The notes: generated by a model not told the origin, from the letters alone. Counted from the first letter of the stretch, positions 1 through 64,000 are shown. The stretch: 64,000 nucleotides of DNA from an uncultured virus (IMG/VR IMGVR_UViG_3300002071_000003) (IMGVR_UViG_3300002071_000003:1-64000), one strand, 5' to 3'. Numbers and translations are program-made.

Positions 1-44
1 CGCATGAGCCGGAAGCCCAAGCCGCATAAAACGCAGGAGGCGTA

Positions 45-320
45 GTGTATAATTATGGCGGGGATCGTGACTACAACAAGTACCAAATCTATTTTGCAAC
101 ACCCCCATCAATGGAGTCCGACCTGACAGTGGTTTGTTACCATTGTAGTACCTCCATTATTAGAGAGGAAAACGAGAAGTACATTATCGTAGCTGCTGCT
201 CTACAGCGTCCGCTTTACTTTCACCTAGCAGGTTGTTATGAGGATTTTCTTCATGGCATGGTAGTGTTTTATAAGGAAGTCCTAAACAAGGAGGATGACA
301 ATGGAGCCAATACTGGATAG
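45..320 (+). CDS. hypothetical phage protein
   Basis: 91-aa ORF with GTG start after a GGAGG SD; no recognisable motif. Confidence 0.55.
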   Translation: MYNYGGDRDYNKYQIYFATPPSMESDLTVVCYHCSTSIIREENEKYIIVAAALQRPLYFHLAGCYEDFLHGMVVFYKEVLNKEDDNGANTG

Positions 321-513
321 AAATGGAGAAAGGATTAAGGTTAAAATTGTAGGGGCCAACGGCAATGCCTTCTCCATCCTTGGCATCTGTGATAGAGCCA
401 TGAAGAGGGCAGGAGTAGACAAAGACATAAGGGATGATTTCTTTGTTGAGGCAACAGCCGGAAACTATGATGAGTTGCTGCAAAAAGTCATGGAACAATT
501 TGAGGTTGAGTAA
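301..513 (+). CDS. conserved small phage protein (GNAFxILG...GxYDxLL type)
   Basis: GGAGG SD at 291-295; motifs GANGNAFSILG and AGNYDELL are typical of a common small phage protein family. Confidence 0.7.
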   Translation: MEPILDRNGERIKVKIVGANGNAFSILGICDRAMKRAGVDKDIRDDFFVEATAGNYDELLQKVMEQFEVE

Positions 514-770
514 TGGGCACAGATATTAATTATAGCAACCTTCCCGAACATATGCAGAGTGCTGCACGGGAATATATTGAATTGGGAAGAGCCCCCGGAG
601 ACTTTCTTTATGCAGTTCTCTGTAATCAACTAGTAGAGGCATTCGGCAGAGCCGACCGGACTAATAAAGCAAACATGTATGTATGGGCTGAATGGCTTTT
701 CAATGAAGCCCCTCAGGGATGTTGGGGATCACCCGAGAAAGTAAAAGACTGGATTGAGCAATACAGGTAA
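513..770 (+). CDS. conserved hypothetical phage protein (PGxFLxAVLxN motif)
   Basis: Coupled to the upstream stop (TAATG); motif PGDFLYAVLCNQLVEAFGRAD. Confidence 0.7.
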   Translation: MGTDINYSNLPEHMQSAAREYIELGRAPGDFLYAVLCNQLVEAFGRADRTNKANMYVWAEWLFNEAPQGCWGSPEKVKDWIEQYR

Positions 771-774
771 ACAG

Positions 775-812
775 AAAGAGAGCCGGGGTTTTGATCCCGG
801 CTCTCTTTTTTT
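775..812. terminator. bidirectional rho-independent terminator between converging transcription units
   Basis: Inverted repeat AAAGAGAGCCGGG-gttttgat-CCCGGCTCTCTTT followed by a T-run; lies between the + strand and - strand gene blocks. Confidence 0.9.
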
Positions 813-1152
813 AATCTTCTAGCTTTTTAAGCGGTAGAAACGGTTCATCTAACATCCGTTTCAGATTAGTTGCTACTTTCTGTCCTAGTGCTTTGTCGTG
901 TAGGTCCAGTATTGTGAACACTACTTCCATCGCCTTCTCTAGGACCATTACTTTTTCCAATACATCCTTCTGGATATCAGCGTTGTGATTTATTGCGCCC
1001 TTGACAGTTTCAAAGGCCGCAATAAACTGCAAATTTGCTTCATTATAACGCACAACTATTTTCTTATGCTCGCTGTATTCTTTTGTCTCCACCAGGAGTA
1101 CACCAAGCAGTATAACAACCAATACAACTATGATAGCTATTCCTATTTCCAT
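811..1152 (-). CDS. membrane-anchored coiled-coil protein
   Basis: N-terminal hydrophobic helix IGIAIIVVLVVILLGVLLV followed by a helical region. Confidence 0.7.
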   Translation of the reverse strand: MEIGIAIIVVLVVILLGVLLVETKEYSEHKKIVVRYNEANLQFIAAFETVKGAINHNADIQKDVLEKVMVLEKAMEVVFTILDLHDKALGQKVATNLKRMLDEPFLPLKKLED

Positions 1153-1157
1153 ATAAT

Positions 1158-1919
1158 CTACCTATGTATGTTTGCGACTTGTGTTTTTAGTACATTAAAT
1201 ACATCGCGTGTTACAAGCACGTCTGCATAATTATGCTCTAAAATTAAGTTATAAGCTTCTTTATCCCCGCTCATTGCCTTGTCCCAATTACGAACGGTCA
1301 ATGGAGTCTTTCTGTTGGGTACATCAAAGTATTCACTTACCGACTGTAACGATCTGCGCCCTATTCTCATCGATCCGCCAGTAGCATAGTACATAGCATC
1401 GATATGCTTTACTAATGGAAGAGGCTGCAACCCATGATAACGGAGCCTACCATTCAACACAGGTACGTCAAAGAGCTTCCCATTCCAAGTAACCCAAACA
1501 TCATACTCTCCCAAAGCGGCAGCTATATCATGCACTAACTTTTTATCGTCAGTTATATCCTTACCTTTAGAAAACTGTTGTACATCCCCAAATTGGTTAG
1601 CAATCGCCCCACATAGAACGAGGGGCTGATTAGAAAACGTTGTCTCTAAATCCCAATAGCCCATTGTTAATCCTACAAAGGTTTGTAAGCTACCAAAACT
1701 AGCATTATAGAATACGGGTGCTAGTTGTTCAGGGGAAATAGCATATGCGGATGCTTTTATATTAGCAGGGGACTCCCCAACTACTCGTCTACGCTTTACT
1801 TCGAAAGCATTATAAGGCTTGCTGTAATCTGTTAGTGCGCCAAATCTATGATAGGACGCCATACTGGCATCTTCTACTTCATCTAGAGCGGCTAACTCCT
1901 TCTCTGTCCATTTTGACAT
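1158..1919 (-). CDS. RNase H-like DEDD 3'-5' exonuclease (RNase_H_2/YprB-like)
   Basis: Motifs WDLET, TWNGKLFDVPVL, HIDAM and HNYADV. Confidence 0.85.
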   Translation of the reverse strand: MSKWTEKELAALDEVEDASMASYHRFGALTDYSKPYNAFEVKRRRVVGESPANIKASAYAISPEQLAPVFYNASFGSLQTFVGLTMGYWDLETTFSNQPLVLCGAIANQFGDVQQFSKGKDITDDKKLVHDIAAALGEYDVWVTWNGKLFDVPVLNGRLRYHGLQPLPLVKHIDAMYYATGGSMRIGRRSLQSVSEYFDVPNRKTPLTVRNWDKAMSGDKEAYNLILEHNYADVLVTRDVFNVLKTQVANIHR

Positions 1920-2022
1920 AACTCATCCTTCTTAGTTCTTAGCTCTCTCTTATAATCCTTATGATTTCTAAGAGCCTTTTGTTTGACTTTAGTTTTATAT
2001 TTCTTTAAGTTATTTGTCATAA

Positions 2023-2244
2023 CTAATAATTATTTGTTTGGCTTTCAAGCATAGCATCGAGAGATACATCGCTGTATTCTTTATCTCTACGTCTACGCTC
2101 TCTTTGAGCCTCATTTTTTAGGGCCTTAACCCAAGGCTTCTTGTCTAAAATTTCTTCTTTGAACTCATTGTAATGATTCTTACAGAATTCTAATGATCCT
2201 GATGTTGGCCTTTCACAAACGACGCAGCGGCTAATTTTAATCAC
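2023..2244 (-). CDS. small Cys/His zinc-binding hypothetical protein
   Basis: CxxC...CxxH pattern; coupled to the upstream gene. Confidence 0.6.
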   Translation of the reverse strand: MIKISRCVVCERPTSGSLEFCKNHYNEFKEEILDKKPWVKALKNEAQRERRRRDKEYSDVSLDAMLESQTNNY

Positions 2245-2530
2245 CTTCCAGTTTTTTTCTTACTAACTCTATTACTCTTGATGCGTCATCTAGATGAAAC
2301 TTAGGCCCGCATCCGGGTATACCACAAAAATGAGATAGCATGTTTGATACTTCAAACTCTAAACTACCATTCCGTGGGACTTCTATTACGACTTTACGCG
2401 GTCTACCTCTTGGCTTACGCGCACTCTCTAGGGCCTCTTGCGCTCTAGCATTGGCACCCGATGGTCTTACACCACCCAACACTTTAAACTCCTTCTGTGC
2501 TGCGGGAGAGTATGTAAATTTACTAACCAT
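2237..2530 (-). CDS. hypothetical DNA-binding protein with an AT-hook-like motif
   Basis: RKPRGRPRK motif. Confidence 0.55.
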   Translation of the reverse strand: MVSKFTYSPAAQKEFKVLGGVRPSGANARAQEALESARKPRGRPRKVVIEVPRNGSLEFEVSNMLSHFCGIPGCGPKFHLDDASRVIELVRKKLEGD

Positions 2531-3003
2531 TAAACCCGCTCCATGATAGTCTGATACTTTTCAATTTCTTCATCAGATAACACGTAGGGTGGGGGATACC
2601 CCAATTTTCTTGCAACCATCTTAAAGACTCTACCATCGCTATAGTCGAAGCCAAGGAACCTTGATATTTTAAGGTAAGCAGATTCAAGCCTTCGACTAAT
2701 TGTTCGCTGGTCAACATAGAATCCCTCGTCCTTCTCGATCATAGCAGAAATATCTCTTCTACTTAATCTTCCATCGGACATTACATAGCGTAACATTTGT
2801 ATCTCTTGCTTACTTAATTCCCTGCGTTTATAGAGTATCTTTATGGCTCTTTCAATATCCATTTTCGTCGCTAGATCAATTTGAATCATTGGCTGCGAAT
2901 CATATTCTCTAACATACGATAAGCGGCCTCCCTTGAACGGCGAAAAGTTTGATATACCCTCTATTAAAACTCTGGTAAGATGCGCCGATCTTTTCTTAAC
3001 CAT
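2530..3003 (-). CDS. putative helix-turn-helix transcription regulator
   Basis: LSRRDISAMI...VDQRTISRRL HTH-like pattern. Confidence 0.6.
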   Translation of the reverse strand: MVKKRSAHLTRVLIEGISNFSPFKGGRLSYVREYDSQPMIQIDLATKMDIERAIKILYKRRELSKQEIQMLRYVMSDGRLSRRDISAMIEKDEGFYVDQRTISRRLESAYLKISRFLGFDYSDGRVFKMVARKLGYPPPYVLSDEEIEKYQTIMERV

Positions 3004-3400
3004 TTGCGTAAGCCTCCTTTTTCATATCAGATAGTTGCTGTTTAAAGGAGGCCGAAAGAAGTCTTTGCTTATCCGTCCATCGTTGATAAGGAGGAACACC
3101 CTCTCTAAATTTAAATGCTACGTCTGCTTCTTCTTTCTTAATCTGAAAGTATGGATACATAATTGTTAGAATACGGGCAGCCTTCGCGCCCTCAACTGAC
3201 CATTGATATACCCCTAAGGGACTTCTCCATATACTACCCCCATTCCCAAATAGTTTGGCGAAGTAAGTAAGGGGTGCTAACCTCTTTTGACTTATCTTTA
3301 TCTCTAAACTATAGTACTTTTCGTGGTGGTGGCTACGGATTAAGATACAGCCCTCTCCATCAAAGAAGCCCGCCGCCCACGCTATCTCCGTTTTCTTCAT
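2996..3400 (-). CDS. free-standing LAGLIDADG homing endonuclease (single motif)
   Basis: IAWAAGFFDGEGCI motif, ISQK, and LxPYFxIKK-type C-terminus. Confidence 0.9.
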   Translation of the reverse strand: MKKTEIAWAAGFFDGEGCILIRSHHHEKYYSLEIKISQKRLAPLTYFAKLFGNGGSIWRSPLGVYQWSVEGAKAARILTIMYPYFQIKKEEADVAFKFREGVPPYQRWTDKQRLLSASFKQQLSDMKKEAYANG

Positions 3401-3992
3401 GTATAACCTCCAAAATCGATTCCTCTTGGGAACCTTCCTTTGTATTATACATGTTAAGATTCCTTAACTTCAACTTTTCCATAAGGTCGTCTAACGCTAT
3501 GTATAATCCTTTACGATCTGATACAGAGATAGAATAGTCTACCTTGTATGCTATCTTCTCTCCCCCATAGTACTCCTGCAACAGAACAGTACCCGGTTCG
3601 GAATCCAATAAAGCCCTACCGATAGCGGGTTTCTTATCTGTGTCCACTGTTATTCGAACTACGACAAACCCTAACTTGTCAGCAAGGTAGTTAACTTCAT
3701 TGCTATAATGAGGATCGTCAACAGTAACCCCCCTATAAAGTTTCCGAAGCCTTCGTTCAAGATACTGCACCCAAACTTCGTGATCGTGTTTGTATAAAGC
3801 GTTGTAAACATTAAACCTTTTCTCCCACGGATACTTATAGTATCTGATATGACCGTAGATCAAATTCAAAATACGACCAACACCGTCTAGTAATCTCCAC
3901 CGCGCTAATTTGTGGCGACGATACAAGTAATTAGACGCCCACACTATGGTCTGCTTACGCTTTCCAACGAATACAATGCGCGTGTACGTCAT
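3360..3992 (-). CDS. dNMP-kinase-like P-loop protein with degenerate Walker A
   Basis: Aligns by eye to the neighbouring kinase (VTVDDPHYSNEVNYL..GFVVVRI vs IVVDDLRFKPEADAL..GFKIIKV); the P-loop reads GKRKQT. Confidence 0.6.
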   Translation of the reverse strand: MTYTRIVFVGKRKQTIVWASNYLYRRHKLARWRLLDGVGRILNLIYGHIRYYKYPWEKRFNVYNALYKHDHEVWVQYLERRLRKLYRGVTVDDPHYSNEVNYLADKLGFVVVRITVDTDKKPAIGRALLDSEPGTVLLQEYYGGEKIAYKVDYSISVSDRKGLYIALDDLMEKLKLRNLNMYNTKEGSQEESILEVIHEENGDSVGGGLL

Positions 3993-4537
3993 TCTAGCCC
4001 CAACATATCGATCATGTCAAATGTTGCATTGATGTTGTTGCTCACAAGTGAATAGTCCGCCGGTATGCTGGTCCACTCCTGTTCCGAACGGTGCTCCTGC
4101 GCGCTCTGTGGGGCCGTAGGGTAGAGGCGGGATATGCGTTCCTGCCGCAGTGAGTCCTCACAAGTGACCTTTATGATTTTGAAACCGTTATTGCGTAAAG
4201 CATCGGCTTCTGGTTTGAAACGAAGATCGTCTACTACAATAGACATATCTTCTTCCTTCTTAGCACGAAATAAAAGGTGTTTAATAAATAAATCTTTATC
4301 GTACTTTTTTAAATCGTCTGCTAACTCTTGAAGTATCCTACGGGAGTCGCCGTCCTTTCCCTTGATCCCGTACAGGTCATAGGCGATGGCCTTTAGCTTG
4401 CTGGCAAAGCCCATCTTGTAAAACCCGTAGTTTTCTACAAGATAGTCGGCGCAGTAGGACTTGCCTGAACACATTGGTCCCATGAAAGCATACCGTTTTA
4501 CATAGGTTGCCGGTGCCAGTTTAGGTGTTGCTAACAT
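3989..4537 (-). CDS. deoxynucleoside monophosphate kinase
   Basis: Walker A GPMCSGKS, FASKLK, RRILQ, DDLRF..E and HRSE motifs of phage dNMP kinases. Confidence 0.85.
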   Translation of the reverse strand: MLATPKLAPATYVKRYAFMGPMCSGKSYCADYLVENYGFYKMGFASKLKAIAYDLYGIKGKDGDSRRILQELADDLKKYDKDLFIKHLLFRAKKEEDMSIVVDDLRFKPEADALRNNGFKIIKVTCEDSLRQERISRLYPTAPQSAQEHRSEQEWTSIPADYSLVSNNINATFDMIDMLGLE

Positions 4538-4538
4538 A

Positions 4539-4991
4539 TCAAATATCTCGATACCAAAGTTGCTTAGGCCCCATCAAATGTTGCTCAACGGACCGAGCAG
4601 ATCGCGTAGGACCGTCATGGTGCCACCCAATCGGATGCGACATTCGATCAAACTTCCAGCCAGCCGCTTGTAAAGATGTCCCTCGCTCATCCGATAGGAT
4701 ATAGGTCTGAATGCGTTTATACCCCAAAACTTTGCCTGCTCGTGCTGCTGCGCCGTATAGAAAGGAGCAAGCGTTATGAGTACCGTCAGTACAAAGTCTC
4801 GTGATTTCAAGCCAATCGCCTTGGTGCTGCCCACCAACTGGTCGCCCAACAATGGCCACTCCAACAAGGTGATCTTCTTCATACGCACCCAACGAGAATC
4901 TATGGCCCTGAACACGCTGATGATGACGATGAAACTCTTCCACGAAGGCATTAGCTTCCTTAAGTTCGACATGTAGTAACCGAAGGCCCAT
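4539..4991 (-). CDS. XF1762-family / Mom-like GNAT-fold protein
   Basis: EANAFVEEFHRHH, GVAIVGRPV, LEITRLCTDGTHNACSFLYGAAARA, TYILSDERGTSLQAAGW. Confidence 0.8.
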   Translation of the reverse strand: MGLRLLHVELKEANAFVEEFHRHHQRVQGHRFSLGAYEEDHLVGVAIVGRPVGGQHQGDWLEITRLCTDGTHNACSFLYGAAARAGKVLGYKRIQTYILSDERGTSLQAAGWKFDRMSHPIGWHHDGPTRSARSVEQHLMGPKQLWYRDI

Positions 4992-5181
4992 CTTCCATCT
5001 CCTTTTTGGTATGCCTAGCAAATTTAAGGGACTGTTTCCGTAGGTAGTCAGCCATCTCTTTAAAGTTATTCTGGTCCATAAACTTGATTGCTATATCCAA
5101 ATCTTCTACCTTGCTGATCCCTAAAGTATTCCCTAGGTCAACCATACAATCGTAGAAACTTTCATACATCTTAGTAGTCAT
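4960..5181 (-). CDS. hypothetical protein
   Basis: Coupled ORF within the operon. Confidence 0.55.
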   Translation of the reverse strand: MTTKMYESFYDCMVDLGNTLGISKVEDLDIAIKFMDQNNFKEMADYLRKQSLKFARHTKKEMEDGPSVTTCRT

Positions 5182-5719
5182 TTGGAGCGTCTTTCCTGTA
5201 TGTGAAGTTACTTAACAAGGCGTCTGTCTCAGCTTCCCGATACTCGATAATGTCAGTAACGGAAATGGGACTAATTGCTCCGTTCTCATCCTTGTGATAG
5301 ATATACGTATATCCTGCCCACTTTAACATTACCGCACAAGCATGGCAAGGAAGATTATAATTACCAAGCAATTCCACTCCTTCCTTACCTATTCCTACAA
5401 CAAGAAAATAAGAATGAAGGTGGTGAATTCCTGCCTTGATCAGAGCGGCTTGCTCTGCATGGATTTCTGCTCCACGTTCCATATTTTGCCCATGAACAGT
5501 CGAGTAACGATCACGAATACAGTGATCCTTACATTGATTAGTTACTCCCTCATTATATGCTAGATGCCAAGGATTCCATTCAGTTCCCTCGTCACCAATG
5601 TCACCATACCAATCATAAACAATCATCGCTGCATACTTACGTCTTACGCAGGGAGACTTATCAGTTTCCTTTAGGGCTATCTTAAAGTAAGGCTCTAATC
5701 GCTTGGGTAGATTATCCAT
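5171..5719 (-). CDS. dCMP deaminase-like zinc deaminase
   Basis: SPCVRRK, HAEQAAL and PCHAC motifs. Confidence 0.85.
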   Translation of the reverse strand: MDNLPKRLEPYFKIALKETDKSPCVRRKYAAMIVYDWYGDIGDEGTEWNPWHLAYNEGVTNQCKDHCIRDRYSTVHGQNMERGAEIHAEQAALIKAGIHHLHSYFLVVGIGKEGVELLGNYNLPCHACAVMLKWAGYTYIYHKDENGAISPISVTDIIEYREAETDALLSNFTYRKDAPNDY

Positions 5720-5810
5720 TTATGTTCCACCACTTTCCGCATGTAACGCACCAACGAATGTAGCCATACTTCATAAGAGGTAGGGGATGGCTACACTTAA
5801 TCTTAGACAC
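5712..5810 (-). CDS. 32-aa zinc-knuckle microprotein (not in ORF track)
   Basis: GTG start; MSKIKCSHPLPLMKYGYIRWCVTCGKWWNING; overlaps both neighbours by 8 nt and fills the gap exactly. Confidence 0.55.
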   Translation of the reverse strand: MSKIKCSHPLPLMKYGYIRWCVTCGKWWNING

Positions 5811-6045
5811 ATCCAAACTTCTCTAGATATCCAATTGCTTGACGCAGGACAGTAGGACTTTCCCACAGAGTATATATAATACGAGAACAGCGATCACAAA
5901 GTAGACCTCTAACGATTTTGGCATCTGCGTCATAATCCGGGCGCAAAGGGTGTCCACATCTATACATTCTACAAATTGCACAATAGCCTTCCTGACTATC
6001 TAATATCCTTTGGTACTCATCGGCGGGTAGAAGTTTTCTGGCCAT
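5803..6045 (-). CDS. endonuclease VII-like protein (catalytic residues degenerate)
   Basis: EYQRILDSQEGYCAIC...VRGLLCDRC. Confidence 0.75.
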   Translation of the reverse strand: MARKLLPADEYQRILDSQEGYCAICRMYRCGHPLRPDYDADAKIVRGLLCDRCSRIIYTLWESPTVLRQAIGYLEKFGCV

Positions 6046-6802
6046 TTAGAATCTTCTTCTCTAGCTCTCTATCGTCACAGACTGGTCCCTTGAATTCACA
6101 CCACCCACATACCTGCTCGTGGTAGACACGGTAACGAATACCCTGCTCCCGCATATGTTGTGTGTCACGGATCATCTGCTTTAACTCTTCAATATCCTGT
6201 AGGGTTCTTGTAGTCTCTAGTAATTCTCCTGTACGTAGATGGTGCCACACTAATTTCTGTGGCAAATCCCCATAAGACAACAAACCAGCCCATGCGTAAG
6301 CGGTAAACTGTAGATTGTGATTTAGGAACCAAGGATCAGGCTTCTTACTTCCTGATTTGTAGTCCACGATACTATATCCTGAACCGTCTTCCGTTCCCTC
6401 AACTTTGTCGATCTTACCCACAATCTCAATACCCTCAAATGGAATAGCAAACTCTTTCTCTACATCAATGAGGATTGGATTAATCTTTCCTGTGTCTAGC
6501 CCATGCTGATACAGACCAAGCATCTCTGCACCTTCTGCATTGGCCTTGATCATATTAGGGTACGTAATGAATACTTCTTCATCCTGAATAATACGACTAA
6601 ACTCTGTCTTGAATGTTTTAATTGCTCCTGTTAGATTGAAGTCCTTTTCAGGTGTATGGCATAGCTCTAACGCCAAGTGTAATGCGCTTCCTAAGGCAAG
6701 GAATCTAGTGGTAGACCCACGAAATTTTCCGTCATACCTTAGGAAATTTGCATATGGACAAGCAAAAGTATGAAGCCAACTATAGCTTACATGTGTAACC
6801 AT
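6017..6802 (-). CDS. PD-(D/E)xK RecB/Cas4-like exonuclease
   Basis: SYSWL..CP, LGSALHLALE, EKEF, GKIDKV, IVDYKSG, QFTAY and CGWCEFKGPVC. Confidence 0.9.
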   Translation of the reverse strand: MVTHVSYSWLHTFACPYANFLRYDGKFRGSTTRFLALGSALHLALELCHTPEKDFNLTGAIKTFKTEFSRIIQDEEVFITYPNMIKANAEGAEMLGLYQHGLDTGKINPILIDVEKEFAIPFEGIEIVGKIDKVEGTEDGSGYSIVDYKSGSKKPDPWFLNHNLQFTAYAWAGLLSYGDLPQKLVWHHLRTGELLETTRTLQDIEELKQMIRDTQHMREQGIRYRVYHEQVCGWCEFKGPVCDDRELEKKILNGQKTSTRR

Positions 6803-6803
6803 C

Positions 6804-7238
6804 TTATAGTCTTCCTTTCATCTTAGAAAGGATTCGTTTTTGTTCCTCGAACCAAATTAAATCCTCTTCTGTCTTTACTTTAGCATGATAAGTACTGCAT
6901 ACATTAGCAAATTCTAGGGCAAATACAGCCTGATCATACTTCACCACCAAATATGGTAGTAGTAATTTTAATGTGTAAGCAGCCTTTTGTGAAACTTGGT
7001 TCCACGTATACTGATCATTCCATTTCGGCTGATTTTTATAAGTCCTTTTTCTAACTAGCCCCCCAAACTGTTGTTCTAATAGCAATATCGGTCTAGTATC
7101 TACTTGGGTAGCACCAATTCTTAATTCATAAGAGGCTCTACCTAACTTAGTTTTAGTTTTGGCTATAAGTATACAGCCCTCCCCATCAAAAAACCCTGCT
7201 AAATAGGCAATCTCTAACTGCTCATTAATAGCGAGCAT
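6804..7238 (-). CDS. free-standing LAGLIDADG homing endonuclease (single motif)
   Basis: IAYLAGFFDGEGCI, QFGG and LLPYLVVK. Confidence 0.9.
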   Translation of the reverse strand: MLAINEQLEIAYLAGFFDGEGCILIAKTKTKLGRASYELRIGATQVDTRPILLLEQQFGGLVRKRTYKNQPKWNDQYTWNQVSQKAAYTLKLLLPYLVVKYDQAVFALEFANVCSTYHAKVKTEEDLIWFEEQKRILSKMKGRL

Positions 7239-7244
7239 GTACCA

Positions 7245-7889
7245 TTAATCTCTCTCTAACGTTGCTAGTGCCTTAATTAAATCACCCTTAGGAATAACAA
7301 CATTAAAGGTATAAGGCTTTCCATTCGGAGTCTCAAATACAGAGGAAAACAATAGGCCCGGACCGCCGCTCTCATCGTTATTCCAATCATTAAGCTTCCA
7401 ACTCATTGCACGAGTTACCTTTAACTCGATAGGTTCCTCTTCGGGAGGACAACTATTCCAGTCACCTTTCCAAACCTCAACCTTAAATTTATACCTATCA
7501 GGGCCAACCAGTATACCGAATAGGTCCTGATCCTCTCTATCTGATAACATTTTTGCGTACTCCCATCCCTTTTCTACTAATGTTTTCTCTTGCATTTGTG
7601 GCTCCCACATTGTTTCCTTAGGCATTGGTTCTTCCTTAGCCTTAACTCCCTCCGGCCAAAATTTCTGAAGGTAAGCACATCCGAATTCCGGCCAGAGGCA
7701 TTCCTGCTGCTTCTTAATTTCTGCTGGCATCATCATATCCAATTCGTTAAGGGCACTTTGAATGCCTGATTTAAACCCCTTGCGCTCAGTATCATCGTCA
7801 ATCATTTGATCCGAGCCTTTGAGATACTGTTCGATGTGACTCCGCTCATACTTACTATCACAACCACAGATACAATGCTGGTAGCCCAT
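7245..7889 (-). CDS. hypothetical protein
   Basis: 214-aa ORF tightly packed in the operon. Confidence 0.65.
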   Translation of the reverse strand: MGYQHCICGCDSKYERSHIEQYLKGSDQMIDDDTERKGFKSGIQSALNELDMMMPAEIKKQQECLWPEFGCAYLQKFWPEGVKAKEEPMPKETMWEPQMQEKTLVEKGWEYAKMLSDREDQDLFGILVGPDRYKFKVEVWKGDWNSCPPEEEPIELKVTRAMSWKLNDWNNDESGGPGLLFSSVFETPNGKPYTFNVVIPKGDLIKALATLERD

Positions 7890-8186
7890 TTAAATCTCCC
7901 ACTCTACATTGAGAGCACGAACAGCAGTGATATCCGTGATCGAGGGCTTCAATAAATAGCTTCCCGTAATATCCCCACCAATAACAAGGAACACGTATGT
8001 AAGCGGATGCACGTTAAGCTTGTTTGCATTGAAGGAAAACTGCGCCTTCACCCTACTACCACTCTTATAAAGAGACTGCAAGGAATCAGAGATAACAGTC
8101 TCATACATGCTGTTGGCTGCAATCAACTGGATTTTACCGGGGGTGTCCGTCATAGCTTTATAATTAGCCTTGGTAATTTTTGACAC
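7890..8186 (-). CDS. hypothetical protein
   Basis: Tightly packed ORF. Confidence 0.6.
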   Translation of the reverse strand: MSKITKANYKAMTDTPGKIQLIAANSMYETVISDSLQSLYKSGSRVKAQFSFNANKLNVHPLTYVFLVIGGDITGSYLLKPSITDITAVRALNVEWEI

Positions 8187-8427
8187 GGTGTTTCTTCCTT
8201 CTCTTCAACTTCTGTGCTGTATGGATAACCTGATCAGCCTCACTGGCTGTTACCCTTTGCACCAAATTAAATACATCTTTAGGGGCGGCAGAGCTACCTT
8301 TCTTGCCTCCCGTCGAACTCTTTCTGATCTGATATGTGTTGTTTGGATTCTCCAACATTTCCTTGGTCTTGGCTGCTAGTGCCTCTCCAAAAATCGTAAA
8401 GAATCCAATGGGGAACCTTCTTTGCAT
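8164..8427 (-). CDS. basic hypothetical protein
   Basis: Coupled ORF, Lys-rich. Confidence 0.55.
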   Translation of the reverse strand: MQRRFPIGFFTIFGEALAAKTKEMLENPNNTYQIRKSSTGGKKGSSAAPKDVFNLVQRVTASEADQVIHTAQKLKRRKKHRVKNYQG

Positions 8428-8615
8428 TAGTTAGCCCTCGCCCTAGGCGTTCTTTTCTTCTTTGGACGAGGGGGCTTAGACGCCTTATCAAATAATTCCA
8501 CCGGCCCTTTTACCCCTTGGCGACCTAATTGGCCAGCCAAGCTTGTAAGTCTAAAAGCATTCATAGAATGCTTGCCAATCTTAGTCTTGGATAATTCCCT
8601 CGCCATAAACAGCAT
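8427..8615 (-). CDS. basic hypothetical protein
   Basis: Coupled ORF, Arg/Lys-rich tail. Confidence 0.5.
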   Translation of the reverse strand: MLFMARELSKTKIGKHSMNAFRLTSLAGQLGRQGVKGPVELFDKASKPPRPKKKRTPRARAN

Positions 8616-8618
8616 CTC

Positions 8619-8876
8619 CTAGTCTGTACTTCGCACTAAATACTTTTCCTGCTTACCACAAAGCCGCTTAGTTGCCCGTGTAGTAGCAAGGCTAATACCA
8701 AAATCTTCGTCCCAATCATCATCGGGAGTACACCGAGCATTACCATTAGCATGTAAACCTGTTTCTAGGTCTAAAATTTCTACCCGAACAACTGGCTTCT
8801 TGATAACATAGCTATAACGACTGGCGGTATCCATTTCAACAACTACTCGATCCGTGTTCCGCATGGCTGTTTGCAT
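8619..8876 (-). CDS. conserved small phage protein (ARCxPxDxF/W...G..LA..RA type)
   Basis: ARCTPDDDWDEDFGISLATTRA motif. Confidence 0.65.
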   Translation of the reverse strand: MQTAMRNTDRVVVEMDTASRYSYVIKKPVVRVEILDLETGLHANGNARCTPDDDWDEDFGISLATTRATKRLCGKQEKYLVRSTD

Positions 8877-8880
8877 TTCT

Positions 8881-9204
8881 TTACCTTTCTAACTGTGCTT
8901 CAATTGATTTGCCCGTCATTTTGCGGGACTCAAACGCTGCTACCTTTTCCAAACGTTCTATGGTTGGATCAACGATCATAGTGCGAAACCTTTTAATCTC
9001 TACAGTAGATTCACTCTTTACTTCCATTAGTGCTAGTTGATTGTGTATCTCCTGTAGGCGCATGATAATGGCTACCACGTTCTGGTAGTTAGTCCACACG
9101 TGTTCTCCATCCTCATGCACATTCACTTGCCTAAGATAAGTCTCTACCTCATCCCATAAGTCCGTGATATTCAAATGGTCCTTCCTCTTTCTCAATCTCC
9201 CCAT
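8881..9204 (-). CDS. hypothetical helical protein
   Basis: Packed ORF, alpha-helical character. Confidence 0.6.
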   Translation of the reverse strand: MGRLRKRKDHLNITDLWDEVETYLRQVNVHEDGEHVWTNYQNVVAIIMRLQEIHNQLALMEVKSESTVEIKRFRTMIVDPTIERLEKVAAFESRKMTGKSIEAQLER

Positions 9205-9357
9205 CGATCCGCTTTAGAAAGTTTACACCGTAGGGACTTGCACCCTGCTGGTGAGAGCGGATAAATTCGAATACGTCATAGACCTCTGCTTCCTTATCGA
9301 TGTAATACAGCATCTTCGCTGTAACAAGAAACTCATCCCAAAAGTCTTCGCAGATTT

Positions 9358-9678
9358 TCATACACACTCCGATGGGCTAAGAAATCTCTTTTCTGTAAGA
9401 TGTATTAGGGCTGCTAACTCTTGCTCCTTCTCCATACCATTACTAATTCTTTCCCCACAGAGCCAGATTTCTTCGCAGTTTGTAAGTTGCTTTAAATCTA
9501 ACTGCATCCCAAGGTTTCTATCCTGTATATCCGTGTCATCCAAAACGCCGTCCATAAGAATGTAGGGAGCAATAGGCATGTACCCAAGAACCGCTGCTCG
9601 TAAAGCATACTGCTTGGCTGCTAAAATACCTTCATCCCATGCTCCACTTAGGGCATGAGCAATATAAACTATCTTCAT
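9358..9678 (-). CDS. DUF4406 / nucleoside 2-deoxyribosyltransferase-like protein
   Basis: VYIAHALSG, PIAP, CEEIWLCGERISNGMEKE. Confidence 0.75.
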   Translation of the reverse strand: MKIVYIAHALSGAWDEGILAAKQYALRAAVLGYMPIAPYILMDGVLDDTDIQDRNLGMQLDLKQLTNCEEIWLCGERISNGMEKEQELAALIHLTEKRFLSPSECV

Positions 9679-10280
9679 TCATCATCCTTTCGTATCCAAT
9701 GAATAGCGCCAAAGCCCCACTTGCTTGTGATAACACCATAGAAACGGATATCCCCTTTGAAGTAGTGCAGCATTCTGCCAATATAGTCTCCGAACCTAAT
9801 GTGCTCCATTTATACCCCCCTCTTTAGTGGCTTGCTTTCCTCCACAAAAGGCATCTTCCAAAGGGCTTTGCATACACGATACCAAGATGCTACGTGCCAC
9901 CAACGTAGGGGGCGCTTACGTGCAAGAAAGTATCCATCATGAATAAGTATGTGATTTCCCTTCTTTATAAAGATCATGGGACGTTTTTCATCCGCCCAAC
10001 CAAATATATTTCCAACTTCAATATCAGCTTTGTATTTCATTTCACGTCCTTTCGTTAAGCGTAGCTAGAATATCTGCGAAAAAATTCTCCAGTGTTGAAA
10101 TTAGCCGGATCACATCGCCGCTATCGGCTGCATTGATCTGGTACCTCAGGTCGTGTAGCAAGTCATCAAGCAATACGATAACCCTGCTATCGTCTTCTTT
10201 CATTTGCTGCTCCTTTTCTTCTTTGCCCTTTCTGGCTCCCCCTATTCTAGCAGAACAGGGCGTACAATGCAACTCCCGAT

Positions 10281-10922
10281 TTATTTCTTTAGATGGTCGC
10301 TAGTTAATAGGTAGCCGGTGATCCTAGAGAACTTGTCGTTAAGTGAAGATGTTTCTTCCTGTAAAATCCCTATCACTGCTGCTAGTGCCTGTTCATGGTG
10401 TATTAATTCTTCATGATGCTCCTGAGTTATGATAGCCATATTTCCCATCTTTAGCTGCTGCCCATTAATGGGAACAGTTTTTGGAAGGTTAGGTGGCTCT
10501 ATATGTAGCAGAGCGTTCTTATTAAAATCGTGTGCCCGTTGTTGGATCAGTATCCATGCTTTAATTAGCCAGACAGGTAACTTCCTATTCTTATTCTCTG
10601 TTGCGTATGTCCTAGAAACAGTATCAAATCTAAGGCTTGTAATGTGCCCTACCCTTCCTGTAGAAGAGGCAATCTTAGAGAACATAGGATCAGGCCCATC
10701 GGCATCCAGCATTCTCTTACCAATATCACGCTCCGACTGCTTTGATCTTCGTATCAATGATCTTTGTGATGGAGATGCTTTAACTTTAGGAACAATCTGA
10801 TTATCAACTTCTAATGTTCCTGCCTTCTTACAAGCAGAACACATTGCTTGCCATCGGTAATATACCTTACTACATATACTGCACTTATACTGCTTCCTTA
10901 CCCTTTGATTTTTATTATACAT
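10281..10922 (-). CDS. zinc ribbon plus putative PD-(D/E)xK Holliday-junction-resolvase-like domain
   Basis: N-terminal YKCSICSKVYYRWQAMCSAC (RadA-like ribbon), then SERDIGK...FDTVS..ATENK. Confidence 0.55.
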   Translation of the reverse strand: MYNKNQRVRKQYKCSICSKVYYRWQAMCSACKKAGTLEVDNQIVPKVKASPSQRSLIRRSKQSERDIGKRMLDADGPDPMFSKIASSTGRVGHITSLRFDTVSRTYATENKNRKLPVWLIKAWILIQQRAHDFNKNALLHIEPPNLPKTVPINGQQLKMGNMAIITQEHHEELIHHEQALAAVIGILQEETSSLNDKFSRITGYLLTSDHLKK

Positions 10923-10933
10923 AATCTACCTCG

Positions 10934-12235
10934 TTAAAAGTCTTTAAACAAGACAAAGCGAGGAAGCCATCTAATTGTTGCTATACCTGTGCGTCCATTC
11001 CTATGCTTCTGCACGATGACTTCCATTGAGTCATCTTCTGGACCCATCCCTGCTAGATCATAGTAACTATCTCGATAGAGAAACATTACAATGTCTGCTG
11101 TCTGTTCGATTTCACCCGAAGCACGTAAGTCTGACAGTTGTGGCCGCTTATTAGGTTTCTTATTAACTTCCCGGTTCTCATTCTGACGTGATAACTGTGC
11201 AAGTAGCAAGACCGGACAACCTAGTTCCTTACCTAGATTGCGAAGGTCTTTAGTAGCCTCTCCAAGAGCCTCTACCGTGTTTAACTTATCGCTCATGCGC
11301 ATGATATGGAGATAGTCAACAATGATTAATCCTATCTCTCCCCACTCATACTTCTTTTGTCTAGCAACTGAGGCAATATACGCGGCGTTAACGCCGGGCT
11401 TATCGTCTACATGTATTCTTTCGAATACCTTTAGGAGCGCTTCCTGCGCCTTCTCTACCTTCTCTTTATCCTTCGGTTCAGCAATAAATGCACCAGTTCT
11501 AATGTCCTCATGATTTACTTCTGATTCCGCTGCCAGAATTCTTTCAAATATCTGGTCCCTAGACTGCTCTAATGAAAAGAACAGAACAGATTTACTTACT
11601 GCTACATTTCTAGCGATGTTGATTGCTAGTGCTGTTTTTCCCATTCCGGGCCGGGCTGCTAGGATTACTAAATCTTCTAGTCTGTTGATTAACAGGTCAA
11701 TCTGATTAAACCCTGTCTCAATACCCGTAGCCTTCTTCTTAATTCTTTCGTGAATCTCTTTTGTAAACTCGACAAACGCTTCCTTAGTAGACACTAAGTA
11801 GTCGCTAACTACCTGACGTGACAAGAATGATGAGAACATTTCCTCTAACTTGTGCATCGCCTCTTCGGATGATGCTTCCTCATAGCACAAGGTTGCTATC
11901 TGCCTACCCAATTCGATACCAGATCGTAACCTTGACTTGCCCCGGATTTCTTCTGCGTAATAGAAGATATTAGAAATATTGGGAAGCAACCTATCTGCAT
12001 TGTCTACTAACTTCTGAAAGTATTCTTTTGTCTCTGGCTTCAATGCGTTCTTTATGGTAAGAGAATCTATTGTTTCGCTATTTTCTATAGCCCGAAATAT
12101 TTCTCTGTGGACTTCTTTAAAGAAATCATCCGATGATACTACTGTTATAATCTTCGGGAGGATCAAAGGGTCTTGTAACACGCCTACAACTAATGCCCGC
12201 TCCATCTCTTCGTTAAATGGTATCTCGTTTATCAA
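10934..12235 (-). CDS. dnaB: replicative DNA helicase DnaB
   Basis: AARPGMGKT, FFSLE, IIVDYLH, AQLSR, RPQLSDLRASGEIEQTAD, KHRNG. Confidence 0.97.
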   Translation of the reverse strand: MINEIPFNEEMERALVVGVLQDPLILPKIITVVSSDDFFKEVHREIFRAIENSETIDSLTIKNALKPETKEYFQKLVDNADRLLPNISNIFYYAEEIRGKSRLRSGIELGRQIATLCYEEASSEEAMHKLEEMFSSFLSRQVVSDYLVSTKEAFVEFTKEIHERIKKKATGIETGFNQIDLLINRLEDLVILAARPGMGKTALAINIARNVAVSKSVLFFSLEQSRDQIFERILAAESEVNHEDIRTGAFIAEPKDKEKVEKAQEALLKVFERIHVDDKPGVNAAYIASVARQKKYEWGEIGLIIVDYLHIMRMSDKLNTVEALGEATKDLRNLGKELGCPVLLLAQLSRQNENREVNKKPNKRPQLSDLRASGEIEQTADIVMFLYRDSYYDLAGMGPEDDSMEVIVQKHRNGRTGIATIRWLPRFVLFKDF

Positions 12236-12443
12236 TTTTTACCCTCCACGGACCAACAAGCCCAAAGCCTGAACGCCAAATTACTACTCCACAATCAATA
12301 CACTTTGCGTCCATTGCTCCACCACGATCATCCTCTTCGGAAGCACGGTGCCCATGATAACCGCAATTAGCACAATCAGATTGTGGACCGTCACGCCAAT
12401 CACCACATTTGGGGCAATCCGATGGGTCATACTTATTTATCAC
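12213..12443 (-). CDS. Cys-rich zinc-finger protein
   Basis: Three CxxC pairs. Confidence 0.55.
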   Translation of the reverse strand: MINKYDPSDCPKCGDWRDGPQSDCANCGYHGHRASEEDDRGGAMDAKCIDCGVVIWRSGFGLVGPWRVKIDKRDTI

Positions 12444-12816
12444 TCTTCACTCTCCGCGCCTTCTCTAATCTCTTCTGTAATGCGTCACTTTGGCGACGGC
12501 TCTCTTTCTTTGCCTTGGTTATTTCCTCTTCGTATTCCTCACTAGCATCCGCCTCATCCTCTGCCTCTTTCCACTTATTAAACGCTACCTTTAGCACGTA
12601 GGCTAAAGGATCATTATCAAAGGTACGATCAGATGAAGATAGGATTGCCTCAAAGAGAATAGATTCCCCATAACGATTAAGAGCCTGATAGAATCTAGGA
12701 TAATTAGATACTGGAAAGCCTACTTGGGAAGTATAGAACTTACTCCAAATAGGCTTTCCAAATCTTTTTATCTCAAAGCGCCATTGTGACAGAGATTTTT
12801 TTGTATCCTCTGTCAT
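12433..12816 (-). CDS. putative replication initiator / helicase-loader-like protein
   Basis: DnaD-like PLAYVLKVAFNKW segment; lies between SSB and DnaB. Confidence 0.45.
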   Translation of the reverse strand: MTEDTKKSLSQWRFEIKRFGKPIWSKFYTSQVGFPVSNYPRFYQALNRYGESILFEAILSSSDRTFDNDPLAYVLKVAFNKWKEAEDEADASEEYEEEITKAKKESRRQSDALQKRLEKARRVKSDK

Positions 12817-12829
12817 GGCTAGCCTCTAA

Positions 12830-13582
12830 TTAGAAAGGAGTCGGTACCACTCCACGGAGAGCGTTTAGTTCGTCCATTGTTGCACCACGCAACATGGCTT
12901 CAATCTCTTCCACAGGAGTAGGCTCTGAAAGTAAATCAAGATCATAAATCTTCTGCGGCTCATCTGTCTCGGGATCATTTAATGCATCCTCTGACAATTC
13001 AGACGGACTTTGTGGCAGCGCGGCAATCTTTCGATCACGCAACTTACCAGTAGATGTGAAATTAATATCATAGCCGGTGATATCAACCTCAAAATCCTCA
13101 GCCTGAATCTTTTCAACAGCATTAAGTGTCTGGTTAAATAGGTTCGGTCCACCTTCAAGAATCTTGATCTTGTTCAGCGGAACAAAATCGTTCTTCTTAA
13201 GATTGGCTTGGCAGTTAGAGCAAACCTTTCCAGATACAACTGTATTACAGGAGGTACATACTGTGGTTGGAGTTCTGTCTAATGCGTTAACAATAAATCG
13301 ACGCTTTGCCTTACGCTCCATCTTGGTAGGATCATCATTTGATAGCCCATCAATCTGCTTACATACCGGACAGATACGGTTACTCGGAGTATTTGGGCAG
13401 TTTGCCATCATGCCCCTGCCACCATTGGCTTCTCCAATCCAATGCTTCCATACGGTTCTTGCATGTGTATCAAGAATACGTAGGACAGTACGGTGGTCTT
13501 CGGTAAACTTTACATACTGAGCGCCTGTGCGCTTTCTAGTTTCATCGAAAGATTTTGTTTGTAGTTCGTCTGAGAATGACAT
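12830..13582 (-). CDS. single-stranded DNA-binding protein (gp32-like)
   Basis: KHW...CP...CPVC, RFIVNALDR, GYDINF and an acidic C-terminal region; first gene of the replication module. Confidence 0.7.
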   Translation of the reverse strand: MSFSDELQTKSFDETRKRTGAQYVKFTEDHRTVLRILDTHARTVWKHWIGEANGGRGMMANCPNTPSNRICPVCKQIDGLSNDDPTKMERKAKRRFIVNALDRTPTTVCTSCNTVVSGKVCSNCQANLKKNDFVPLNKIKILEGGPNLFNQTLNAVEKIQAEDFEVDITGYDINFTSTGKLRDRKIAALPQSPSELSEDALNDPETDEPQKIYDLDLLSEPTPVEEIEAMLRGATMDELNALRGVVPTPF

Positions 13583-13645
13583 TACGCTGTCTCCTTTAGC
13601 TGATCATTTGGCCCACTAGCCGGGGCTTCCTTTGGATAGTACACT

Positions 13646-13675
13646 TTGCGCGGGGCGAGGTTCAAGTCAATCGCA
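13646..13675 (-). promoter_or_regulatory. possible second sigma70-type promoter upstream of SSB
   Basis: Minus strand TTGAAC-18 nt-TACTAT. Confidence 0.4.
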
Positions 13676-13786
13676 TCACCTTCTTTCACGGTCAGATTTG
13701 GAAAAAAGGAGGCCCCTATATATATTTATATATAAGAACCTCTCTTTATCCTGTACAGAGTAGTGTTACTCTGCTCTATATTGCAC

Positions 13787-13815
13787 AGTATAGCAATCTG
13801 TAGGGATTAGTTCAA
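13787..13815 (-). promoter_or_regulatory. sigma70-type promoter for the replication module
   Basis: Minus strand TTGAAC-17 nt-TATACT with an extended -10 TG. Confidence 0.8.
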
Positions 13816-13831
13816 CAATAATTAATTCCCC

Positions 13832-14164
13832 TTAGACTTTTGGTGTAACCACAGTAGCATCCGTGTTAACCACAGTATTCTCCCCCACTACGGGTCCCAA
13901 AGTCGAATCTGTTGCCTTAACCTCATTTACAACCTGTGTCTCTCGTAAGAATTTATCAATAGATTGTAGAACCATTGTAACAACTAAAACTATTAAAGGA
14001 CTATATGTTACAGGAAATAGTACTCCACCCGTTGCTGCTGCTAAAAGAATTCCTACAATTACTGATAGACCTGATTTTAGTGCCCTTAGTAGCGCACCCT
14101 TGACAGGATAAGATAAATCTCTCCACCACGGAATTGAATCTAACCAGCCAAATAAACTTGGCAT
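13832..14164 (-). CDS. putative holin
   Basis: Two hydrophobic segments; directly downstream of the C39 peptidase. Confidence 0.65.
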   Translation of the reverse strand: MPSLFGWLDSIPWWRDLSYPVKGALLRALKSGLSVIVGILLAAATGGVLFPVTYSPLIVLVVTMVLQSIDKFLRETQVVNEVKATDSTLGPVVGENTVVNTDATVVTPKV

Positions 14165-14178
14165 AATATATCACCACC

Positions 14179-14985
14179 TTATATTTTTACTATATTAGTT
14201 CCATTACCAATTCTTACATGCTTTCCTGCGAATACTCCCGCTGTTACGTAAGCTGTAGTGGCGCTACCAGATGAGCATCCTTTTCTAACTATAGGTGCTT
14301 GTGCTGGTGCAGCACTTGCAGTTGGTCCCCATTTATAATAAGACCACCCTGATATGCATCCTCCTGTACCTAAACTTGCAAACATTACATTTGTATTAGC
14401 AGCTATAGTTAACTTATAATTTGCTGCTGTAGCTACTGTAATTACCTTAGTATTATTAGGCCACACTGCTACATAATTAGAACCAGCAAATGCTGGTATC
14501 CAGATACTATCTGGCCAAAATACGTGGTCTACCTGTCCCGTACCCCATCTATCAGGATCACGAACAAACAACCCATATGTTGTTCCTGAGAGTGCCCTTT
14601 TACACGCGACTACTGAATGTAGTCCATAGAAACCTGTATCCTGTACATAGCTTCTTGGAATCTTGCTATACAGTACCGCTAAATCTACAGGAATATTTTG
14701 ATTAACCTTGGATATAACTTGTGCAGATGTTAATTGCCCCCATGAAGCAGTAACACCAAAATGCTGCAATCCTGCTACTCCGTGGACCGTATCTGTTCCG
14801 CCACAGCTAGAATAGCCCATAGCTTGTCGCATACTGTTAGGAGAAATATGTGTATCTTTATAGTACCCTGCTATCATAGCTTCTGAAGTAGGGCGACAAT
14901 TAGTGCTTTTACAATTAGAATCACTATCCCATTGAAACTGCGCCGATCTGTCTAAAATATTTTTTGCTTGAACCATACTTTTCAC
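14179..14985 (-). CDS. C39-like cysteine peptidase, probable endolysin
   Basis: Q...NCRPTSEAM (Cys), HSVV (His), RDPD (Asp); adjacent to the holin. Confidence 0.75.
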   Translation of the reverse strand: MKSMVQAKNILDRSAQFQWDSDSNCKSTNCRPTSEAMIAGYYKDTHISPNSMRQAMGYSSCGGTDTVHGVAGLQHFGVTASWGQLTSAQVISKVNQNIPVDLAVLYSKIPRSYVQDTGFYGLHSVVACKRALSGTTYGLFVRDPDRWGTGQVDHVFWPDSIWIPAFAGSNYVAVWPNNTKVITVATAANYKLTIAANTNVMFASLGTGGCISGWSYYKWGPTASAAPAQAPIVRKGCSSGSATTAYVTAGVFAGKHVRIGNGTNIVKI

Positions 14986-14988
14986 CCC

Positions 14989-16191
14989 CTAATTTATAAT
15001 GTGGAATAGATTCTTGATTATAGAATCGAATTTATCCCCTATTTCGTTCCAATTAAATTGATCTTTCATAATAAATTTGTACCCCTCTTCTCCGTACTTT
15101 CTCATAATATCTCTATGGCTATAAGCCCACTCTAACTTAGCCACAAGATCATCTTCATCTGTTACCCCACCCCAAGTATTTATTCCGGCAGTGTGGAGTA
15201 ACCAAGCAGCGTTCTTAACGGTAATTCCGCCATGACCCTCTACTAACTCTTTCAAACATGAATGGTCACTTACGATTTGTGGGCATCCAACGGCCATACT
15301 CTCGGCTACTGGAAGTCCAAAACCGTCTCCAAGACTGATCAGTGCGTTAGCATCGAAGGAATTATAGATAAGATTCAACTCGGTATCTGACACACCCTTA
15401 GCAGGAGAGTTCATACCTTGTGTAAGTATGACTTTACCCCCTATCTTAAACTGATTTATTAAGTCGTTGATATCATAACCTACATCTGATAGCACCGTAT
15501 GTAAGTATAGTCTAGCATCATCCTTGTCCTTGGCAAACTTTGCGAAGGCACTTATAAGGATATCAAACCTCTTGCGATACTGATTCCTTGCTACCATTCC
15601 AACAACCCACGAATCGAGGGGAATTCCTAACTCTTCTCTAACAGCTTGTTGATTAAGGGGGCGATAAACTTTGGTATCTACCCCATGATATACTTGATGA
15701 AGATTATCTGGACGCTTCCCATCATTTGCCTCTATGATAATTCTTTCGGCATAGTGGGAGTAACAGACCTGAGCATCTAATTCTTCGCTTAGTAAACGGG
15801 CTGTGTCAGGCTTTATTGGGCCAGCATCTACGGGATAGTAGCCCACGGTCTTCAAGTAGGGGGCAGAGATATTGTCAGGACGATGCTCTAAGTAACTACG
15901 AATAATCCAAGGGTCATTGAATAGGAATAGTAAATCTGGCTGAACTTGGGGCAGTATATGCCACAACCTGTTCATACCATATATCCCTTCTGGTCCCCCG
16001 CCACTCTCACATGGGTGAATATCATAAGGGAATTCTTCCCTATTGTATGGTTCTCCGTGGTGATTCACCGCGAGGCAGGTAATTTTGTATCCCCTATTAT
16101 GTAATTGTTTTAGTATATTTTTACTAACAACCCCAAAGCCTGTGTTGACTGTAGGCGAATCACCCACCCACAGAATTTTTAAACCACTCAT
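14989..16191 (-). CDS. GT4 (GT-B) glycosyltransferase
   Basis: GDSPTVNTGFG, HGVD, RNQYRK and DGFGLPVAESMAVGCP. Confidence 0.9.
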   Translation of the reverse strand: MSGLKILWVGDSPTVNTGFGVVSKNILKQLHNRGYKITCLAVNHHGEPYNREEFPYDIHPCESGGGPEGIYGMNRLWHILPQVQPDLLFLFNDPWIIRSYLEHRPDNISAPYLKTVGYYPVDAGPIKPDTARLLSEELDAQVCYSHYAERIIIEANDGKRPDNLHQVYHGVDTKVYRPLNQQAVREELGIPLDSWVVGMVARNQYRKRFDILISAFAKFAKDKDDARLYLHTVLSDVGYDINDLINQFKIGGKVILTQGMNSPAKGVSDTELNLIYNSFDANALISLGDGFGLPVAESMAVGCPQIVSDHSCLKELVEGHGGITVKNAAWLLHTAGINTWGGVTDEDDLVAKLEWAYSHRDIMRKYGEEGYKFIMKDQFNWNEIGDKFDSIIKNLFHIIN

Positions 16192-16382
16192 GCATAACTC
16201 CCCGGATAAACAAGATCAGGGCAGTTGCAGTCATCTTCATAAGGCTCTATTACCCACCATACTTCATCCATCCGTATCCTCTTTACCTGTACCCTAGGAG
16301 GCTGTTCAAGCCACCCCTTGGACTTTGCCAGTTCAAGTATATAGTCTCGGTCCATTGATGACGCTATTTGCCACTTAATCAT
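16188..16382 (-). CDS. hypothetical protein
   Basis: Coupled ORF. Confidence 0.55.
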   Translation of the reverse strand: MIKWQIASSMDRDYILELAKSKGWLEQPPRVQVKRIRMDEVWWVIEPYEDDCNCPDLVYPGSYA

Positions 16383-16395
16383 TGTATCACATTAC

Positions 16396-16671
16396 CTACC
16401 TAACTTCAACACGACATTCCACGCGGCCGTTTCCATCCTCAGCAGTAATCTCGATTGTGTGTACAGAGGAATTTCCAGCGTCCCCTTTATAATTACGATC
16501 CTTTATCTTCATAGGAGAAGTAGCCTTTCGTAAGAACGCGGTTATGTTTATATCACGAAGAATGTTTCTCTCTGATGTAGGATTAAACGTATTAGAATTA
16601 AAAAGGAAATAAGTTGCATCTTGACCATCAATGTATATTTTCAAGCCACTCGGATAGGCCAAATTAACCAC
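16396..16671 (-). CDS. small beta-rich tail-associated protein
   Basis: End of the tail-tip cluster; IYIDGQD...HTIEIT pattern. Confidence 0.5.
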   Translation of the reverse strand: MVNLAYPSGLKIYIDGQDATYFLFNSNTFNPTSERNILRDINITAFLRKATSPMKIKDRNYKGDAGNSSVHTIEITAEDGNGRVECRVEVR

Positions 16672-17764
16672 CCCCTGTAAGGTTATAATCTAACTCTGTT
16701 ATATTATTAAAACTAACTGTTGCTGACTGTGTTTGGGTTATGTAGCCATCATAAGTTGCTGTAACAGAGTACGTTCCGGGGGCTAGGCTATAAAAACCAT
16801 AACCTCCAAACTCATCTGTTGTAGCGTGACCACCAAACAGATTACTAAATGACATAGCTACCCCCGTTAATGGGGTACCACTAGCTATATCGTAAACATG
16901 CCCTATTAAATAACCATAACCTACTCCTAGCAAATTAATATGGGTATTATTTTGCTCGTCCCCCCAGCCGGAGCCAACAGAAAATCCAGCAATATCATTA
17001 ATTTCTACCCAGCCCGCTACTGTATCGCCTTGATAGAGATTAACGCACGTAGCGTATAGAATAGAGTTAGTAGGAAAAGAAAGCTTATTATTGGCTACCG
17101 AGTAAATCTTTTTTGATAAGGTTTCTATAAGGGGATAAGCATCTGAGCGATCTACCCTAATTGACTGAGTAAAGAAGGCTGCGTCACTCATAGCTGTTCC
17201 CCCTATGGTACACTGGAACAAAACTGAGTAGACACCATCAGTTGGTATTTTTATCCTTCCATTAGGGGCAATAGAGTAGCCTGCAATATCATCAAAAGGC
17301 TGATATATAGGAACAACAAAGGGACTTTGATACCCGTAGTTAAAATTAGCTCCTGTTTGAATTAGCCCCATATGAGTTCTAGTTGTTGTAGGCTCCCATA
17401 CGTTATATTCCCAAGCAGGAGTAGCATCCCCTTCGTATATAGCTGGATAGGGCTTATTAAACTCGTAATCCAGTGCATCAGGGGGTCCAAATGATTCCGC
17501 CTTAAAGTAACCTTCGCAATCTCTGCCCGTTGTTGCGGCTCCCGGCTCACACTCACAGCAATTATCTGGTTTTATATTTATGGTAAGAAGTGCGGAATGG
17601 TTGGTTTTGGTCAGAGGAAATTCTAAAGTATAGCTATTATTATTTGATAGTATGTCAAGTTTTCTTTCTACAAGTGGAAAATTAGTCTGATACTGCCTTG
17701 TATTTAAAGCTGCTTCTTTTCGTGTGTTAGAAATTCCTTTGGCTAATTGATCTAATCTTTTCAT
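16664..17764 (-). CDS. tail-tip protein: shared N-terminal module, C1q/TNF-like domain and carboxypeptidase-regulatory-like Ig domain
   Basis: IKIPTDGVYSV...LYQGDTV; GHVYD...TTDEFGGY.F..LAPGTYSVTATYDGY. Confidence 0.7.
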   Translation of the reverse strand: MKRLDQLAKGISNTRKEAALNTRQYQTNFPLVERKLDILSNNNSYTLEFPLTKTNHSALLTINIKPDNCCECEPGAATTGRDCEGYFKAESFGPPDALDYEFNKPYPAIYEGDATPAWEYNVWEPTTTRTHMGLIQTGANFNYGYQSPFVVPIYQPFDDIAGYSIAPNGRIKIPTDGVYSVLFQCTIGGTAMSDAAFFTQSIRVDRSDAYPLIETLSKKIYSVANNKLSFPTNSILYATCVNLYQGDTVAGWVEINDIAGFSVGSGWGDEQNNTHINLLGVGYGYLIGHVYDIASGTPLTGVAMSFSNLFGGHATTDEFGGYGFYSLAPGTYSVTATYDGYITQTQSATVSFNNITELDYNLTGGG

Positions 17765-18486
17765 TACGTTTCAAACTCCGCTATTAGAGTAATTAACATG
17801 TTACTATCGCCTAAACCGGCGCTGAAGAATCCCCCGAGTCCACCACCAATCCAAGGATACGTTTGGCCTATATCATTTTCTGTCAAGGCAGCAGAAATAA
17901 TATCCCCCGCCATGCACTCTACAACCGCCCATACTGGTGAGGCAGGGGCATAACAATAAATCCCCGGACCGAATAGAATAAGGACACCAGTAGGAGTTTG
18001 TCCTACTGTTCTAATGCCATATACGGAACCCCCACGTATTCTTGTTATTGTTACATTAACAACCTTATCATCAAAATATCCCATCCCCCACGCATTAGAA
18101 GTCCAAAACACACTATAACAACCATCTACAGGTACTTGTACCCCACCCCCTGCTAGTACAAAATCGTTATTAGGGGGGTCTATTAGGTTGCTACTAGCGA
18201 GACTTGTTACACTACCCGGATTAGAGTAGCTAAAGGCTGCGTCTGTAGAAATATGAAGAAGTGGAGGATTAACTGTGCAGAGTATAGGAAACTCTGTTAC
18301 TTTAAGGTTTAATATTGCAGATGAACCGGGGGTTGCAGTAAACGTAGTTAGATGAGGGGTAATTTTATTAAAGTTCTCTACTGTTCTGTGGGGCTGTAGA
18401 AAATTTTCAGATATACGCTTAGCATTAAGTCCCGATTCTTTACGTATCTTATCTATTTTCTGGCCTGTATCTTTTACTTTGTCCAT
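17764..18486 (-). CDS. tail-tip protein: shared N-terminal module and C1q/TNF-like domain
   Basis: VQVPVDGCYSV...CMAGDII; N-terminus paralogous to its neighbours. Confidence 0.65.
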   Translation of the reverse strand: MDKVKDTGQKIDKIRKESGLNAKRISENFLQPHRTVENFNKITPHLTTFTATPGSSAILNLKVTEFPILCTVNPPLLHISTDAAFSYSNPGSVTSLASSNLIDPPNNDFVLAGGGVQVPVDGCYSVFWTSNAWGMGYFDDKVVNVTITRIRGGSVYGIRTVGQTPTGVLILFGPGIYCYAPASPVWAVVECMAGDIISAALTENDIGQTYPWIGGGLGGFFSAGLGDSNMLITLIAEFET

Positions 18487-18737
18487 AGTACACCCGCAGG
18501 GTGAATTGCTCTAAGCGACCTAAATTTTTCGTAAAAGGTTAAAGTTAGATAGGCACTACCGCCCCCATATATTTTAAATTCCAGGGTATAAGGGTATAGA
18601 ACACCAAGTAAGTCGTTTGATTTTTCTATCAGGTTAAGATTTTCAGCAATGTAATTAGTGGTATCCCTTGTCTCATCCTGAAAGCGCCTTATCTTATTCC
18701 CAACTCTTATTATATGATCTGCGGCCATGTTATACAC
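18474..18737 (-). CDS. small tail-tip protein (shared N-terminal module only)
   Basis: ENL..IE...YTLEF...SAYLTL resembles the N-termini of 16664 and 17764. Confidence 0.6.
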   Translation of the reverse strand: MYNMAADHIIRVGNKIRRFQDETRDTTNYIAENLNLIEKSNDLLGVLYPYTLEFKIYGGGSAYLTLTFYEKFRSLRAIHPAGVLWTK

Positions 18738-21454
18738 TCCATTGAATAGTCTGTACCCGCACTGGAAGATTGATTCCTTGTAATTGTTATTGCTCTAACA
18801 CGAACTTCCAAATCAGTGTTCTTGACTATAAAACTATCACCTAAGTTTACAGGTAGGGGACCGGGGGCATAGGTAACTATAATTTTCTTCTGCGGTGTTC
18901 TACGCTTTAATAACTCTGCTCTAGATGCCCCAATAAGTGTAAAGTAATCTCCAATATTTCTAAAGTCATACAAACGCTGAATGGTTCTTCCAAACAGCTT
19001 TCTAGTTACCTTGTTCTCTACTACCGTTGTTAAGGGTAATCCATCAATATCTGAGCCTGAAGATATAAGCATAGTTGCTACTTGGCTAGAATCCTCATCA
19101 TCTTGGATACTAATCGTAGTTCCCCTGCCCTCTGCAAAGATTACATCTGTATCCGTTCCAATTCTTGGGACAACTAAAATACCGTTTTCCGTTACATCCC
19201 ACTCTAGTTGTAGTGCTTCACATGTATTTTTTAGTATCTCTAGATGTGTTGTGTTTACAAACTTAACGCTAAGTCCGCTTGTCTCATGAACCCCTAGGCC
19301 ATCTACATACATAGGAGCAGTATCATCCGGTTTCCAAATATAAAGTTGGTGATGTGCCCAAGGTAAGCCGGTATCAGTAAAGAAATCATTAGAATCAAAG
19401 ATGACCACTTGTGGAACCTCATAGGCACTCTGTAGGTCAACTATGAGTGAGCCATCTGCTTCCCCACCGGGAATGGGATACGTACCCGGTCCAAAGGGAT
19501 TCCATAAGAATACCTGAATCTTGCCAGAGTTCGGACCCTTCTTAGCATAAACAATAATCCTATCCCCTGTAAAGGTGAAGCCCATCTTCGCAACATGCCC
19601 TACATCCTTAAACTCATATACACTACCGAAGGAGTCTGCTGAATTAAAAAGCTGTGTTGCTTCAGTTAGCGCCGCTATTCCAAACCTATTATCATCCTCA
19701 TTAATTTCTGAGAAAGAGGCTGACCAATATCCTGCAAAGGCATCAATAGATACATAACCACCATTTAGATTGGTAATTTTTAATTCATAATTTGTGTCGT
19801 CTTGAAGTAGAGCAGACTCATAGGTTATCTCATAGACCTTTTCTGCTGAAACACCTACAGGAAGCGTAAGACCAGCTTCTAATGTGTCCCAGTCAGTCCA
19901 TATACCTGCACCATCCTTGGATCGCAATTCAATGGATACTCGACCTGCTGTAGAGCCTTCGGGTATGGTGGCAAACCATTTTAGTGAGACTCCCCTAAAG
20001 TGTAGAACAGCCGTATCATTCTGTACAATAGTGTGGGAGTAACTTCCCCCATAAGAAAAGGCATCTACAGTACTTATCCATGCGTCAGCTTGCGTTACTT
20101 GGGTAGAGGCATCGCTAAATAACAGCAGTCTAGAATAAGCGGGGCACGATAAGGTATAACTTCCACCTGTATATAAAATATTATTAAACTCACTCTTTAC
20201 TATATTTCCCCCACCAGATGTGTATGTAACCCTTCTAAAAAATCCACCCGGTTCAAACTTAGTACCGGAACCAGCACTAATCATTTCACTAGCGTCGGGT
20301 ACATGATAATAAGTAATCTGTCTATTATCATCTTGTATTTGGTGGTATGCTAGGTTAGGGATGTTATCCCTACCTAGAATTTTTCTATATACACCTAATT
20401 CTACTACCGAAGCATGGCAGTTACTTGATGGATTTAAGTCAGTTTTAGGAATAATTCCCCCACTTACTGTTGGGGAAATAGCACTATTTCCAAACAGCAC
20501 ATTACTTTCCCCACATTCCCAACCCCACTCATCAGAAGAGACACCAGCTAGGGCATTTCCATACCAAGCATGTGCATCCCTTATATTTACCTTCCAATAT
20601 TGTGCTTCTACTGCATCCCCATCTACCGCTATCTGATGATTATCAAATCCTGTTTCCCCCCCATAGTAAATAGGTGTCCCACCAATAGCCGGGTCCATCC
20701 AAGCACCATCATGAGGTCCAACAGTAGTAAAATCAGTAGTAAATCCGCTATCAGGACTATCTGAGTGTGACCAATCCCACTCGTATGTTCTAGTATTCCA
20801 AACTGTTGGCCCACCCCACCAAGGAAGTAACACTAGGGCTTTAGAAATGGTATACTTGTCCCCTAGATTAACTGTAAGATAATCTGCTTTGTCTATCCCT
20901 GTCCAGAAAGCATCGCTCTTTTTTGTTCCTCGCTCTGGCGTATCTCTACCAATAGAGATAAACCCTGTTTGCTCATCAATGGCAAAATCTTTGGTACGTA
21001 GACTTAAGCCGTAGTAATCAGAACTAGTAGCCTTGTTAATGATAGTTGAAGTACGAGGCTCACCAGCAATATTTTCGTAACGCAGGTCATCAAAGAACTG
21101 GTTAATTGGATAATAGAATGTTTGGGTGCTCTTATAAAACTCTTCCAGTAAGGCCGATCTACCGGGACCAGATATCTTTTTAGTTTGTCCACTAGTATAA
21201 CTAATTGCAGTAATTGGCCCATAATTTAGTCGCACGTTTGTATCTGTATCCCAACATTCCCACCAACGGATATAAGTAACATACTGCATCTTGGGATCAT
21301 TAAGGGGCATCTCAAATGTAATAGTTTCGTCACTAGAGCTTACTGTCTTAACTAGTGAAACATTTTCCGCCCGCTCAATAATTACCGGGTCTACAAAGCT
21401 TACCCCGCTGGCAAAATTTGGTAACGAAAGCCTAATCTGTAGAATCGTATTCAC
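18710..21454 (-). CDS. baseplate hub / Tal-like tail protein with inserted discoidin and CBM-like domains
   Basis: Position after Dit; ITFEMP..DPK N-terminus; PRIG..and GDSF.V..RAITITR C-terminus; internal jelly-roll repeats. Confidence 0.7.
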   Translation of the reverse strand: MNTILQIRLSLPNFASGVSFVDPVIIERAENVSLVKTVSSSDETITFEMPLNDPKMQYVTYIRWWECWDTDTNVRLNYGPITAISYTSGQTKKISGPGRSALLEEFYKSTQTFYYPINQFFDDLRYENIAGEPRTSTIINKATSSDYYGLSLRTKDFAIDEQTGFISIGRDTPERGTKKSDAFWTGIDKADYLTVNLGDKYTISKALVLLPWWGGPTVWNTRTYEWDWSHSDSPDSGFTTDFTTVGPHDGAWMDPAIGGTPIYYGGETGFDNHQIAVDGDAVEAQYWKVNIRDAHAWYGNALAGVSSDEWGWECGESNVLFGNSAISPTVSGGIIPKTDLNPSSNCHASVVELGVYRKILGRDNIPNLAYHQIQDDNRQITYYHVPDASEMISAGSGTKFEPGGFFRRVTYTSGGGNIVKSEFNNILYTGGSYTLSCPAYSRLLLFSDASTQVTQADAWISTVDAFSYGGSYSHTIVQNDTAVLHFRGVSLKWFATIPEGSTAGRVSIELRSKDGAGIWTDWDTLEAGLTLPVGVSAEKVYEITYESALLQDDTNYELKITNLNGGYVSIDAFAGYWSASFSEINEDDNRFGIAALTEATQLFNSADSFGSVYEFKDVGHVAKMGFTFTGDRIIVYAKKGPNSGKIQVFLWNPFGPGTYPIPGGEADGSLIVDLQSAYEVPQVVIFDSNDFFTDTGLPWAHHQLYIWKPDDTAPMYVDGLGVHETSGLSVKFVNTTHLEILKNTCEALQLEWDVTENGILVVPRIGTDTDVIFAEGRGTTISIQDDEDSSQVATMLISSGSDIDGLPLTTVVENKVTRKLFGRTIQRLYDFRNIGDYFTLIGASRAELLKRRTPQKKIIVTYAPGPLPVNLGDSFIVKNTDLEVRVRAITITRNQSSSAGTDYSMECITWPQII

Positions 21455-21461
21455 CCTTACC

Positions 21462-24400
21462 TTAACTATCTATTTTAACTGGACGTGCCTCGAATGTTAG
21501 AGTGTACTTTAGAATTGTAGAACTCTCTGGTACCTGCTTTGAAACAGCCAAAGAGTTTGCAATGGCTAAATAGTACTTATCTCTATGCTGTATATATAGC
21601 GGAGCAAATCCCCGTGCTGACCGCATAATTGTAGCTGCTAATCTAACCTTATCCTTACATGCTTCATAGGTTGGTTCCCATACAAGCATTTCTATTGTTA
21701 TTACAGTATTTTTAAGCCCTGTATCTTCAGATAATGCACCATCAATATATGGTGCAGGATATGAGTTAAGACTTACTTCATTTGAGTAGGATTCTGACTG
21801 GGCATACCCCGGCAAGTCGTGACCATTGAATCGCACAAGATATGTATAATAGTCACTAGTTGGCCCTATACCGGGGGGAATAGCCTGTCCCACTACTATA
21901 TAACCCGCTGCTAGGCCAAATTTAGGGACATTGAAGGCTATTATGCGTGCTTGGGCCTGACTAAACTTATGGTACCCTACCCAAACCATAGCTTGTCCTG
22001 TGACTTTGTATTGCTTGGATATCCGCGTTCTGGCTTGTGCCCCTACCCAATGTCTCTCAAACAACACTGCCAAGGCTTGTGCAATCGGAGAGTATACTTG
22101 TTTAATCCAAACTCGTGAATTACCCTCCGAATAATAGGTTTGCACCATATCTGCTTGTGCCTGCGCTGTTTCTAGACCTGTATTTAATAGTGCTACCGCC
22201 CCGCCAATTTCTCTATAGGTTTGCCTAATAGCTGCCTGTACTTGGGAACTAGGCCAAGGATAAATATATACAGTTGCCTGTGCGTATCTCTGTATACCTA
22301 CCCCTCTAATAAGAGCTTTTGCTTGCGCCCATTTCCAGTTCTTGGTAATGTATGCTTGGGTACTAGCAAATTGGAAGTGGCCTATATAAACTTTGGTTTG
22401 ACCATAGCTTTTACCGTGTCTCCTATCCAAAATAGTTACTAGGGCCTGTCCAGCCCATTGTGGCTTAGTAATCCATACCTTTGCATAACCTGTCTTTACA
22501 TATGTTTGCAATACCCTAGCCTTAGCCTGCCCAAATTGAGAAACATCATAAGCTATTATCCGTGCTTGCGCATTAGCAATAACAGTAGGGGGTATAATCC
22601 AAGTATTTGCTTGGTTATATGTATTAAATGTTTGTAAAATATCAACAGTGGTAAGTCCTGTTACTGTAGGTGGGATTACCCATGTATTGGATTGACTGCT
22701 CGTTTGGTACGTAGTGATAATAGTTACTAGGGCCTGTCCAAAGGCGGTAAGGCCAAAAGCGGGCCACAAGAGGGTTCCAGCTTGTCCTACAGCAAAGTGT
22801 CCAAAGGATGCTTGTGCCTGAGCAAATGTTCCAGATTTAACTGTAGCAAATCCTAACTCAAACGTTAGAATAGATACCCCATTATTTGTACCAAGATTAT
22901 CTACCAGTAATCTCCAAAGACTTGTTGTTATAGAAGGTAGCTCCCCTGCTATAGCTTTTGAAGCATCAATCGGATCGAAGATTCCTACGTTAAACGATAT
23001 ACCCTGTATAAGCTCCTGCCAAGCACCATCCCAATACTGTAAACTTACAGTAGCATCATACCTAACTGGAACTATTCGGTAATAGTTAACAGTTCTATCT
23101 TGCCCAAAGTCTATTTGTAGCCATTCATCATCCTGAATCCAGACACCGTTCTCGAAATAGGCTTGAGGACCAAAGATTTCCCACACTGGTCCGGCGTCAT
23201 TTCCATCTATAACGTTTATCGGGGTTAACTGCCCCATCGAATCTATTGCTGTAGCACCCATAGTAGTCAGGGCATAATTTGTATCCATACTCATTAACGG
23301 ATATGTTTGCTTAATCCGAGTCTGTGCTTGTCCCGTTACAACAGGGGTTAGGTACCAGAATTGTGCCTGACCAAACCCACTGTACGTTTGTGGAGGGCGC
23401 GTTGTTCGGGCTTGGAAGTGTGTGAGAATTTGACCGGCAGACAGTTCGTGATCGAAGATCGCAAATTCATCCAATCCACCATTCCATGAGTATTCGTCAT
23501 AACCTAACCACACATCTTGCCCAAAGGTTCTGGCAGTACGGGACCCTCTCACTTGCGATAGAGCTTGCGAAACCCCATTAATATAAATCTTGTTTGCTAT
23601 TGCTTCGTCTTGACCTGAGTACCATACCATTGCAACATGGAGCCATTTATTATCAAGACCTGTTGAGGCAAGACCGTAAATATCTCCACCATTTGAATTA
23701 AATCCGTAGTTGCCCCCATAGAAATAGAGACCTCCCCAAGGGGAGCCACTACTACCAAGATAATATGCCGCAACATCGTCTGTTCCGGTCCAGTACATCC
23801 AGAATTCAACAGTAATGGCACTTCCAACGGTTGTAGGAATCCATCCATAGTCGCTTCCTATTTGTTGAGCTAGTATCTTGTGTGCGTTTAATTGCCCTAC
23901 ACCCCACCCACCACCATAAGGCCAGAAGATTGATGTTCCTTGATTTGATAGGCTACCAGTTACACCAAAAGTGGCACCGCTTTTATTCCAAACAGCATCC
24001 CCTCTACCTACTAAGGTATGAAGAATACCTGCCTCTTGTCCTACTGAAACACCCAAAGCAAATCTAACAAGATTTGTTGCATCCCCATTATAGGCTTCTA
24101 CTTCTGAGAATCCAGGATCACCATTTCCATCCGAATCGCTTATTAAACGCATCCATGTAACATTTGTAGCAGGGGCAGTGTAGGTTGAAACCTCCCCACT
24201 AGTAGAAGGGAATGTTACATTATAAGAAGTACCATTGCTATATAAAATTCTACCAGACCCAAACGTATAGTCGGGCCTATTAGTTACTTTTACTGTTAGT
24301 ATGCTTTGTGGAGCACCCCAAGTTACTTGCCACCACTCACCTATAGTGTAGCCTGCACTTGCCCAACCATTATCGGTATTACCGTCTGCCGCAAATTCTG

Positions 24401-27251
24401 GTAAATAACCTCCGTCATAAAAGTTATAAGCACTATAAGCTACTTCTCCACCATAATATGTTTCATCTAGCGGATAATAGAGTATAGGTCTATCAGTAAG
24501 AACAGCCTTTCTATACCCTAGAACATTGTATCCAATTTGCGCAATTGCTTGGCCCGGTCTAAATCCACCGATCTGTAATTGTGCCTGACCAGATACAGCA
24601 ATATCTGTTACCTTTATGTATACTTGGGCTTGGCTGCGAGCAATGGTGGAACTTATCTCTGCATTAACCTGTGAATATTGTGAAAGCCCTAGATAATAGG
24701 GAGTCCACGGAGGATTGTTACTGGTTAATATGTTCCAATATGTGTCTGCTGGTCGCATATATTGTACAATCCAGCCATTTATTGTCCAATCCCCATACCA
24801 ATTTGTAGTGATTTGGTACGTAGTTCCCTCAGTAAGGGAGATAGAGCCGGTTGCATATCCACCATCAACTTCTGCACTTGCAGTTAGAACAGTGGTGGCA
24901 TCTATATTTAGATACCCTGAATAGTCGGCAAACATTTGGAATTGCCATGTACCCGATACATCAGCAACGAAGGTTCCTGTTGCCCACCACTGGGCATTAT
25001 CAGGCATTGAGTATTCAGGAAAGTTAGGCCATCCGGGTGTATTTACAATGTAATAGGTAGTATCATCCTGATTTACATACAACCCCATATTGAATGTTGG
25101 GACATAGAAAGGATTAAAAGCAGCTTGTGCCTGTGCAGACTTAGAAGTATCTTTATATATTACTTTTACTCTTGCTTGTGCATAGTGATTAGTGGTAGCA
25201 AATATAGCAACAGCAGCCTGACTAATCTGTTGGAAAATATTCATTGCTCCCGGTGTCAGGTTATATATATACCAAGAAGCACCAGCAAATCCCCAACGCC
25301 AAGTAATTAAGGCCCCTGCTTGGGCATAAGCCTGTAGCTTACCTGCAATATAGTGGTCGGCTACTTGAGCAGAAGTTAATACCGTATTATAAGCGGCTAT
25401 ACTGTCATATATAGGGTAATAGTTTTGAGAAACGTTTGAACCCTGATAAGGTGAGTAGTCTAAATAGAAATAATTACCGGCAACAGAAGACCCATTCCAT
25501 TGATTTGTTTGTACACCATTTACATAGAAAGTAACTGTTCCATTATCGTAAGTAAGAGCAAGATAGTACCAAGAAGACCATCCGTTACCAGCATCTACTG
25601 TAACATTAGAGTTATAAACGGTACTTCCCCACATAGTAGTAACATAGTTACCCAACGAGTTAGGGGTGGTTCCGCCCTGTCCAACAACAACACTAGAGCC
25701 TATTGAGAATATTGGAGCTTTACCTGAAATGCCATAACCCGTATAGAATTGTACCCACCCTTCAAACGTCCATTGGGTACCTTGGAACCTAGAATAAGTT
25801 GGGGAATAAAGATATCCGTAGTAATAATAGAAACTATGAGCCTGTCTATATGGGGGATTTATACCACCATAAGGGGAACCGTAATTAAAGTAGTTATCAT
25901 AGTATTTTGTTAGAGTATAATTACCAATAATATCTTGTGGGCCACTAGATTTAGGTCCCTCCATTGGCCAAAAGCTTACAGCACCGTCTTGCTTTACCTT
26001 ATATGCATAGCTGTTATAAGGGCCAATATCAAGCCATGCTTGTGCATTAGCATATCCTGCGCCCTTTTTAATGAATGCCTGTGTTTGGGAAAAAGTATTA
26101 TTATCAAATACTAGAATATCTGTTTGTGCCTGTCCAACCCACTGTGATTGATTTACTACGGCTAATGCTTGGGAAAATACACTAGATACGACAAGTATAT
26201 TAGCGTTAACCTGAGCATTAGATTGATTATATAAGAACGCGCCAACACCCTTAACAATAATATTATCAAACTTTGAAGCCTCATTAACACTAGACTCATA
26301 GATATCAAGAAGGCCGGGGCTATTGCTGCCTAATTGATTTACAGGCCATGAGGTCTGAATTACTGTCCACGTAACAGGTTCAGTATCTCCTACTTTCCAA
26401 AAATGTATCTTAACGTGATTGGAATCTGTAGTACTTATTACAACGTGTGTTGTGTACCAAGCACTTCTAGTTGAAATAGGCCATGATCCATTACTATTGG
26501 GGCCTGATATATTGTAGGAGGTTTCAGTATTAGTTGCACGAAAATACCAGTTACGATCATACCAATATGTATAAGCACCATTATCACCGGATGCAGGAAT
26601 CCATATATCCATAAAGAACTCGCCATCATTATTACCTGTAGTAGCACCAGTATTATATAGGGAGTCATAAGTTTGCCCACTAGGTATAGGCATAACCAGC
26701 ACAGAGCCATTAACATATATAGGGGTAGTACTTGCATTCCACCTAGTATCCCAACCTGACCAGACCCACGGTTGCCCTGTATCGGCATTACCTATAGCAA
26801 ATGGGGGCGCAGTTGTAGTACGACTAAACGTATCCTGAAATACAGTAGTATACCGCTGGATTGATATCCAAGCAGTTGCTTGGGCATAAACTTGTTGGGA
26901 AATTAATATACTAGTTTGTGACTGGGCATATTGGGGCACGTCAAAGGAGATGATCTGTGCCTGCGCCTGCCCCTTTCCATATGGAGCAGTATAAATATAA
27001 ATAATTTGGGAATTAGTTTGGGCATAAGATTGGAAAGTACTACTTACAGCTATTTTAACCCGAGACTGGCTACTATTTCGATATGTAACTAATATCTGCC
27101 CTTGGGATTGAGCATAATAGGATTGATTAGATAGTACTTGTACAGCAGTTTGTGCGTATACACTACTAATTACGGACTCTAGCAATAAAACGCCAGAACC
27201 ATCTTCAAGTAGATACCCACCAGAACTGTCTTCAAGAAGATATTTAGACAT
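21462..27251 (-). CDS. giant QAQ-repeat virion protein with LamG, PA14 and discoidin inserts and a C-terminal Dit-like domain
   Basis: 14-15-aa (Y/F)AQxQxxI repeats; LamG motifs (TFEGWV, LALTYD..YVNG, DEFAIF); C-terminus paralogous to 28120-28848. Confidence 0.8.
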   Translation of the reverse strand: MSKYLLEDSSGGYLLEDGSGVLLLESVISSVYAQTAVQVLSNQSYYAQSQGQILVTYRNSSQSRVKIAVSSTFQSYAQTNSQIIYIYTAPYGKGQAQAQIISFDVPQYAQSQTSILISQQVYAQATAWISIQRYTTVFQDTFSRTTTAPPFAIGNADTGQPWVWSGWDTRWNASTTPIYVNGSVLVMPIPSGQTYDSLYNTGATTGNNDGEFFMDIWIPASGDNGAYTYWYDRNWYFRATNTETSYNISGPNSNGSWPISTRSAWYTTHVVISTTDSNHVKIHFWKVGDTEPVTWTVIQTSWPVNQLGSNSPGLLDIYESSVNEASKFDNIIVKGVGAFLYNQSNAQVNANILVVSSVFSQALAVVNQSQWVGQAQTDILVFDNNTFSQTQAFIKKGAGYANAQAWLDIGPYNSYAYKVKQDGAVSFWPMEGPKSSGPQDIIGNYTLTKYYDNYFNYGSPYGGINPPYRQAHSFYYYYGYLYSPTYSRFQGTQWTFEGWVQFYTGYGISGKAPIFSIGSSVVVGQGGTTPNSLGNYVTTMWGSTVYNSNVTVDAGNGWSSWYYLALTYDNGTVTFYVNGVQTNQWNGSSVAGNYFYLDYSPYQGSNVSQNYYPIYDSIAAYNTVLTSAQVADHYIAGKLQAYAQAGALITWRWGFAGASWYIYNLTPGAMNIFQQISQAAVAIFATTNHYAQARVKVIYKDTSKSAQAQAAFNPFYVPTFNMGLYVNQDDTTYYIVNTPGWPNFPEYSMPDNAQWWATGTFVADVSGTWQFQMFADYSGYLNIDATTVLTASAEVDGGYATGSISLTEGTTYQITTNWYGDWTINGWIVQYMRPADTYWNILTSNNPPWTPYYLGLSQYSQVNAEISSTIARSQAQVYIKVTDIAVSGQAQLQIGGFRPGQAIAQIGYNVLGYRKAVLTDRPILYYPLDETYYGGEVAYSAYNFYDGGYLPEFAADGNTDNGWASAGYTIGEWWQVTWGAPQSILTVKVTNRPDYTFGSGRILYSNGTSYNVTFPSTSGEVSTYTAPATNVTWMRLISDSDGNGDPGFSEVEAYNGDATNLVRFALGVSVGQEAGILHTLVGRGDAVWNKSGATFGVTGSLSNQGTSIFWPYGGGWGVGQLNAHKILAQQIGSDYGWIPTTVGSAITVEFWMYWTGTDDVAAYYLGSSGSPWGGLYFYGGNYGFNSNGGDIYGLASTGLDNKWLHVAMVWYSGQDEAIANKIYINGVSQALSQVRGSRTARTFGQDVWLGYDEYSWNGGLDEFAIFDHELSAGQILTHFQARTTRPPQTYSGFGQAQFWYLTPVVTGQAQTRIKQTYPLMSMDTNYALTTMGATAIDSMGQLTPINVIDGNDAGPVWEIFGPQAYFENGVWIQDDEWLQIDFGQDRTVNYYRIVPVRYDATVSLQYWDGAWQELIQGISFNVGIFDPIDASKAIAGELPSITTSLWRLLVDNLGTNNGVSILTFELGFATVKSGTFAQAQASFGHFAVGQAGTLLWPAFGLTAFGQALVTIITTYQTSSQSNTWVIPPTVTGLTTVDILQTFNTYNQANTWIIPPTVIANAQARIIAYDVSQFGQAKARVLQTYVKTGYAKVWITKPQWAGQALVTILDRRHGKSYGQTKVYIGHFQFASTQAYITKNWKWAQAKALIRGVGIQRYAQATVYIYPWPSSQVQAAIRQTYREIGGAVALLNTGLETAQAQADMVQTYYSEGNSRVWIKQVYSPIAQALAVLFERHWVGAQARTRISKQYKVTGQAMVWVGYHKFSQAQARIIAFNVPKFGLAAGYIVVGQAIPPGIGPTSDYYTYLVRFNGHDLPGYAQSESYSNEVSLNSYPAPYIDGALSEDTGLKNTVITIEMLVWEPTYEACKDKVRLAATIMRSARGFAPLYIQHRDKYYLAIANSLAVSKQVPESSTILKYTLTFEARPVKIDS

Positions 27252-27274
27252 TACAAATCACCTGATTTGGGCAT

Positions 27275-27313
27275 AAAAATAGAAACCCCTGAATATCCTT
27301 CAAGGGTTTCTAT
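27275..27313 (-). terminator. rho-independent terminator
   Basis: Minus strand ATAGAAACCCTTGAA..TTCAGGGGTTTCTAT-TTTT. Confidence 0.75.
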
Positions 27314-27394
27314 CATGTTATTCAACCAAACCATCCCCATTGTATTGAGTTTTAGGCCATTAAATTGACCTTATTAACTTTGTTTATCAGGCTA

Positions 27395-28102
27395 CTACAC
27401 GAACCTGATCCAGTCGAAGGCAGCTTCGACCTTAGCGCCGTAGTAGTCACTCACGACGAAGCCGACACTGGCAAGGGTCATCTCCGGGTCGATTGTGGCG
27501 GCCCCCTCCGTCCAGAGGAAGCCGGTATAGGAGTATTGGCACACAACGTCAGTCGAGGACGTGACGATCATCCGCAGGTACAACGGCGGCCAACCCGCTG
27601 CAAAGGCGGCATTGTCTAATCGCGTTGTCGGGTCTGTCCATATCTGGCGACTCAATCCGCGGCCGGATTCCCAGTATTGGCCCCAAGTGAGCAGCTTGCC
27701 CGGCGACGCCTCCCCAACGAAGATGCCCGCGGACTGATAGTCGGCGCCCACCGTCGTGTCGCTGAGTTTGGCCGTCACCGTGTACGGCATCGTGGGCGCC
27801 GCCTTGTAGGTGCCGTCCAGTCGCCACTCCCCCGCCGTCCGCCCGATGTGGACGTGGCTCGGGAAGTCGGTGACGTTCGCCGTGTCGAGCGTGCCGAGCG
27901 TTGTCCAGCCCGAGAGCGTGTCGAACTCATTGTCATAGGCACTGGGCGATGACGGCCGGGTGTCCGGCGAGACGCCGCCAAAGAGCGTCTGAATCTGTGC
28001 AACTGTTAATTTCTTTGGTGTTCCACCCTCGTTGACAGGAATTTCCTGAGTACCAAGAGCAGAGGAAGCAGCAGTAAGAGCGCTAATTTTTGTATCAGCC
28101 AT
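27395..28102 (-). CDS. MADTKISAL-adaptor protein with a high-GC ConA/lectin-like C-terminal domain (putative receptor-binding module)
   Basis: Low-GC N-terminal ~37 aa followed by a GC-rich beta-sandwich (DNEFD...SAGIF...LYLRM...YS..G..W...FDWIRF). Confidence 0.7.
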   Translation of the reverse strand: MADTKISALTAASSALGTQEIPVNEGGTPKKLTVAQIQTLFGGVSPDTRPSSPSAYDNEFDTLSGWTTLGTLDTANVTDFPSHVHIGRTAGEWRLDGTYKAAPTMPYTVTAKLSDTTVGADYQSAGIFVGEASPGKLLTWGQYWESGRGLSRQIWTDPTTRLDNAAFAAGWPPLYLRMIVTSSTDVVCQYSYTGFLWTEGAATIDPEMTLASVGFVVSDYYGAKVEAAFDWIRFV

Positions 28103-28119
28103 TATATTTCTCCTTTATT

Positions 28120-28848
28120 TTATATGTACCAATGATCGTAGTAACTTATACTTGCTGATCCATCTACTGTAAAGGTTGTTCTTCCCGGCCCCACATATAA
28201 GCGGTAGTCCTTTGTAGTAACAAGCGCGTTCTTATTAACGCCCCCAATTGTAGCCGTGAAGGCTTCTGTATCCACAACCAATCCGGTAACGCCAGTTGTT
28301 ACAATACTGCCTGTAGACTGGCTATCCGCAGTCATACCGCTTATGCTATTCCCTGTTAGTGTTACGATAGTAGGTGTCCAGCCTCCACTATATATTGTGC
28401 GCCCTACTTCATCAGTGTCACTACTTATCACATGAAGTTCCTCACCAATTAACCAAGGGCGGCATTCAAAATCTACCTTATAAGTAAGCTGGCGCACAGA
28501 ACTTCCAGTAGCCTTATCCGTAGTAATAGATTTAACCATTGCAGAATAATGTTTATCCGCATATTGTACGTACAAATTTGCCCATCCGCCTCTATAACTT
28601 CGTAGATACGTAGCAGCTAACTCTACTTGTTGTTTACAGGTTAGGTAGTCTGTTTCCCACACCAGTAACGTCAAAGAAATAACTTTATTTGCTAACCCAG
28701 TCTCTTCTGAAGGGCTTCCGTCGATGTAAGCTCCATAATGTTGTACAACATTCATCATAGAGTCAAAGCTCTCTGATTGAACATAGCCGGGAAGTACGTA
28801 ATTGTTATAACGAGCAAGATATTGCTGCGCTGGACCTAAAGGACTCAT
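28120..28848 (-). CDS. distal tail protein (Dit)
   Basis: Immediately after the tape measure; FECRPW and LYVGPG..TF...YYDHW motifs. Confidence 0.75.
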   Translation of the reverse strand: MSPLGPAQQYLARYNNYVLPGYVQSESFDSMMNVVQHYGAYIDGSPSEETGLANKVISLTLLVWETDYLTCKQQVELAATYLRSYRGGWANLYVQYADKHYSAMVKSITTDKATGSSVRQLTYKVDFECRPWLIGEELHVISSDTDEVGRTIYSGGWTPTIVTLTGNSISGMTADSQSTGSIVTTGVTGLVVDTEAFTATIGGVNKNALVTTKDYRLYVGPGRTTFTVDGSASISYYDHWYI

Positions 28849-28862
28849 AATTATCTCTCTCC

Positions 28863-31800
28863 CTATCCGCCAGATATTTGACTGCCTAATCCAGCAGCAA
28901 CGGCATTACCTAGTTGTTCCATTTGTGCTTTGGTAAGAACCTGACCAGTTATGTTTAGGCTTACTGTGATTGGTCCCTGTGGACTACCCACGCTGACTCC
29001 ACTTGTCTTGTTGGTAGGAACATTTGCCAAAGCTGCAAAGTCTCCTGCTCCCACACGAATTCTACGAATGGTATCTGCCTTAGTAAGAACGTCAGTATTA
29101 GCTTTAATTGCGTCTGTTTGAGCAGCCATTCCCTTACTTAGAGCATCGGATGATAAGCCTACCTTTAGTAGAACTCTTGTGTTACCTTCCATTACTGCAA
29201 CTATGTCGTTTTTACTGGCGGCTGTTGCATTCGGGATAGCAGCCTCATACTTCGTAGCCCAAGCTATTGCTTTATTCATTGTATCCATAATATTCATCTT
29301 TGTATCTATCCACTGTTGGGGAATCTCGACCGTACTGGGAACAACTAATGCAGGAGCAGCAGCCTTAGGTGTGGTGGCAGCTTTAGATGCTTTAGTACTA
29401 ACATTCATCGGACCCCCACTCATTAACATCCCCTGAAGTGTTTTTTCGTAACTCGCTGCATCTGCTGCGGCTTTTTTACCAGCGGCTACCGCTGCTGCTT
29501 GCTTGTCCATAAGGGCCATTACGGTCGGGTCCCCGATCAGGAAGCCCGGTGAAGGATTATTCCCTGCTGCTGATCCTATCGTACTTACTTGTACCGTTAT
29601 AGTTTTAACTATATCTGGTGTATCTTTGATTAGCTGTAGAGCAGTAGATAGCTTTATAAGCATTGTTATAAGGTTATTTATTTGAGGCCCAGTCATTCCC
29701 ATCGTTCTAGCCATATCTAGTATTGCTATACCAGTATCCTCAGTCTTACCATATAATATGCTTTCCATCCCTGCTAGACTTCCAAGTTGCTCCTGTAAGA
29801 CAGGGACAATATCTGTATTTTCTTGAAAGGCAGCATCTAATTTAGCATAGCCAGTCTGCATGGCTGTTAATTGACTCAACTGTGATGCCCCCACAGATGG
29901 AGTTATTGCTTTACTAACTACTTGCGACTTTACGCTTAATATGTCCGCAGCTATTTTACCTTTTGCGGCGACTGTGGAATCATCAATAGCTTGTGCTAAT
30001 ACACTATAATCTACTGCGGCTTGATTGGTTGCTGTTCCTAAATAGTCAACTGTTGCGCCCAAGTTTCTAAGCATCATAACCTGTGTGGGTAAATCCATAT
30101 TACCAAATGCTGGACTTACTAAAGATTCGGCTGCTACTAAGTCTTTCCAAGCTTGGGTGTCTGTTTTAATTGGCTCACCATTTAACGTAGATACCGCTTT
30201 CATGTACTCCTGTACCATTTTTATTGAACTATTTGTTGTAGTTGCATCGACTCTACCGGCAGAGTCCGGCTTTATGGGTTGGGACTCTAGCTTGGTTAGC
30301 AAAGTACTTGCAAAACTAAGGTTGCCCATTACTAAGTTAACCTTATCCTGAGTCATACCGGAAACGCCAGCGATTACTTCCGTATTAAGATACGCTTTAG
30401 CCTTCGCTAAATACTCTGTTGCCGCTGTAAGATCACCAGTGGGTACCTTAGCATCAGTTAAAGCATTTGTATAGTCTTTCATATTAGAGATTTGATCTGC
30501 AAATTGAGTAGTTCCGCCCCAAAGTGAAGCGGCTGAACTCTTGTCTATAACTGTTCCGGGGTTTAATTTTAGGCCACCTGATCCATTATCTTGAAAACTA
30601 GATTTAAATGCTTCTAGCGGAGACTGTGAGGTTGCACCAGGATTCATGTGCTTTATAATATCTGCCCTTTGTGCATCAGTTAATCCTTGTATATCTCCCA
30701 AGTTATCGGTGGCCAGTTGGGGGCTGGTGCGTGCTGGCGTAGGAATAGCGTCAGGAAGACTAGATTGGAATGTGAGCGTTGGTGGCCCTTTACCTAACTC
30801 TGTTGGACTAACATACATGTTAGGATAAGCAGCCTTTAGATATAGCAATTGAAGCGTTGAATATACCTGAGAAATCTGTTCTGCGGTTGCTGTTCCTGCT
30901 GATACGGCTGCAATTAGATCGGCATACCCCGGACCCATTCCGGGGATATTTCCTCCCGATTCTGCCATAGCAGCACTAAGGTCACTATATGATTTGGTTA
31001 GATCATCATTGGCAACAGATAACTTAGCGGAAACATCCGCTAAATTGGTTTCAGCATCTATTTTAGCATACATAGAAGCTGTATCTTTAGCTGATCCTAA
31101 CTGACCAACCTGTGCTATTAGACTATTTTGCTCATCTATTAACAAGGTAGTATTAAGTTTAGCCGTAGTGTACGCTGTAGCGGCCGATAGAACAGCATCC
31201 GAAGTACCGTTTAAAGCATCCGAAGCCTTTTTGGAATCTCCTGCAAATAGTGCTAATGCCCCACCCGCTGCTATTAGTGCAATTCCAAGTGGAGATAGAA
31301 CACCAGTTGCCGTAAGTGCCGCACCAGTCATTGCGATACCAGCAGCGCCTATTCCTCCACCAATTGTTTGAAGCATATTTCCGCCTACTGCTTGTACTGC
31401 TGTTGCACCAATCATTGCAGGCATTATTGCTTTAGATGCCATACCTACTAATCCTGATACTGAGAATCCTGCACCTGTATTTTTTGTTGCTAACTGCGCT
31501 GCGGTTCTTGTTCCTGCTGCTGCGCCCATTGCTCCACCAGCAAGAAAGCCTTCTGTATCCATAGCTGCTGCTGCAACAGCTTTTTGAGTTACACCCCACT
31601 CTGCTGTCTTTGCTATTATGCCTGTTAGCATTCCACTAAGGCCATTATATGTACTTGTTATTAAGCTTACTGCTATTTGGGCTATCTTAATAGCCGCTAT
31701 AAAGGCAACAACTTTTACTGCGCCCTCTATCCATCCCGAAGGAATGCCCTGAATAACATTAATAAGTTTTATTATTGCAGATGAAACACTTGTAATAGCA

Positions 31801-33818
31801 TCCCTAATAGCAGGGCCAAAGGTATCGAACATAAGGGAATCTAACTTAGTCTTTAGTTGGACTATTTTAGCACTGTTTGTTTCAAGTATCTTAGCATTTG
31901 CAAGCAAGGCATTGTTTTGAGCATTGGCAGCAATTGTCGTTGAATCCGCTATTGGTGCAAAGTTTGATAGAATAGCTGCTAAATCAGGTGCTCGTCTAGG
32001 TCCACCGGCCATAGCCTTTTCAACTGCTTTTACTTGTCCCGCAGGTATTTCTCCTGTTTGTATAGCGGTATAAACATCCTGTAGAATAGATAGGAAGTCT
32101 CTAGCATTTCCCTGTGCATCCTTTACCTGAATCTTAAATTTATCTAGCATCTTAATAGATGCAGTAGAGTCAATTGATCCAACAAGGTTCTTGAAAGAAA
32201 CCGCAACTTCTGATGCAGACTTGCCTGTTACCTGACCTAATACCTGTAGGAAGCCAATCATTTGATCAAGGCTTAATCCTGCTGTTGAAGCAGTTTCACC
32301 CATTACTGATAGGCCCTTCATAATTTCTGCAATAGCGTTGGCCTGACCACTAGCAACCGCTGAAACTTTATTTAGAACGTTTATCATATCATCAGCATGT
32401 AAGCCTAACTGCTTCATAGCAGCAGTTAAATCGTCTGTCGCTGCAACAGTATCGACACCAGCAATATTAGTATAAACACCTACAGCAAACATCAAGTTAT
32501 TCATTTGAGCACGCCATTCATCAGTTGATTGCCCGGCTCTCTTGGTTGCTAAGGCTATATCGTCAACAGAAGACAACATCTCATTTAATGGGGTTGCTGT
32601 TTCATATGCCACTTGTGCTACGGTATCAAAATATGTTCTAGCTTGTGCGGTACTCATTTGGGAAGTAATTCCAAGCTTCTGAACTAACTGATCTATCAGG
32701 TTGATATTTTTAAGGCCACCCATTGCAGCACCTAATGCACCGATAACAAAGGTTGTAGCAATAGTCCACTCAATAACCTTTACAAAGTCTCTCTGTATCT
32801 GAGCTAAGAAGTTGCTCATACCAGATAACTGACCACCAAATCTTGTAATAACTTGTCCATTAGCCCCAATTTCTGCTCCGAAACTCTTTACCTTTCCTGC
32901 CGTATCTGTGAACGATCCACCAACCTTAGTTACGTTTCTAACTAAGTCTTCATATGGTTGGTTGAAGTTGGCAGTGCCGGAAAGGTTTCCCATTTGTAAG
33001 CCAGCCTTTTGCAGCATGGTGGATAGTTGCGGAGAGGCTGCAAGAGTGGATGAAACATTTGCAGGGGTAGGTGCGGGATTAGCAGCCGTTATATATGCAG
33101 ACTTCATCTGTGCTTCTGCTAACCTTATTTTTTCTGCTTGCGCTTTAATAGCATCAGCTTGTTCTGTACCACCAACCTCGATTGCTCCTGCAACTTTTGC
33201 TGCCGATTCTGTCTGTAAGGCAACTAATTGAGCAGTTTCGGCATTTTGGAAGGTTGTAAGTCCTCCCACTCTGCCTTTCATCGCTGCGGTAACTTCTTTT
33301 CCACTTGCTTGATAAGCGGCTACCTCAGCTTTAGAGCCTGCTAATATACTGGCTCTTGCAGTGGTTGATTGCTGAAGTGCAGCAATCTGTGACTGGTATG
33401 GCGCAGCAGTCGATGCAGCAACAGTTTTCTGCACTCTTTCCATTTCTAGAGAAGCGTCAGAAACACCTTTCATTGCCCCAATTACTTTTTCACTGTTTAC
33501 AGTCGCAGTTTGTACCCAACCAGTGGACATGAAATCAAATACTCCCGCCTTAGTAGTTGGAAGATTTATTCCTGTCTCTTGAAAAACTTTGGCCGACTTG
33601 TTAAGGGCATCAAACTCTACTCTAGCACTTCTGATTGTGGGTCCAAGAGCCTGTACCTGACTACCTAAACCACTAATCCCCATTCCCGCCCCAAACATCG
33701 ATTTAGCTGAAGCCTGTAAAGCCTCATTCTGTGTTCTAACAAACGTAGCAACATCGCCCACGCTAGACAATACCGCTGATGCTCCTGCTGATGTTAACCT
33801 AAACGCAATATCAGGCAC
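28863..33818 (-). CDS. tape measure protein
   Basis: 1651 aa, Ala/Gly/Thr-rich, TP901-type core (GLSLDQMIG...GKSASEVAVSFK); follows the tail chaperones. Confidence 0.92.
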   Translation of the reverse strand: MPDIAFRLTSAGASAVLSSVGDVATFVRTQNEALQASAKSMFGAGMGISGLGSQVQALGPTIRSARVEFDALNKSAKVFQETGINLPTTKAGVFDFMSTGWVQTATVNSEKVIGAMKGVSDASLEMERVQKTVAASTAAPYQSQIAALQQSTTARASILAGSKAEVAAYQASGKEVTAAMKGRVGGLTTFQNAETAQLVALQTESAAKVAGAIEVGGTEQADAIKAQAEKIRLAEAQMKSAYITAANPAPTPANVSSTLAASPQLSTMLQKAGLQMGNLSGTANFNQPYEDLVRNVTKVGGSFTDTAGKVKSFGAEIGANGQVITRFGGQLSGMSNFLAQIQRDFVKVIEWTIATTFVIGALGAAMGGLKNINLIDQLVQKLGITSQMSTAQARTYFDTVAQVAYETATPLNEMLSSVDDIALATKRAGQSTDEWRAQMNNLMFAVGVYTNIAGVDTVAATDDLTAAMKQLGLHADDMINVLNKVSAVASGQANAIAEIMKGLSVMGETASTAGLSLDQMIGFLQVLGQVTGKSASEVAVSFKNLVGSIDSTASIKMLDKFKIQVKDAQGNARDFLSILQDVYTAIQTGEIPAGQVKAVEKAMAGGPRRAPDLAAILSNFAPIADSTTIAANAQNNALLANAKILETNSAKIVQLKTKLDSLMFDTFGPAIRDAITSVSSAIIKLINVIQGIPSGWIEGAVKVVAFIAAIKIAQIAVSLITSTYNGLSGMLTGIIAKTAEWGVTQKAVAAAAMDTEGFLAGGAMGAAAGTRTAAQLATKNTGAGFSVSGLVGMASKAIMPAMIGATAVQAVGGNMLQTIGGGIGAAGIAMTGAALTATGVLSPLGIALIAAGGALALFAGDSKKASDALNGTSDAVLSAATAYTTAKLNTTLLIDEQNSLIAQVGQLGSAKDTASMYAKIDAETNLADVSAKLSVANDDLTKSYSDLSAAMAESGGNIPGMGPGYADLIAAVSAGTATAEQISQVYSTLQLLYLKAAYPNMYVSPTELGKGPPTLTFQSSLPDAIPTPARTSPQLATDNLGDIQGLTDAQRADIIKHMNPGATSQSPLEAFKSSFQDNGSGGLKLNPGTVIDKSSAASLWGGTTQFADQISNMKDYTNALTDAKVPTGDLTAATEYLAKAKAYLNTEVIAGVSGMTQDKVNLVMGNLSFASTLLTKLESQPIKPDSAGRVDATTTNSSIKMVQEYMKAVSTLNGEPIKTDTQAWKDLVAAESLVSPAFGNMDLPTQVMMLRNLGATVDYLGTATNQAAVDYSVLAQAIDDSTVAAKGKIAADILSVKSQVVSKAITPSVGASQLSQLTAMQTGYAKLDAAFQENTDIVPVLQEQLGSLAGMESILYGKTEDTGIAILDMARTMGMTGPQINNLITMLIKLSTALQLIKDTPDIVKTITVQVSTIGSAAGNNPSPGFLIGDPTVMALMDKQAAAVAAGKKAAADAASYEKTLQGMLMSGGPMNVSTKASKAATTPKAAAPALVVPSTVEIPQQWIDTKMNIMDTMNKAIAWATKYEAAIPNATAASKNDIVAVMEGNTRVLLKVGLSSDALSKGMAAQTDAIKANTDVLTKADTIRRIRVGAGDFAALANVPTNKTSGVSVGSPQGPITVSLNITGQVLTKAQMEQLGNAVAAGLGSQISGG

Positions 33819-33821
33819 AGA

Positions 33822-34091
33822 TTATTCCACCTCATTTGGATCAAATTCAATCGATGTGTTCTCCTTTTCTCTAGGATTTTTATTGTCAAATACCTCATCA
33901 AACCACTGCTCTAACCTATATGGCTTATCATAAATTCCTCTAGGGGGCTGCTTATCTTTGGGCAACTCGTTAAAAGAATTTAATTTGGCAGCAAACATTA
34001 TAGCAAAAGAAATAGTGTGGGGTAACTCGGAAGTTGTCTCAATATCTTTTATGAACGGCAACCCTGTTTCTTTATGAGTGGTAATAGCCAT
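33822..34091 (-). CDS. tail assembly chaperone T (C-terminal part of the frameshift fusion)
   Basis: In the -1 frame of the upstream chaperone; ELPKDKQPP motif. Confidence 0.8.
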   Translation of the reverse strand: MAITTHKETGLPFIKDIETTSELPHTISFAIMFAAKLNSFNELPKDKQPPRGIYDKPYRLEQWFDEVFDNKNPREKENTSIEFDPNEVE

Positions 34092-34111
34092 ATTAAGTAT
34101 ACCACCCTCTG

Positions 34112-34822
34112 CTAGTTTTTTAATTCGTCCGGGCTAACTTCTAGGTCTTGGTATGCAGCCTCAATTTGTGTCTTCAAGGAAGAATGCTGATTAAGATAAT
34201 CATCATAATCTTGGAAGGCTCTCTTTTTACATTCCTTATCTAAATAAGTTCCTCGAAATGATTTTTGATTTACTACTTCTTGAATAAATGTAGTTAAGGC
34301 CCTTAAATTTGACATGGCCTTTCGAGATTCGTCTATTAACTGCCCTCTATCCATAGCCTGTAGTCTTTCAACTATCTCTAAATTTCTGGTATCTATATAC
34401 TCACGAACCTTATTCTGGTAATCTAACTCATTCTGTAACTCTTCTATATCTCTTTTCTCCTGTTCTTCAAGAGTGGGAGCGTCAGGATCAGTAGCAAAAT
34501 TTTCTATCTTAGGAATATCCTCTCGATCTATGGCTGAGGAAGCCTGTGTTACTACATCAGATTGTTGAGATTGTTTAATTAACTCGATTAAATCTTTAGA
34601 TGCTCCTTCCTCTATAAGTGATACCTCAGCAATATACTCGTCGGATTCAGTATTACGTAATTCCCTTCTTGTCCTTGCTGAAGCGAGGCGTCCCATTCTA
34701 TAGGACTCAGTTAAATCATGATCACCAAGGAGTCTTACCCATAACGTCATTACGGTATTTCCTTTTGGGTCCTTTATTTCTACTGGTCTTTTATATTTAA
34801 ATAGGTCTTGAATACTTCCCAT
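34112..34822 (-). CDS. tail assembly chaperone G
   Basis: Between the tail tube and TMP; ends in a slippery site. Confidence 0.8.
   Translation of the reverse strand: MGSIQDLFKYKRPVEIKDPKGNTVMTLWVRLLGDHDLTESYRMGRLASARTRRELRNTESDEYIAEVSLIEEGASKDLIELIKQSQQSDVVTQASSAIDREDIPKIENFATDPDAPTLEEQEKRDIEELQNELDYQNKVREYIDTRNLEIVERLQAMDRGQLIDESRKAMSNLRALTTFIQEVVNQKSFRGTYLDKECKKRAFQDYDDYLNQHSSLKTQIEAAYQDLEVSPDELKN
34115..34121 (-). other. programmed -1 ribosomal frameshift site A AAA AAC
   Basis: TTA AAA AAC TAG; the -1 frame reads CTA GCA GAG GGT GGT ATA CTT AAT ATG GCT into ORF 33822-34091 with no stop. Confidence 0.85.
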
Positions 34823-34835
34823 GCCTTTTCCTCCT

Positions 34836-34879
34836 AAAAATAATAAAGGGTAGTTAGGCTCACGCCCAACTACCCTTTA
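34836..34879 (-). terminator. rho-independent terminator after the tail tube gene
   Basis: Minus strand TAAAGGGTAGTTGGGC-GTGA-GCCTAACTACCCTTTA-TTATTTTT. Confidence 0.8.
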
Positions 34880-34921
34880 AAGTTTAGTAACCTAAACTAT
34901 CCAATTAGCTGCTAATAAATC

Positions 34922-36100
34922 TTACCAAGGACCAACACCGGATACTACGAATAGCTCTCCTGTTGTTGATTCCCATGCGAATGTTTCCATTACCGATGCG
35001 TTAACCTGAGATGTATCGCTCTCACTTACTACTGTGATTGAAGGCACGTAGTAAGTAAGTAATACGTTTGCAGTATTTCTTGGGTCTTTCAACTGAACCT
35101 TTAATGGAAGGTCCATTCTAGCAAACTCCATATTTGTTTCTACTGCTGATGGTGTGCCGGTTAGAATATTAACAAGATCGTTATCTGTCTTGAATACGGA
35201 TACGTCACCTGTTACATTGGGTACTCCTAGCTCATTACCAATTGGCTTTCCTAGTCCACCCATTTCGTAGAGTGTTTCTACTGCGTAGGCTAGTTTAATA
35301 GTTGCAGTCTGCACTCTAGGAATGCTACTTACGGAAATAGATAGCGGTACGTACTTGCCCTGAACAGCAGCAGTATCAGTATCATTAAGAGGCTGGAACA
35401 GTACTGTTGGATTTGCTGTGCTTGTGTAAGTAACCCAAGTAACATCCCCTGCTGCGCCGCCTATGAAGTTAACATTGCTTCCTGTTACAGTATAGTCTAT
35501 TTCATTGTCTAGATAAACTCCCTGTCCATTTGTTGATGTTCTAAATGCACTTAGAAGATATCCAGATGTGACGGGCAACCATGATGGTGCTCTGGTTAGT
35601 GCTGCTGTACCCGATCCTGTAGTAAGTAACTCATAGTATACGGGGTTCTTTAATTCTTTCTTAGCGTTTGCTGAAACTGTATAAGTAACCGTAGAGTTTG
35701 TTGTAACTCCGAATGAAGCATCCATGCCTGTTACTGTTCCTCTTGGAACATACAAAGCATTAACAATACCTAGGGTACTTGAATCTCTAATCTGTCCTAT
35801 AACATCAACATTCTTTAACTGGGTAATTGATACACCAGATGCCGGAAATGTTGAGGGAGTGTATCCAGTAAGATACGAAACTGTATTATGGGAAACGTCA
35901 AACGCTTCCACTGTTACTGTTACGGTTGGTGTTTCCTGTGTCTTTCCTACGTGTAACTTTCGACCTAACTCATCGATAGTTGTGGTAGGTAGAGTTAGTG
36001 GCCAATCGAATCGCTGCACTCTTGCAACTGCTACCATACCTTGTGGTGTAGCCAAAAGCGGCTGAATGTCTCTACTATGTATTCTTGGGCGTCTTGCCAT
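34922..36100 (-). CDS. major tail tube protein
   Basis: Strong SD; Thr/Val-rich with duplicated RVQ..ELG modules; upstream of the chaperones. Confidence 0.8.
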   Translation of the reverse strand: MARRPRIHSRDIQPLLATPQGMVAVARVQRFDWPLTLPTTTIDELGRKLHVGKTQETPTVTVTVEAFDVSHNTVSYLTGYTPSTFPASGVSITQLKNVDVIGQIRDSSTLGIVNALYVPRGTVTGMDASFGVTTNSTVTYTVSANAKKELKNPVYYELLTTGSGTAALTRAPSWLPVTSGYLLSAFRTSTNGQGVYLDNEIDYTVTGSNVNFIGGAAGDVTWVTYTSTANPTVLFQPLNDTDTAAVQGKYVPLSISVSSIPRVQTATIKLAYAVETLYEMGGLGKPIGNELGVPNVTGDVSVFKTDNDLVNILTGTPSAVETNMEFARMDLPLKVQLKDPRNTANVLLTYYVPSITVVSESDTSQVNASVMETFAWESTTGELFVVSGVGPW

Positions 36101-36175
36101 GTGACTCTTCCTCCTTTAAAATTCTAAATAAGACCTTTCCTTTCCTAAAGAGTCCGCCCAATTAAGTGTATCGGA

Positions 36176-36616
36176 CTACTCATAATAATAAGCATGAAAT
36201 GTAGCTCTAATTATAGATCGCCATCTAATAATCTTCGGATTAGTTAAAATCGGGGGCACGGTTTGCCAAGTTATTGATTCTGTATCAGAAGAGAGCACTC
36301 CTACCTCATTTTCATTTTGATCTTTGATAGAGATGGGGTTAGCTTCTATATAGGTTGCTATTGCTTCTGAGATAGCGTCTGCTCTTGGTTCGCTCTCCAT
36401 ATAGCAATCTATCTGCACTATACGGGTAACGCTATTAGTACTATCGTGCCCCATTTGTAGTGCCTTAAAGTTAGAGGGTAGAAAGAATACAGATACACAC
36501 GGCACAACGATTTCAGCGTCTTTGAGAAAGCCTTCCCTGTAATTTATTCCAGTCCAGCCTAGATTGCTCTCTAGTTTGTTTCTAATGGAACGCCGTTCCA
36601 TGTACTTACTTGGCAT
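36176..36616 (-). CDS. tail terminator protein
   Basis: P.VSV...LQMG...VQIDCY motif; position upstream of the tube gene. Confidence 0.7.
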   Translation of the reverse strand: MPSKYMERRSIRNKLESNLGWTGINYREGFLKDAEIVVPCVSVFFLPSNFKALQMGHDSTNSVTRIVQIDCYMESEPRADAISEAIATYIEANPISIKDQNENEVGVLSSDTESITWQTVPPILTNPKIIRWRSIIRATFHAYYYE

Positions 36617-36622
36617 AATTTA

Positions 36623-37318
36623 TTACCCCCTTGGTGAAAACTGTCCAGTATTCTGAGCAAACCCACCACGGATATTGTGGTATGTTCCACCGCCGGGTCT
36701 AACCCCCAATCCCTGATCTGCTAAGTTAACTGCTTCTTGTAGCATTTCTTCATACAACGCGGGTAATTCGTACGCTGCCTTAGCAGCAATTAATTCTGCT
36801 AATGGTTGTGGGTCTACGTTAGGCTCATACTCTGACCCGTTTTGAAGCACCCACCATTCAGGTGCTAAAGCACCCCACACTTCTATTCTATTATATAGCG
36901 TATCATCATAAAGAAATGTAGGAGCAACTTCATCTTCCCAATAAGTTGCTCTTGTAGTAACATCGTTTTTTAATCCCTGACCTGCATAAGGAAGTTCTAT
37001 TCTCTGTTTTTCTGTATCAATAGCATGTCTGTGGAATCCCTTGGTGTAATCTTCATAAGAGCCCAACAGCATAAGATCAACATCAACCCCTGCACTTGTT
37101 AGCACAATGGGTGGAGTAGCATTGATAACCTCTATTAAATGATCTTTATATATTGGTGGAAATCCATCTTGTGTTACTTCCATAACAGTTTCTATAAGAA
37201 GTTCTTTTAGACGCCCGGCAGCGCTTGCAAAAAATAGTCTGGTAGCTGCCTCGGATTCAAGAGCAAGCTTACTTAGAAACATCGCTGTATCTGAATAATC
37301 GATTGTATACGATAGCAT
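36623..37318 (-). CDS. neck / tail-completion protein
   Basis: Synteny; APEWWVLQNGS resembles the AP.W..LE.G neck motif. Confidence 0.55.
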   Translation of the reverse strand: MLSYTIDYSDTAMFLSKLALESEAATRLFFASAAGRLKELLIETVMEVTQDGFPPIYKDHLIEVINATPPIVLTSAGVDVDLMLLGSYEDYTKGFHRHAIDTEKQRIELPYAGQGLKNDVTTRATYWEDEVAPTFLYDDTLYNRIEVWGALAPEWWVLQNGSEYEPNVDPQPLAELIAAKAAYELPALYEEMLQEAVNLADQGLGVRPGGGTYHNIRGGFAQNTGQFSPRG

Positions 37319-37329
37319 ACGATCATCTC

Positions 37330-37587
37330 CTATTCAGCATCTACACCGAAGCCCAAGATTGTGTGAACGTCACGAATCATATCATTGAAATGATCCAGAA
37401 CAATCTTCTTGATTGCCGGAAAGGCTTTAGCATCTGTTCTACTCTCTAGCATGTCAAGCATTAACTTTATATATACTCGTTTTCTTGCTTCTATATCTTG
37501 TGCCCCCTGGATTAAAGAAATTCCATTTACTTTATTATGAACAAACTCTTTATCACAATGGGGACAAACTACTATGTTTGCTTGCAT
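37330..37587 (-). CDS. hypothetical protein (CxxC)
   Basis: ORF in the neck module. Confidence 0.6.
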   Translation of the reverse strand: MQANIVVCPHCDKEFVHNKVNGISLIQGAQDIEARKRVYIKLMLDMLESRTDAKAFPAIKKIVLDHFNDMIRDVHTILGFGVDAE

Positions 37588-37601
37588 ATCCTTACCTCAC
37601 C

Positions 37602-38069
37602 TTATTTATCTCCGTAACCTTTCAAGATTACTTTGTATCTGTTAATAGCCATAGCGCCTTCGGGAATGATTTTGATGATTTGCATCTCCTTATCATCCAC
37701 GACTACCTTGCCCGTTTCTGCAAATGCCTTTTCTGCTATGGGTAAATATTTATCTTCTATTGTTGCAGTAGCATCTCCTAAATAGTATCTCCCGCCCGGA
37801 GTTGCTGTAATTGCCTGATCGCTGGACCATCTAACTCTGGCTAAAACCTCTGTCCCAACCTCTGTATTAATCCAGTACTGGCCACTGCATATAGGACAAT
37901 TAAAAAAGAAAGTGGTGTCATTAGTCACGTCATAGTATCCAGAGGCCGTACAGAGGCCGCAGGACGCTCTGGCAACATTGTAGAAGGTAACGTTACGCCC
38001 TATGGTTTCCCGTACAGCAACGATGGTTCTCTCCATCCATGCCTTGTTTATCTTAAATGTGTAGGGCAC
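37602..38069 (-). CDS. head-closure protein with a zinc-finger insert
   Basis: Synteny; CGLC...CPICSG; VVVDDKEMQI. Confidence 0.6.
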   Translation of the reverse strand: MPYTFKINKAWMERTIVAVRETIGRNVTFYNVARASCGLCTASGYYDVTNDTTFFFNCPICSGQYWINTEVGTEVLARVRWSSDQAITATPGGRYYLGDATATIEDKYLPIAEKAFAETGKVVVDDKEMQIIKIIPEGAMAINRYKVILKGYGDK

Positions 38070-38070
38070 A

Positions 38071-39051
38071 CTAATCGCCTCTTACTTTGGCTAAGAAGTC
38101 CATAAACTTCTTCTTACTTGGTACATAGTCATAGTTCGCTACTAGAGTATCATGCGCAATCTGCGAATAGAAATCTGCTGATACTTGATCCTTTAAAATA
38201 CACCGCGCCGATTCAAAAGCCGGTTCAAGATCAAAGGGACTCCAAGAATAATTAGGATACAACTCATTTTGTAACTCTAATCTATTAGACCCAACAACAG
38301 GAATTTTAAAAAACGCTGCTTCACCCTGTACCCTGCCGGGGGAGTTTCTATCTGTCATACTGATGACGAGTTTGCATCTTGATAGCATCTCCATATATGA
38401 ATCCATGCTCTCTCGCTTATGGATATAAACACCGTCAAAGTGGTCGGCCATGTAAGTACAATAAGCCATCAACTTATCTGGAACGGATAAAAATACCCCA
38501 ACAAGATTTGGATTTTCCTTTCTCAAAGCTCTAAAGATTAGGAGGTTAGAGATAAAGTTTCTATCATTGTCTGCCGCACCCACACCTAGCCCTACGTACT
38601 CTTTCTTGGAGTCCTGTAGATGGCTATACTTTATAGTATATTTCTCTACAGGGAAGGGTAGACCAACTTTGATTACTGGAATACTGGGAACGGCACTTGC
38701 ATACCAGCTTCGTTCCTCTTCGGTCAAAGCCATTAGCCCATTTAAATACTGTAAATCTGTAATGTAATCAAACTGTTTATCGGCTGGCAGCCGACTTATA
38801 TGAGAAGATAGTGGATGATCTGATAACCCTATCTGTACCATTTCGGGATATCTGGCACGTAATTCCTTACTCCACCCACTCGCGTCAATCCACAGCGTTC
38901 GGATGACGGTATTATAATCTCGTGCTTCGTCAATTTTTTGTATGAATGGAACCTGTAAAATGTCAAGCCACACACCATTGTCATAGCTGCCATTGTTCGG
39001 CATATCACCATAAAACATGGCTAAATCACCCTTAACTGGAACCTTGCCCAT
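38071..39051 (-). CDS. GT-B-fold glycosyltransferase-like protein
   Basis: YMEMLSRCKLVI...PGRVQGEAAFFKIPVVGS nucleotide-sugar-binding segment. Confidence 0.7.
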   Translation of the reverse strand: MGKVPVKGDLAMFYGDMPNNGSYDNGVWLDILQVPFIQKIDEARDYNTVIRTLWIDASGWSKELRARYPEMVQIGLSDHPLSSHISRLPADKQFDYITDLQYLNGLMALTEEERSWYASAVPSIPVIKVGLPFPVEKYTIKYSHLQDSKKEYVGLGVGAADNDRNFISNLLIFRALRKENPNLVGVFLSVPDKLMAYCTYMADHFDGVYIHKRESMDSYMEMLSRCKLVISMTDRNSPGRVQGEAAFFKIPVVGSNRLELQNELYPNYSWSPFDLEPAFESARCILKDQVSADFYSQIAHDTLVANYDYVPSKKKFMDFLAKVRGD

Positions 39052-39060
39052 TTCCTTCTC

Positions 39061-39714
39061 CTATATTTTTCCAGTGGCGAGTTTATCGCCCCATTTTGAC
39101 ATGAAGTACTCGTGCTTATTGCTCCATATACCGAGTCTTGCAGAGGTTTGTCCAACCAAGTGTATGTACTCAGCGGTGGGACAGGATACAACGTCATACC
39201 CTTTCTCTCTAGCTCTATAGCAATAATCAATTTCTTCCCGATAGCCCATACCAAAGTTCTCATCGAACAGTCCTATATCATTGATTACCTGCCGTTTTAT
39301 ATACATGCAGGAACCCTCTACAGACTTTTGAGTAACAACTTCGGTAACATTGCTTTTATCTTCCCCGTAATATTTATGGGCAGTATTACCGTCAGGTGCT
39401 ATGAATATCCCATAATTATTTACGTGCTGCCCGTCAGGAGAGATAGACTTTCCCCCAACAATTCCAATTTTGGGATCGGAATAAGCTAGGGTTCTCATCT
39501 CTTGCACAATATCAGAAAGAATAATAGTATCATCGTTTAATACAATAACATCCGTTAAAGTCGAAGACATTAGTTCGTTACATGCTTTCAACCATCCAAT
39601 ATCGTTTTTATAGACTAGAATGCGCGGATTTATGACTTGCTGCATTATCGAATTAACACAGTTAGTAACTAGGGGCGCTCCAAAATATGTTGGAACTAGA
39701 ATTGTAACATCCAT
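39061..39714 (-). CDS. GT2 glycosyltransferase
   Basis: ILVPTY, GWLKACN, LNDD, GSCMYI, FDENFGMGYREEIDYCYRA. Confidence 0.9.
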   Translation of the reverse strand: MDVTILVPTYFGAPLVTNCVNSIMQQVINPRILVYKNDIGWLKACNELMSSTLTDVIVLNDDTIILSDIVQEMRTLAYSDPKIGIVGGKSISPDGQHVNNYGIFIAPDGNTAHKYYGEDKSNVTEVVTQKSVEGSCMYIKRQVINDIGLFDENFGMGYREEIDYCYRAREKGYDVVSCPTAEYIHLVGQTSARLGIWSNKHEYFMSKWGDKLATGKI

Positions 39715-39729
39715 ACCTTTACCTCATTT

Positions 39730-40221
39730 TTAGAATAGGCTGTAGTTATCCCAAATCGCTCCACCATCGCTCATTAGGCCAGCGATAAAACTGTTATAAC
39801 TTTCTGACGAGTATATGTTGCTGTAGCCATTTAGTGGGGCAGTAACGGCTTTTGCCAGTCTATATATTGGTAGATATCGTGCCAATTCCTCAACGTCTAC
39901 TTGGATAGGGTTCTGTCGGCCCTGTTGTGGGTTATACGAGAAATCCTGATCACGGAAGTTGGCAAGTTGAAGATTACCCATCTTATAGATAACTGATCCC
40001 ATCAATATGATAGGCCGCTTATCCTTACTTGCAATCATCGGTTCTACCGAATACGAGTTAGGTGGAATAAAAGTAATTGCATACGTTCGTGACCATCTAA
40101 ACTGTAGTGCCTCTACAGCGTCGGAAAGATAGGCGGCTAAAGTAGAATCAGTATCCTTAGCCTCTTGGTATACCCCAAGGTGCCGCTTAAAGGGCGGAAC
40201 TATATCTAGCATATTTTCCAA
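39730..40221 (-). CDS. head-tail adaptor protein
   Basis: Synteny after the capsid genes; helical N-terminus followed by a D.DFSY beta segment. Confidence 0.6.
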   Translation of the reverse strand: MENMLDIVPPFKRHLGVYQEAKDTDSTLAAYLSDAVEALQFRWSRTYAITFIPPNSYSVEPMIASKDKRPIILMGSVIYKMGNLQLANFRDQDFSYNPQQGRQNPIQVDVEELARYLPIYRLAKAVTAPLNGYSNIYSSESYNSFIAGLMSDGGAIWDNYSLF

Positions 40222-40223
40222 AT

Positions 40224-40652
40224 TTACTCCACTCCTGCGCCCTGCATTAGTATGGGCGATACTTCCGCTAAACGATTCTCAATCATTTCTAACACTTGGC
40301 TAGAACGCTTCGCGGCCTTAGCCGCTGTGTAAAGTTTAAGCAAAGCAGTATCAGATGATATCTCAGTCAGCTTCTTTTTAAGAACAAATACGTTCTTAAC
40401 AATTACTGCTGCCTGTTCGTCATCAATGGTGTTAGCATTTTCTATATTCATTGCGGGTTCTTTAGACTCAAGAATTAATCCTTTTTCAATGGCATGTCTA
40501 TTAGCCATCTTAAAGTCGCGTAACTTGGTGTTCTCAATTGCAACATAGGAGTTGGCATTTGATAATACCATTCCAGTTGAGTCCTGTATATTAAATCTGA
40601 TACCCACGTTGAAAGGTACGTTCTTCTTATAAAATGTAAGTTCCTCACTCAT
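40224..40652 (-). CDS. hypothetical protein following the MCP
   Basis: SD-preceded ORF. Confidence 0.65.
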   Translation of the reverse strand: MSEELTFYKKNVPFNVGIRFNIQDSTGMVLSNANSYVAIENTKLRDFKMANRHAIEKGLILESKEPAMNIENANTIDDEQAAVIVKNVFVLKKKLTEISSDTALLKLYTAAKAAKRSSQVLEMIENRLAEVSPILMQGAGVE

Positions 40653-40711
40653 CTCAAAAATCTCCCTAGCACCCTAAAGATGCATCCAAGCCGGTCTACC
40701 GGCACATAAAG

Positions 40712-40753
40712 AAAGTAAAGGGCCATCCGGCCATAACTGACCGAATGGCCCCC
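40712..40753 (-). terminator. probable terminator after the major capsid gene
   Basis: Minus strand GGGGCCATTCGG...CCGGATGGCCC-TTTACTTT. Confidence 0.55.
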
Positions 40754-40791
40754 ATCTACTAATATTCAATTACCACATACTGTGGGACTGC

Positions 40792-41802
40792 TTACGGAAC
40801 CTGAGATGTAACCTTAACCTTGGTTATTCCTCTAGCATTCCAAAGGATCATTCCAAACTGAATCCATGTCTCATAGTTCCAGTACGGAGGGGTAGGTCGA
40901 TTATCGACATATTCCTTATACTGTGGGCCACCATAAGTTATGAATTCTCCGATATTGTCTCCTACTACCAGCACAAAATCTGACGGTAGAAGAGGAAGTG
41001 GCGGATACTCAGTCTGATCGAAAATCTGCTTTAGTCGTACAATATTGCTTACGCCTCTGTATGACTCGACACCCTTAGTGCCATTGCCAAATGGTGAAAC
41101 ATTATTGAATGAAAGTGGGGGCTGACCATTAATTGTTACATACTGATCGCCTGTTCCCGTTACTCCGTTAACGTTTCCTGCAAATATCTTATACTGTCCG
41201 AATGTTGTTAGTGGTGCTAACGCTGCCTCTGTCCCTATAATTGCCTTTACTCCACCAGACCAGTAGTTAACATGGTCAATAGCGTTGTCAAGAGCAGTAG
41301 AAGTTAGTGGTCCTGCGGCATCTATAAAGTTAGAAAACGCGGAACCCGGTAGTGTTAGTGCTGCTGCATTTCCGGCATTCCAGATATTTCCTAAAGCGTT
41401 CCATGTTCGTAGGATCAACTTTTCGTTGAGCGCCTTCTGAATGTCGCTTCGGACTGTTTCCGGTGTGAATGACGGTCCACCGTGCTCTAATTCTAGTGTG
41501 TTATATTCTGCCTTTGCTGACAAGATATCGAGGTTAATGCTAAAAGCCTTGTCTCGTACCTGAATCTGCTGACCTAGCGTGATCTGGCCGGGAACGATTT
41601 GCTGTACATTGTACTTGCCCTTAAATCGCTTAACCAAGATATCGCCAAATTGCATTTCTCTAGTGCCCATGAACTGGGCCAAAAGATCAAATGACAAATA
41701 CACGGGGTCTACATACTCTGTAATAATTGCCGCAAAAGCGTTCTTATCCTTCTTTGCTAGTTCAGCTAATGCTGTTCGCAATTCGGGAGTTAATTTCTTC
41801 AT
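40792..41802 (-). CDS. major capsid protein
   Basis: 336 aa, perfect AAAGGAGG SD; position after scaffold and decoration genes; HK97-like layout. Confidence 0.8.
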   Translation of the reverse strand: MKKLTPELRTALAELAKKDKNAFAAIITEYVDPVYLSFDLLAQFMGTREMQFGDILVKRFKGKYNVQQIVPGQITLGQQIQVRDKAFSINLDILSAKAEYNTLELEHGGPSFTPETVRSDIQKALNEKLILRTWNALGNIWNAGNAAALTLPGSAFSNFIDAAGPLTSTALDNAIDHVNYWSGGVKAIIGTEAALAPLTTFGQYKIFAGNVNGVTGTGDQYVTINGQPPLSFNNVSPFGNGTKGVESYRGVSNIVRLKQIFDQTEYPPLPLLPSDFVLVVGDNIGEFITYGGPQYKEYVDNRPTPPYWNYETWIQFGMILWNARGITKVKVTSQVP

Positions 41803-41835
41803 CTAGTCTTCGCCTCCTTTTTTAGATTTATATTA

Positions 41836-42468
41836 TTATAAACCATTTGTTCCCTTAGTCTTAACAGTAACGGTCTTTGCGCCGAAAATTTCTAGCCCAA
41901 CAACTACTCCAACTGTTACGGAAGCGCCGTTTGCTGTATATGAAAGTTTTCCGCCGTCTGTAGCTCCGTTTCCTGCGTATACGACTGATCCTATTGCATA
42001 GTCACCAATGTAACCAGTATAGTTTCCAGAGCCGTATGTGAACGTACCTTCGTCGTACACCAAGCACTTGTTACCAGATGTTACTGGAATACCATAAAGT
42101 GCTGGCGGCAACTCGTACACCTTGATTGCTGCTGGCCAAGGTGTCTGATACGCCAAATCAGGGTCCATTAGGAACGTTGACTCAGATGAATCCTTTGAAC
42201 CATCATCAAATGGATATAGTGTTTCTCCGTTAAGTCCGGCTCCATCGAAATACGGTGGGGGATTTAGCGGCTTTGCCCAATCTACGGGGTACATAGACAA
42301 GTCTGCCTCTCCTGCACTTGCAGGAAGATGCATTCGCCCATCCGCTCCCCTAAAGCAGAATCGGCCTCTTGGTGTTTCCTGTGCTACTCGGCTGCCATCG
42401 ATATCATCGTACTTATTTACTACGAATAGTGTCTGTACTCGATTAACAGTGTTAATTGCGTCTACCAT
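41836..42468 (-). CDS. capsid decoration / cement protein
   Basis: Between scaffold and MCP; G..VY...GKL...VGVV beta-tulip-like C-terminus. Confidence 0.65.
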   Translation of the reverse strand: MVDAINTVNRVQTLFVVNKYDDIDGSRVAQETPRGRFCFRGADGRMHLPASAGEADLSMYPVDWAKPLNPPPYFDGAGLNGETLYPFDDGSKDSSESTFLMDPDLAYQTPWPAAIKVYELPPALYGIPVTSGNKCLVYDEGTFTYGSGNYTGYIGDYAIGSVVYAGNGATDGGKLSYTANGASVTVGVVVGLEIFGAKTVTVKTKGTNGL

Positions 42469-42491
42469 TTATACTTCAACCTCCTTTGAAT

Positions 42492-43556
42492 TTAGTCATT
42501 TGATCTTGCTGCTTCTCTTACCTGAGCACGTAGATCATCAAATGTAATTTCCTTGTCCCCATCTACTAGAGTAGGCTTAGGAATCAGAAGCTTTAATGAA
42601 GCAGCCGCAGACGAACCGGGTTTAGCCGATGCCTTTGCTGTTACAAGATCAGCAACATACTCTGTAAATACTTCCTCTGAGAGATTTGCAAGAAATTCCT
42701 TCTTTGCTGCGGCCTTAGGCGCATCCTCATCAAATGTAAATCCAGCCTCAATGTACTTTCTTGATCTTTCTTCTGCCTGTGCACTTTTTTCACTGGCCGC
42801 TACTTTTTCTTTTAGCGTAGTGTTTTCCTCTACTACCGAACTGTGAGTAGTCTGCAATGTTGTTAAATCTGCTGACTTCGTAGCCAACTCTATTTCTTTT
42901 GCAGCCAGAACTCCCTTTAGTCTTTCAACTTCTACCTTTAGTTCTTCTTCGTTCACTGTTTTACCTCCCGTTTTTTCTTTAGGTACAGATACTTCGGCAA
43001 GTTTTAGTATCTCAATATCCAATTCTTCGTTAGTTAGCTTTTGATCGGAAGCCAAAGCAAGTAATGCTGTTCGCTTTCCGTATGCTGGCTGTCTAACAAA
43101 TGTGGCTGCCATTGTAATTATGCCTTTAAGCCACTGTATTCCATTTTTTAAAATACTGTCCTCATATCCTAACTCCCAAGATATACCGGGAGCGTCACCA
43201 GCATTAAATGCATCCGTAAGATAACTTATTTCGTCTGGATATTCTTCTGCATAAAGTGCTGCTGTGCCTATTAATTTCTTTACTTCCCCAGTAGCATCAA
43301 TACTCATATGAGTGATATGCCCAATAGGGATTGAGCCAGCGTGGTTTCCAACACCCTCCCCAAGATATCTCATCTTAACAGGCATGTTGATTGCGCTAGC
43401 CGCTACTGTAGAGAAATCATCAAACTCAATTCCCATGTTATTTTCATTCGGTTGATCATCTGCAAAAATAAATCTGGCAGTAACCAAGAATGGGTTATTC
43501 ATAGCTGGTGTAGCATCAATAGACGCAAGCACAACCTTAAAAATTGAACTCTTCAT
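42492..43556 (-). CDS. prohead protease / scaffold fusion
   Basis: N.N...H..SIPIG...GISWEL...PAY protease region followed by a coiled coil. Confidence 0.75.
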   Translation of the reverse strand: MKSSIFKVVLASIDATPAMNNPFLVTARFIFADDQPNENNMGIEFDDFSTVAASAINMPVKMRYLGEGVGNHAGSIPIGHITHMSIDATGEVKKLIGTAALYAEEYPDEISYLTDAFNAGDAPGISWELGYEDSILKNGIQWLKGIITMAATFVRQPAYGKRTALLALASDQKLTNEELDIEILKLAEVSVPKEKTGGKTVNEEELKVEVERLKGVLAAKEIELATKSADLTTLQTTHSSVVEENTTLKEKVAASEKSAQAEERSRKYIEAGFTFDEDAPKAAAKKEFLANLSEEVFTEYVADLVTAKASAKPGSSAAASLKLLIPKPTLVDGDKEITFDDLRAQVREAARSND

Positions 43557-43636
43557 TGAATCACCCCTTAAAGATGGTTACCTGTGAGTGCCACCCACTA
43601 TTAATATTCTTTAATACATCGTAAACTTGGGCGATT

Positions 43637-43900
43637 TTATCGTAAAGACTTTATTTTGACCTTACCAAAAACCTTGGTAGCGATTATAGCGTTCTTTAAT
43701 ATGACTGTGTATGATGCATCGTCATACTCCTGGTATCGCTCAATATCGGATACAACTATGATTGCTTTCTTATCCTCTTTATATAAAATACCTGCTGTCA
43801 GAACAGGTGTTGTGAATGCCGCACTAGGGCTTTCTAATATTGGGGTTCGATCAAAGTGAATGTGATCCTCCCATAATACTACAACTACTGGATATTTCAC
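43637..43900 (-). CDS. conserved small phage protein (W.D...G.L type)
   Basis: VVVLWEDH...TAGILYKED pattern. Confidence 0.6.
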   Translation of the reverse strand: MKYPVVVVLWEDHIHFDRTPILESPSAAFTTPVLTAGILYKEDKKAIIVVSDIERYQEYDDASYTVILKNAIIATKVFGKVKIKSLR

Positions 43901-45597
43901 TCTTCTAATATTCCGCCTATAGCTTCTAGCTTCTCATCTGTAATCTCGATCCCCGTAGATAAGGCTATCTTGTTTATTAAGTTTAGTACTTCCTCATCTT
44001 CCATTAGCTCTGCACCAATTTTAGGTGTGCCTGTAGACCTTGGACTGACCGCAGGATTCTGCTTCCCTACTGGTCTACCATTAATTGTTTTTGCTCCCGG
44101 TCCCTGTCCCGGTGGGGGTTGCCCAAACGCGCCTCCCGGTGGAAGTGGGCTATAAGGCATTGGTGGGAATGGGGGCATGTTTTTCATACTGACTAACTCG
44201 TCCTTCATTAATTCAATTTCAGAAGTGAAGTTAAGTCCTAACATATCATCTCTGGTTGATCTACTGATGTTACCCTCTTTAAATGCCTGAGCAAATACCG
44301 CTGCTGTCTTTACAGCATCTTGTAGTTTGATGGGCCTAAACTCAGGAACAGGGATGTTTCTAAATCCATTCATATCCCCAACAAGTTCATACTCCGTTGT
44401 AACCCAGTCTATTAACTCAACACGTAACTGGTCCATCATTGGGAGTATTCCCCACGTACTTACCTCTGCTGCTGCTCCCCTCGCTGAACCTCCCGAGCCG
44501 CCGCCGCCTAGAATTCCTGCGAACCCTAATCCTTCGGATAGTTCCTCATTAACCTGACGATACTTGTCCTGATTTAACATCGCAGAAACGTCTGGATGAA
44601 TCCACGTTAGTTGTGTGGTATGGTTAGAGAATAAGATGAATAGTCTTTCCATGAGTTTAGGATTATTGGCACGCGCCAAAATTTGAGCCTTCAACTCATC
44701 AAGATTCTCTCTTGTCTCTTCTGTAAGGGGGAACATATCCGATCCTTCCTGAACAAGAAGGATGGCATTGATAACTCGGGATGCAACTGCAAAGTCCATC
44801 CGTCTAAGTTGCTGCTTATATGTAAGCGGCTCTAGAACGTTGTAAAGATATGGGGTAGGATAGGGACTATAAGATGTTTCCTTTCTCATTATATAGTTAA
44901 CAGGTTCAGGAATCTGAATCTTATCTGCACCGTTTCTAATATCCTCTACCCACATAGGAAACTGCGTTTCATACATACTCAATCGTTGTTTAAGCTGCTG
45001 ATTTTTTATGTCCTTTCCGCGTATCAATTTAATATCTGTGGAAGGTACCTTTACAAAGAAGGCTCGCTTTCCCCACCCAATCCACTCTACGTATGTAAGT
45101 AAGGGTGGATACCAATCAAAGGTCGGCATCTTGTAGGTCTTGTTAGGCTTTAGATCAGGAGAAAGGTCACGTCCCTTTATTTCTTGATAATCAGTTCTAG
45201 GAAGTAGCAGCCCTGATAGGTAATATTCCAAGGCCATGTTACTAAGAAATCTAGACATTTTAGAAGGGTTACGAGTAAGAATAGTCTTATAGAAAACATT
45301 AGCCTCGTCAGTCGTCTTTCTAACTTGACCGTTTCTAATATCTGTTATTGAGAATTCCTGTAAACGGTTTATAACTGTTCCAACCGATCCCCCACGTTGA
45401 TAGAAATCATAACACATCTTTATTACGGAGTGATAGTTTCGTGGAATAATCAGCTTCTCAGGGGATAGTCCTGCTATCTGAAACTGCTGATCTACCATAC
45501 CACCGGGCATATAAAATGAATCTCCCCCCTCGAAAGGAGAGGTAGCGCCATTTAGTACCGACGCTTTGGCCAGTTTAACTACTGCTTTCTCTTCCAC
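43897..45597 (-). CDS. portal protein
   Basis: 566 aa directly after the terminase; G.ISRST...LG C-terminal motif; Pro/Gly-rich tail. Confidence 0.85.
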   Translation of the reverse strand: MEEKAVVKLAKASVLNGATSPFEGGDSFYMPGGMVDQQFQIAGLSPEKLIIPRNYHSVIKMCYDFYQRGGSVGTVINRLQEFSITDIRNGQVRKTTDEANVFYKTILTRNPSKMSRFLSNMALEYYLSGLLLPRTDYQEIKGRDLSPDLKPNKTYKMPTFDWYPPLLTYVEWIGWGKRAFFVKVPSTDIKLIRGKDIKNQQLKQRLSMYETQFPMWVEDIRNGADKIQIPEPVNYIMRKETSYSPYPTPYLYNVLEPLTYKQQLRRMDFAVASRVINAILLVQEGSDMFPLTEETRENLDELKAQILARANNPKLMERLFILFSNHTTQLTWIHPDVSAMLNQDKYRQVNEELSEGLGFAGILGGGGSGGSARGAAAEVSTWGILPMMDQLRVELIDWVTTEYELVGDMNGFRNIPVPEFRPIKLQDAVKTAAVFAQAFKEGNISRSTRDDMLGLNFTSEIELMKDELVSMKNMPPFPPMPYSPLPPGGAFGQPPPGQGPGAKTINGRPVGKQNPAVSPRSTGTPKIGAELMEDEEVLNLINKIALSTGIEITDEKLEAIGGILEE

Positions 45598-45615
45598 TAT
45601 ATAACACTCCTATTA

Positions 45616-47190
45616 TTAAGCCACTAACCACTTAGCAGGTATGAGCCTAATTTTGACTTCTTCCTTTAAATGTAACACGGGAACACCGTATGAGTTTTCA
45701 TATGCCATAACAGCGCACATCATTGCGGCCATTTGGTGGTCATCGTCTGTGAAATAGACCGGCTCTCCTGTAATAGTTCGTCGGAATTTTGTTCTTTCCA
45801 GTTCCGCCATCAGGTTATCGTCATCCTTTGAGAATACGAAAGACCTGTCTTGCTGTACCCATCTAGATAATGTCTCAACAGAGTGCTTCTTCATCTGCTC
45901 CTTTTTCTCTACGCCGTCTTCATCAACAGCAACAACAATAAAGGAACCAAACTCTACAGGGTATAGTCTTTGAATATAGTTATATTCTCCATACTGGGTT
46001 AGATCACCGGCTAGGTCTTGATACTGAACCTTGCCCGGTCCACCCATATCAATACCGATGAATTCAAATTTATATATTCTATCTAGCCAGATTAATACCT
46101 CTCTCTGTAAAGCATACTCTACACGTTGCATAACTATTCGGGCAAGATTCCTCCATTTACCTGTCTGTAAATCTTCATACATGATAAAAAAGACACCGGG
46201 ATCAGGAGAGAACCCTACATCATATCCCAATCCGACTCTCGGTATAGCGCCTCTGTAAGGCTCTATAGGCGGTGGTGCGAGGATTTCCTCTAGGTGGTAG
46301 CGTACCTGCCCATCAATATCCTTTCTCTTGCACCCTTCAAACATATGGTGATTAAGTACTATTAGCTGTACTTCGTAATCATCGGTTAGGAATCGTGTTC
46401 TATCGAATACAGAGAATGTAGGTACTCCGTGCTGACCAAGAACGTAGTGCTTGAAATCTTCTGAATCTTCTTGGAGTGAGAAATATTCTTTTCGTCTTGT
46501 ATATTCTAGTTCGGGGGTCCACCAACTCATAATAGTTTGGGGAGCATTAAACTTAATATACTTCTCATCTAACTGGTCTGTTGTATAGAGAACGTTTTCT
46601 CTTCGTTCACCATTAGGTACACCAGAAGTTAGCATCTGGTAGCCATCTATTTCAGGCTTTAGACAGTTTTGTAGGGAGAGCCATGTTCTCCACGGCAAGT
46701 CCTGAGCCTCGTCTACCCATATACGGAATGTGTGTACACCAATAACGTTTGCTTCCGATCCTGCTGAACCCGCAATACGCATCAATAGCTGGAACCCGTT
46801 GGCGAAGTCTATCTTTCCTTCGGATACATTTATTGAGGAACCATACTGTTTTATAAGCCAGTGTGTAAGGCACGCTGATCGAATTCTAAAGAACGCCAAA
46901 TCCTTCTGTGCCTTATTAGGAACCAAAACAAAAAGCCCCGGATCACCGGGGATAAACATCTTATTAACCATCCAATAATAAAGTAACTCTATCATGGTGG
47001 TTGTTTTGTGCACAGATCGCCCACAGCACATTGAAACATAGCTAGATGTACAGGTTGACCAAGCCCTTTCGTGTAACTCTAGGCCGTGCCAGTTAGGATC
47101 ATCCTGATTTATAAATTCTCTAAATAGGACTGGGTGCGCAAGGATTTGTGCCAGCGCCCACTCCTGTTCGAATACTTCTTCGTCTTCCAT
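45616..47190 (-). CDS. terL: terminase large subunit
   Basis: GRSVHKTT (variant Walker A), WVDEAQ (Walker B), SGVPNG, nuclease GYDVG..D, GIDMGG and DDH. Confidence 0.9.
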   Translation of the reverse strand: MEDEEVFEQEWALAQILAHPVLFREFINQDDPNWHGLELHERAWSTCTSSYVSMCCGRSVHKTTTMIELLYYWMVNKMFIPGDPGLFVLVPNKAQKDLAFFRIRSACLTHWLIKQYGSSINVSEGKIDFANGFQLLMRIAGSAGSEANVIGVHTFRIWVDEAQDLPWRTWLSLQNCLKPEIDGYQMLTSGVPNGERRENVLYTTDQLDEKYIKFNAPQTIMSWWTPELEYTRRKEYFSLQEDSEDFKHYVLGQHGVPTFSVFDRTRFLTDDYEVQLIVLNHHMFEGCKRKDIDGQVRYHLEEILAPPPIEPYRGAIPRVGLGYDVGFSPDPGVFFIMYEDLQTGKWRNLARIVMQRVEYALQREVLIWLDRIYKFEFIGIDMGGPGKVQYQDLAGDLTQYGEYNYIQRLYPVEFGSFIVVAVDEDGVEKKEQMKKHSVETLSRWVQQDRSFVFSKDDDNLMAELERTKFRRTITGEPVYFTDDDHQMAAMMCAVMAYENSYGVPVLHLKEEVKIRLIPAKWLVA

Positions 47191-47853
47191 CTATCTCACA
47201 AATATTACCTGTTCACTACATTTCCAGCAGACAAGATTAATATTAATACTGCTTTCTTGGTCTGGAAAATTGAGCCAGTATCGTGCCAACTCTATATTGC
47301 AACTAGGGCAAGTAATTCCTGTCGTTGTTCGTTTCCAATACTCTAGCGCCCTTGTTCTGATAGAGTCTATATACTGGGGAATATCATCTACTTGCTTTTC
47401 CTTTCGCGCCTTCCGTGTAATACCGAGTCTATCCTGTAATTCATTGATAGACATTGTTAGGCTGCGCTGTAGGTCGCCGTAAGATTTTAACGTTCTAGAA
47501 AGATTAACAGGATCGGCTTTGAGTGTTTCTTTAACACTTGTCATATCCTTATCAAAGTCTTCTTGCTGGATAAGGTATCTAACTAACTGTTTTAGTGCTT
47601 CTGAGTCATTGGATTCGTTCATATCGATTCCATACTCTGTTTGTAGTTTAGCAAGTTTCTGCTCAAATCTCTTATCGAGTTTAGCAGAAGGTTCACTAAG
47701 AGTAACTAACTTCTGTTCTTCCTTGATCTGCTCTTTACGTAAGATCATCTGAAACAGTTGCCAGTCAGTAAAATCTTTGAACCTAGGAATGTTTCTAAGT
47801 CTTTTTATCTTCCCTTCATACCCTGCCGGTATTTTGTGCTGTTCTTCTTCCAT
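47191..47853 (-). CDS. probable terminase small subunit
   Basis: Directly upstream of TerL; helical with LGITRKAR and a C-terminal Zn ribbon; start trimmed to the ATG downstream of the terminator. Confidence 0.55.
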   Translation of the reverse strand: MEEEQHKIPAGYEGKIKRLRNIPRFKDFTDWQLFQMILRKEQIKEEQKLVTLSEPSAKLDKRFEQKLAKLQTEYGIDMNESNDSEALKQLVRYLIQQEDFDKDMTSVKETLKADPVNLSRTLKSYGDLQRSLTMSINELQDRLGITRKARKEKQVDDIPQYIDSIRTRALEYWKRTTTGITCPSCNIELARYWLNFPDQESSININLVCWKCSEQVIFVR

Positions 47854-47862
47854 TTCAAACCC

Positions 47863-47893
47863 CAAATAAAAAAGCCCTGATTTCTCAGGGCTT
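47863..47893 (-). terminator. rho-independent terminator ending the tRNA-array transcript
   Basis: Minus strand AAGCCCTGA-GAAA-TCAGGGCTT-TTTTTATTT. Confidence 0.85.
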
Positions 47894-47897
47894 ATGT

Positions 47898-48155
47898 TTA
47901 CCAACCGTTCTGTATTATTCTCTTCTCTAATGTTGCGTAATCTTGATCGTATAAAGCACGACGCCAATCAAACTTAGGTCTTATATATCTTGGGCTCTTA
48001 CACATATCACAACTACAATCTGAGAAGTGGTGCTTGGAATACCAGTTATCGTAAGGGACATTAAAGAACTCCGCGATGGGATTCTGCTTTCGCTTTTTAA
48101 TCATTCTGTCTCTTTGAAATCTAGTAATATCTCTACTGTGTCTAAGTTCTGTCAT
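47898..48155 (-). CDS. hypothetical protein (CSCxxC)
   Basis: GAGG SD; CSCDMC motif. Confidence 0.55.
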   Translation of the reverse strand: MTELRHSRDITRFQRDRMIKKRKQNPIAEFFNVPYDNWYSKHHFSDCSCDMCKSPRYIRPKFDWRRALYDQDYATLEKRIIQNGW

Positions 48156-48180
48156 CGTATGACCTCACTACTAGAAAGAG

Positions 48181-48257
48181 TGGTTGCGGGAGTGGGATTC
48201 GGACCCACGATTAGCTGCTTATGAAACAGATGAGATAGACCACTTCTCTATCCCGCA
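48181..48257 (-). tRNA. trnM: tRNA-Met(CAU), initiator-like
   Basis: TGCGGGA/TCCCGCA-A-CCA acceptor; loop TTCATAA. Confidence 0.85.
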
Positions 48258-48258
48258 A

Positions 48259-48342
48259 TGGTGGAGTTGTCGGGGCGCTGCCCCCCGAGTTTTTCCTTTG
48301 GCAAGAACTTAATCCCCCCGTGGGAACTTCTAAGTCAACCCC
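48259..48342 (-). ncRNA. Ala-identity tRNA-like / mini-tmRNA-like RNA (84 nt)
   Basis: GGGGTTG/CAACTCC-A-CCA acceptor with G3:U70; T-arm TCGGGG-GGCAGCG-CCCCGA; no canonical D stem or anticodon loop. Confidence 0.7.
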
Positions 48343-48344
48343 AT

Positions 48345-48430
48345 TGGTGGACCGGATAGGACTTGAACCTACACGCCCTAAAGGGACCTGATTTACAGTC
48401 AGGCGAGCCAGCCAATTGCTCAACCGATCC
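48345..48430 (-). tRNA. trnY: tRNA-Tyr(GUA)
   Basis: Cloverleaf with long variable arm; loop CTGTAAA; encoded CCA. Confidence 0.95.
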
Positions 48431-48439
48431 TAATTTTAT

Positions 48440-48557
48440 TGGGGCGACTAACCAGCCTAAGATAGTCATTACTGTTGACAGTTGTTGTACACCCGGCTCG
48501 TTCTAGTATAAGTCCTGACTAGACTCTACGGAGGAAGTTATTAGCTTCGCACACCCC
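48440..48557 (-). ncRNA. candidate structured ncRNA
   Basis: GGGGTG/CGCCCC closing stem ending in CCCCA; internal hairpins GAAG/CTTC, TCTAGT/ACTAGA and GACTA/TAGTC. Confidence 0.4.
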
Positions 48558-48562
48558 TATGA

Positions 48563-49423
48563 TTATTTACCTTTTCGATTAAATCTAGAATGACCACGTT
48601 TACTATATCTACACCCTACTTCTACTAGCGCCCTCATCTGATCGGGCTTTCTTGTAGCTCTATGATAAGCCATTGCTAAGTTACTATTAGGTTGCGACCC
48701 TTTCTGGCCTTTCCAAATTCGGGTCTTATAACTATCCCCAATAACAGGATGCCAGAGATGAATTATATCAGTATTAACAGTCTTGTGTTTTCCATATAGG
48801 GTATCTAGTGCCCTAAGTAATGCTACATCCTCCCCGCCCCATCCTTTGAATCGTTCATCAAAGCATCCACCTACCGCGTCAAGCGCCTCTCTAGGAAAGA
48901 TCATAATCATTGCGCCATAACGATGACCATAATTACTCTGTTTACCATTTTCAACATCTTCCATCAATGGGGGTGAAGGTAATCTAAGAGGGTGCTCTGG
49001 ATCAGAAGCTATAATCTTTTTACTCGCTTCCCTTTTTAAACGGTATAAATGACGGTATGGAACATACCATAGATGGTCTTGCATCTCTTCAAGAATTCGG
49101 TTAGCACATCGTTCAATAACTCTTCCCGATATATAGGCATCGGCATCAAGAATTACTAGAACTTTTCCAGTTGATTTTCTAGCTGCTTGATTTAATGCTT
49201 CGCCTTTACAGAATACTTTATTGTGGGATTCGCCAACTATAATCTCTGCATCTGGAAGTTCGTGCCTCCAATATTTAAGAAGCCATTTAAATTCGGCTTT
49301 TCTCTCAGCACTTTTAGTAGTAAAGGGTATAAGTAAACTTATCTTGGGACGTTCATAATGCTTATGGGGTTCCTCATGACGCCAGTCCCCAAACCTAAAA
49401 AACTCTAAAAATCTTCTAAACAT
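48563..49423 (-). CDS. GT2 glycosyltransferase with a GT7-type C-terminus
   Basis: SLLIPF, KGEALNQAA, ILDAD, FDERFKGWGGED and HLWH. Confidence 0.9.
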   Translation of the reverse strand: MFRRFLEFFRFGDWRHEEPHKHYERPKISLLIPFTTKSAERKAEFKWLLKYWRHELPDAEIIVGESHNKVFCKGEALNQAARKSTGKVLVILDADAYISGRVIERCANRILEEMQDHLWYVPYRHLYRLKREASKKIIASDPEHPLRLPSPPLMEDVENGKQSNYGHRYGAMIMIFPREALDAVGGCFDERFKGWGGEDVALLRALDTLYGKHKTVNTDIIHLWHPVIGDSYKTRIWKGQKGSQPNSNLAMAYHRATRKPDQMRALVEVGCRYSKRGHSRFNRKGK

Positions 49424-49424
49424 C

Positions 49425-50150
49425 CTAACCAAGTATCCCTTTAACTTCTTCCATAACATCAAACAACTCATACTCCTTTTCCATTACTATATTCCTATCT
49501 ACCTCTTGTGTCAAGCCTATTTCTAGGGGCATATTCAAGGAGGCTGAGTAGTCATACCATTTAAATAAGCCACCCTCTTGATGTGCATGGCTTAATATTC
49601 TAGGAGCAATTTCAATTCTTCTCGGTATACCAAAGGCGTCTGCTAAAATAATTCCGTGTAAAGATGAACTAACTATCTTTTTACATTCCCCTATCTCTCT
49701 TATAACATCTAGAGGATCGTCTGCAACGCGGATGATCTTAGGATTAAACTTAATAAATCTAGGATCATGTTCTAATACATTATCTGTCCAATGTGGAACA
49801 AGTCCAAGGTTATATTTCTTTTCTCCCCTTGGTACTAGCTCATCTGCTAATAAACCGATATCAGCTAGAACAAAATTTCCCTTTAGCCCCTTTGCCGAAA
49901 GGGGTCCGCGTGCTGCTAGAATTTTAGCATTTGGAAAGGTACGTTCTGTTTTCTCGTGTAACTTTCCGGCCCCTGCAATAACCCCTTCCCACTCATTGGG
50001 AAGTCTGTCCATTACAGAACCAGCCATAACCAATTCTGCATACTCAGGTTCAGACCACTCGGAATCTAAATGTGCAAATCTAGTTAATAATAAGGAGGTT
50101 AAAAGATCGCCAAAATTTTTTCTATTCTTCCAGTAATATACCTTTACCAT
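49425..50150 (-). CDS. polysaccharide pyruvyltransferase family protein
   Basis: NFGDLL, GSV, RGPLS, D.GLL, VPHW and SSSLHGIILADAFGIP. Confidence 0.9.
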   Translation of the reverse strand: MVKVYYWKNRKNFGDLLTSLLLTRFAHLDSEWSEPEYAELVMAGSVMDRLPNEWEGVIAGAGKLHEKTERTFPNAKILAARGPLSAKGLKGNFVLADIGLLADELVPRGEKKYNLGLVPHWTDNVLEHDPRFIKFNPKIIRVADDPLDVIREIGECKKIVSSSLHGIILADAFGIPRRIEIAPRILSHAHQEGGLFKWYDYSASLNMPLEIGLTQEVDRNIVMEKEYELFDVMEEVKGILG

Positions 50151-50186
50151 TTGTCATTAGCAACCCCCTGTGCCTTACTAAAAGTT

Positions 50187-50263
50187 TGGCGCGCTTGGCA
50201 GGATTCGAACCCGCATCAAGAGGATCGAACTCTCTTACACTAAATCCATTGTGCTACAAGCGC
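50187..50263 (-). tRNA. trnR: tRNA-Arg(UCG)
   Basis: GCGCTTG/CAAGCGC-G-CCA; loop GTTCGAT. Confidence 0.8.
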
Positions 50264-50347
50264 ATTATGTGGGTGTGTGACAAGGCCCCCGCTACCTTAT
50301 AGCCATCTTTCAAGAGCTTTCATACAGACTATCTTCGGCATAATTTT

Positions 50348-50421
50348 TGGCTGGCCTACAAGGATTCGAACCTCAATTTATTGGTCCAGAGCCAATCGTC
50401 CTACCATTAAACGATGGGCCA
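50348..50421 (-). tRNA. trnQ: tRNA-Gln(CUG)
   Basis: Loop CTCTGGA; TTCGAAT T-loop; CCA. Confidence 0.92.
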
Positions 50422-50425
50422 GCGA

Positions 50426-50500
50426 TGGTCCGCTCACAGAGAATTGAACTCTGATTTGCTGCCTGAGAAGCAACCGTCCTCACCATTAGACGATAAGCGG
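50426..50500 (-). tRNA. trnE: tRNA-Glu(CUC)
   Basis: Loop TTCTCAG; CCA. Confidence 0.88.
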
Positions 50501-50504
50501 AAGG

Positions 50505-50579
50505 TGGTAGCCCCAACGAGAATCGAACTTGTATTTTTACTTTATCAGAGTAGCGTTCTAACCGTTAAACTACAGGGCT
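50505..50579 (-). tRNA. trnI: tRNA-Ile(GAU)
   Basis: Loop CTGATAA; CCA. Confidence 0.9.
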
Positions 50580-50784
50580 ATAATAATTCATCTGGTATAG
50601 TTACAACGGATAAGATTTCTTCTATCCTATCAAAAATAGGAAGGACTTCCTCTATTTTAGCCCAAAGGGGCGATAACTCTTCATCCGCTATATCACTCGA
50701 TTTAAGACCCCACTGCAAAGCTGAGTAAACTCCACCTTCCCAGTCTACTTTTGCAGTGACTTCTTCTAAAGACCATTTAGCCAT
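50578..50784 (-). CDS. small acidic hypothetical protein
   Basis: GAGG SD; lies between tRNA genes. Confidence 0.6.
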   Translation of the reverse strand: MAKWSLEEVTAKVDWEGGVYSALQWGLKSSDIADEELSPLWAKIEEVLPIFDRIEEILSVVTIPDELL

Positions 50785-50804
50785 TTTAATCCTCTATAAA
50801 AATT

Positions 50805-50880
50805 TGGTCCCACTGACCGGAGTCGAACCGGCGCTTTATGATCGACAGTCAAACGTACTAGACCGTTATACTACAGCGGG
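50805..50880 (-). tRNA. trnD: tRNA-Asp(GUC)
   Basis: Loop CTGTCGA; CCA. Confidence 0.9.
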
Positions 50881-50884
50881 ATAT

Positions 50885-50960
50885 TGGGGTGATCTACGGG
50901 ACTTGAACCCGTACTGTTAGTGCCACAGACTAAAGTGCTAACCATTACACTAAGAACACC
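50885..50960 (-). tRNA. trnH: tRNA-His(GUG)
   Basis: Loop CTGTGGC; encoded G-1 opposite C73; CCA. Confidence 0.9.
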
Positions 50961-50966
50961 AAGTTA

Positions 50967-51035
50967 TTATCTTCGTGAAATTCCAAATCCACCGAAGACA
51001 AGTAAGAGAATTAAGACTATTACTAATAGCTCCAT
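50967..51035 (-). CDS. 22-aa single-TM microprotein (not in ORF track)
   Basis: GGAGGTA SD; MELLVIVLILLLVFGGFGISRR. Confidence 0.7.
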   Translation of the reverse strand: MELLVIVLILLLVFGGFGISRR

Positions 51036-51055
51036 TTTGTTACCTCCAAGAAGTT

Positions 51056-51132
51056 TGGTGAGCCAGAAGGGACTTGAACCCTCATGCGCACGGATTAAGA
51101 GTCCGTCGTTCATCCATTTGAACTACTGGCCC
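51056..51132 (-). tRNA. trnK: tRNA-Lys(CUU)
   Basis: Loop CTCTTAA; CCA. Confidence 0.93.
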
Positions 51133-51223
51133 AATAGTTGGTAGACCCTATTTACATCTTTCTTCTACCCGATAGGCGTGGCACCCTTATCGTCTCTTTC
51201 GCATGTAAACCTAATAAAGTTTT

Positions 51224-51298
51224 TGGTGAGCCGCGGGAGAATCGAACTCCCAACTTATGGATTAAAAGTCCCTTACTCTGCCATTGAGTTACCGGCCC
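51224..51298 (-). tRNA. trnK: tRNA-Lys(UUU)
   Basis: Loop CTTTTAA; CCA. Confidence 0.93.
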
Positions 51299-51383
51299 AT
51301 AATTACTGGCCCCTATCCAGAGCACGTCGGACTGTCTACCGCTATGCCGATAAATGTTACGGACTTTCTACACGCCAGCGCTT

Positions 51384-51716
51384 TTACTTTGTAACTGCTA
51401 CCTCATAATCACTTTCTTTATCTGTTACCTTAATTCTAGACTTGCAGACTGGGCAAGCTTTAACTTCATTTAATTCGGCCCAAAACTTTCCAGGGCATAA
51501 CGGCTTGGGGCAAAAGATTTGATATAAATACTTAGTAGTAGGGGTAGTATAACCATAAGTATATGGATACCAATAATGCCATCCAGTACAACCACACCCA
51601 TAAACGGTACAACTAGTTGAAGTGCCAGAGGTACTATCTACTGTAAGACTATTTGTAACCAGTGTTTCTTTTCCACTATCACTATTTATTGTATAGCTAT
51701 AATCATAGTTTCCCAT
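51384..51716 (-). CDS. hypothetical zinc-ribbon protein
   Basis: GAGG SD; CPKPLC...CPVC. Confidence 0.6.
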   Translation of the reverse strand: MGNYDYSYTINSDSGKETLVTNSLTVDSTSGTSTSCTVYGCGCTGWHYWYPYTYGYTTPTTKYLYQIFCPKPLCPGKFWAELNEVKACPVCKSRIKVTDKESDYEVAVTK

Positions 51717-51737
51717 TTCCTTACCTCGCTTTAAATT

Positions 51738-51812
51738 TGGTGCCAAGAGTCAGAATCGAACTGACTACGCGCGGACCTTCAAACCACCGCTCTACCAATG
51801 AGCTACCTCGGC
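51738..51812 (-). tRNA. trnF: tRNA-Phe(GAA)
   Basis: GCCGAGG acceptor; loop TTGAAGG; CCA. Confidence 0.88.
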
Positions 51813-51837
51813 ATATAACTGTTCGCTTTCTATAGTT

Positions 51838-51911
51838 TGGCATGGCGACAGAGACTCGAACTCTGATCAATAGTTTTGGAGACTATCATGTTTCCATTAC
51901 ACCATCACCAT
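51838..51911 (-). tRNA. trnW: tRNA-Trp(CCA)
   Basis: Loop CTCCAAA; G73; CCA. Confidence 0.92.
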
Positions 51912-51918
51912 GCGGGTT

Positions 51919-51993
51919 TGGTACTGTAACGGGGAGTCGAACCCCGATCTTCGACTTGGCAAGCCAATATAATAACCGTTATATTACTACAGT
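51919..51993 (-). tRNA. trnG: tRNA-Gly(GCC)
   Basis: Loop TTGCCAA; atypical A1-U72 and A73. Confidence 0.88.
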
Positions 51994-51995
51994 AT

Positions 51996-52071
51996 TGGTG
52001 CGCCATGCCGGATTCGAACCGACACATTCAATTTGGAAGACTGACATGCTGCCGTTAGACATTAATGGCGC
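51996..52071 (-). tRNA. trnG: tRNA-Gly(UCC)
   Basis: Loop CTTCCAA; GCG acceptor; A73. Confidence 0.92.
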
Positions 52072-52408
52072 TTTGTTGTTCTTGTTCCCTTTTTATTCTG
52101 CTTTTAGATACCCATACCTTTCCAAACGCAATCCCATTCTCTGTTGCAAATACCGCCCATTCTATAGGCAATTTATTCTCCTTGGCAATATTGCAGGGAT
52201 TACAACTCGGTGTTGTATACGTACCTTCCAAACTCTTAGGGTATACATGATCCCTCGTTACCTCATCCTGCGGAAGGAATCTTCCACAATATGAGCATTG
52301 AATCTGATTGGTCCGTTCATCCCACATGAAATGAAAGTCGAAGGGAAAGTTCCCGGTTATCTTTGCCGCGAATAACCACGAAGTACGCATTCTTCGTTTC
52401 TTTACCAT
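52055..52408 (-). CDS. HNH endonuclease
   Basis: CSYCG...TRDHVYPKS.G...SCNPCNIAK; true start may be the ATG at 52327. Confidence 0.85.
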   Translation of the reverse strand: MVKKRRMRTSWLFAAKITGNFPFDFHFMWDERTNQIQCSYCGRFLPQDEVTRDHVYPKSLEGTYTTPSCNPCNIAKENKLPIEWAVFATENGIAFGKVWVSKSRIKREQEQQSAINV

Positions 52409-52474
52409 AATTATTACTGCTGATTTGCACCCAATATTGGGCTAAATTCAGGTTACAACCTCCTTATATTAAAA

Positions 52475-52549
52475 TGGTCAAGGTGAAAGGAATCGAACCT
52501 TCTCTGTAACGCCCCAAACGTCATGTGCAGTCCTTTACACTACACCCTG
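52475..52549 (-). tRNA. trnP: tRNA-Pro(UGG)
   Basis: CAGGGTG acceptor; loop TTTGGGG; CCA. Confidence 0.92.
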
Positions 52550-52738
52550 ATATATTGAGTCTGTTTCAACCCATGCAGTTTCCAAAATCTTATTGCACAT
52601 ATGGCCTCTTGGGTCTACAAGGCCACGTCCATAATGCATTAACCAAGTCCACTCATCCATTACCCTAAAGTCTAATCTACAACCACACTCTACGCAGTAG
52701 GGCCAAACAAGCCTTCCATCCCTTACTAGACTAACCAT
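52535..52738 (-). CDS. small Cys/His hypothetical protein
   Basis: CVECGC...H...HMC; 3' end overlaps tRNA-Pro. Confidence 0.55.
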   Translation of the reverse strand: MVSLVRDGRLVWPYCVECGCRLDFRVMDEWTWLMHYGRGLVDPRGHMCNKILETAWVETDSIYQGVV

Positions 52739-52925
52739 TATGGCTCCTATACTTAGATTTAATCTGCATTGCTAATCCTGCTCTCACTAAATTCTGATAG
52801 GACTTACCAAAACGTATCTCTGCTGCTGATCCACCATTATCCTTGGCTTTACATTCCCGTATCTCTTTACAAGCAAGGTCATACCTATTTAACAGGAGTT
52901 GATTATTAACTGTATCTAGTATCAT
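52731..52925 (-). CDS. hypothetical protein
   Basis: GGGGG SD upstream of ATG 52925. Confidence 0.55.
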   Translation of the reverse strand: MILDTVNNQLLLNRYDLACKEIRECKAKDNGGSAAEIRFGKSYQNLVRAGLAMQIKSKYRSHNG

Positions 52926-52943
52926 TTTATACCCCCGAAGGTT

Positions 52944-53021
52944 TGGCGCGCCTGAAAGGATTCGAACCTTCAAACCTTGACGTTAGAACCGTCCTGCTCT
53001 AGTCCGTTGAGCTACAGGCGC
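52944..53021 (-). tRNA. trnR: tRNA-Arg(UCU)
   Basis: GCGCCTG/CAGGCGC-G-CCA; loop GTTCTAA. Confidence 0.9.
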
Positions 53022-53026
53022 ATATA

Positions 53027-53581
53027 TTAAACTCCCGCAAATATCTTTATCACAGCAACCAAAAGACCAGCAAGTGATATAGCTGTAGCGATAGATAAAC
53101 CAATTAGCCAACGGCTATTAACAGCAAGTTTATCTAATAATTGTTGCGTAGCGTCCTGTCTAATTGTAACCTTTTCTTCATTTAAAAGTTTACTATCATA
53201 AACCTCAAACTTACTCTCTATTTTTTCTATTAAAGCTTTATGCGACTGATCAAATCTCTCAACGGTCATATATTTATTAGAGTCTTTACTTAAAGTATCT
53301 ATTTCAAGTTCTACACTAGTAAGCTTAGCTTCTACAGCATCTTTTGTTATAAAAGTAGCTGCTTGATCCTTAAGTTGTCCACGAAACTCATTCATAGTAT
53401 CGAGTCTACGATCTTGCTCTATTTTAGCAAGACGACGGGCCTCTTCAATAGAGCTAAGTTTCTCGTCTATAAACTTATCCCTTGCATCAGTAAGCTCCCT
53501 TTCGTGAATTATTCTTCTATCTACGTAATTTTGTGTATCAACTGTGTCTTCTTTGTAATCTTTATTGTTCTCAATGGGCAC
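53027..53581 (-). CDS. coiled-coil protein with a C-terminal TM helix
   Basis: RRLDTMNEFRGQLKDQAATF; C-terminal WLIGLSIATAISLAGLLVAVI. Confidence 0.7.
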   Translation of the reverse strand: MPIENNKDYKEDTVDTQNYVDRRIIHERELTDARDKFIDEKLSSIEEARRLAKIEQDRRLDTMNEFRGQLKDQAATFITKDAVEAKLTSVELEIDTLSKDSNKYMTVERFDQSHKALIEKIESKFEVYDSKLLNEEKVTIRQDATQQLLDKLAVNSRWLIGLSIATAISLAGLLVAVIKIFAGV

Positions 53582-53607
53582 TTACCTCAACTCCGAGCAT
53601 GGTAAAA

Positions 53608-53684
53608 TGGTGGTTTCGGAGAGATTCGAACTCTCACTAACTTGCTCCTAAGGCAAGCGCCTCTACCAGTTGGGCTACGAAACC
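53608..53684 (-). tRNA. trnL: tRNA-Leu(UAG), short variable arm
   Basis: Loop CTTAGGA; 77 nt; CCA. Confidence 0.9.
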
Positions 53685-53897
53685 ACAGTTTAAGTTACTC
53701 CTTGACCTTTTGGTTAGCCACAATGGGCTAAGTATGCTCTACTACGTTCCTCTCCTAAGATCAGGCCAAACTTTCAGTTGCTTTTTAACAACTCTTTTTT
53801 TCTTTGGCTGAATTTCTGCTTTTGTTACCGATGTTACTACCGACTTTAGGTTAAACATTGATAACTGCTGAAACTCCATTTTATCATCCTCTAATTT

Positions 53898-53982
53898 TGG
53901 TAGTCCGAGAGAGATTCGAACTCTCATGCATTTTAAGCGCCTGATTTTGAATCAGGTGTGTATACCATTCCACCACCGGACC
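53898..53982 (-). tRNA. trnL: tRNA-Leu(CAA)
   Basis: Loop TTCAAAA; long variable arm; CCA. Confidence 0.92.
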
Positions 53983-53997
53983 GTCTTTCAACTGTTT

Positions 53998-54549
53998 TTA
54001 TTCTGTAACCCTTAATATCTCAAAATCAAAGCATCTTTGTGTCACTCTTATAAAGCTTTCAGGATATCCATCCTGTGGACCAAGTGCTGGAAACGTATCA
54101 TTCATGATATCTGCTACAGTAGTACCCATGTACTTGATATCCTTGATTTCAAATCCCCGGCACACTTCCAAATACTGGTGCATGATATCAACAGTAAAAC
54201 CTGTCTTATGAAACTCTCCCTCATGACGCTGATTACCAAAGAGAATATCCATACTCCAATCAGTTTGCTGGTGCTTTAACCACCAAGCACAGGCCCATTC
54301 TAAATCAGGAACAACTATCTCTAACTTGCCCCCTACTTTTAATACCCGTTTCCACTCACGTAAAGTGGGCACAATCTCAAACTTAGATACGTGCTCTAGT
54401 GCATTATCACAATATATAACATCAACTTCCCCATCTTTATAGGGTAAATCCCACATAAGAGCATTTACATCTGCTTCGGTAAATGCATCAATACCTATAA
54501 AAGAGGAATCTGATGATTTACCCCCGCTTCCTATGTCTAACTTGATCAT
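53998..54549 (-). CDS. class I SAM-dependent methyltransferase (Methyltransf_11-like)
   Basis: LDIGSG, LEHV, EWKRVLKVGG..VPD. Confidence 0.9.
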   Translation of the reverse strand: MIKLDIGSGGKSSDSSFIGIDAFTEADVNALMWDLPYKDGEVDVIYCDNALEHVSKFEIVPTLREWKRVLKVGGKLEIVVPDLEWACAWWLKHQQTDWSMDILFGNQRHEGEFHKTGFTVDIMHQYLEVCRGFEIKDIKYMGTTVADIMNDTFPALGPQDGYPESFIRVTQRCFDFEILRVTE

Positions 54550-54732
54550 TTACGGATTATTCCTTGGCCCCCCTTGGGGATTGCCTTGTTGATGCTGATA
54601 TGGGCTAGTTTCTGCTAATACCTTTAGTCTTATTTCATCCTCAATTGCGATAATTCTATCTCGCATTTGCTTTTCTGAGCCTTGAAAATCTTTTAGCCAT
54701 TTCTTACCAGCTTCGGTTTGTACATTAGCCAT
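54550..54732 (-). CDS. hypothetical protein
   Basis: GGAGG SD. Confidence 0.6.
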   Translation of the reverse strand: MANVQTEAGKKWLKDFQGSEKQMRDRIIAIEDEIRLKVLAETSPYQHQQGNPQGGPRNNP

Positions 54733-54751
54733 TTAAATTACCTCCAAAATT

Positions 54752-54828
54752 TGGTAGCCTCGGACAGATTCGAACTGTCACTGTGCAGATTTTAAGTCTG
54801 GTTCCTCTACCGATTGGGATACGAGGCC
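54752..54828 (-). tRNA. trnL: tRNA-Leu(UAA), short variable arm
   Basis: Loop CTTAAAA; 77 nt; CCA. Confidence 0.9.
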
Positions 54829-54937
54829 ATAAAGCCATACCCTCGCCCGTTGAAAAACAAACAAAAGATATGGCATCTAGTTGTGGAAGAAAGGCACTCA
54901 ACCATTTGCAACTGCGGCTCTCTCATCCCACATACAT

Positions 54938-54967
54938 ACTATAACATAAACAGAGTGAGCACTTCAA
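54938..54967 (-). promoter_or_regulatory. sigma70-type promoter for the tRNA array
   Basis: Minus strand TTGAAG-18 nt-TATAGT with an extended -10 TG. Confidence 0.65.
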
Positions 54968-55015
54968 CTCACTTTTATCTCTTATTTTGAAGCGCACGAT
55001 AACCTCCAAGAGCGC

Positions 55016-56176
55016 CTATGCGCTTACGTTGTTCACGACGGTGTTGGTCATGCCNGCCTTNTCGNCATAGCCACCCGCCGTGTTTCCGTAGTACATATTG
55101 CCGATGACCAAATTATCGTTGGTCTGCGTGCCGCTGTATGAGCCAAGGTAGATGCCATACTGCTGCGTGGGCGAGTCCTGTGTATCGTAACACTGGTTGT
55201 TGCTCAGGATGTTGCGGACGCTTGCGCCCGGAGCGGAGTCGATGTAAATGCCGCTAAACGCCCCGGCGCTAGACCTGGAGTTCTGCTTGACGATGTTCAT
55301 GGCGAGCACGTTGCCAACCATCAACTCCCCGAAATACATCCCGTGCTTGTCGCAATCTTCAACATGGTTAGCGATAAGGGTGCAACCCTTCAACCCCAAG
55401 CCCGTAATGCCGAATTCGGACGCATTGTAGATGTGGTTTTCGTGGATGCGGTGCCCGAAGCCCATGTACAATTCGATGCCATACTTCATAAACGCGCCGA
55501 TATCGTTGTTCTTGGCGGTCAGGGAGTTTGTGTTCCCGGTGCAGATGCCGCAATAAGAGAAACGGTTGTCTACAACCCTAAGTTCCTCGCCGTATTCGAA
55601 GTAGATACCCCGCTTGTTTGTCGTCCCGGTCGAGCCCACGATATCGTTGTCGTGGAACGACGACCGCCAGAGATAGGCGAGGTGAAACACGTCATGGTCG
55701 CCCGTGACGCCGCGCTGGTCGATCCGCAGATGATCGACTTCGATGCCGGTGTTGCCGTTCGTAAGGTCGGAGTTCTCAAACATGTTGAAATCCAGCCCGC
55801 CGCCCGCCGCGATATCCGCCCCGAAGTACCCGCTCGGGTCGCCGTAGGAACCCTGCTCGCTGGTATGCATCGGCCGACCGGGACCTGTCAGGCGGACGAA
55901 ATTGGGGATGTTCAACGTGGCCGTGGTGATATAACACCCGCGTGGGAGCCAGACCGTACCGCCCCGATGGTTGGCATCCACAGCCGCTCCGGCCGCCGTG
56001 ATCGCCGCCTGAATGGCCGTCGTCTGGTCAGTCGCGTCGCCGGGGGCTCCATAGTCGGCCACGTTGAAGTAGCCGAGGGAGTTGCCGACGTGGGCAGCAT
56101 TCCATTCAGAAGGTAAAACTTCGCTCGTATCTCCACCATCTGACTTAGCAGAAACCTTAGCATGTGTAATTGGCAT
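55016..56176 (-). CDS. adaptor-fused pectate-lyase-like right-handed beta-helix (tailspike/depolymerase-like), high-GC body
   Basis: FNVADYGA.GD..DQTTAIQAAI...GGTVWLPRG.Y pectate_lyase_3 start and N..I..N..GI repeats; low-GC N-terminal MPITHAKVS..PSEWNAAH. Confidence 0.85.
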   Translation of the reverse strand: MPITHAKVSAKSDGGDTSEVLPSEWNAAHVGNSLGYFNVADYGAPGDATDQTTAIQAAITAAGAAVDANHRGGTVWLPRGCYITTATLNIPNFVRLTGPGRPMHTSEQGSYGDPSGYFGADIAAGGGLDFNMFENSDLTNGNTGIEVDHLRIDQRGVTGDHDVFHLAYLWRSSFHDNDIVGSTGTTNKRGIYFEYGEELRVVDNRFSYCGICTGNTNSLTAKNNDIGAFMKYGIELYMGFGHRIHENHIYNASEFGITGLGLKGCTLIANHVEDCDKHGMYFGELMVGNVLAMNIVKQNSRSSAGAFSGIYIDSAPGASVRNILSNNQCYDTQDSPTQQYGIYLGSYSGTQTNDNLVIGNMYYGNTAGGYXXKXGMTNTVVNNVSA

Positions 56177-56189
56177 TTTATCCCCTTCC

Positions 56190-56486
56190 CTAATAAACTC
56201 TATCTATTACTTCAAAGCCATTTGTCTGAGCTATTTCACGCCCCATTCCGTCTATTCCCCATCCCTCATACTCATACCAGCCGATTGTATTGGGGTGATA
56301 TATATAGGATAAATATCCTGAGTTTGTAGTTAAGTCTGTACCGGATACTGTTACGATATTTCCTTGGGGACTCTTAACACTTAACTTATAATAGATAGGA
56401 ACCATAGGCTGCTCGTTTAAGTCAAAGAACTCCATACGGATTTCTGGTGCTCCACCAAGTACATATACGTTTGGATTTATTGCCAT
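56190..56486 (-). CDS. small Ig/BppU-like virion adaptor protein
   Basis: F.D....P....VKSP.G...G...Y.Y.P...G.Y.Y pattern. Confidence 0.6.
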   Translation of the reverse strand: MAINPNVYVLGGAPEIRMEFFDLNEQPMVPIYYKLSVKSPQGNIVTVSGTDLTTNSGYLSYIYHPNTIGWYEYEGWGIDGMGREIAQTNGFEVIDRVY

Positions 56487-56497
56487 TCTATCACCCC

Positions 56498-59400
56498 TTA
56501 GTAATCTCTATCACTGAGTACTAATAACAGAGTTCTCTCTGATAATCTAAGTATAATTTCCTGTGGTTCTGTTTCTACTATCTTTATTACTATATCATCT
56601 AATCTTTCCTGTGGAACTATTAGATCACTTAATACTAATCCTAATGCCACGTCACTTATTATTAGTGTCTTTAGTATGTATTCAAATATTATGTAAACTT
56701 GGGCCTGTCCATATCCAGCAGACTTGCTGAATACTGCCTGAGCCTGTGCATAGCCTTCATAAGTTGCCTGAACCCAAACAGCAGATTGGCCGTATACCCA
56801 ATCGTAGGTTTGAACCAATGTTTGTGTAGATGCTGCCTGATTAATACCTGACAGTATAACGCTGGCTTCGGCCTGTCCGTATATATTAATAGTTGTCTTA
56901 ACTAATCCTTGGGCGTTAGCTTGTGTCTGATTAATATACAGTCCAAGGATTTGAGTCTGTGCTTGTGCATAACCGCTAGAAACTTGCTTAATTGCTACGC
57001 CACTGTTAGCATATCCCATACCAACAAGGTAAATCTTAGCCTGAGCCTGAGCAACAGCAGGGAACGTTGATCTTATGTGAACGCTGACCTGTGCATAAAC
57101 CTGGCTTATTTGTTTGATTTGTGCTATTGCCTGTGAATATGTCTTATATGTAGTTTTTACTTGCGCCTGTGCTTGTGCAGATGCTTGATAATTCTGCTCT
57201 ATGCTGGTTCGTGCATTAGCACATACTGTGTATGACTGTTTAATATCAGCCAATACCTGTGCTGGCTGAACACTTGATCCGCCGATCCACGCAGATGCTT
57301 GTGTAAATACTAAACTCTTAGCCTTTATATCAGTTTGTGACTGCGTAAATATCTGGCTAATAGCCTTAATTTTAGTCTGCGCCTGTGCATAAGCTGTGTA
57401 GGTAGTTTCTATATCTACCTTTGCTTGTGCAAATACATTATAGGTATGCTCTATATCAGTCTGAGATTGAGCATAAACTGTCTGACCCCAATCTTTAATA
57501 TCGGCCTGTGATTGACCATATCCCTTAACAGCAATGCCCTTAATCTTTGCTTGGATACTTGCTACAACTTGCTTTGTTGTTGTAACTCTTACCCTTGCCT
57601 GAGCAGAAACGTTTTTGCCCCAATCTAGGATACCTGCTTGGCTTTGTGCATAAGTAGTTTGTCCCCAATCCTTAACATCGGCTTGTACCTGAGCATATGT
57701 TGTAATACCAAGAGTCTTTACTCTTGCTTGTGCTTGCGCTAGTCCTAATGCAGAACCACCAATCCACACTGTAGCCTGTGCGTAATGTTGTATAATACTC
57801 TTTATGTATGCTTGTACCTGAGCGTATGCTTTAATTCCAGATACGATATACGCCTGCGTTTGGGCACTAACAACTATATTACTTACTTCAATATAGCCAG
57901 TAGCCTGTCCATAAGATTGATAACTATTTTGGACATTTACCATAGATTGCGCAAATGTATAATATGTTTGACTTATATCAGTTTGTGACTGAGCATATGC
58001 CTGATAAGTTTGTGTAATATCAGCATTAGATTGTGCATAAGACTGATACTGAGTCAAAATAGCTGCCTGTGCTTGACCGCTGCAAACTATATCATTTATG
58101 ACCACTAACGCAGTAGTTTGCCCTGTTTGAGCCGCTGTAACCTTTATATCTGCTTCTGCCTGTCCGTATACCTGTAGACCTGACAGTTGAATGTAGGCAT
58201 TTACTTGCGCCCCAACTAACGAGGATTGCTTGATACTTGTCTGTGCTTGGGACACGGAATAATAACTCTTTTTGATATCTGCCATTGCTTGCGCAACTGT
58301 TTGATATTTTTGATTTACCCATGCTTGTGCTTGAGCTACTACTTGGAAGGTTCTCTTAACATCAGTTTGTGCCTGCGCCCATTGAGGATAATTGAAGGCA
58401 TAAATCTTTACTTGCGCCTGAGCCGATACAGTGGTTCCACTAAAGCGGATATTTGTTATAGCCTGAGCAAATTGTGAAACATTAAATCCAACGATACGAG
58501 AGTTTGTCTGTGCCTGTACTAAGTATGTAGTCTTAACGTCCGCTTGTGCCTGACCAAGTGCTACCGTATTCGTAAACTTGATCCAAGTAGCTGCCTGTGC
58601 ATATACGCGACTTGTAACCTTGATATCGGTTTGGGATAGTCCAGACTGCATATAGTAGGACTTAATATCCGTTTGTGCGTTTGCAGATACCCTACTCTTT
58701 TGTAGGATAGTAGCTAACGCTTGACCGAAGACCTGTTCTGTTACTTTAATGTCAGTTTGAGCAATAGCAAATCCTTGCCCGATTTGCTTTATATCGGCCT
58801 GTGGTTGTGCATATTCCTGTCTACCGGATAAGATAATTTGTGCTTGTGCCTGAGAATTGGCAAATGAAACTGCCTTGATATCTGTTTGGCCCTGTGCAAA
58901 GGCAGTAGATTTAGCCTTAACGTCTACTTGGGTTTGAGCATAAACTGTTTGGCCCCAATTTTTAATGTCGGCCTGAGATTGTGCAAATCCGCCAACACCA
59001 GTACCCTTAATATTTGTAGCTGCCTGAGCATAAACTTGAACACCAAAAGCGTTTATATCAACTTGTGCTTGGGCATATCCAAGAGATGTGGCCTTTATAT
59101 TAACCTGTGTTTGTGCAGATACTAGTGAAGTCTGCTTAATATCAGTCTGAGTTTGAGCAAAGCCTTGACTAAATTGCTTGATATTGGCCTGTACTTGGGC
59201 ATAAGATAATCTACCAGAAAGAATGATTTGGGCATTAGCCTGACCATACCCTATGCCAACTTGCTTAATATCTGCCTGTGTTTGACCGTAAGTTGTTTGC
59301 CCCCAGTCTAGGATATTAGCATTAGATTGGGCATAAATAGTTGTAGTAGTTGCAGCACCCACTATCTGTACTTGTGCTTGGGCGCAAGAAACTAGCCCAA

Positions 59401-62155
59401 CAGTTTTAATCCAAGCAGTAGATTGGGCATAAGACTGTCTACTAGAAAGGATTATCTGTGATTGTACCTGAGCAAATCCTGTAGAAGTAACCTCAATATC
59501 TGTCTGAGTCTGAGCGTATACTGTATTATTGATAACCTTTATCCAAGAATTACCTTGCGCCCAAACCTGACTTGCTACCTTTACATCGGCTTGTGCATTT
59601 ACACTTGCTGTATAAGTTTGCGTGATATCTGTCTGAGTGTCTGCATATCCTTGGTAGGTCTGCTTTATATCTGTTTGCGCCTGAGCGTAAGCGCGTGAAG
59701 CAGCCTTGATATCCACTTGAGACTGTGCAAATACTTGACTGAACTGCTTTACGTCTACTTGGGCCTGTGCAAAGGAAGGTGTATAGCTCTTAATATCAGC
59801 ACAAGTTTGCCCCAACGTTGAGTAAGTAGCCTTAATCTTTGACTGTGTTTGGCCCCAAACTGTAATACTAGTTACCCTGATCCAAGAATTAGGCTGTGCA
59901 TACCCAGTAGAAGTTTGTTTAATATCAGTTTGTACCTGAGCAGATACCAAGGATACTTGCTTGATATCAGACTGTGCTTGAGCGTATGTAACAGCATACT
60001 GCTTTACATCAGTTTGCGTTTGGACAAACGCTTTCTGTACTGTTTTGATATCAGTCTGTGTCTGAGCTTCTGCTTCAATTAGTGTTATCTTTATCCATGC
60101 ATTAACTTGGGCAAATTGCTGTTTAGTAGATAACGCTGCTACAACCTGTGTCTGTGCCTGAGCATTTGCCCGATAGACTGTCTTAATATCAGTTTGGGCT
60201 TGTCCATAGACCTTAGATATAGCCTTAACATCTACATCTACTTGAGTTTGTGCAAAAGCGCCTTCGCAGTAGTCTGTCTGGAAGGCACCATTTTGGAAGG
60301 CATCACTTTGAAATGCACCAGAAATACAAAGTGGATATGTCTGTTTTATATCTGCCTGAGACTGCCCAAAGGTCTGAATGGATGTTCCTCTAATATTAAC
60401 CATAGACTGCGCATAAAACTGTACAGCAAAGGCATTGATCCTAGTTAATGTCTGTCCATAAGTTGTCTGCCCCGTATCCTTGATCCAAGCATTGGCTTGT
60501 GCAAATACTTGAATGCCCCAATCTTTTATGTCCGCTTGTGTCTGTGCATAAACTGTTTGTCCCCAGTCCTTAATATCTGACTGAGTTTGTCCATAAGTAT
60601 AACGTGTAGTCGCAGTAGCAATGGTAATCTGTGCCTGTACCTGAGCAAATGTTGGACTTTGTATTCCACCTATGGCCCCTGCCGTGTAGTGGGCGGCTAC
60701 TGCGGTCGATGATAGGGCCGTGTCGTAGATCGCAACCTCGTCTACGACCCCGTTCATCGGGTTTGCGCCAGCTACCTGAGCCGCGATTGTGACGGCCGTC
60801 TTGGACGGGAAGGTCCTCGCGACGCTGGTGCTATAGGTGCATTCCGCCCCGTCGAAATACATGTGCCGGGCGGCGCCATTCTTGGTGACAACGATGTGAT
60901 GGAAGAACGTCGTATCCATCCAGAAGCCCGCCACGGTATCGAGGCAGGACCCGGTGTATCCGAGGTCGAACACCAGACTGTTGTTGTACGAATAGATTTG
61001 CGCGCCGTGGTCATAGGACAGATAGACGTGGGTTCCACTGCTCGTGGAGTCACGCTTGACCCACATCTCCAGCGTGAACGTGTCCACGATCGCTGGCAGG
61101 GTCGCGACGGTTGCATACTGGGTTGATGCAGCCGCGAACCGGACCGCCGTATCCGAATCGCCAGTTAGGGCTCCGGCCACTCCGAGGGTCGGTGAGTTGA
61201 CATAGGTTCCGGTGGCCGTGGCGATGGCATCGGCCATGCTGGTCCCCGACAACTCACCTTGGCGCCAGTAGGCGATTGGTGAGTCTGCGAGGACCGTGGC
61301 AGAATAAGACGTACCGCCTCTTGGATATGTTTGTTTTATATCTGCTTGGGATTGGGCATAAGTCGTAATATTCCAATCTTTTATGTCTGATTGTGCTTGT
61401 GCTTCTACTTGTCTAGTAGTGGCCACTGCTACTACCGTTGCTTGTGCTTGTGCCCTTACTTCCATATTTTCTAACAGGGTTATCCAAGCAATAGCCCAGG
61501 TAGCAGATGTTCCTAAGGTAACGTTATAGGTTTGGGCGCCAGGTGCAGTAAGTATTTTTGCTTGTGAAGATATACTTTGCCCCGAGGTTGTTGTTCCATT
61601 TGTAGCAGTTTGTGCTGTAGTCCAAGAGCCGTTTGCAGTATCAGAATCATTAGTAAAGGTTTGAGCAGTGCCATACTGATCACCAACTGCACCAATTACT
61701 ATCTGAGCCTTATCAATAGAACTTGTTGTAATAGTTGGTGCAGTTGAGGAACCTGTTGCTGTAGCCCCTGTTTCATAAGCAACATTATTTCCTGCCGCGC
61801 TATCAACTTCTGTTAAGGCCCAAGCTGTAGACCCGACCGTCTTACCTCCGTAAGCTACAGTAATAGTATTTCCTGTAGTTAATGCCCCAACAGACATATT
61901 GGAAGTGAAAATACGCAGTACATTACCAGCACTAGCAGCACCCGGATCATTTAATGCATTCTGTCTAGGTGTCCAAGTATTACCTACAGAGTCGCTTATT
62001 GCTGAATAGGGATCAGCACCACTCGATCCTGCGTTGTCATAACTAATTTCTAGAACAGCCCATGACCCTGCTGTAAAGTTTGATGCCGGTGTTACAACTG
62101 CGGAAGTACCGCTACCTATCCCACCGCTACCCCTATTCGCTGTTGTTAATGCCAT
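56498..62155 (-). CDS. giant QAQ-repeat protein with a high-GC LamG insert, an AFQ motif and an L.LSD C-terminal tail
   Basis: Roughly 90 (eye estimate) 14-15-aa (Y/F)AQxQ(A/T)xI repeats; LamG motifs AYWR.GE, FTLEMWV, HHIVVT, VDEVAIY. Confidence 0.85.
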   Translation of the reverse strand: MALTTANRGSGGIGSGTSAVVTPASNFTAGSWAVLEISYDNAGSSGADPYSAISDSVGNTWTPRQNALNDPGAASAGNVLRIFTSNMSVGALTTGNTITVAYGGKTVGSTAWALTEVDSAAGNNVAYETGATATGSSTAPTITTSSIDKAQIVIGAVGDQYGTAQTFTNDSDTANGSWTTAQTATNGTTTSGQSISSQAKILTAPGAQTYNVTLGTSATWAIAWITLLENMEVRAQAQATVVAVATTRQVEAQAQSDIKDWNITTYAQSQADIKQTYPRGGTSYSATVLADSPIAYWRQGELSGTSMADAIATATGTYVNSPTLGVAGALTGDSDTAVRFAAASTQYATVATLPAIVDTFTLEMWVKRDSTSSGTHVYLSYDHGAQIYSYNNSLVFDLGYTGSCLDTVAGFWMDTTFFHHIVVTKNGAARHMYFDGAECTYSTSVARTFPSKTAVTIAAQVAGANPMNGVVDEVAIYDTALSSTAVAAHYTAGAIGGIQSPTFAQVQAQITIATATTRYTYGQTQSDIKDWGQTVYAQTQADIKDWGIQVFAQANAWIKDTGQTTYGQTLTRINAFAVQFYAQSMVNIRGTSIQTFGQSQADIKQTYPLCISGAFQSDAFQNGAFQTDYCEGAFAQTQVDVDVKAISKVYGQAQTDIKTVYRANAQAQTQVVAALSTKQQFAQVNAWIKITLIEAEAQTQTDIKTVQKAFVQTQTDVKQYAVTYAQAQSDIKQVSLVSAQVQTDIKQTSTGYAQPNSWIRVTSITVWGQTQSKIKATYSTLGQTCADIKSYTPSFAQAQVDVKQFSQVFAQSQVDIKAASRAYAQAQTDIKQTYQGYADTQTDITQTYTASVNAQADVKVASQVWAQGNSWIKVINNTVYAQTQTDIEVTSTGFAQVQSQIILSSRQSYAQSTAWIKTVGLVSCAQAQVQIVGAATTTTIYAQSNANILDWGQTTYGQTQADIKQVGIGYGQANAQIILSGRLSYAQVQANIKQFSQGFAQTQTDIKQTSLVSAQTQVNIKATSLGYAQAQVDINAFGVQVYAQAATNIKGTGVGGFAQSQADIKNWGQTVYAQTQVDVKAKSTAFAQGQTDIKAVSFANSQAQAQIILSGRQEYAQPQADIKQIGQGFAIAQTDIKVTEQVFGQALATILQKSRVSANAQTDIKSYYMQSGLSQTDIKVTSRVYAQAATWIKFTNTVALGQAQADVKTTYLVQAQTNSRIVGFNVSQFAQAITNIRFSGTTVSAQAQVKIYAFNYPQWAQAQTDVKRTFQVVAQAQAWVNQKYQTVAQAMADIKKSYYSVSQAQTSIKQSSLVGAQVNAYIQLSGLQVYGQAEADIKVTAAQTGQTTALVVINDIVCSGQAQAAILTQYQSYAQSNADITQTYQAYAQSQTDISQTYYTFAQSMVNVQNSYQSYGQATGYIEVSNIVVSAQTQAYIVSGIKAYAQVQAYIKSIIQHYAQATVWIGGSALGLAQAQARVKTLGITTYAQVQADVKDWGQTTYAQSQAGILDWGKNVSAQARVRVTTTKQVVASIQAKIKGIAVKGYGQSQADIKDWGQTVYAQSQTDIEHTYNVFAQAKVDIETTYTAYAQAQTKIKAISQIFTQSQTDIKAKSLVFTQASAWIGGSSVQPAQVLADIKQSYTVCANARTSIEQNYQASAQAQAQVKTTYKTYSQAIAQIKQISQVYAQVSVHIRSTFPAVAQAQAKIYLVGMGYANSGVAIKQVSSGYAQAQTQILGLYINQTQANAQGLVKTTINIYGQAEASVILSGINQAASTQTLVQTYDWVYGQSAVWVQATYEGYAQAQAVFSKSAGYGQAQVYIIFEYILKTLIISDVALGLVLSDLIVPQERLDDIVIKIVETEPQEIILRLSERTLLLVLSDRDY

Positions 62156-62187
62156 TGTCTCTCACCACACTTATTTGGCGTTAGAGA

Positions 62188-62229
62188 CAAAAAAATAACC
62201 GGAGCAAGAATGTTTGTTCTTGCTCCGGT
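62188..62229 (-). terminator. rho-independent terminator
   Basis: Minus strand ACCGGAGCAAGAAC...TTCTTGCTCCGGT-TATTTTTTT. Confidence 0.85.
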
Positions 62230-62293
62230 GTTTCTTATCAACTAGATCATCCCCTTGTATGGGTTAAAGCATTGAATTGCTCCTAATTTTTTT

Positions 62294-62767
62294 CTATCCG
62301 CTTATTCCCATTCTTCCATCAGAGAATAAGGAAATTAGCATTTTTACGTTACGCCCACCATATTCTTCGGGGGTTGTAGTTTGTAGGCCAATAATCTTAG
62401 CTGGAACCCCTGCCGTAACCCTAGTAAACCAAATAGGTCTAAACTGTAAAGGAATAAAAGTATTAACATAATCCCCCTTAGCATCAGCCTCAGAAGGCTC
62501 TATGTTCATTAATTCCCCCACTACGTTTGTTTCCTCGCACAAATAGAGCACCGTTCTTGGGTTCTGTATCTCTACAGTACCGTTCTGAATGTTCCAAGCA
62601 TCATAACCAATAATAACGACACCATTGAGCAAATCAACAGCGACTTTTTGATTAAAGTCCTCCTGAAGTATGAACTTCAGGTTTCCCTCTTCGCCTTGTT
62701 GTACGGGTCTTCCGTCCTGATCCTCGTGGAGTATCTGATCCTGCTTCGTTATCGCTGTCCATCCCAT
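62294..62767 (-). CDS. hypothetical protein
   Basis: 157-aa ORF with an SD-like purine run; RPIWF.R motif. Confidence 0.65.
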   Translation of the reverse strand: MGWTAITKQDQILHEDQDGRPVQQGEEGNLKFILQEDFNQKVAVDLLNGVVIIGYDAWNIQNGTVEIQNPRTVLYLCEETNVVGELMNIEPSEADAKGDYVNTFIPLQFRPIWFTRVTAGVPAKIIGLQTTTPEEYGGRNVKMLISLFSDGRMGISG

Positions 62768-64000
62768 CTACCTTTTCCTCCGGTTTCTTCTCTTCCCACT
62801 CTTGGGGAATTGGTCCCCATATTCTTTCTTCTGGCTTACCTATGAAGTTAAACTTAGGTGATTCCCTACCAGCGGCCACTAATTGGATATCCTTAACAAC
62901 TTCTTCTTCTGTCATAGGGCGTTCCTTAGGGTCGGGATATATTGCCATTGGCCACCAGTTAGGTGATTGAGGTCCAGATTCCATACCCTCAGGGGTTATG
63001 TTATCTATCTCTGGATGACTTACTTTCTTGGCGCGAAGTTGAATACTCCAAGCATCAGGGCTAGGATTTCCAAATACTTCTGCCCCTTCGCTTACCTCTA
63101 TATCTTCAAAACATCCTAAGCTTTCAACTAGCATTCGAAGAGATTTAGGAGTAAATCCTGCTGCGTGGAAGTTCTTAGCATAATCCTGCTCACCATATAG
63201 CACCCAGTAGTCTGTAGGATACATTTGGTCTATAGCCATCCTATATCCGACATGCCTTAGGTTGGGAACAATTAGTCTTAATTCCCCACCAACTTTTAGG
63301 ATTCTAACCCACTCTTTAAGAACTTTTTGAACGTCATTGAATCCAAAATGTTCAAGTGTGTGAGAACTATATACAATATCAAACGTTTGATTTGGTACTG
63401 GTAGATGACGAACATCGCAAACTACGGTTGGGTTTAATTCCTCTCTAATATCAAATGAAACTACATTTCCCTCATCCCGCATATACGGGGAGACTGGGCC
63501 AGCCCCAATATCAGCAATTAGCTTTTCCCCTGCTGGTAGGATTTCCCATCCAGCATGAGCCTGTGGAGCATTAGCAGGAATTCCAAACATGACCTTCGAA
63601 TTCTTTTCAAAGTGAAATGCCTGGACCGCTGTATCTGCCCAAACCTTATATCCAGCTTTCTTAGCCTTCCAATAAAAGTACAAGTCTTCTGTATTATTAA
63701 CAGGTGTTTCCTTTACCCCCGCAAAAGAAGCGTAGTCTACAGAGTACCAAGGTCCCCCCAGTTCTTTCTGTATCTTTCGATAAACATCTGTCTTGACTAA
63801 AGTTAGCCCACTACCAGCAGCATCTATCTCAATTAAATCCCCTACGTGCCAGTTATAATAAGGGCCATCAAAATGTCCTCTAAAAAGAAGAGGCATTGGA
63901 GGATTAGACTTAGACCAATATACCCCATTTATAATATCCTTGTGCTGATTGAACAGTCTTAAAAACGAATCAGGGGGCGCAATTACATCATCGTCTAACC
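62652..64000 (-). CDS. GT2-like glycosyltransferase fused to a SAM methyltransferase (5'-truncated by the window edge)
   Basis: The frame stays open to 64000 (LDDDVIAPPD DxD); GSGLTLVK..V and TEDLYF..K (GT); DIGAG, SHTLEH, EWVRILKVGG (MTase). Confidence 0.88.
   Translation of the reverse strand, partial: LDDDVIAPPDSFLRLFNQHKDIINGVYWSKSNPPMPLLFRGHFDGPYYNWHVGDLIEIDAAGSGLTLVKTDVYRKIQKELGGPWYSVDYASFAGVKETPVNNTEDLYFYWKAKKAGYKVWADTAVQAFHFEKNSKVMFGIPANAPQAHAGWEILPAGEKLIADIGAGPVSPYMRDEGNVVSFDIREELNPTVVCDVRHLPVPNQTFDIVYSSHTLEHFGFNDVQKVLKEWVRILKVGGELRLIVPNLRHVGYRMAIDQMYPTDYWVLYGEQDYAKNFHAAGFTPKSLRMLVESLGCFEDIEVSEGAEVFGNPSPDAWSIQLRAKKVSHPEIDNITPEGMESGPQSPNWWPMAIYPDPKERPMTEEEVVKDIQLVAAGRESPKFNFIGKPEERIWGPIPQEWEEKKPEEKVDGMDSDNEAGSDTPRGSGRKTRTTRRRGKPEVHTSGGL

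Follow-up and report, generated by a model that had tools for sequence, protein, structure and literature searches.

The 64,000-nt stretch of DNA analysed here (hereafter the window) is part of a 75.9-kb uncultured virus record (IMGVR_UViG_3300002071_000003, here G000), and a 117-kb contig rated 98% complete represents the same phage, the DNA of which was found in peat and soil metagenome runs, with no RNA run among the 13 listed. Most of the ORFs called in the window (74 of 82) lie on the minus strand. The large terminase and portal genes are situated just downstream of a tRNA array, which glycosyl and pyruvyl transferases adjoin. Among cultured phages no close relative was recovered, the terminase giving one weak match (23% identity) in the phage collection. 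ARAGORN called 19 tRNAs in the window, and Rfam at gathering scores returned 19 tRNA matches. The array continues past the window: tRNAs beyond its edge include Ala(UGC), Cys, Ser(UGA), Glu(UUC), Asn, Gln(UUG), Val, Ile(UAU) and Thr, with about nine at roughly 65–71.5 kb of the record besides Ala(UGC), and the complete phage carries some 29 tRNA genes. Some gaps in the array are occupied by other sequences, such as an HNH endonuclease (52055–52408), methyltransferase fragments and, between tRNA-Lys(CUU) and tRNA-His, a GGAGG Shine–Dalgarno-like motif followed by a small ORF that encodes a hydrophobic peptide some 25 residues long (50967–51050, minus strand). The gap between tRNA-Tyr and tRNA-Met holds the 84-nt element that is the subject of this report (Table 1).

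Table 1. The 84-nt element, its parts and its two neighbours in the window.
Feature	Position	Strand	Remarks
Whole TLD-only mini-tmRNA gene (candidate), alphaproteobacterial ('GGC') type	48259..48342	-	84 nt; models R3 and R1
Acceptor stem, 5' strand GGGGUUG	48336..48342	-	RNA positions 1–7; bears G3 of G3:U70
5' linker ACUUAGAAG, D-loop analogue	48327..48335	-	9 nt; NAGAW motif replaces GYGGWCG of canonical members
Central three-tier hairpin, stub replacing tmRNA helix 2	48293..48326	-	positions 17–50; constrained fold
3' linker AAAC, 5' of T stem	48289..48292	-	AC invariant
T arm, stem UCGGGG/CCCCGA and loop GGCAGCG	48270..48288	-	6-bp stem, 7-nt loop
Acceptor stem, 3' strand CAACUCC	48263..48269	-	bears U70
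Discriminator A73 and encoded CCA end	48259..48262	-	
tRNA-Tyr(GUA), upstream neighbour	48345..48430	-	2-nt spacer to element; ARAGORN, Rfam
tRNA-Met(CAU), downstream neighbour	48181..48257	-	1-nt spacer from element; ARAGORN, Rfam

All seven acceptor pairs of the element form, G3:U70 among them, followed by A73 and CCA, and all six pairs form in a T stem that directly abuts the acceptor stem. The initial annotation, made from the sequence alone, had quoted the minus strand from 48342 to 48259 with G3:U70, A73 and an encoded CCA, which is exact, and its placement of the element 1–2 nt from both neighbours agrees with the spacers in Table 1. It had further described the element as lacking a D stem, a U33 anticodon loop and a tag ORF, and had called for comparison with tRNA and tmRNA models and for a search for homologues and covariation. 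The models bear this description out: ARAGORN reported neither a tRNA nor a tmRNA at the element, no Rfam match at gathering scores fell on it, and between 48100 and 48500 neither the tRNA family (RF00005) nor a tmRNA family matched it at E ≤ 10, the gathering score of the tmRNA model (47 bits) not being reached. Because the mRNA-like domain (resume codon, tag frame, stop codon) is absent from these 84 nt, as are pseudoknots, the element is not to be classed as a full tmRNA. Also absent is the permuted two-piece order, both acceptor strands standing in standard order within the 84 nt, as is a cloverleaf with a D arm and an NGC anticodon arm (ARAGORN, RF00005).

A reading of the element as an odd or decayed tRNA-Ala(UGC), with UGC at positions 40–42, was rejected: this triplet is not set in a 7-nt loop closed by a 5-bp stem, neither ARAGORN nor RF00005 gives a match, and the phage possesses a normal tRNA-Ala. 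The latter, a canonical tRNA-Ala(UGC) on the minus strand (G000:70484–70557), lies outside the window, 22 kb from the element. The statement that the array has no ordinary tRNA-Ala thus holds within the window but fails genome-wide, and since the phage encodes this tRNA the element is no stand-in for it.

The predicted fold of the element is mildly better than those of shuffled sequences (z = −2.0), a value at which fold energy alone proves little. A constrained fold based on homology (−30.4 kcal/mol) is 1 kcal/mol worse than the minimum free energy fold (−31.4 kcal/mol, pairing 8–12 with 31–35 and 16–21 with 26–31), yet it fits the layout of all the other members described below, and the minimum free energy fold was not adopted. 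The plan common to all members runs from the acceptor through a 9–12-nt single-stranded linker, a central hairpin and a 4–5-nt linker ending in AC to the T arm. In the window element the inner stem of the central hairpin pairs G29-A30-U31 with U36-U37-C38 and closes on the loop UAAG. Comparison by eye shows that the sequences of two syntenic relatives, L004 and L007, share such a UARG-capped inner hairpin, in which the changes are compensatory, and the central hairpin of L004 likewise has three tiers. A scan for structure only (G3:U70, A73, an NCA tail, 7/7 acceptor and 6/6 T-stem pairs) over both strands of 522 kb, comprising the window and related loci, gave ten matches: eight are the element and its family, one is a 125-nt variant and one, inside mycobacteriophage DS6A, is likely false. 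The 84-nt element is more than a chance architecture.

The terminase recovered 30 related loci. In the four contigs with 85–87% identical terminase, ARAGORN leaves a gap of 91–92 nt between tRNA-Tyr and tRNA-Met, and this gap holds elements of 88–89 nt. They share the ends and the G3:U70 pair of the window element, have six pairs in the T stem and the standard T loop UUCGACU, and show compensated changes in the acceptor (AUG/CAU, UCG/CGA). The best Rfam match of these syntenic alleles is the tmRNA family RF00023, in an alignment that spans both ends and omits the middle, at scores (19.9 and 21.7 bits; 28.4 and 30.2 in the genome search) below its gathering score of 47. The window element is 57–60% identical to the syntenic alleles (L004, L007) and is without the GYGGWCG linker motif and UUCGA T loop that these have. 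In more distant relatives either a version of 118–119 nt lies just 5' of tRNA-Met (L019, L025) or the slot is occupied by a tRNA-Thr.

Pattern scans added members from viral contigs that are unrelated and for the most part GC-rich. All 14 viral matches pair at 13 of 13 positions, as against one of the 11 matches that the same pattern gave in bacterial species genomes. In an alignment of nine distinct family members, every acceptor and T-stem cell is paired (117/117) and G3:U70 is present throughout (9/9); six of the 13 pairs, including four of the six T pairs, have changed on both sides, the outermost T pair occurring as five types (AU, UA, CG, GC, GU), and the observed covariation score was reached by none of 500 shuffles. 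The search for homologues and covariation thus returned a family with covarying stems, to which the window allele's own sequence adds no covariation because it is known from one phage population and one identical 103-nt fragment only. An exact 19-mer scan for more copies of this allele found only its twin contig, a metagenome scan that used the Tyr and Met ends as anchors gave three contigs, all already known, and BLAST of the element and of two members of the GGC subclass described below returned nothing useful.

A model built from seven phage members, the window left out (R1), scores the window element at 27.1 bits (E = 0.0067), compared with at most 21.6 bits for ordinary tRNAs and 16.2 bits for the phage's own tRNA-Ala, and it finds one place in DS6A (28478–28560; 32.1 bits). 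R1 alone cannot separate these elements from every tRNA-Ala, because a probable tRNA-Ala(UGC) missed by ARAGORN (L041:355–429; acceptor GGGGCUA/UAGCUCC, anticodon loop UUUGCAA) reaches 33.7 bits. The T stem has six pairs in all collected members, so that acceptor and T stem make 13 stacked pairs, as against 5 + 7 in DS6A and the cellular tmRNAs that we read; the search patterns fixed the 6-bp spacing and would have let 5-pair forms escape, and part of this universality thus stems from the patterns. A 6-bp T stem could alter uptake by EF-Tu, SmpB or the ribosome.

Several larger or less regular RNAs were seen among the related loci. The 118–119-nt versions (L019:5121–5239, L025:2008–2125; phages with 60–61% identical terminase) have a long three-segment helix with compensatory changes, closed by an AU-rich loop of about 20 nt, the sequence of which (UAUAUUUAUUUAUU) is conserved. 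A GCU-started frame that might have served as a tag ends at UGA in L019 and is shifted in L025 by a 1-nt indel, which makes a conserved tag unlikely, and ARAGORN called no tmRNA in either. The 125-nt variant from the structure-only scan (L014:1601–1725) has G3:U70, ACCA, a 6-bp T stem, a UUCGACU loop and a longer linker (UAUGGUUCGGGCGAC), with R1 aligning to its 3' part only. Two tRNA-like sequences (L035 and L040, about 330–447) have a standard T arm, a 6-bp acceptor-like stem and apparently no D arm, and received no convincing call from ARAGORN or the family model. ARAGORN also reported tRNAs with a CUA anticodon, labelled Pyl, in four loci (L010:1881–1954, L021:5769–5844, L024:3548–3623, L030:8015–8088), which could be amber suppressors; no such tRNA occurs in the window phage.

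The T loop of the window element is shared with a second set of phage sequences. A scan that fixed only GGGGNNG, AC, a T loop opening with GGC and CUCCACCA gave 35 loci. Ten of these (six distinct sequences, one of which is the window twin) pair at 13 of 13 positions and five more (two sequences) at 12 of 13, while none of the remaining 20 exceeds 10 of 13, the chance background. Since members were chosen by full pairing, their 100% pairing holds by construction and the evidence lies in their number compared with chance: as the pattern already fixes four pairs, the remaining nine would all form in about 1.5e-4 of matches by our own arithmetic. The six fully paired sequences have T loops GGCRGYN, 5' linkers NAGAW (with which the window linker ACUUAGAAG agrees only loosely), differing but compensated stems, and G3:U70 in all six. 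A model of the five non-window members (R3) finds the window element as its top match in 318 kb (45.3 bits, E = 4.3e-8), above the canonical members, with no tRNA at E ≤ 1. Judged from these sequences, the GGCAGCG T loop is not decay and marks a recurrent phage subclass.

The proposal that the element is tmRNA-like, TLD-only and of alanine identity is upheld by the syntenic alleles, which match RF00023 best although below threshold, by R1, which finds both the element and DS6A, and by R3, which ranks the element first. No GGC-type element was found in the 151 genomes of the Alphaproteobacteria searched, in which a model from the phage RNAs (R2) matched host tmRNA acceptor pieces in four. In the cultured alphaproteobacterial phages phiCbK, Phosso, Kikimora and RpAliso, only pieces that resemble tmRNA acceptors or are imperfect were found. 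Three of these end in CUCCACCA and are probably the acceptor pieces of phage two-piece tmRNAs: a T arm with acceptor 3' strand and the alphaproteobacterial loop GGCGGUA in Sinorhizobium phage Phosso (PV764938, 350134–350198, minus strand), a similar piece with the loop UGCGAAU in Caulobacter phage phiCbK (JX100813, 103271–103345), and a piece with the loop UUCGACU and a U3·U70 mismatch in Ruegeria phage RpAliso (OR257569, 2874–2956), where the stretch examined carries no annotation at this place.

The GGCAG T loop had been likened to that of alphaproteobacterial tmRNAs, and the resemblance is close. Cellular T arms were read from genomes sampled from the class to which an Alphaproteobacteria MAG belongs, a permuted tmRNA being present in 39 of the 41. 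Of 30 loci, 29 were read (one from an unpublished genome was left out) and one lacked CUCCACCA in range, leaving 28. Every one of these has a GGCRGNN loop (GGCGGUA 14, GGCAGUA 9, GGCGGAA 2 and GGCAGAG, GGCAGUG and GGCAGAA once each), and the D loop read in this class is AAAYAGGAUCGAC; the ten tmRNAs read from other phyla all have the T loop UUCRAYU and GGNUUCGAC. The TLD of the alphaproteobacterial two-piece tmRNA (RF04321) shares with the window element the GGCRGNN loop, the AC before the T stem, G3:U70 and the ACCA end, and has, like the phage RNA, a D loop with YAG…A. It differs in consisting of two pieces from a permuted gene, in its tag frame (e.g. ANDNRLALAA), its 5-bp T stem and its longer D loop, whereas the phage RNA is one contiguous piece of 84 nt with a hairpin in place of the remaining tmRNA. 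In the elbow of a tRNA, the GG of the D loop contacts T-loop positions 55 and 56, and position 54 pairs with 58. In cellular and phage RNAs alike both elbow partners change together, which to judge from the sequences may reflect a working elbow. Departures from the standard loop are on record: a passage of PMC1168896 describes GG for UU in the T loop of the mitochondrial tmRNA of Reclinomonas americana and, in Caulobacter, a change of U to G.

The two styles of elbow appear to have been exchanged between near relatives. Contigs from a soil run (X6) match the window flanks at about 95% (eight differences and one gap in 163 nt; 11 differences in 210 nt) and diverge exactly at the borders of the element, their loose ends belonging to a canonical element (GGGGUAGAGUGGACGA… …GGGGUUCGACUCCCCUCCUACUCCACCA), though these contigs are short and of low depth. 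Phages of the L004 type match the same flanks over the tRNAs only, at 74–86%. Because a much closer relative thus carries the other style, replacement rather than drift is indicated. A further contig (run X7), also short and of low depth, shows no difference from the window across tRNA-Met and the final 28 nt of the element and diverges downstream. As a tentative view, possible though as yet the less probable one, we suggest that the mini-tmRNA is a swappable, host-matching cassette, in which at least two elbow styles copy the tmRNAs of host groups and are exchanged, between conserved flanking tRNAs, by phages that are otherwise about 95% identical; the GGC loop with NAGAW may stand for alphaproteobacteria and the UUCGA loop with GYGGWCG for most other bacteria. 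Style would then report, and perhaps help to set, whose SmpB is disarmed.

Taken together, the sequence comparisons support reading the element as the gene for a TLD-only tmRNA (mini-tmRNA) of the DS6A kind, in alphaproteobacterial style. The kind is already known, since DS6A has been published as TLD-only (listed as a 'TLD only' tmRNA in a passage of PMC4131195). The DS6A RNA (JN698994, 28478–28560) is likewise phage-encoded, about 83 nt long and in standard order, with an acceptor bearing G3:U70 and A73 and with a T arm, and like the window element it has no message, tag or pseudoknots. It differs in its T loop UUCGAUU, 5-bp T stem, longer D loop (…GGUGGUCGAC) and ACUA end, as against the loop GGCAGCG, 6-bp stem, linker ACUUAGAAG and encoded CCA of the window RNA, and it stands alone after gp33, outside any tRNA array, whereas the window RNA is flanked by two tRNAs; at E ≤ 1, R3 gives no match to the DS6A RNA. 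Message-less tmRNAs of jakobid mitochondria and the plastid tmRNAs of Mallomonadaceae, compared by description only, are similarly reduced to an alanine-accepting tRNA-like part, but they are non-viral organelle genes outside tRNA arrays, mostly in two pieces (the message-less mitochondrial tmRNA of Jakoba libera being contiguous, as described in part of PMC3590771), with a nucleus-encoded SmpB. With tRNA-Ala the element shares G3:U70, A73, CCA and the T arm, and it differs in having neither D stem nor anticodon arm. In the openly accessible papers searched, DS6A is the sole phage TLD-only tmRNA described, and within the same scope an alphaproteobacterial-style phage subclass and an exchange of styles between near-identical phages are absent. 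What the present locus appears to contribute is that TLD-only RNAs are regular members of phage tRNA arrays, and that they form a family kept by compensatory evolution, with a second style copying the alphaproteobacterial T loop.

Trans-translation is the main ribosome-rescue path of bacteria. No match to SmpB (PF01668) was found in G000 and five related records, one of them 98% complete. By analogy with a known inhibitor of tmRNA, we lean, with modest confidence, towards the view that the element engages host SmpB and thereby blocks or bypasses tagging. A molecule of this sort strongly inhibits tmRNA in E. coli whether or not it can be charged, perhaps by titrating SmpB (Mao et al., 2009, as cited in a passage of PMC4131195); part of PMC11915505 makes the same statement on inhibition and adds plastid tmRNAs of about 65 bp in Mallomonadaceae. 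We infer processing, charging, SmpB binding and an effect on trans-translation for the element along the following course. The mini-tmRNA would be transcribed together with the tRNA array, cut by RNase P at G1 as are the neighbouring tRNAs, and end in its encoded CCA, and AlaRS would charge it through G3:U70 and A73. Its elbow, formed by the T loop GGCAGCG and the linker ACUUAGAAG, would mimic the SmpB-binding end of the host tmRNA, so that the RNA would sequester host SmpB and perhaps EF-Tu and AlaRS as well; in competition with host tmRNA, the products of stalled ribosomes could then escape proteolysis tagging during infection.

The main rival to interference with SmpB is a tag-less form of rescue, in which the Ala-charged RNA enters stalled ribosomes with SmpB and EF-Tu and accepts the nascent chain with no degradation tag, an aid to the phage where host or phage nucleases yield many broken mRNAs. 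The charging signals speak for it: every sequence of both sets (9/9 and 6/6) retains G3:U70, and the alanine identity set and CCA end occur in every member, signals that a pure SmpB sponge would not need, given that the inhibitory molecule worked 'whether or not chargeable' (in a passage of PMC4131195). Message-less jakobid mitochondrial tmRNAs have moreover been read as 'liberating stalled ribosomes' (in parts of PMC3590771 and PMC11915505). We nonetheless hold it to be doubtful, as no release of peptidyl-RNA without a resume codon and stop codon is known, and the cited experiment on such a molecule, reported by way of PMC4131195 in part, gave inhibition rather than rescue. That the element is a decaying or inert copy of a mini-tmRNA or duplicated tRNA-Ala, its T loop and D-loop motif lost, would account for the missing UUCGA T loop and GYGG motif of L004, L007 and X6, for the failure of any Rfam model to match the window allele, and for its 57–60% identity to the syntenic alleles. 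Yet its 13 stem pairs, G3:U70, A73 and CCA are all intact, its T-loop and linker type recurs in five other distinct phage sequences with different, compensated stems, and that T-loop type equals the type of a whole bacterial class. The X6 contigs, so similar in their flanks and wholly different inside the element, fit replacement of an allele better than slow decay in place, and the true phage tRNA-Ala is unlike the element by R1 (16.2 versus 27.1 bits). Decay is on these grounds very improbable.

Still harder to credit is a role as a non-ribosomal donor of alanine, in which the charged RNA escapes translation and feeds an aminoacyl-tRNA-dependent transferase acting on the cell wall, a lipid or a small molecule. 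Alanine identity without an anticodon would suit such a donor, as would the glycosyl and pyruvyl transferases beside the array, and the T loops of tRNAs that serve cell-wall synthesis are likewise non-standard. Among the Pfam matches obtained for 67 ORFs of the window, however, there is no Fem-, MprF- or L/F-type transferase, and the T loop is explained by its likeness to alphaproteobacterial tmRNA, the canonical members having a standard one. The faintest prospect of all, to our minds, is a plus-strand intrinsic terminator made up of the GC-rich T-arm hairpin and a T run on the opposite strand, with an incidental tRNA-like look. A consensus scan does list 48270–48288 (plus strand; tail GTTTTTCC) as terminator-like, although it gave 11 such sites against 5.4 expected from shuffles; 74 of 82 window ORFs are on the minus strand, no plus-strand gene in this ORF call ends at the element, and the acceptor stem, G3:U70, CCA, synteny and family would be left unexplained.

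Returning to the engagement of SmpB, if the style of the elbow matches the SmpB of the host, it would offer a simple sequence marker of the class to which the host of an uncultured phage belongs, and the two styles would form a natural RNA pair with which to test the recognition of the tmRNA elbow by SmpB. Elsewhere in the window, an ORF at 4539–5021 (minus strand) matches the Mom protein family (PF25680, E = 2.9e-9) and adjoins dCMP-deaminase-like and dNMP-kinase-like genes, which hints at DNA base modification in this phage.
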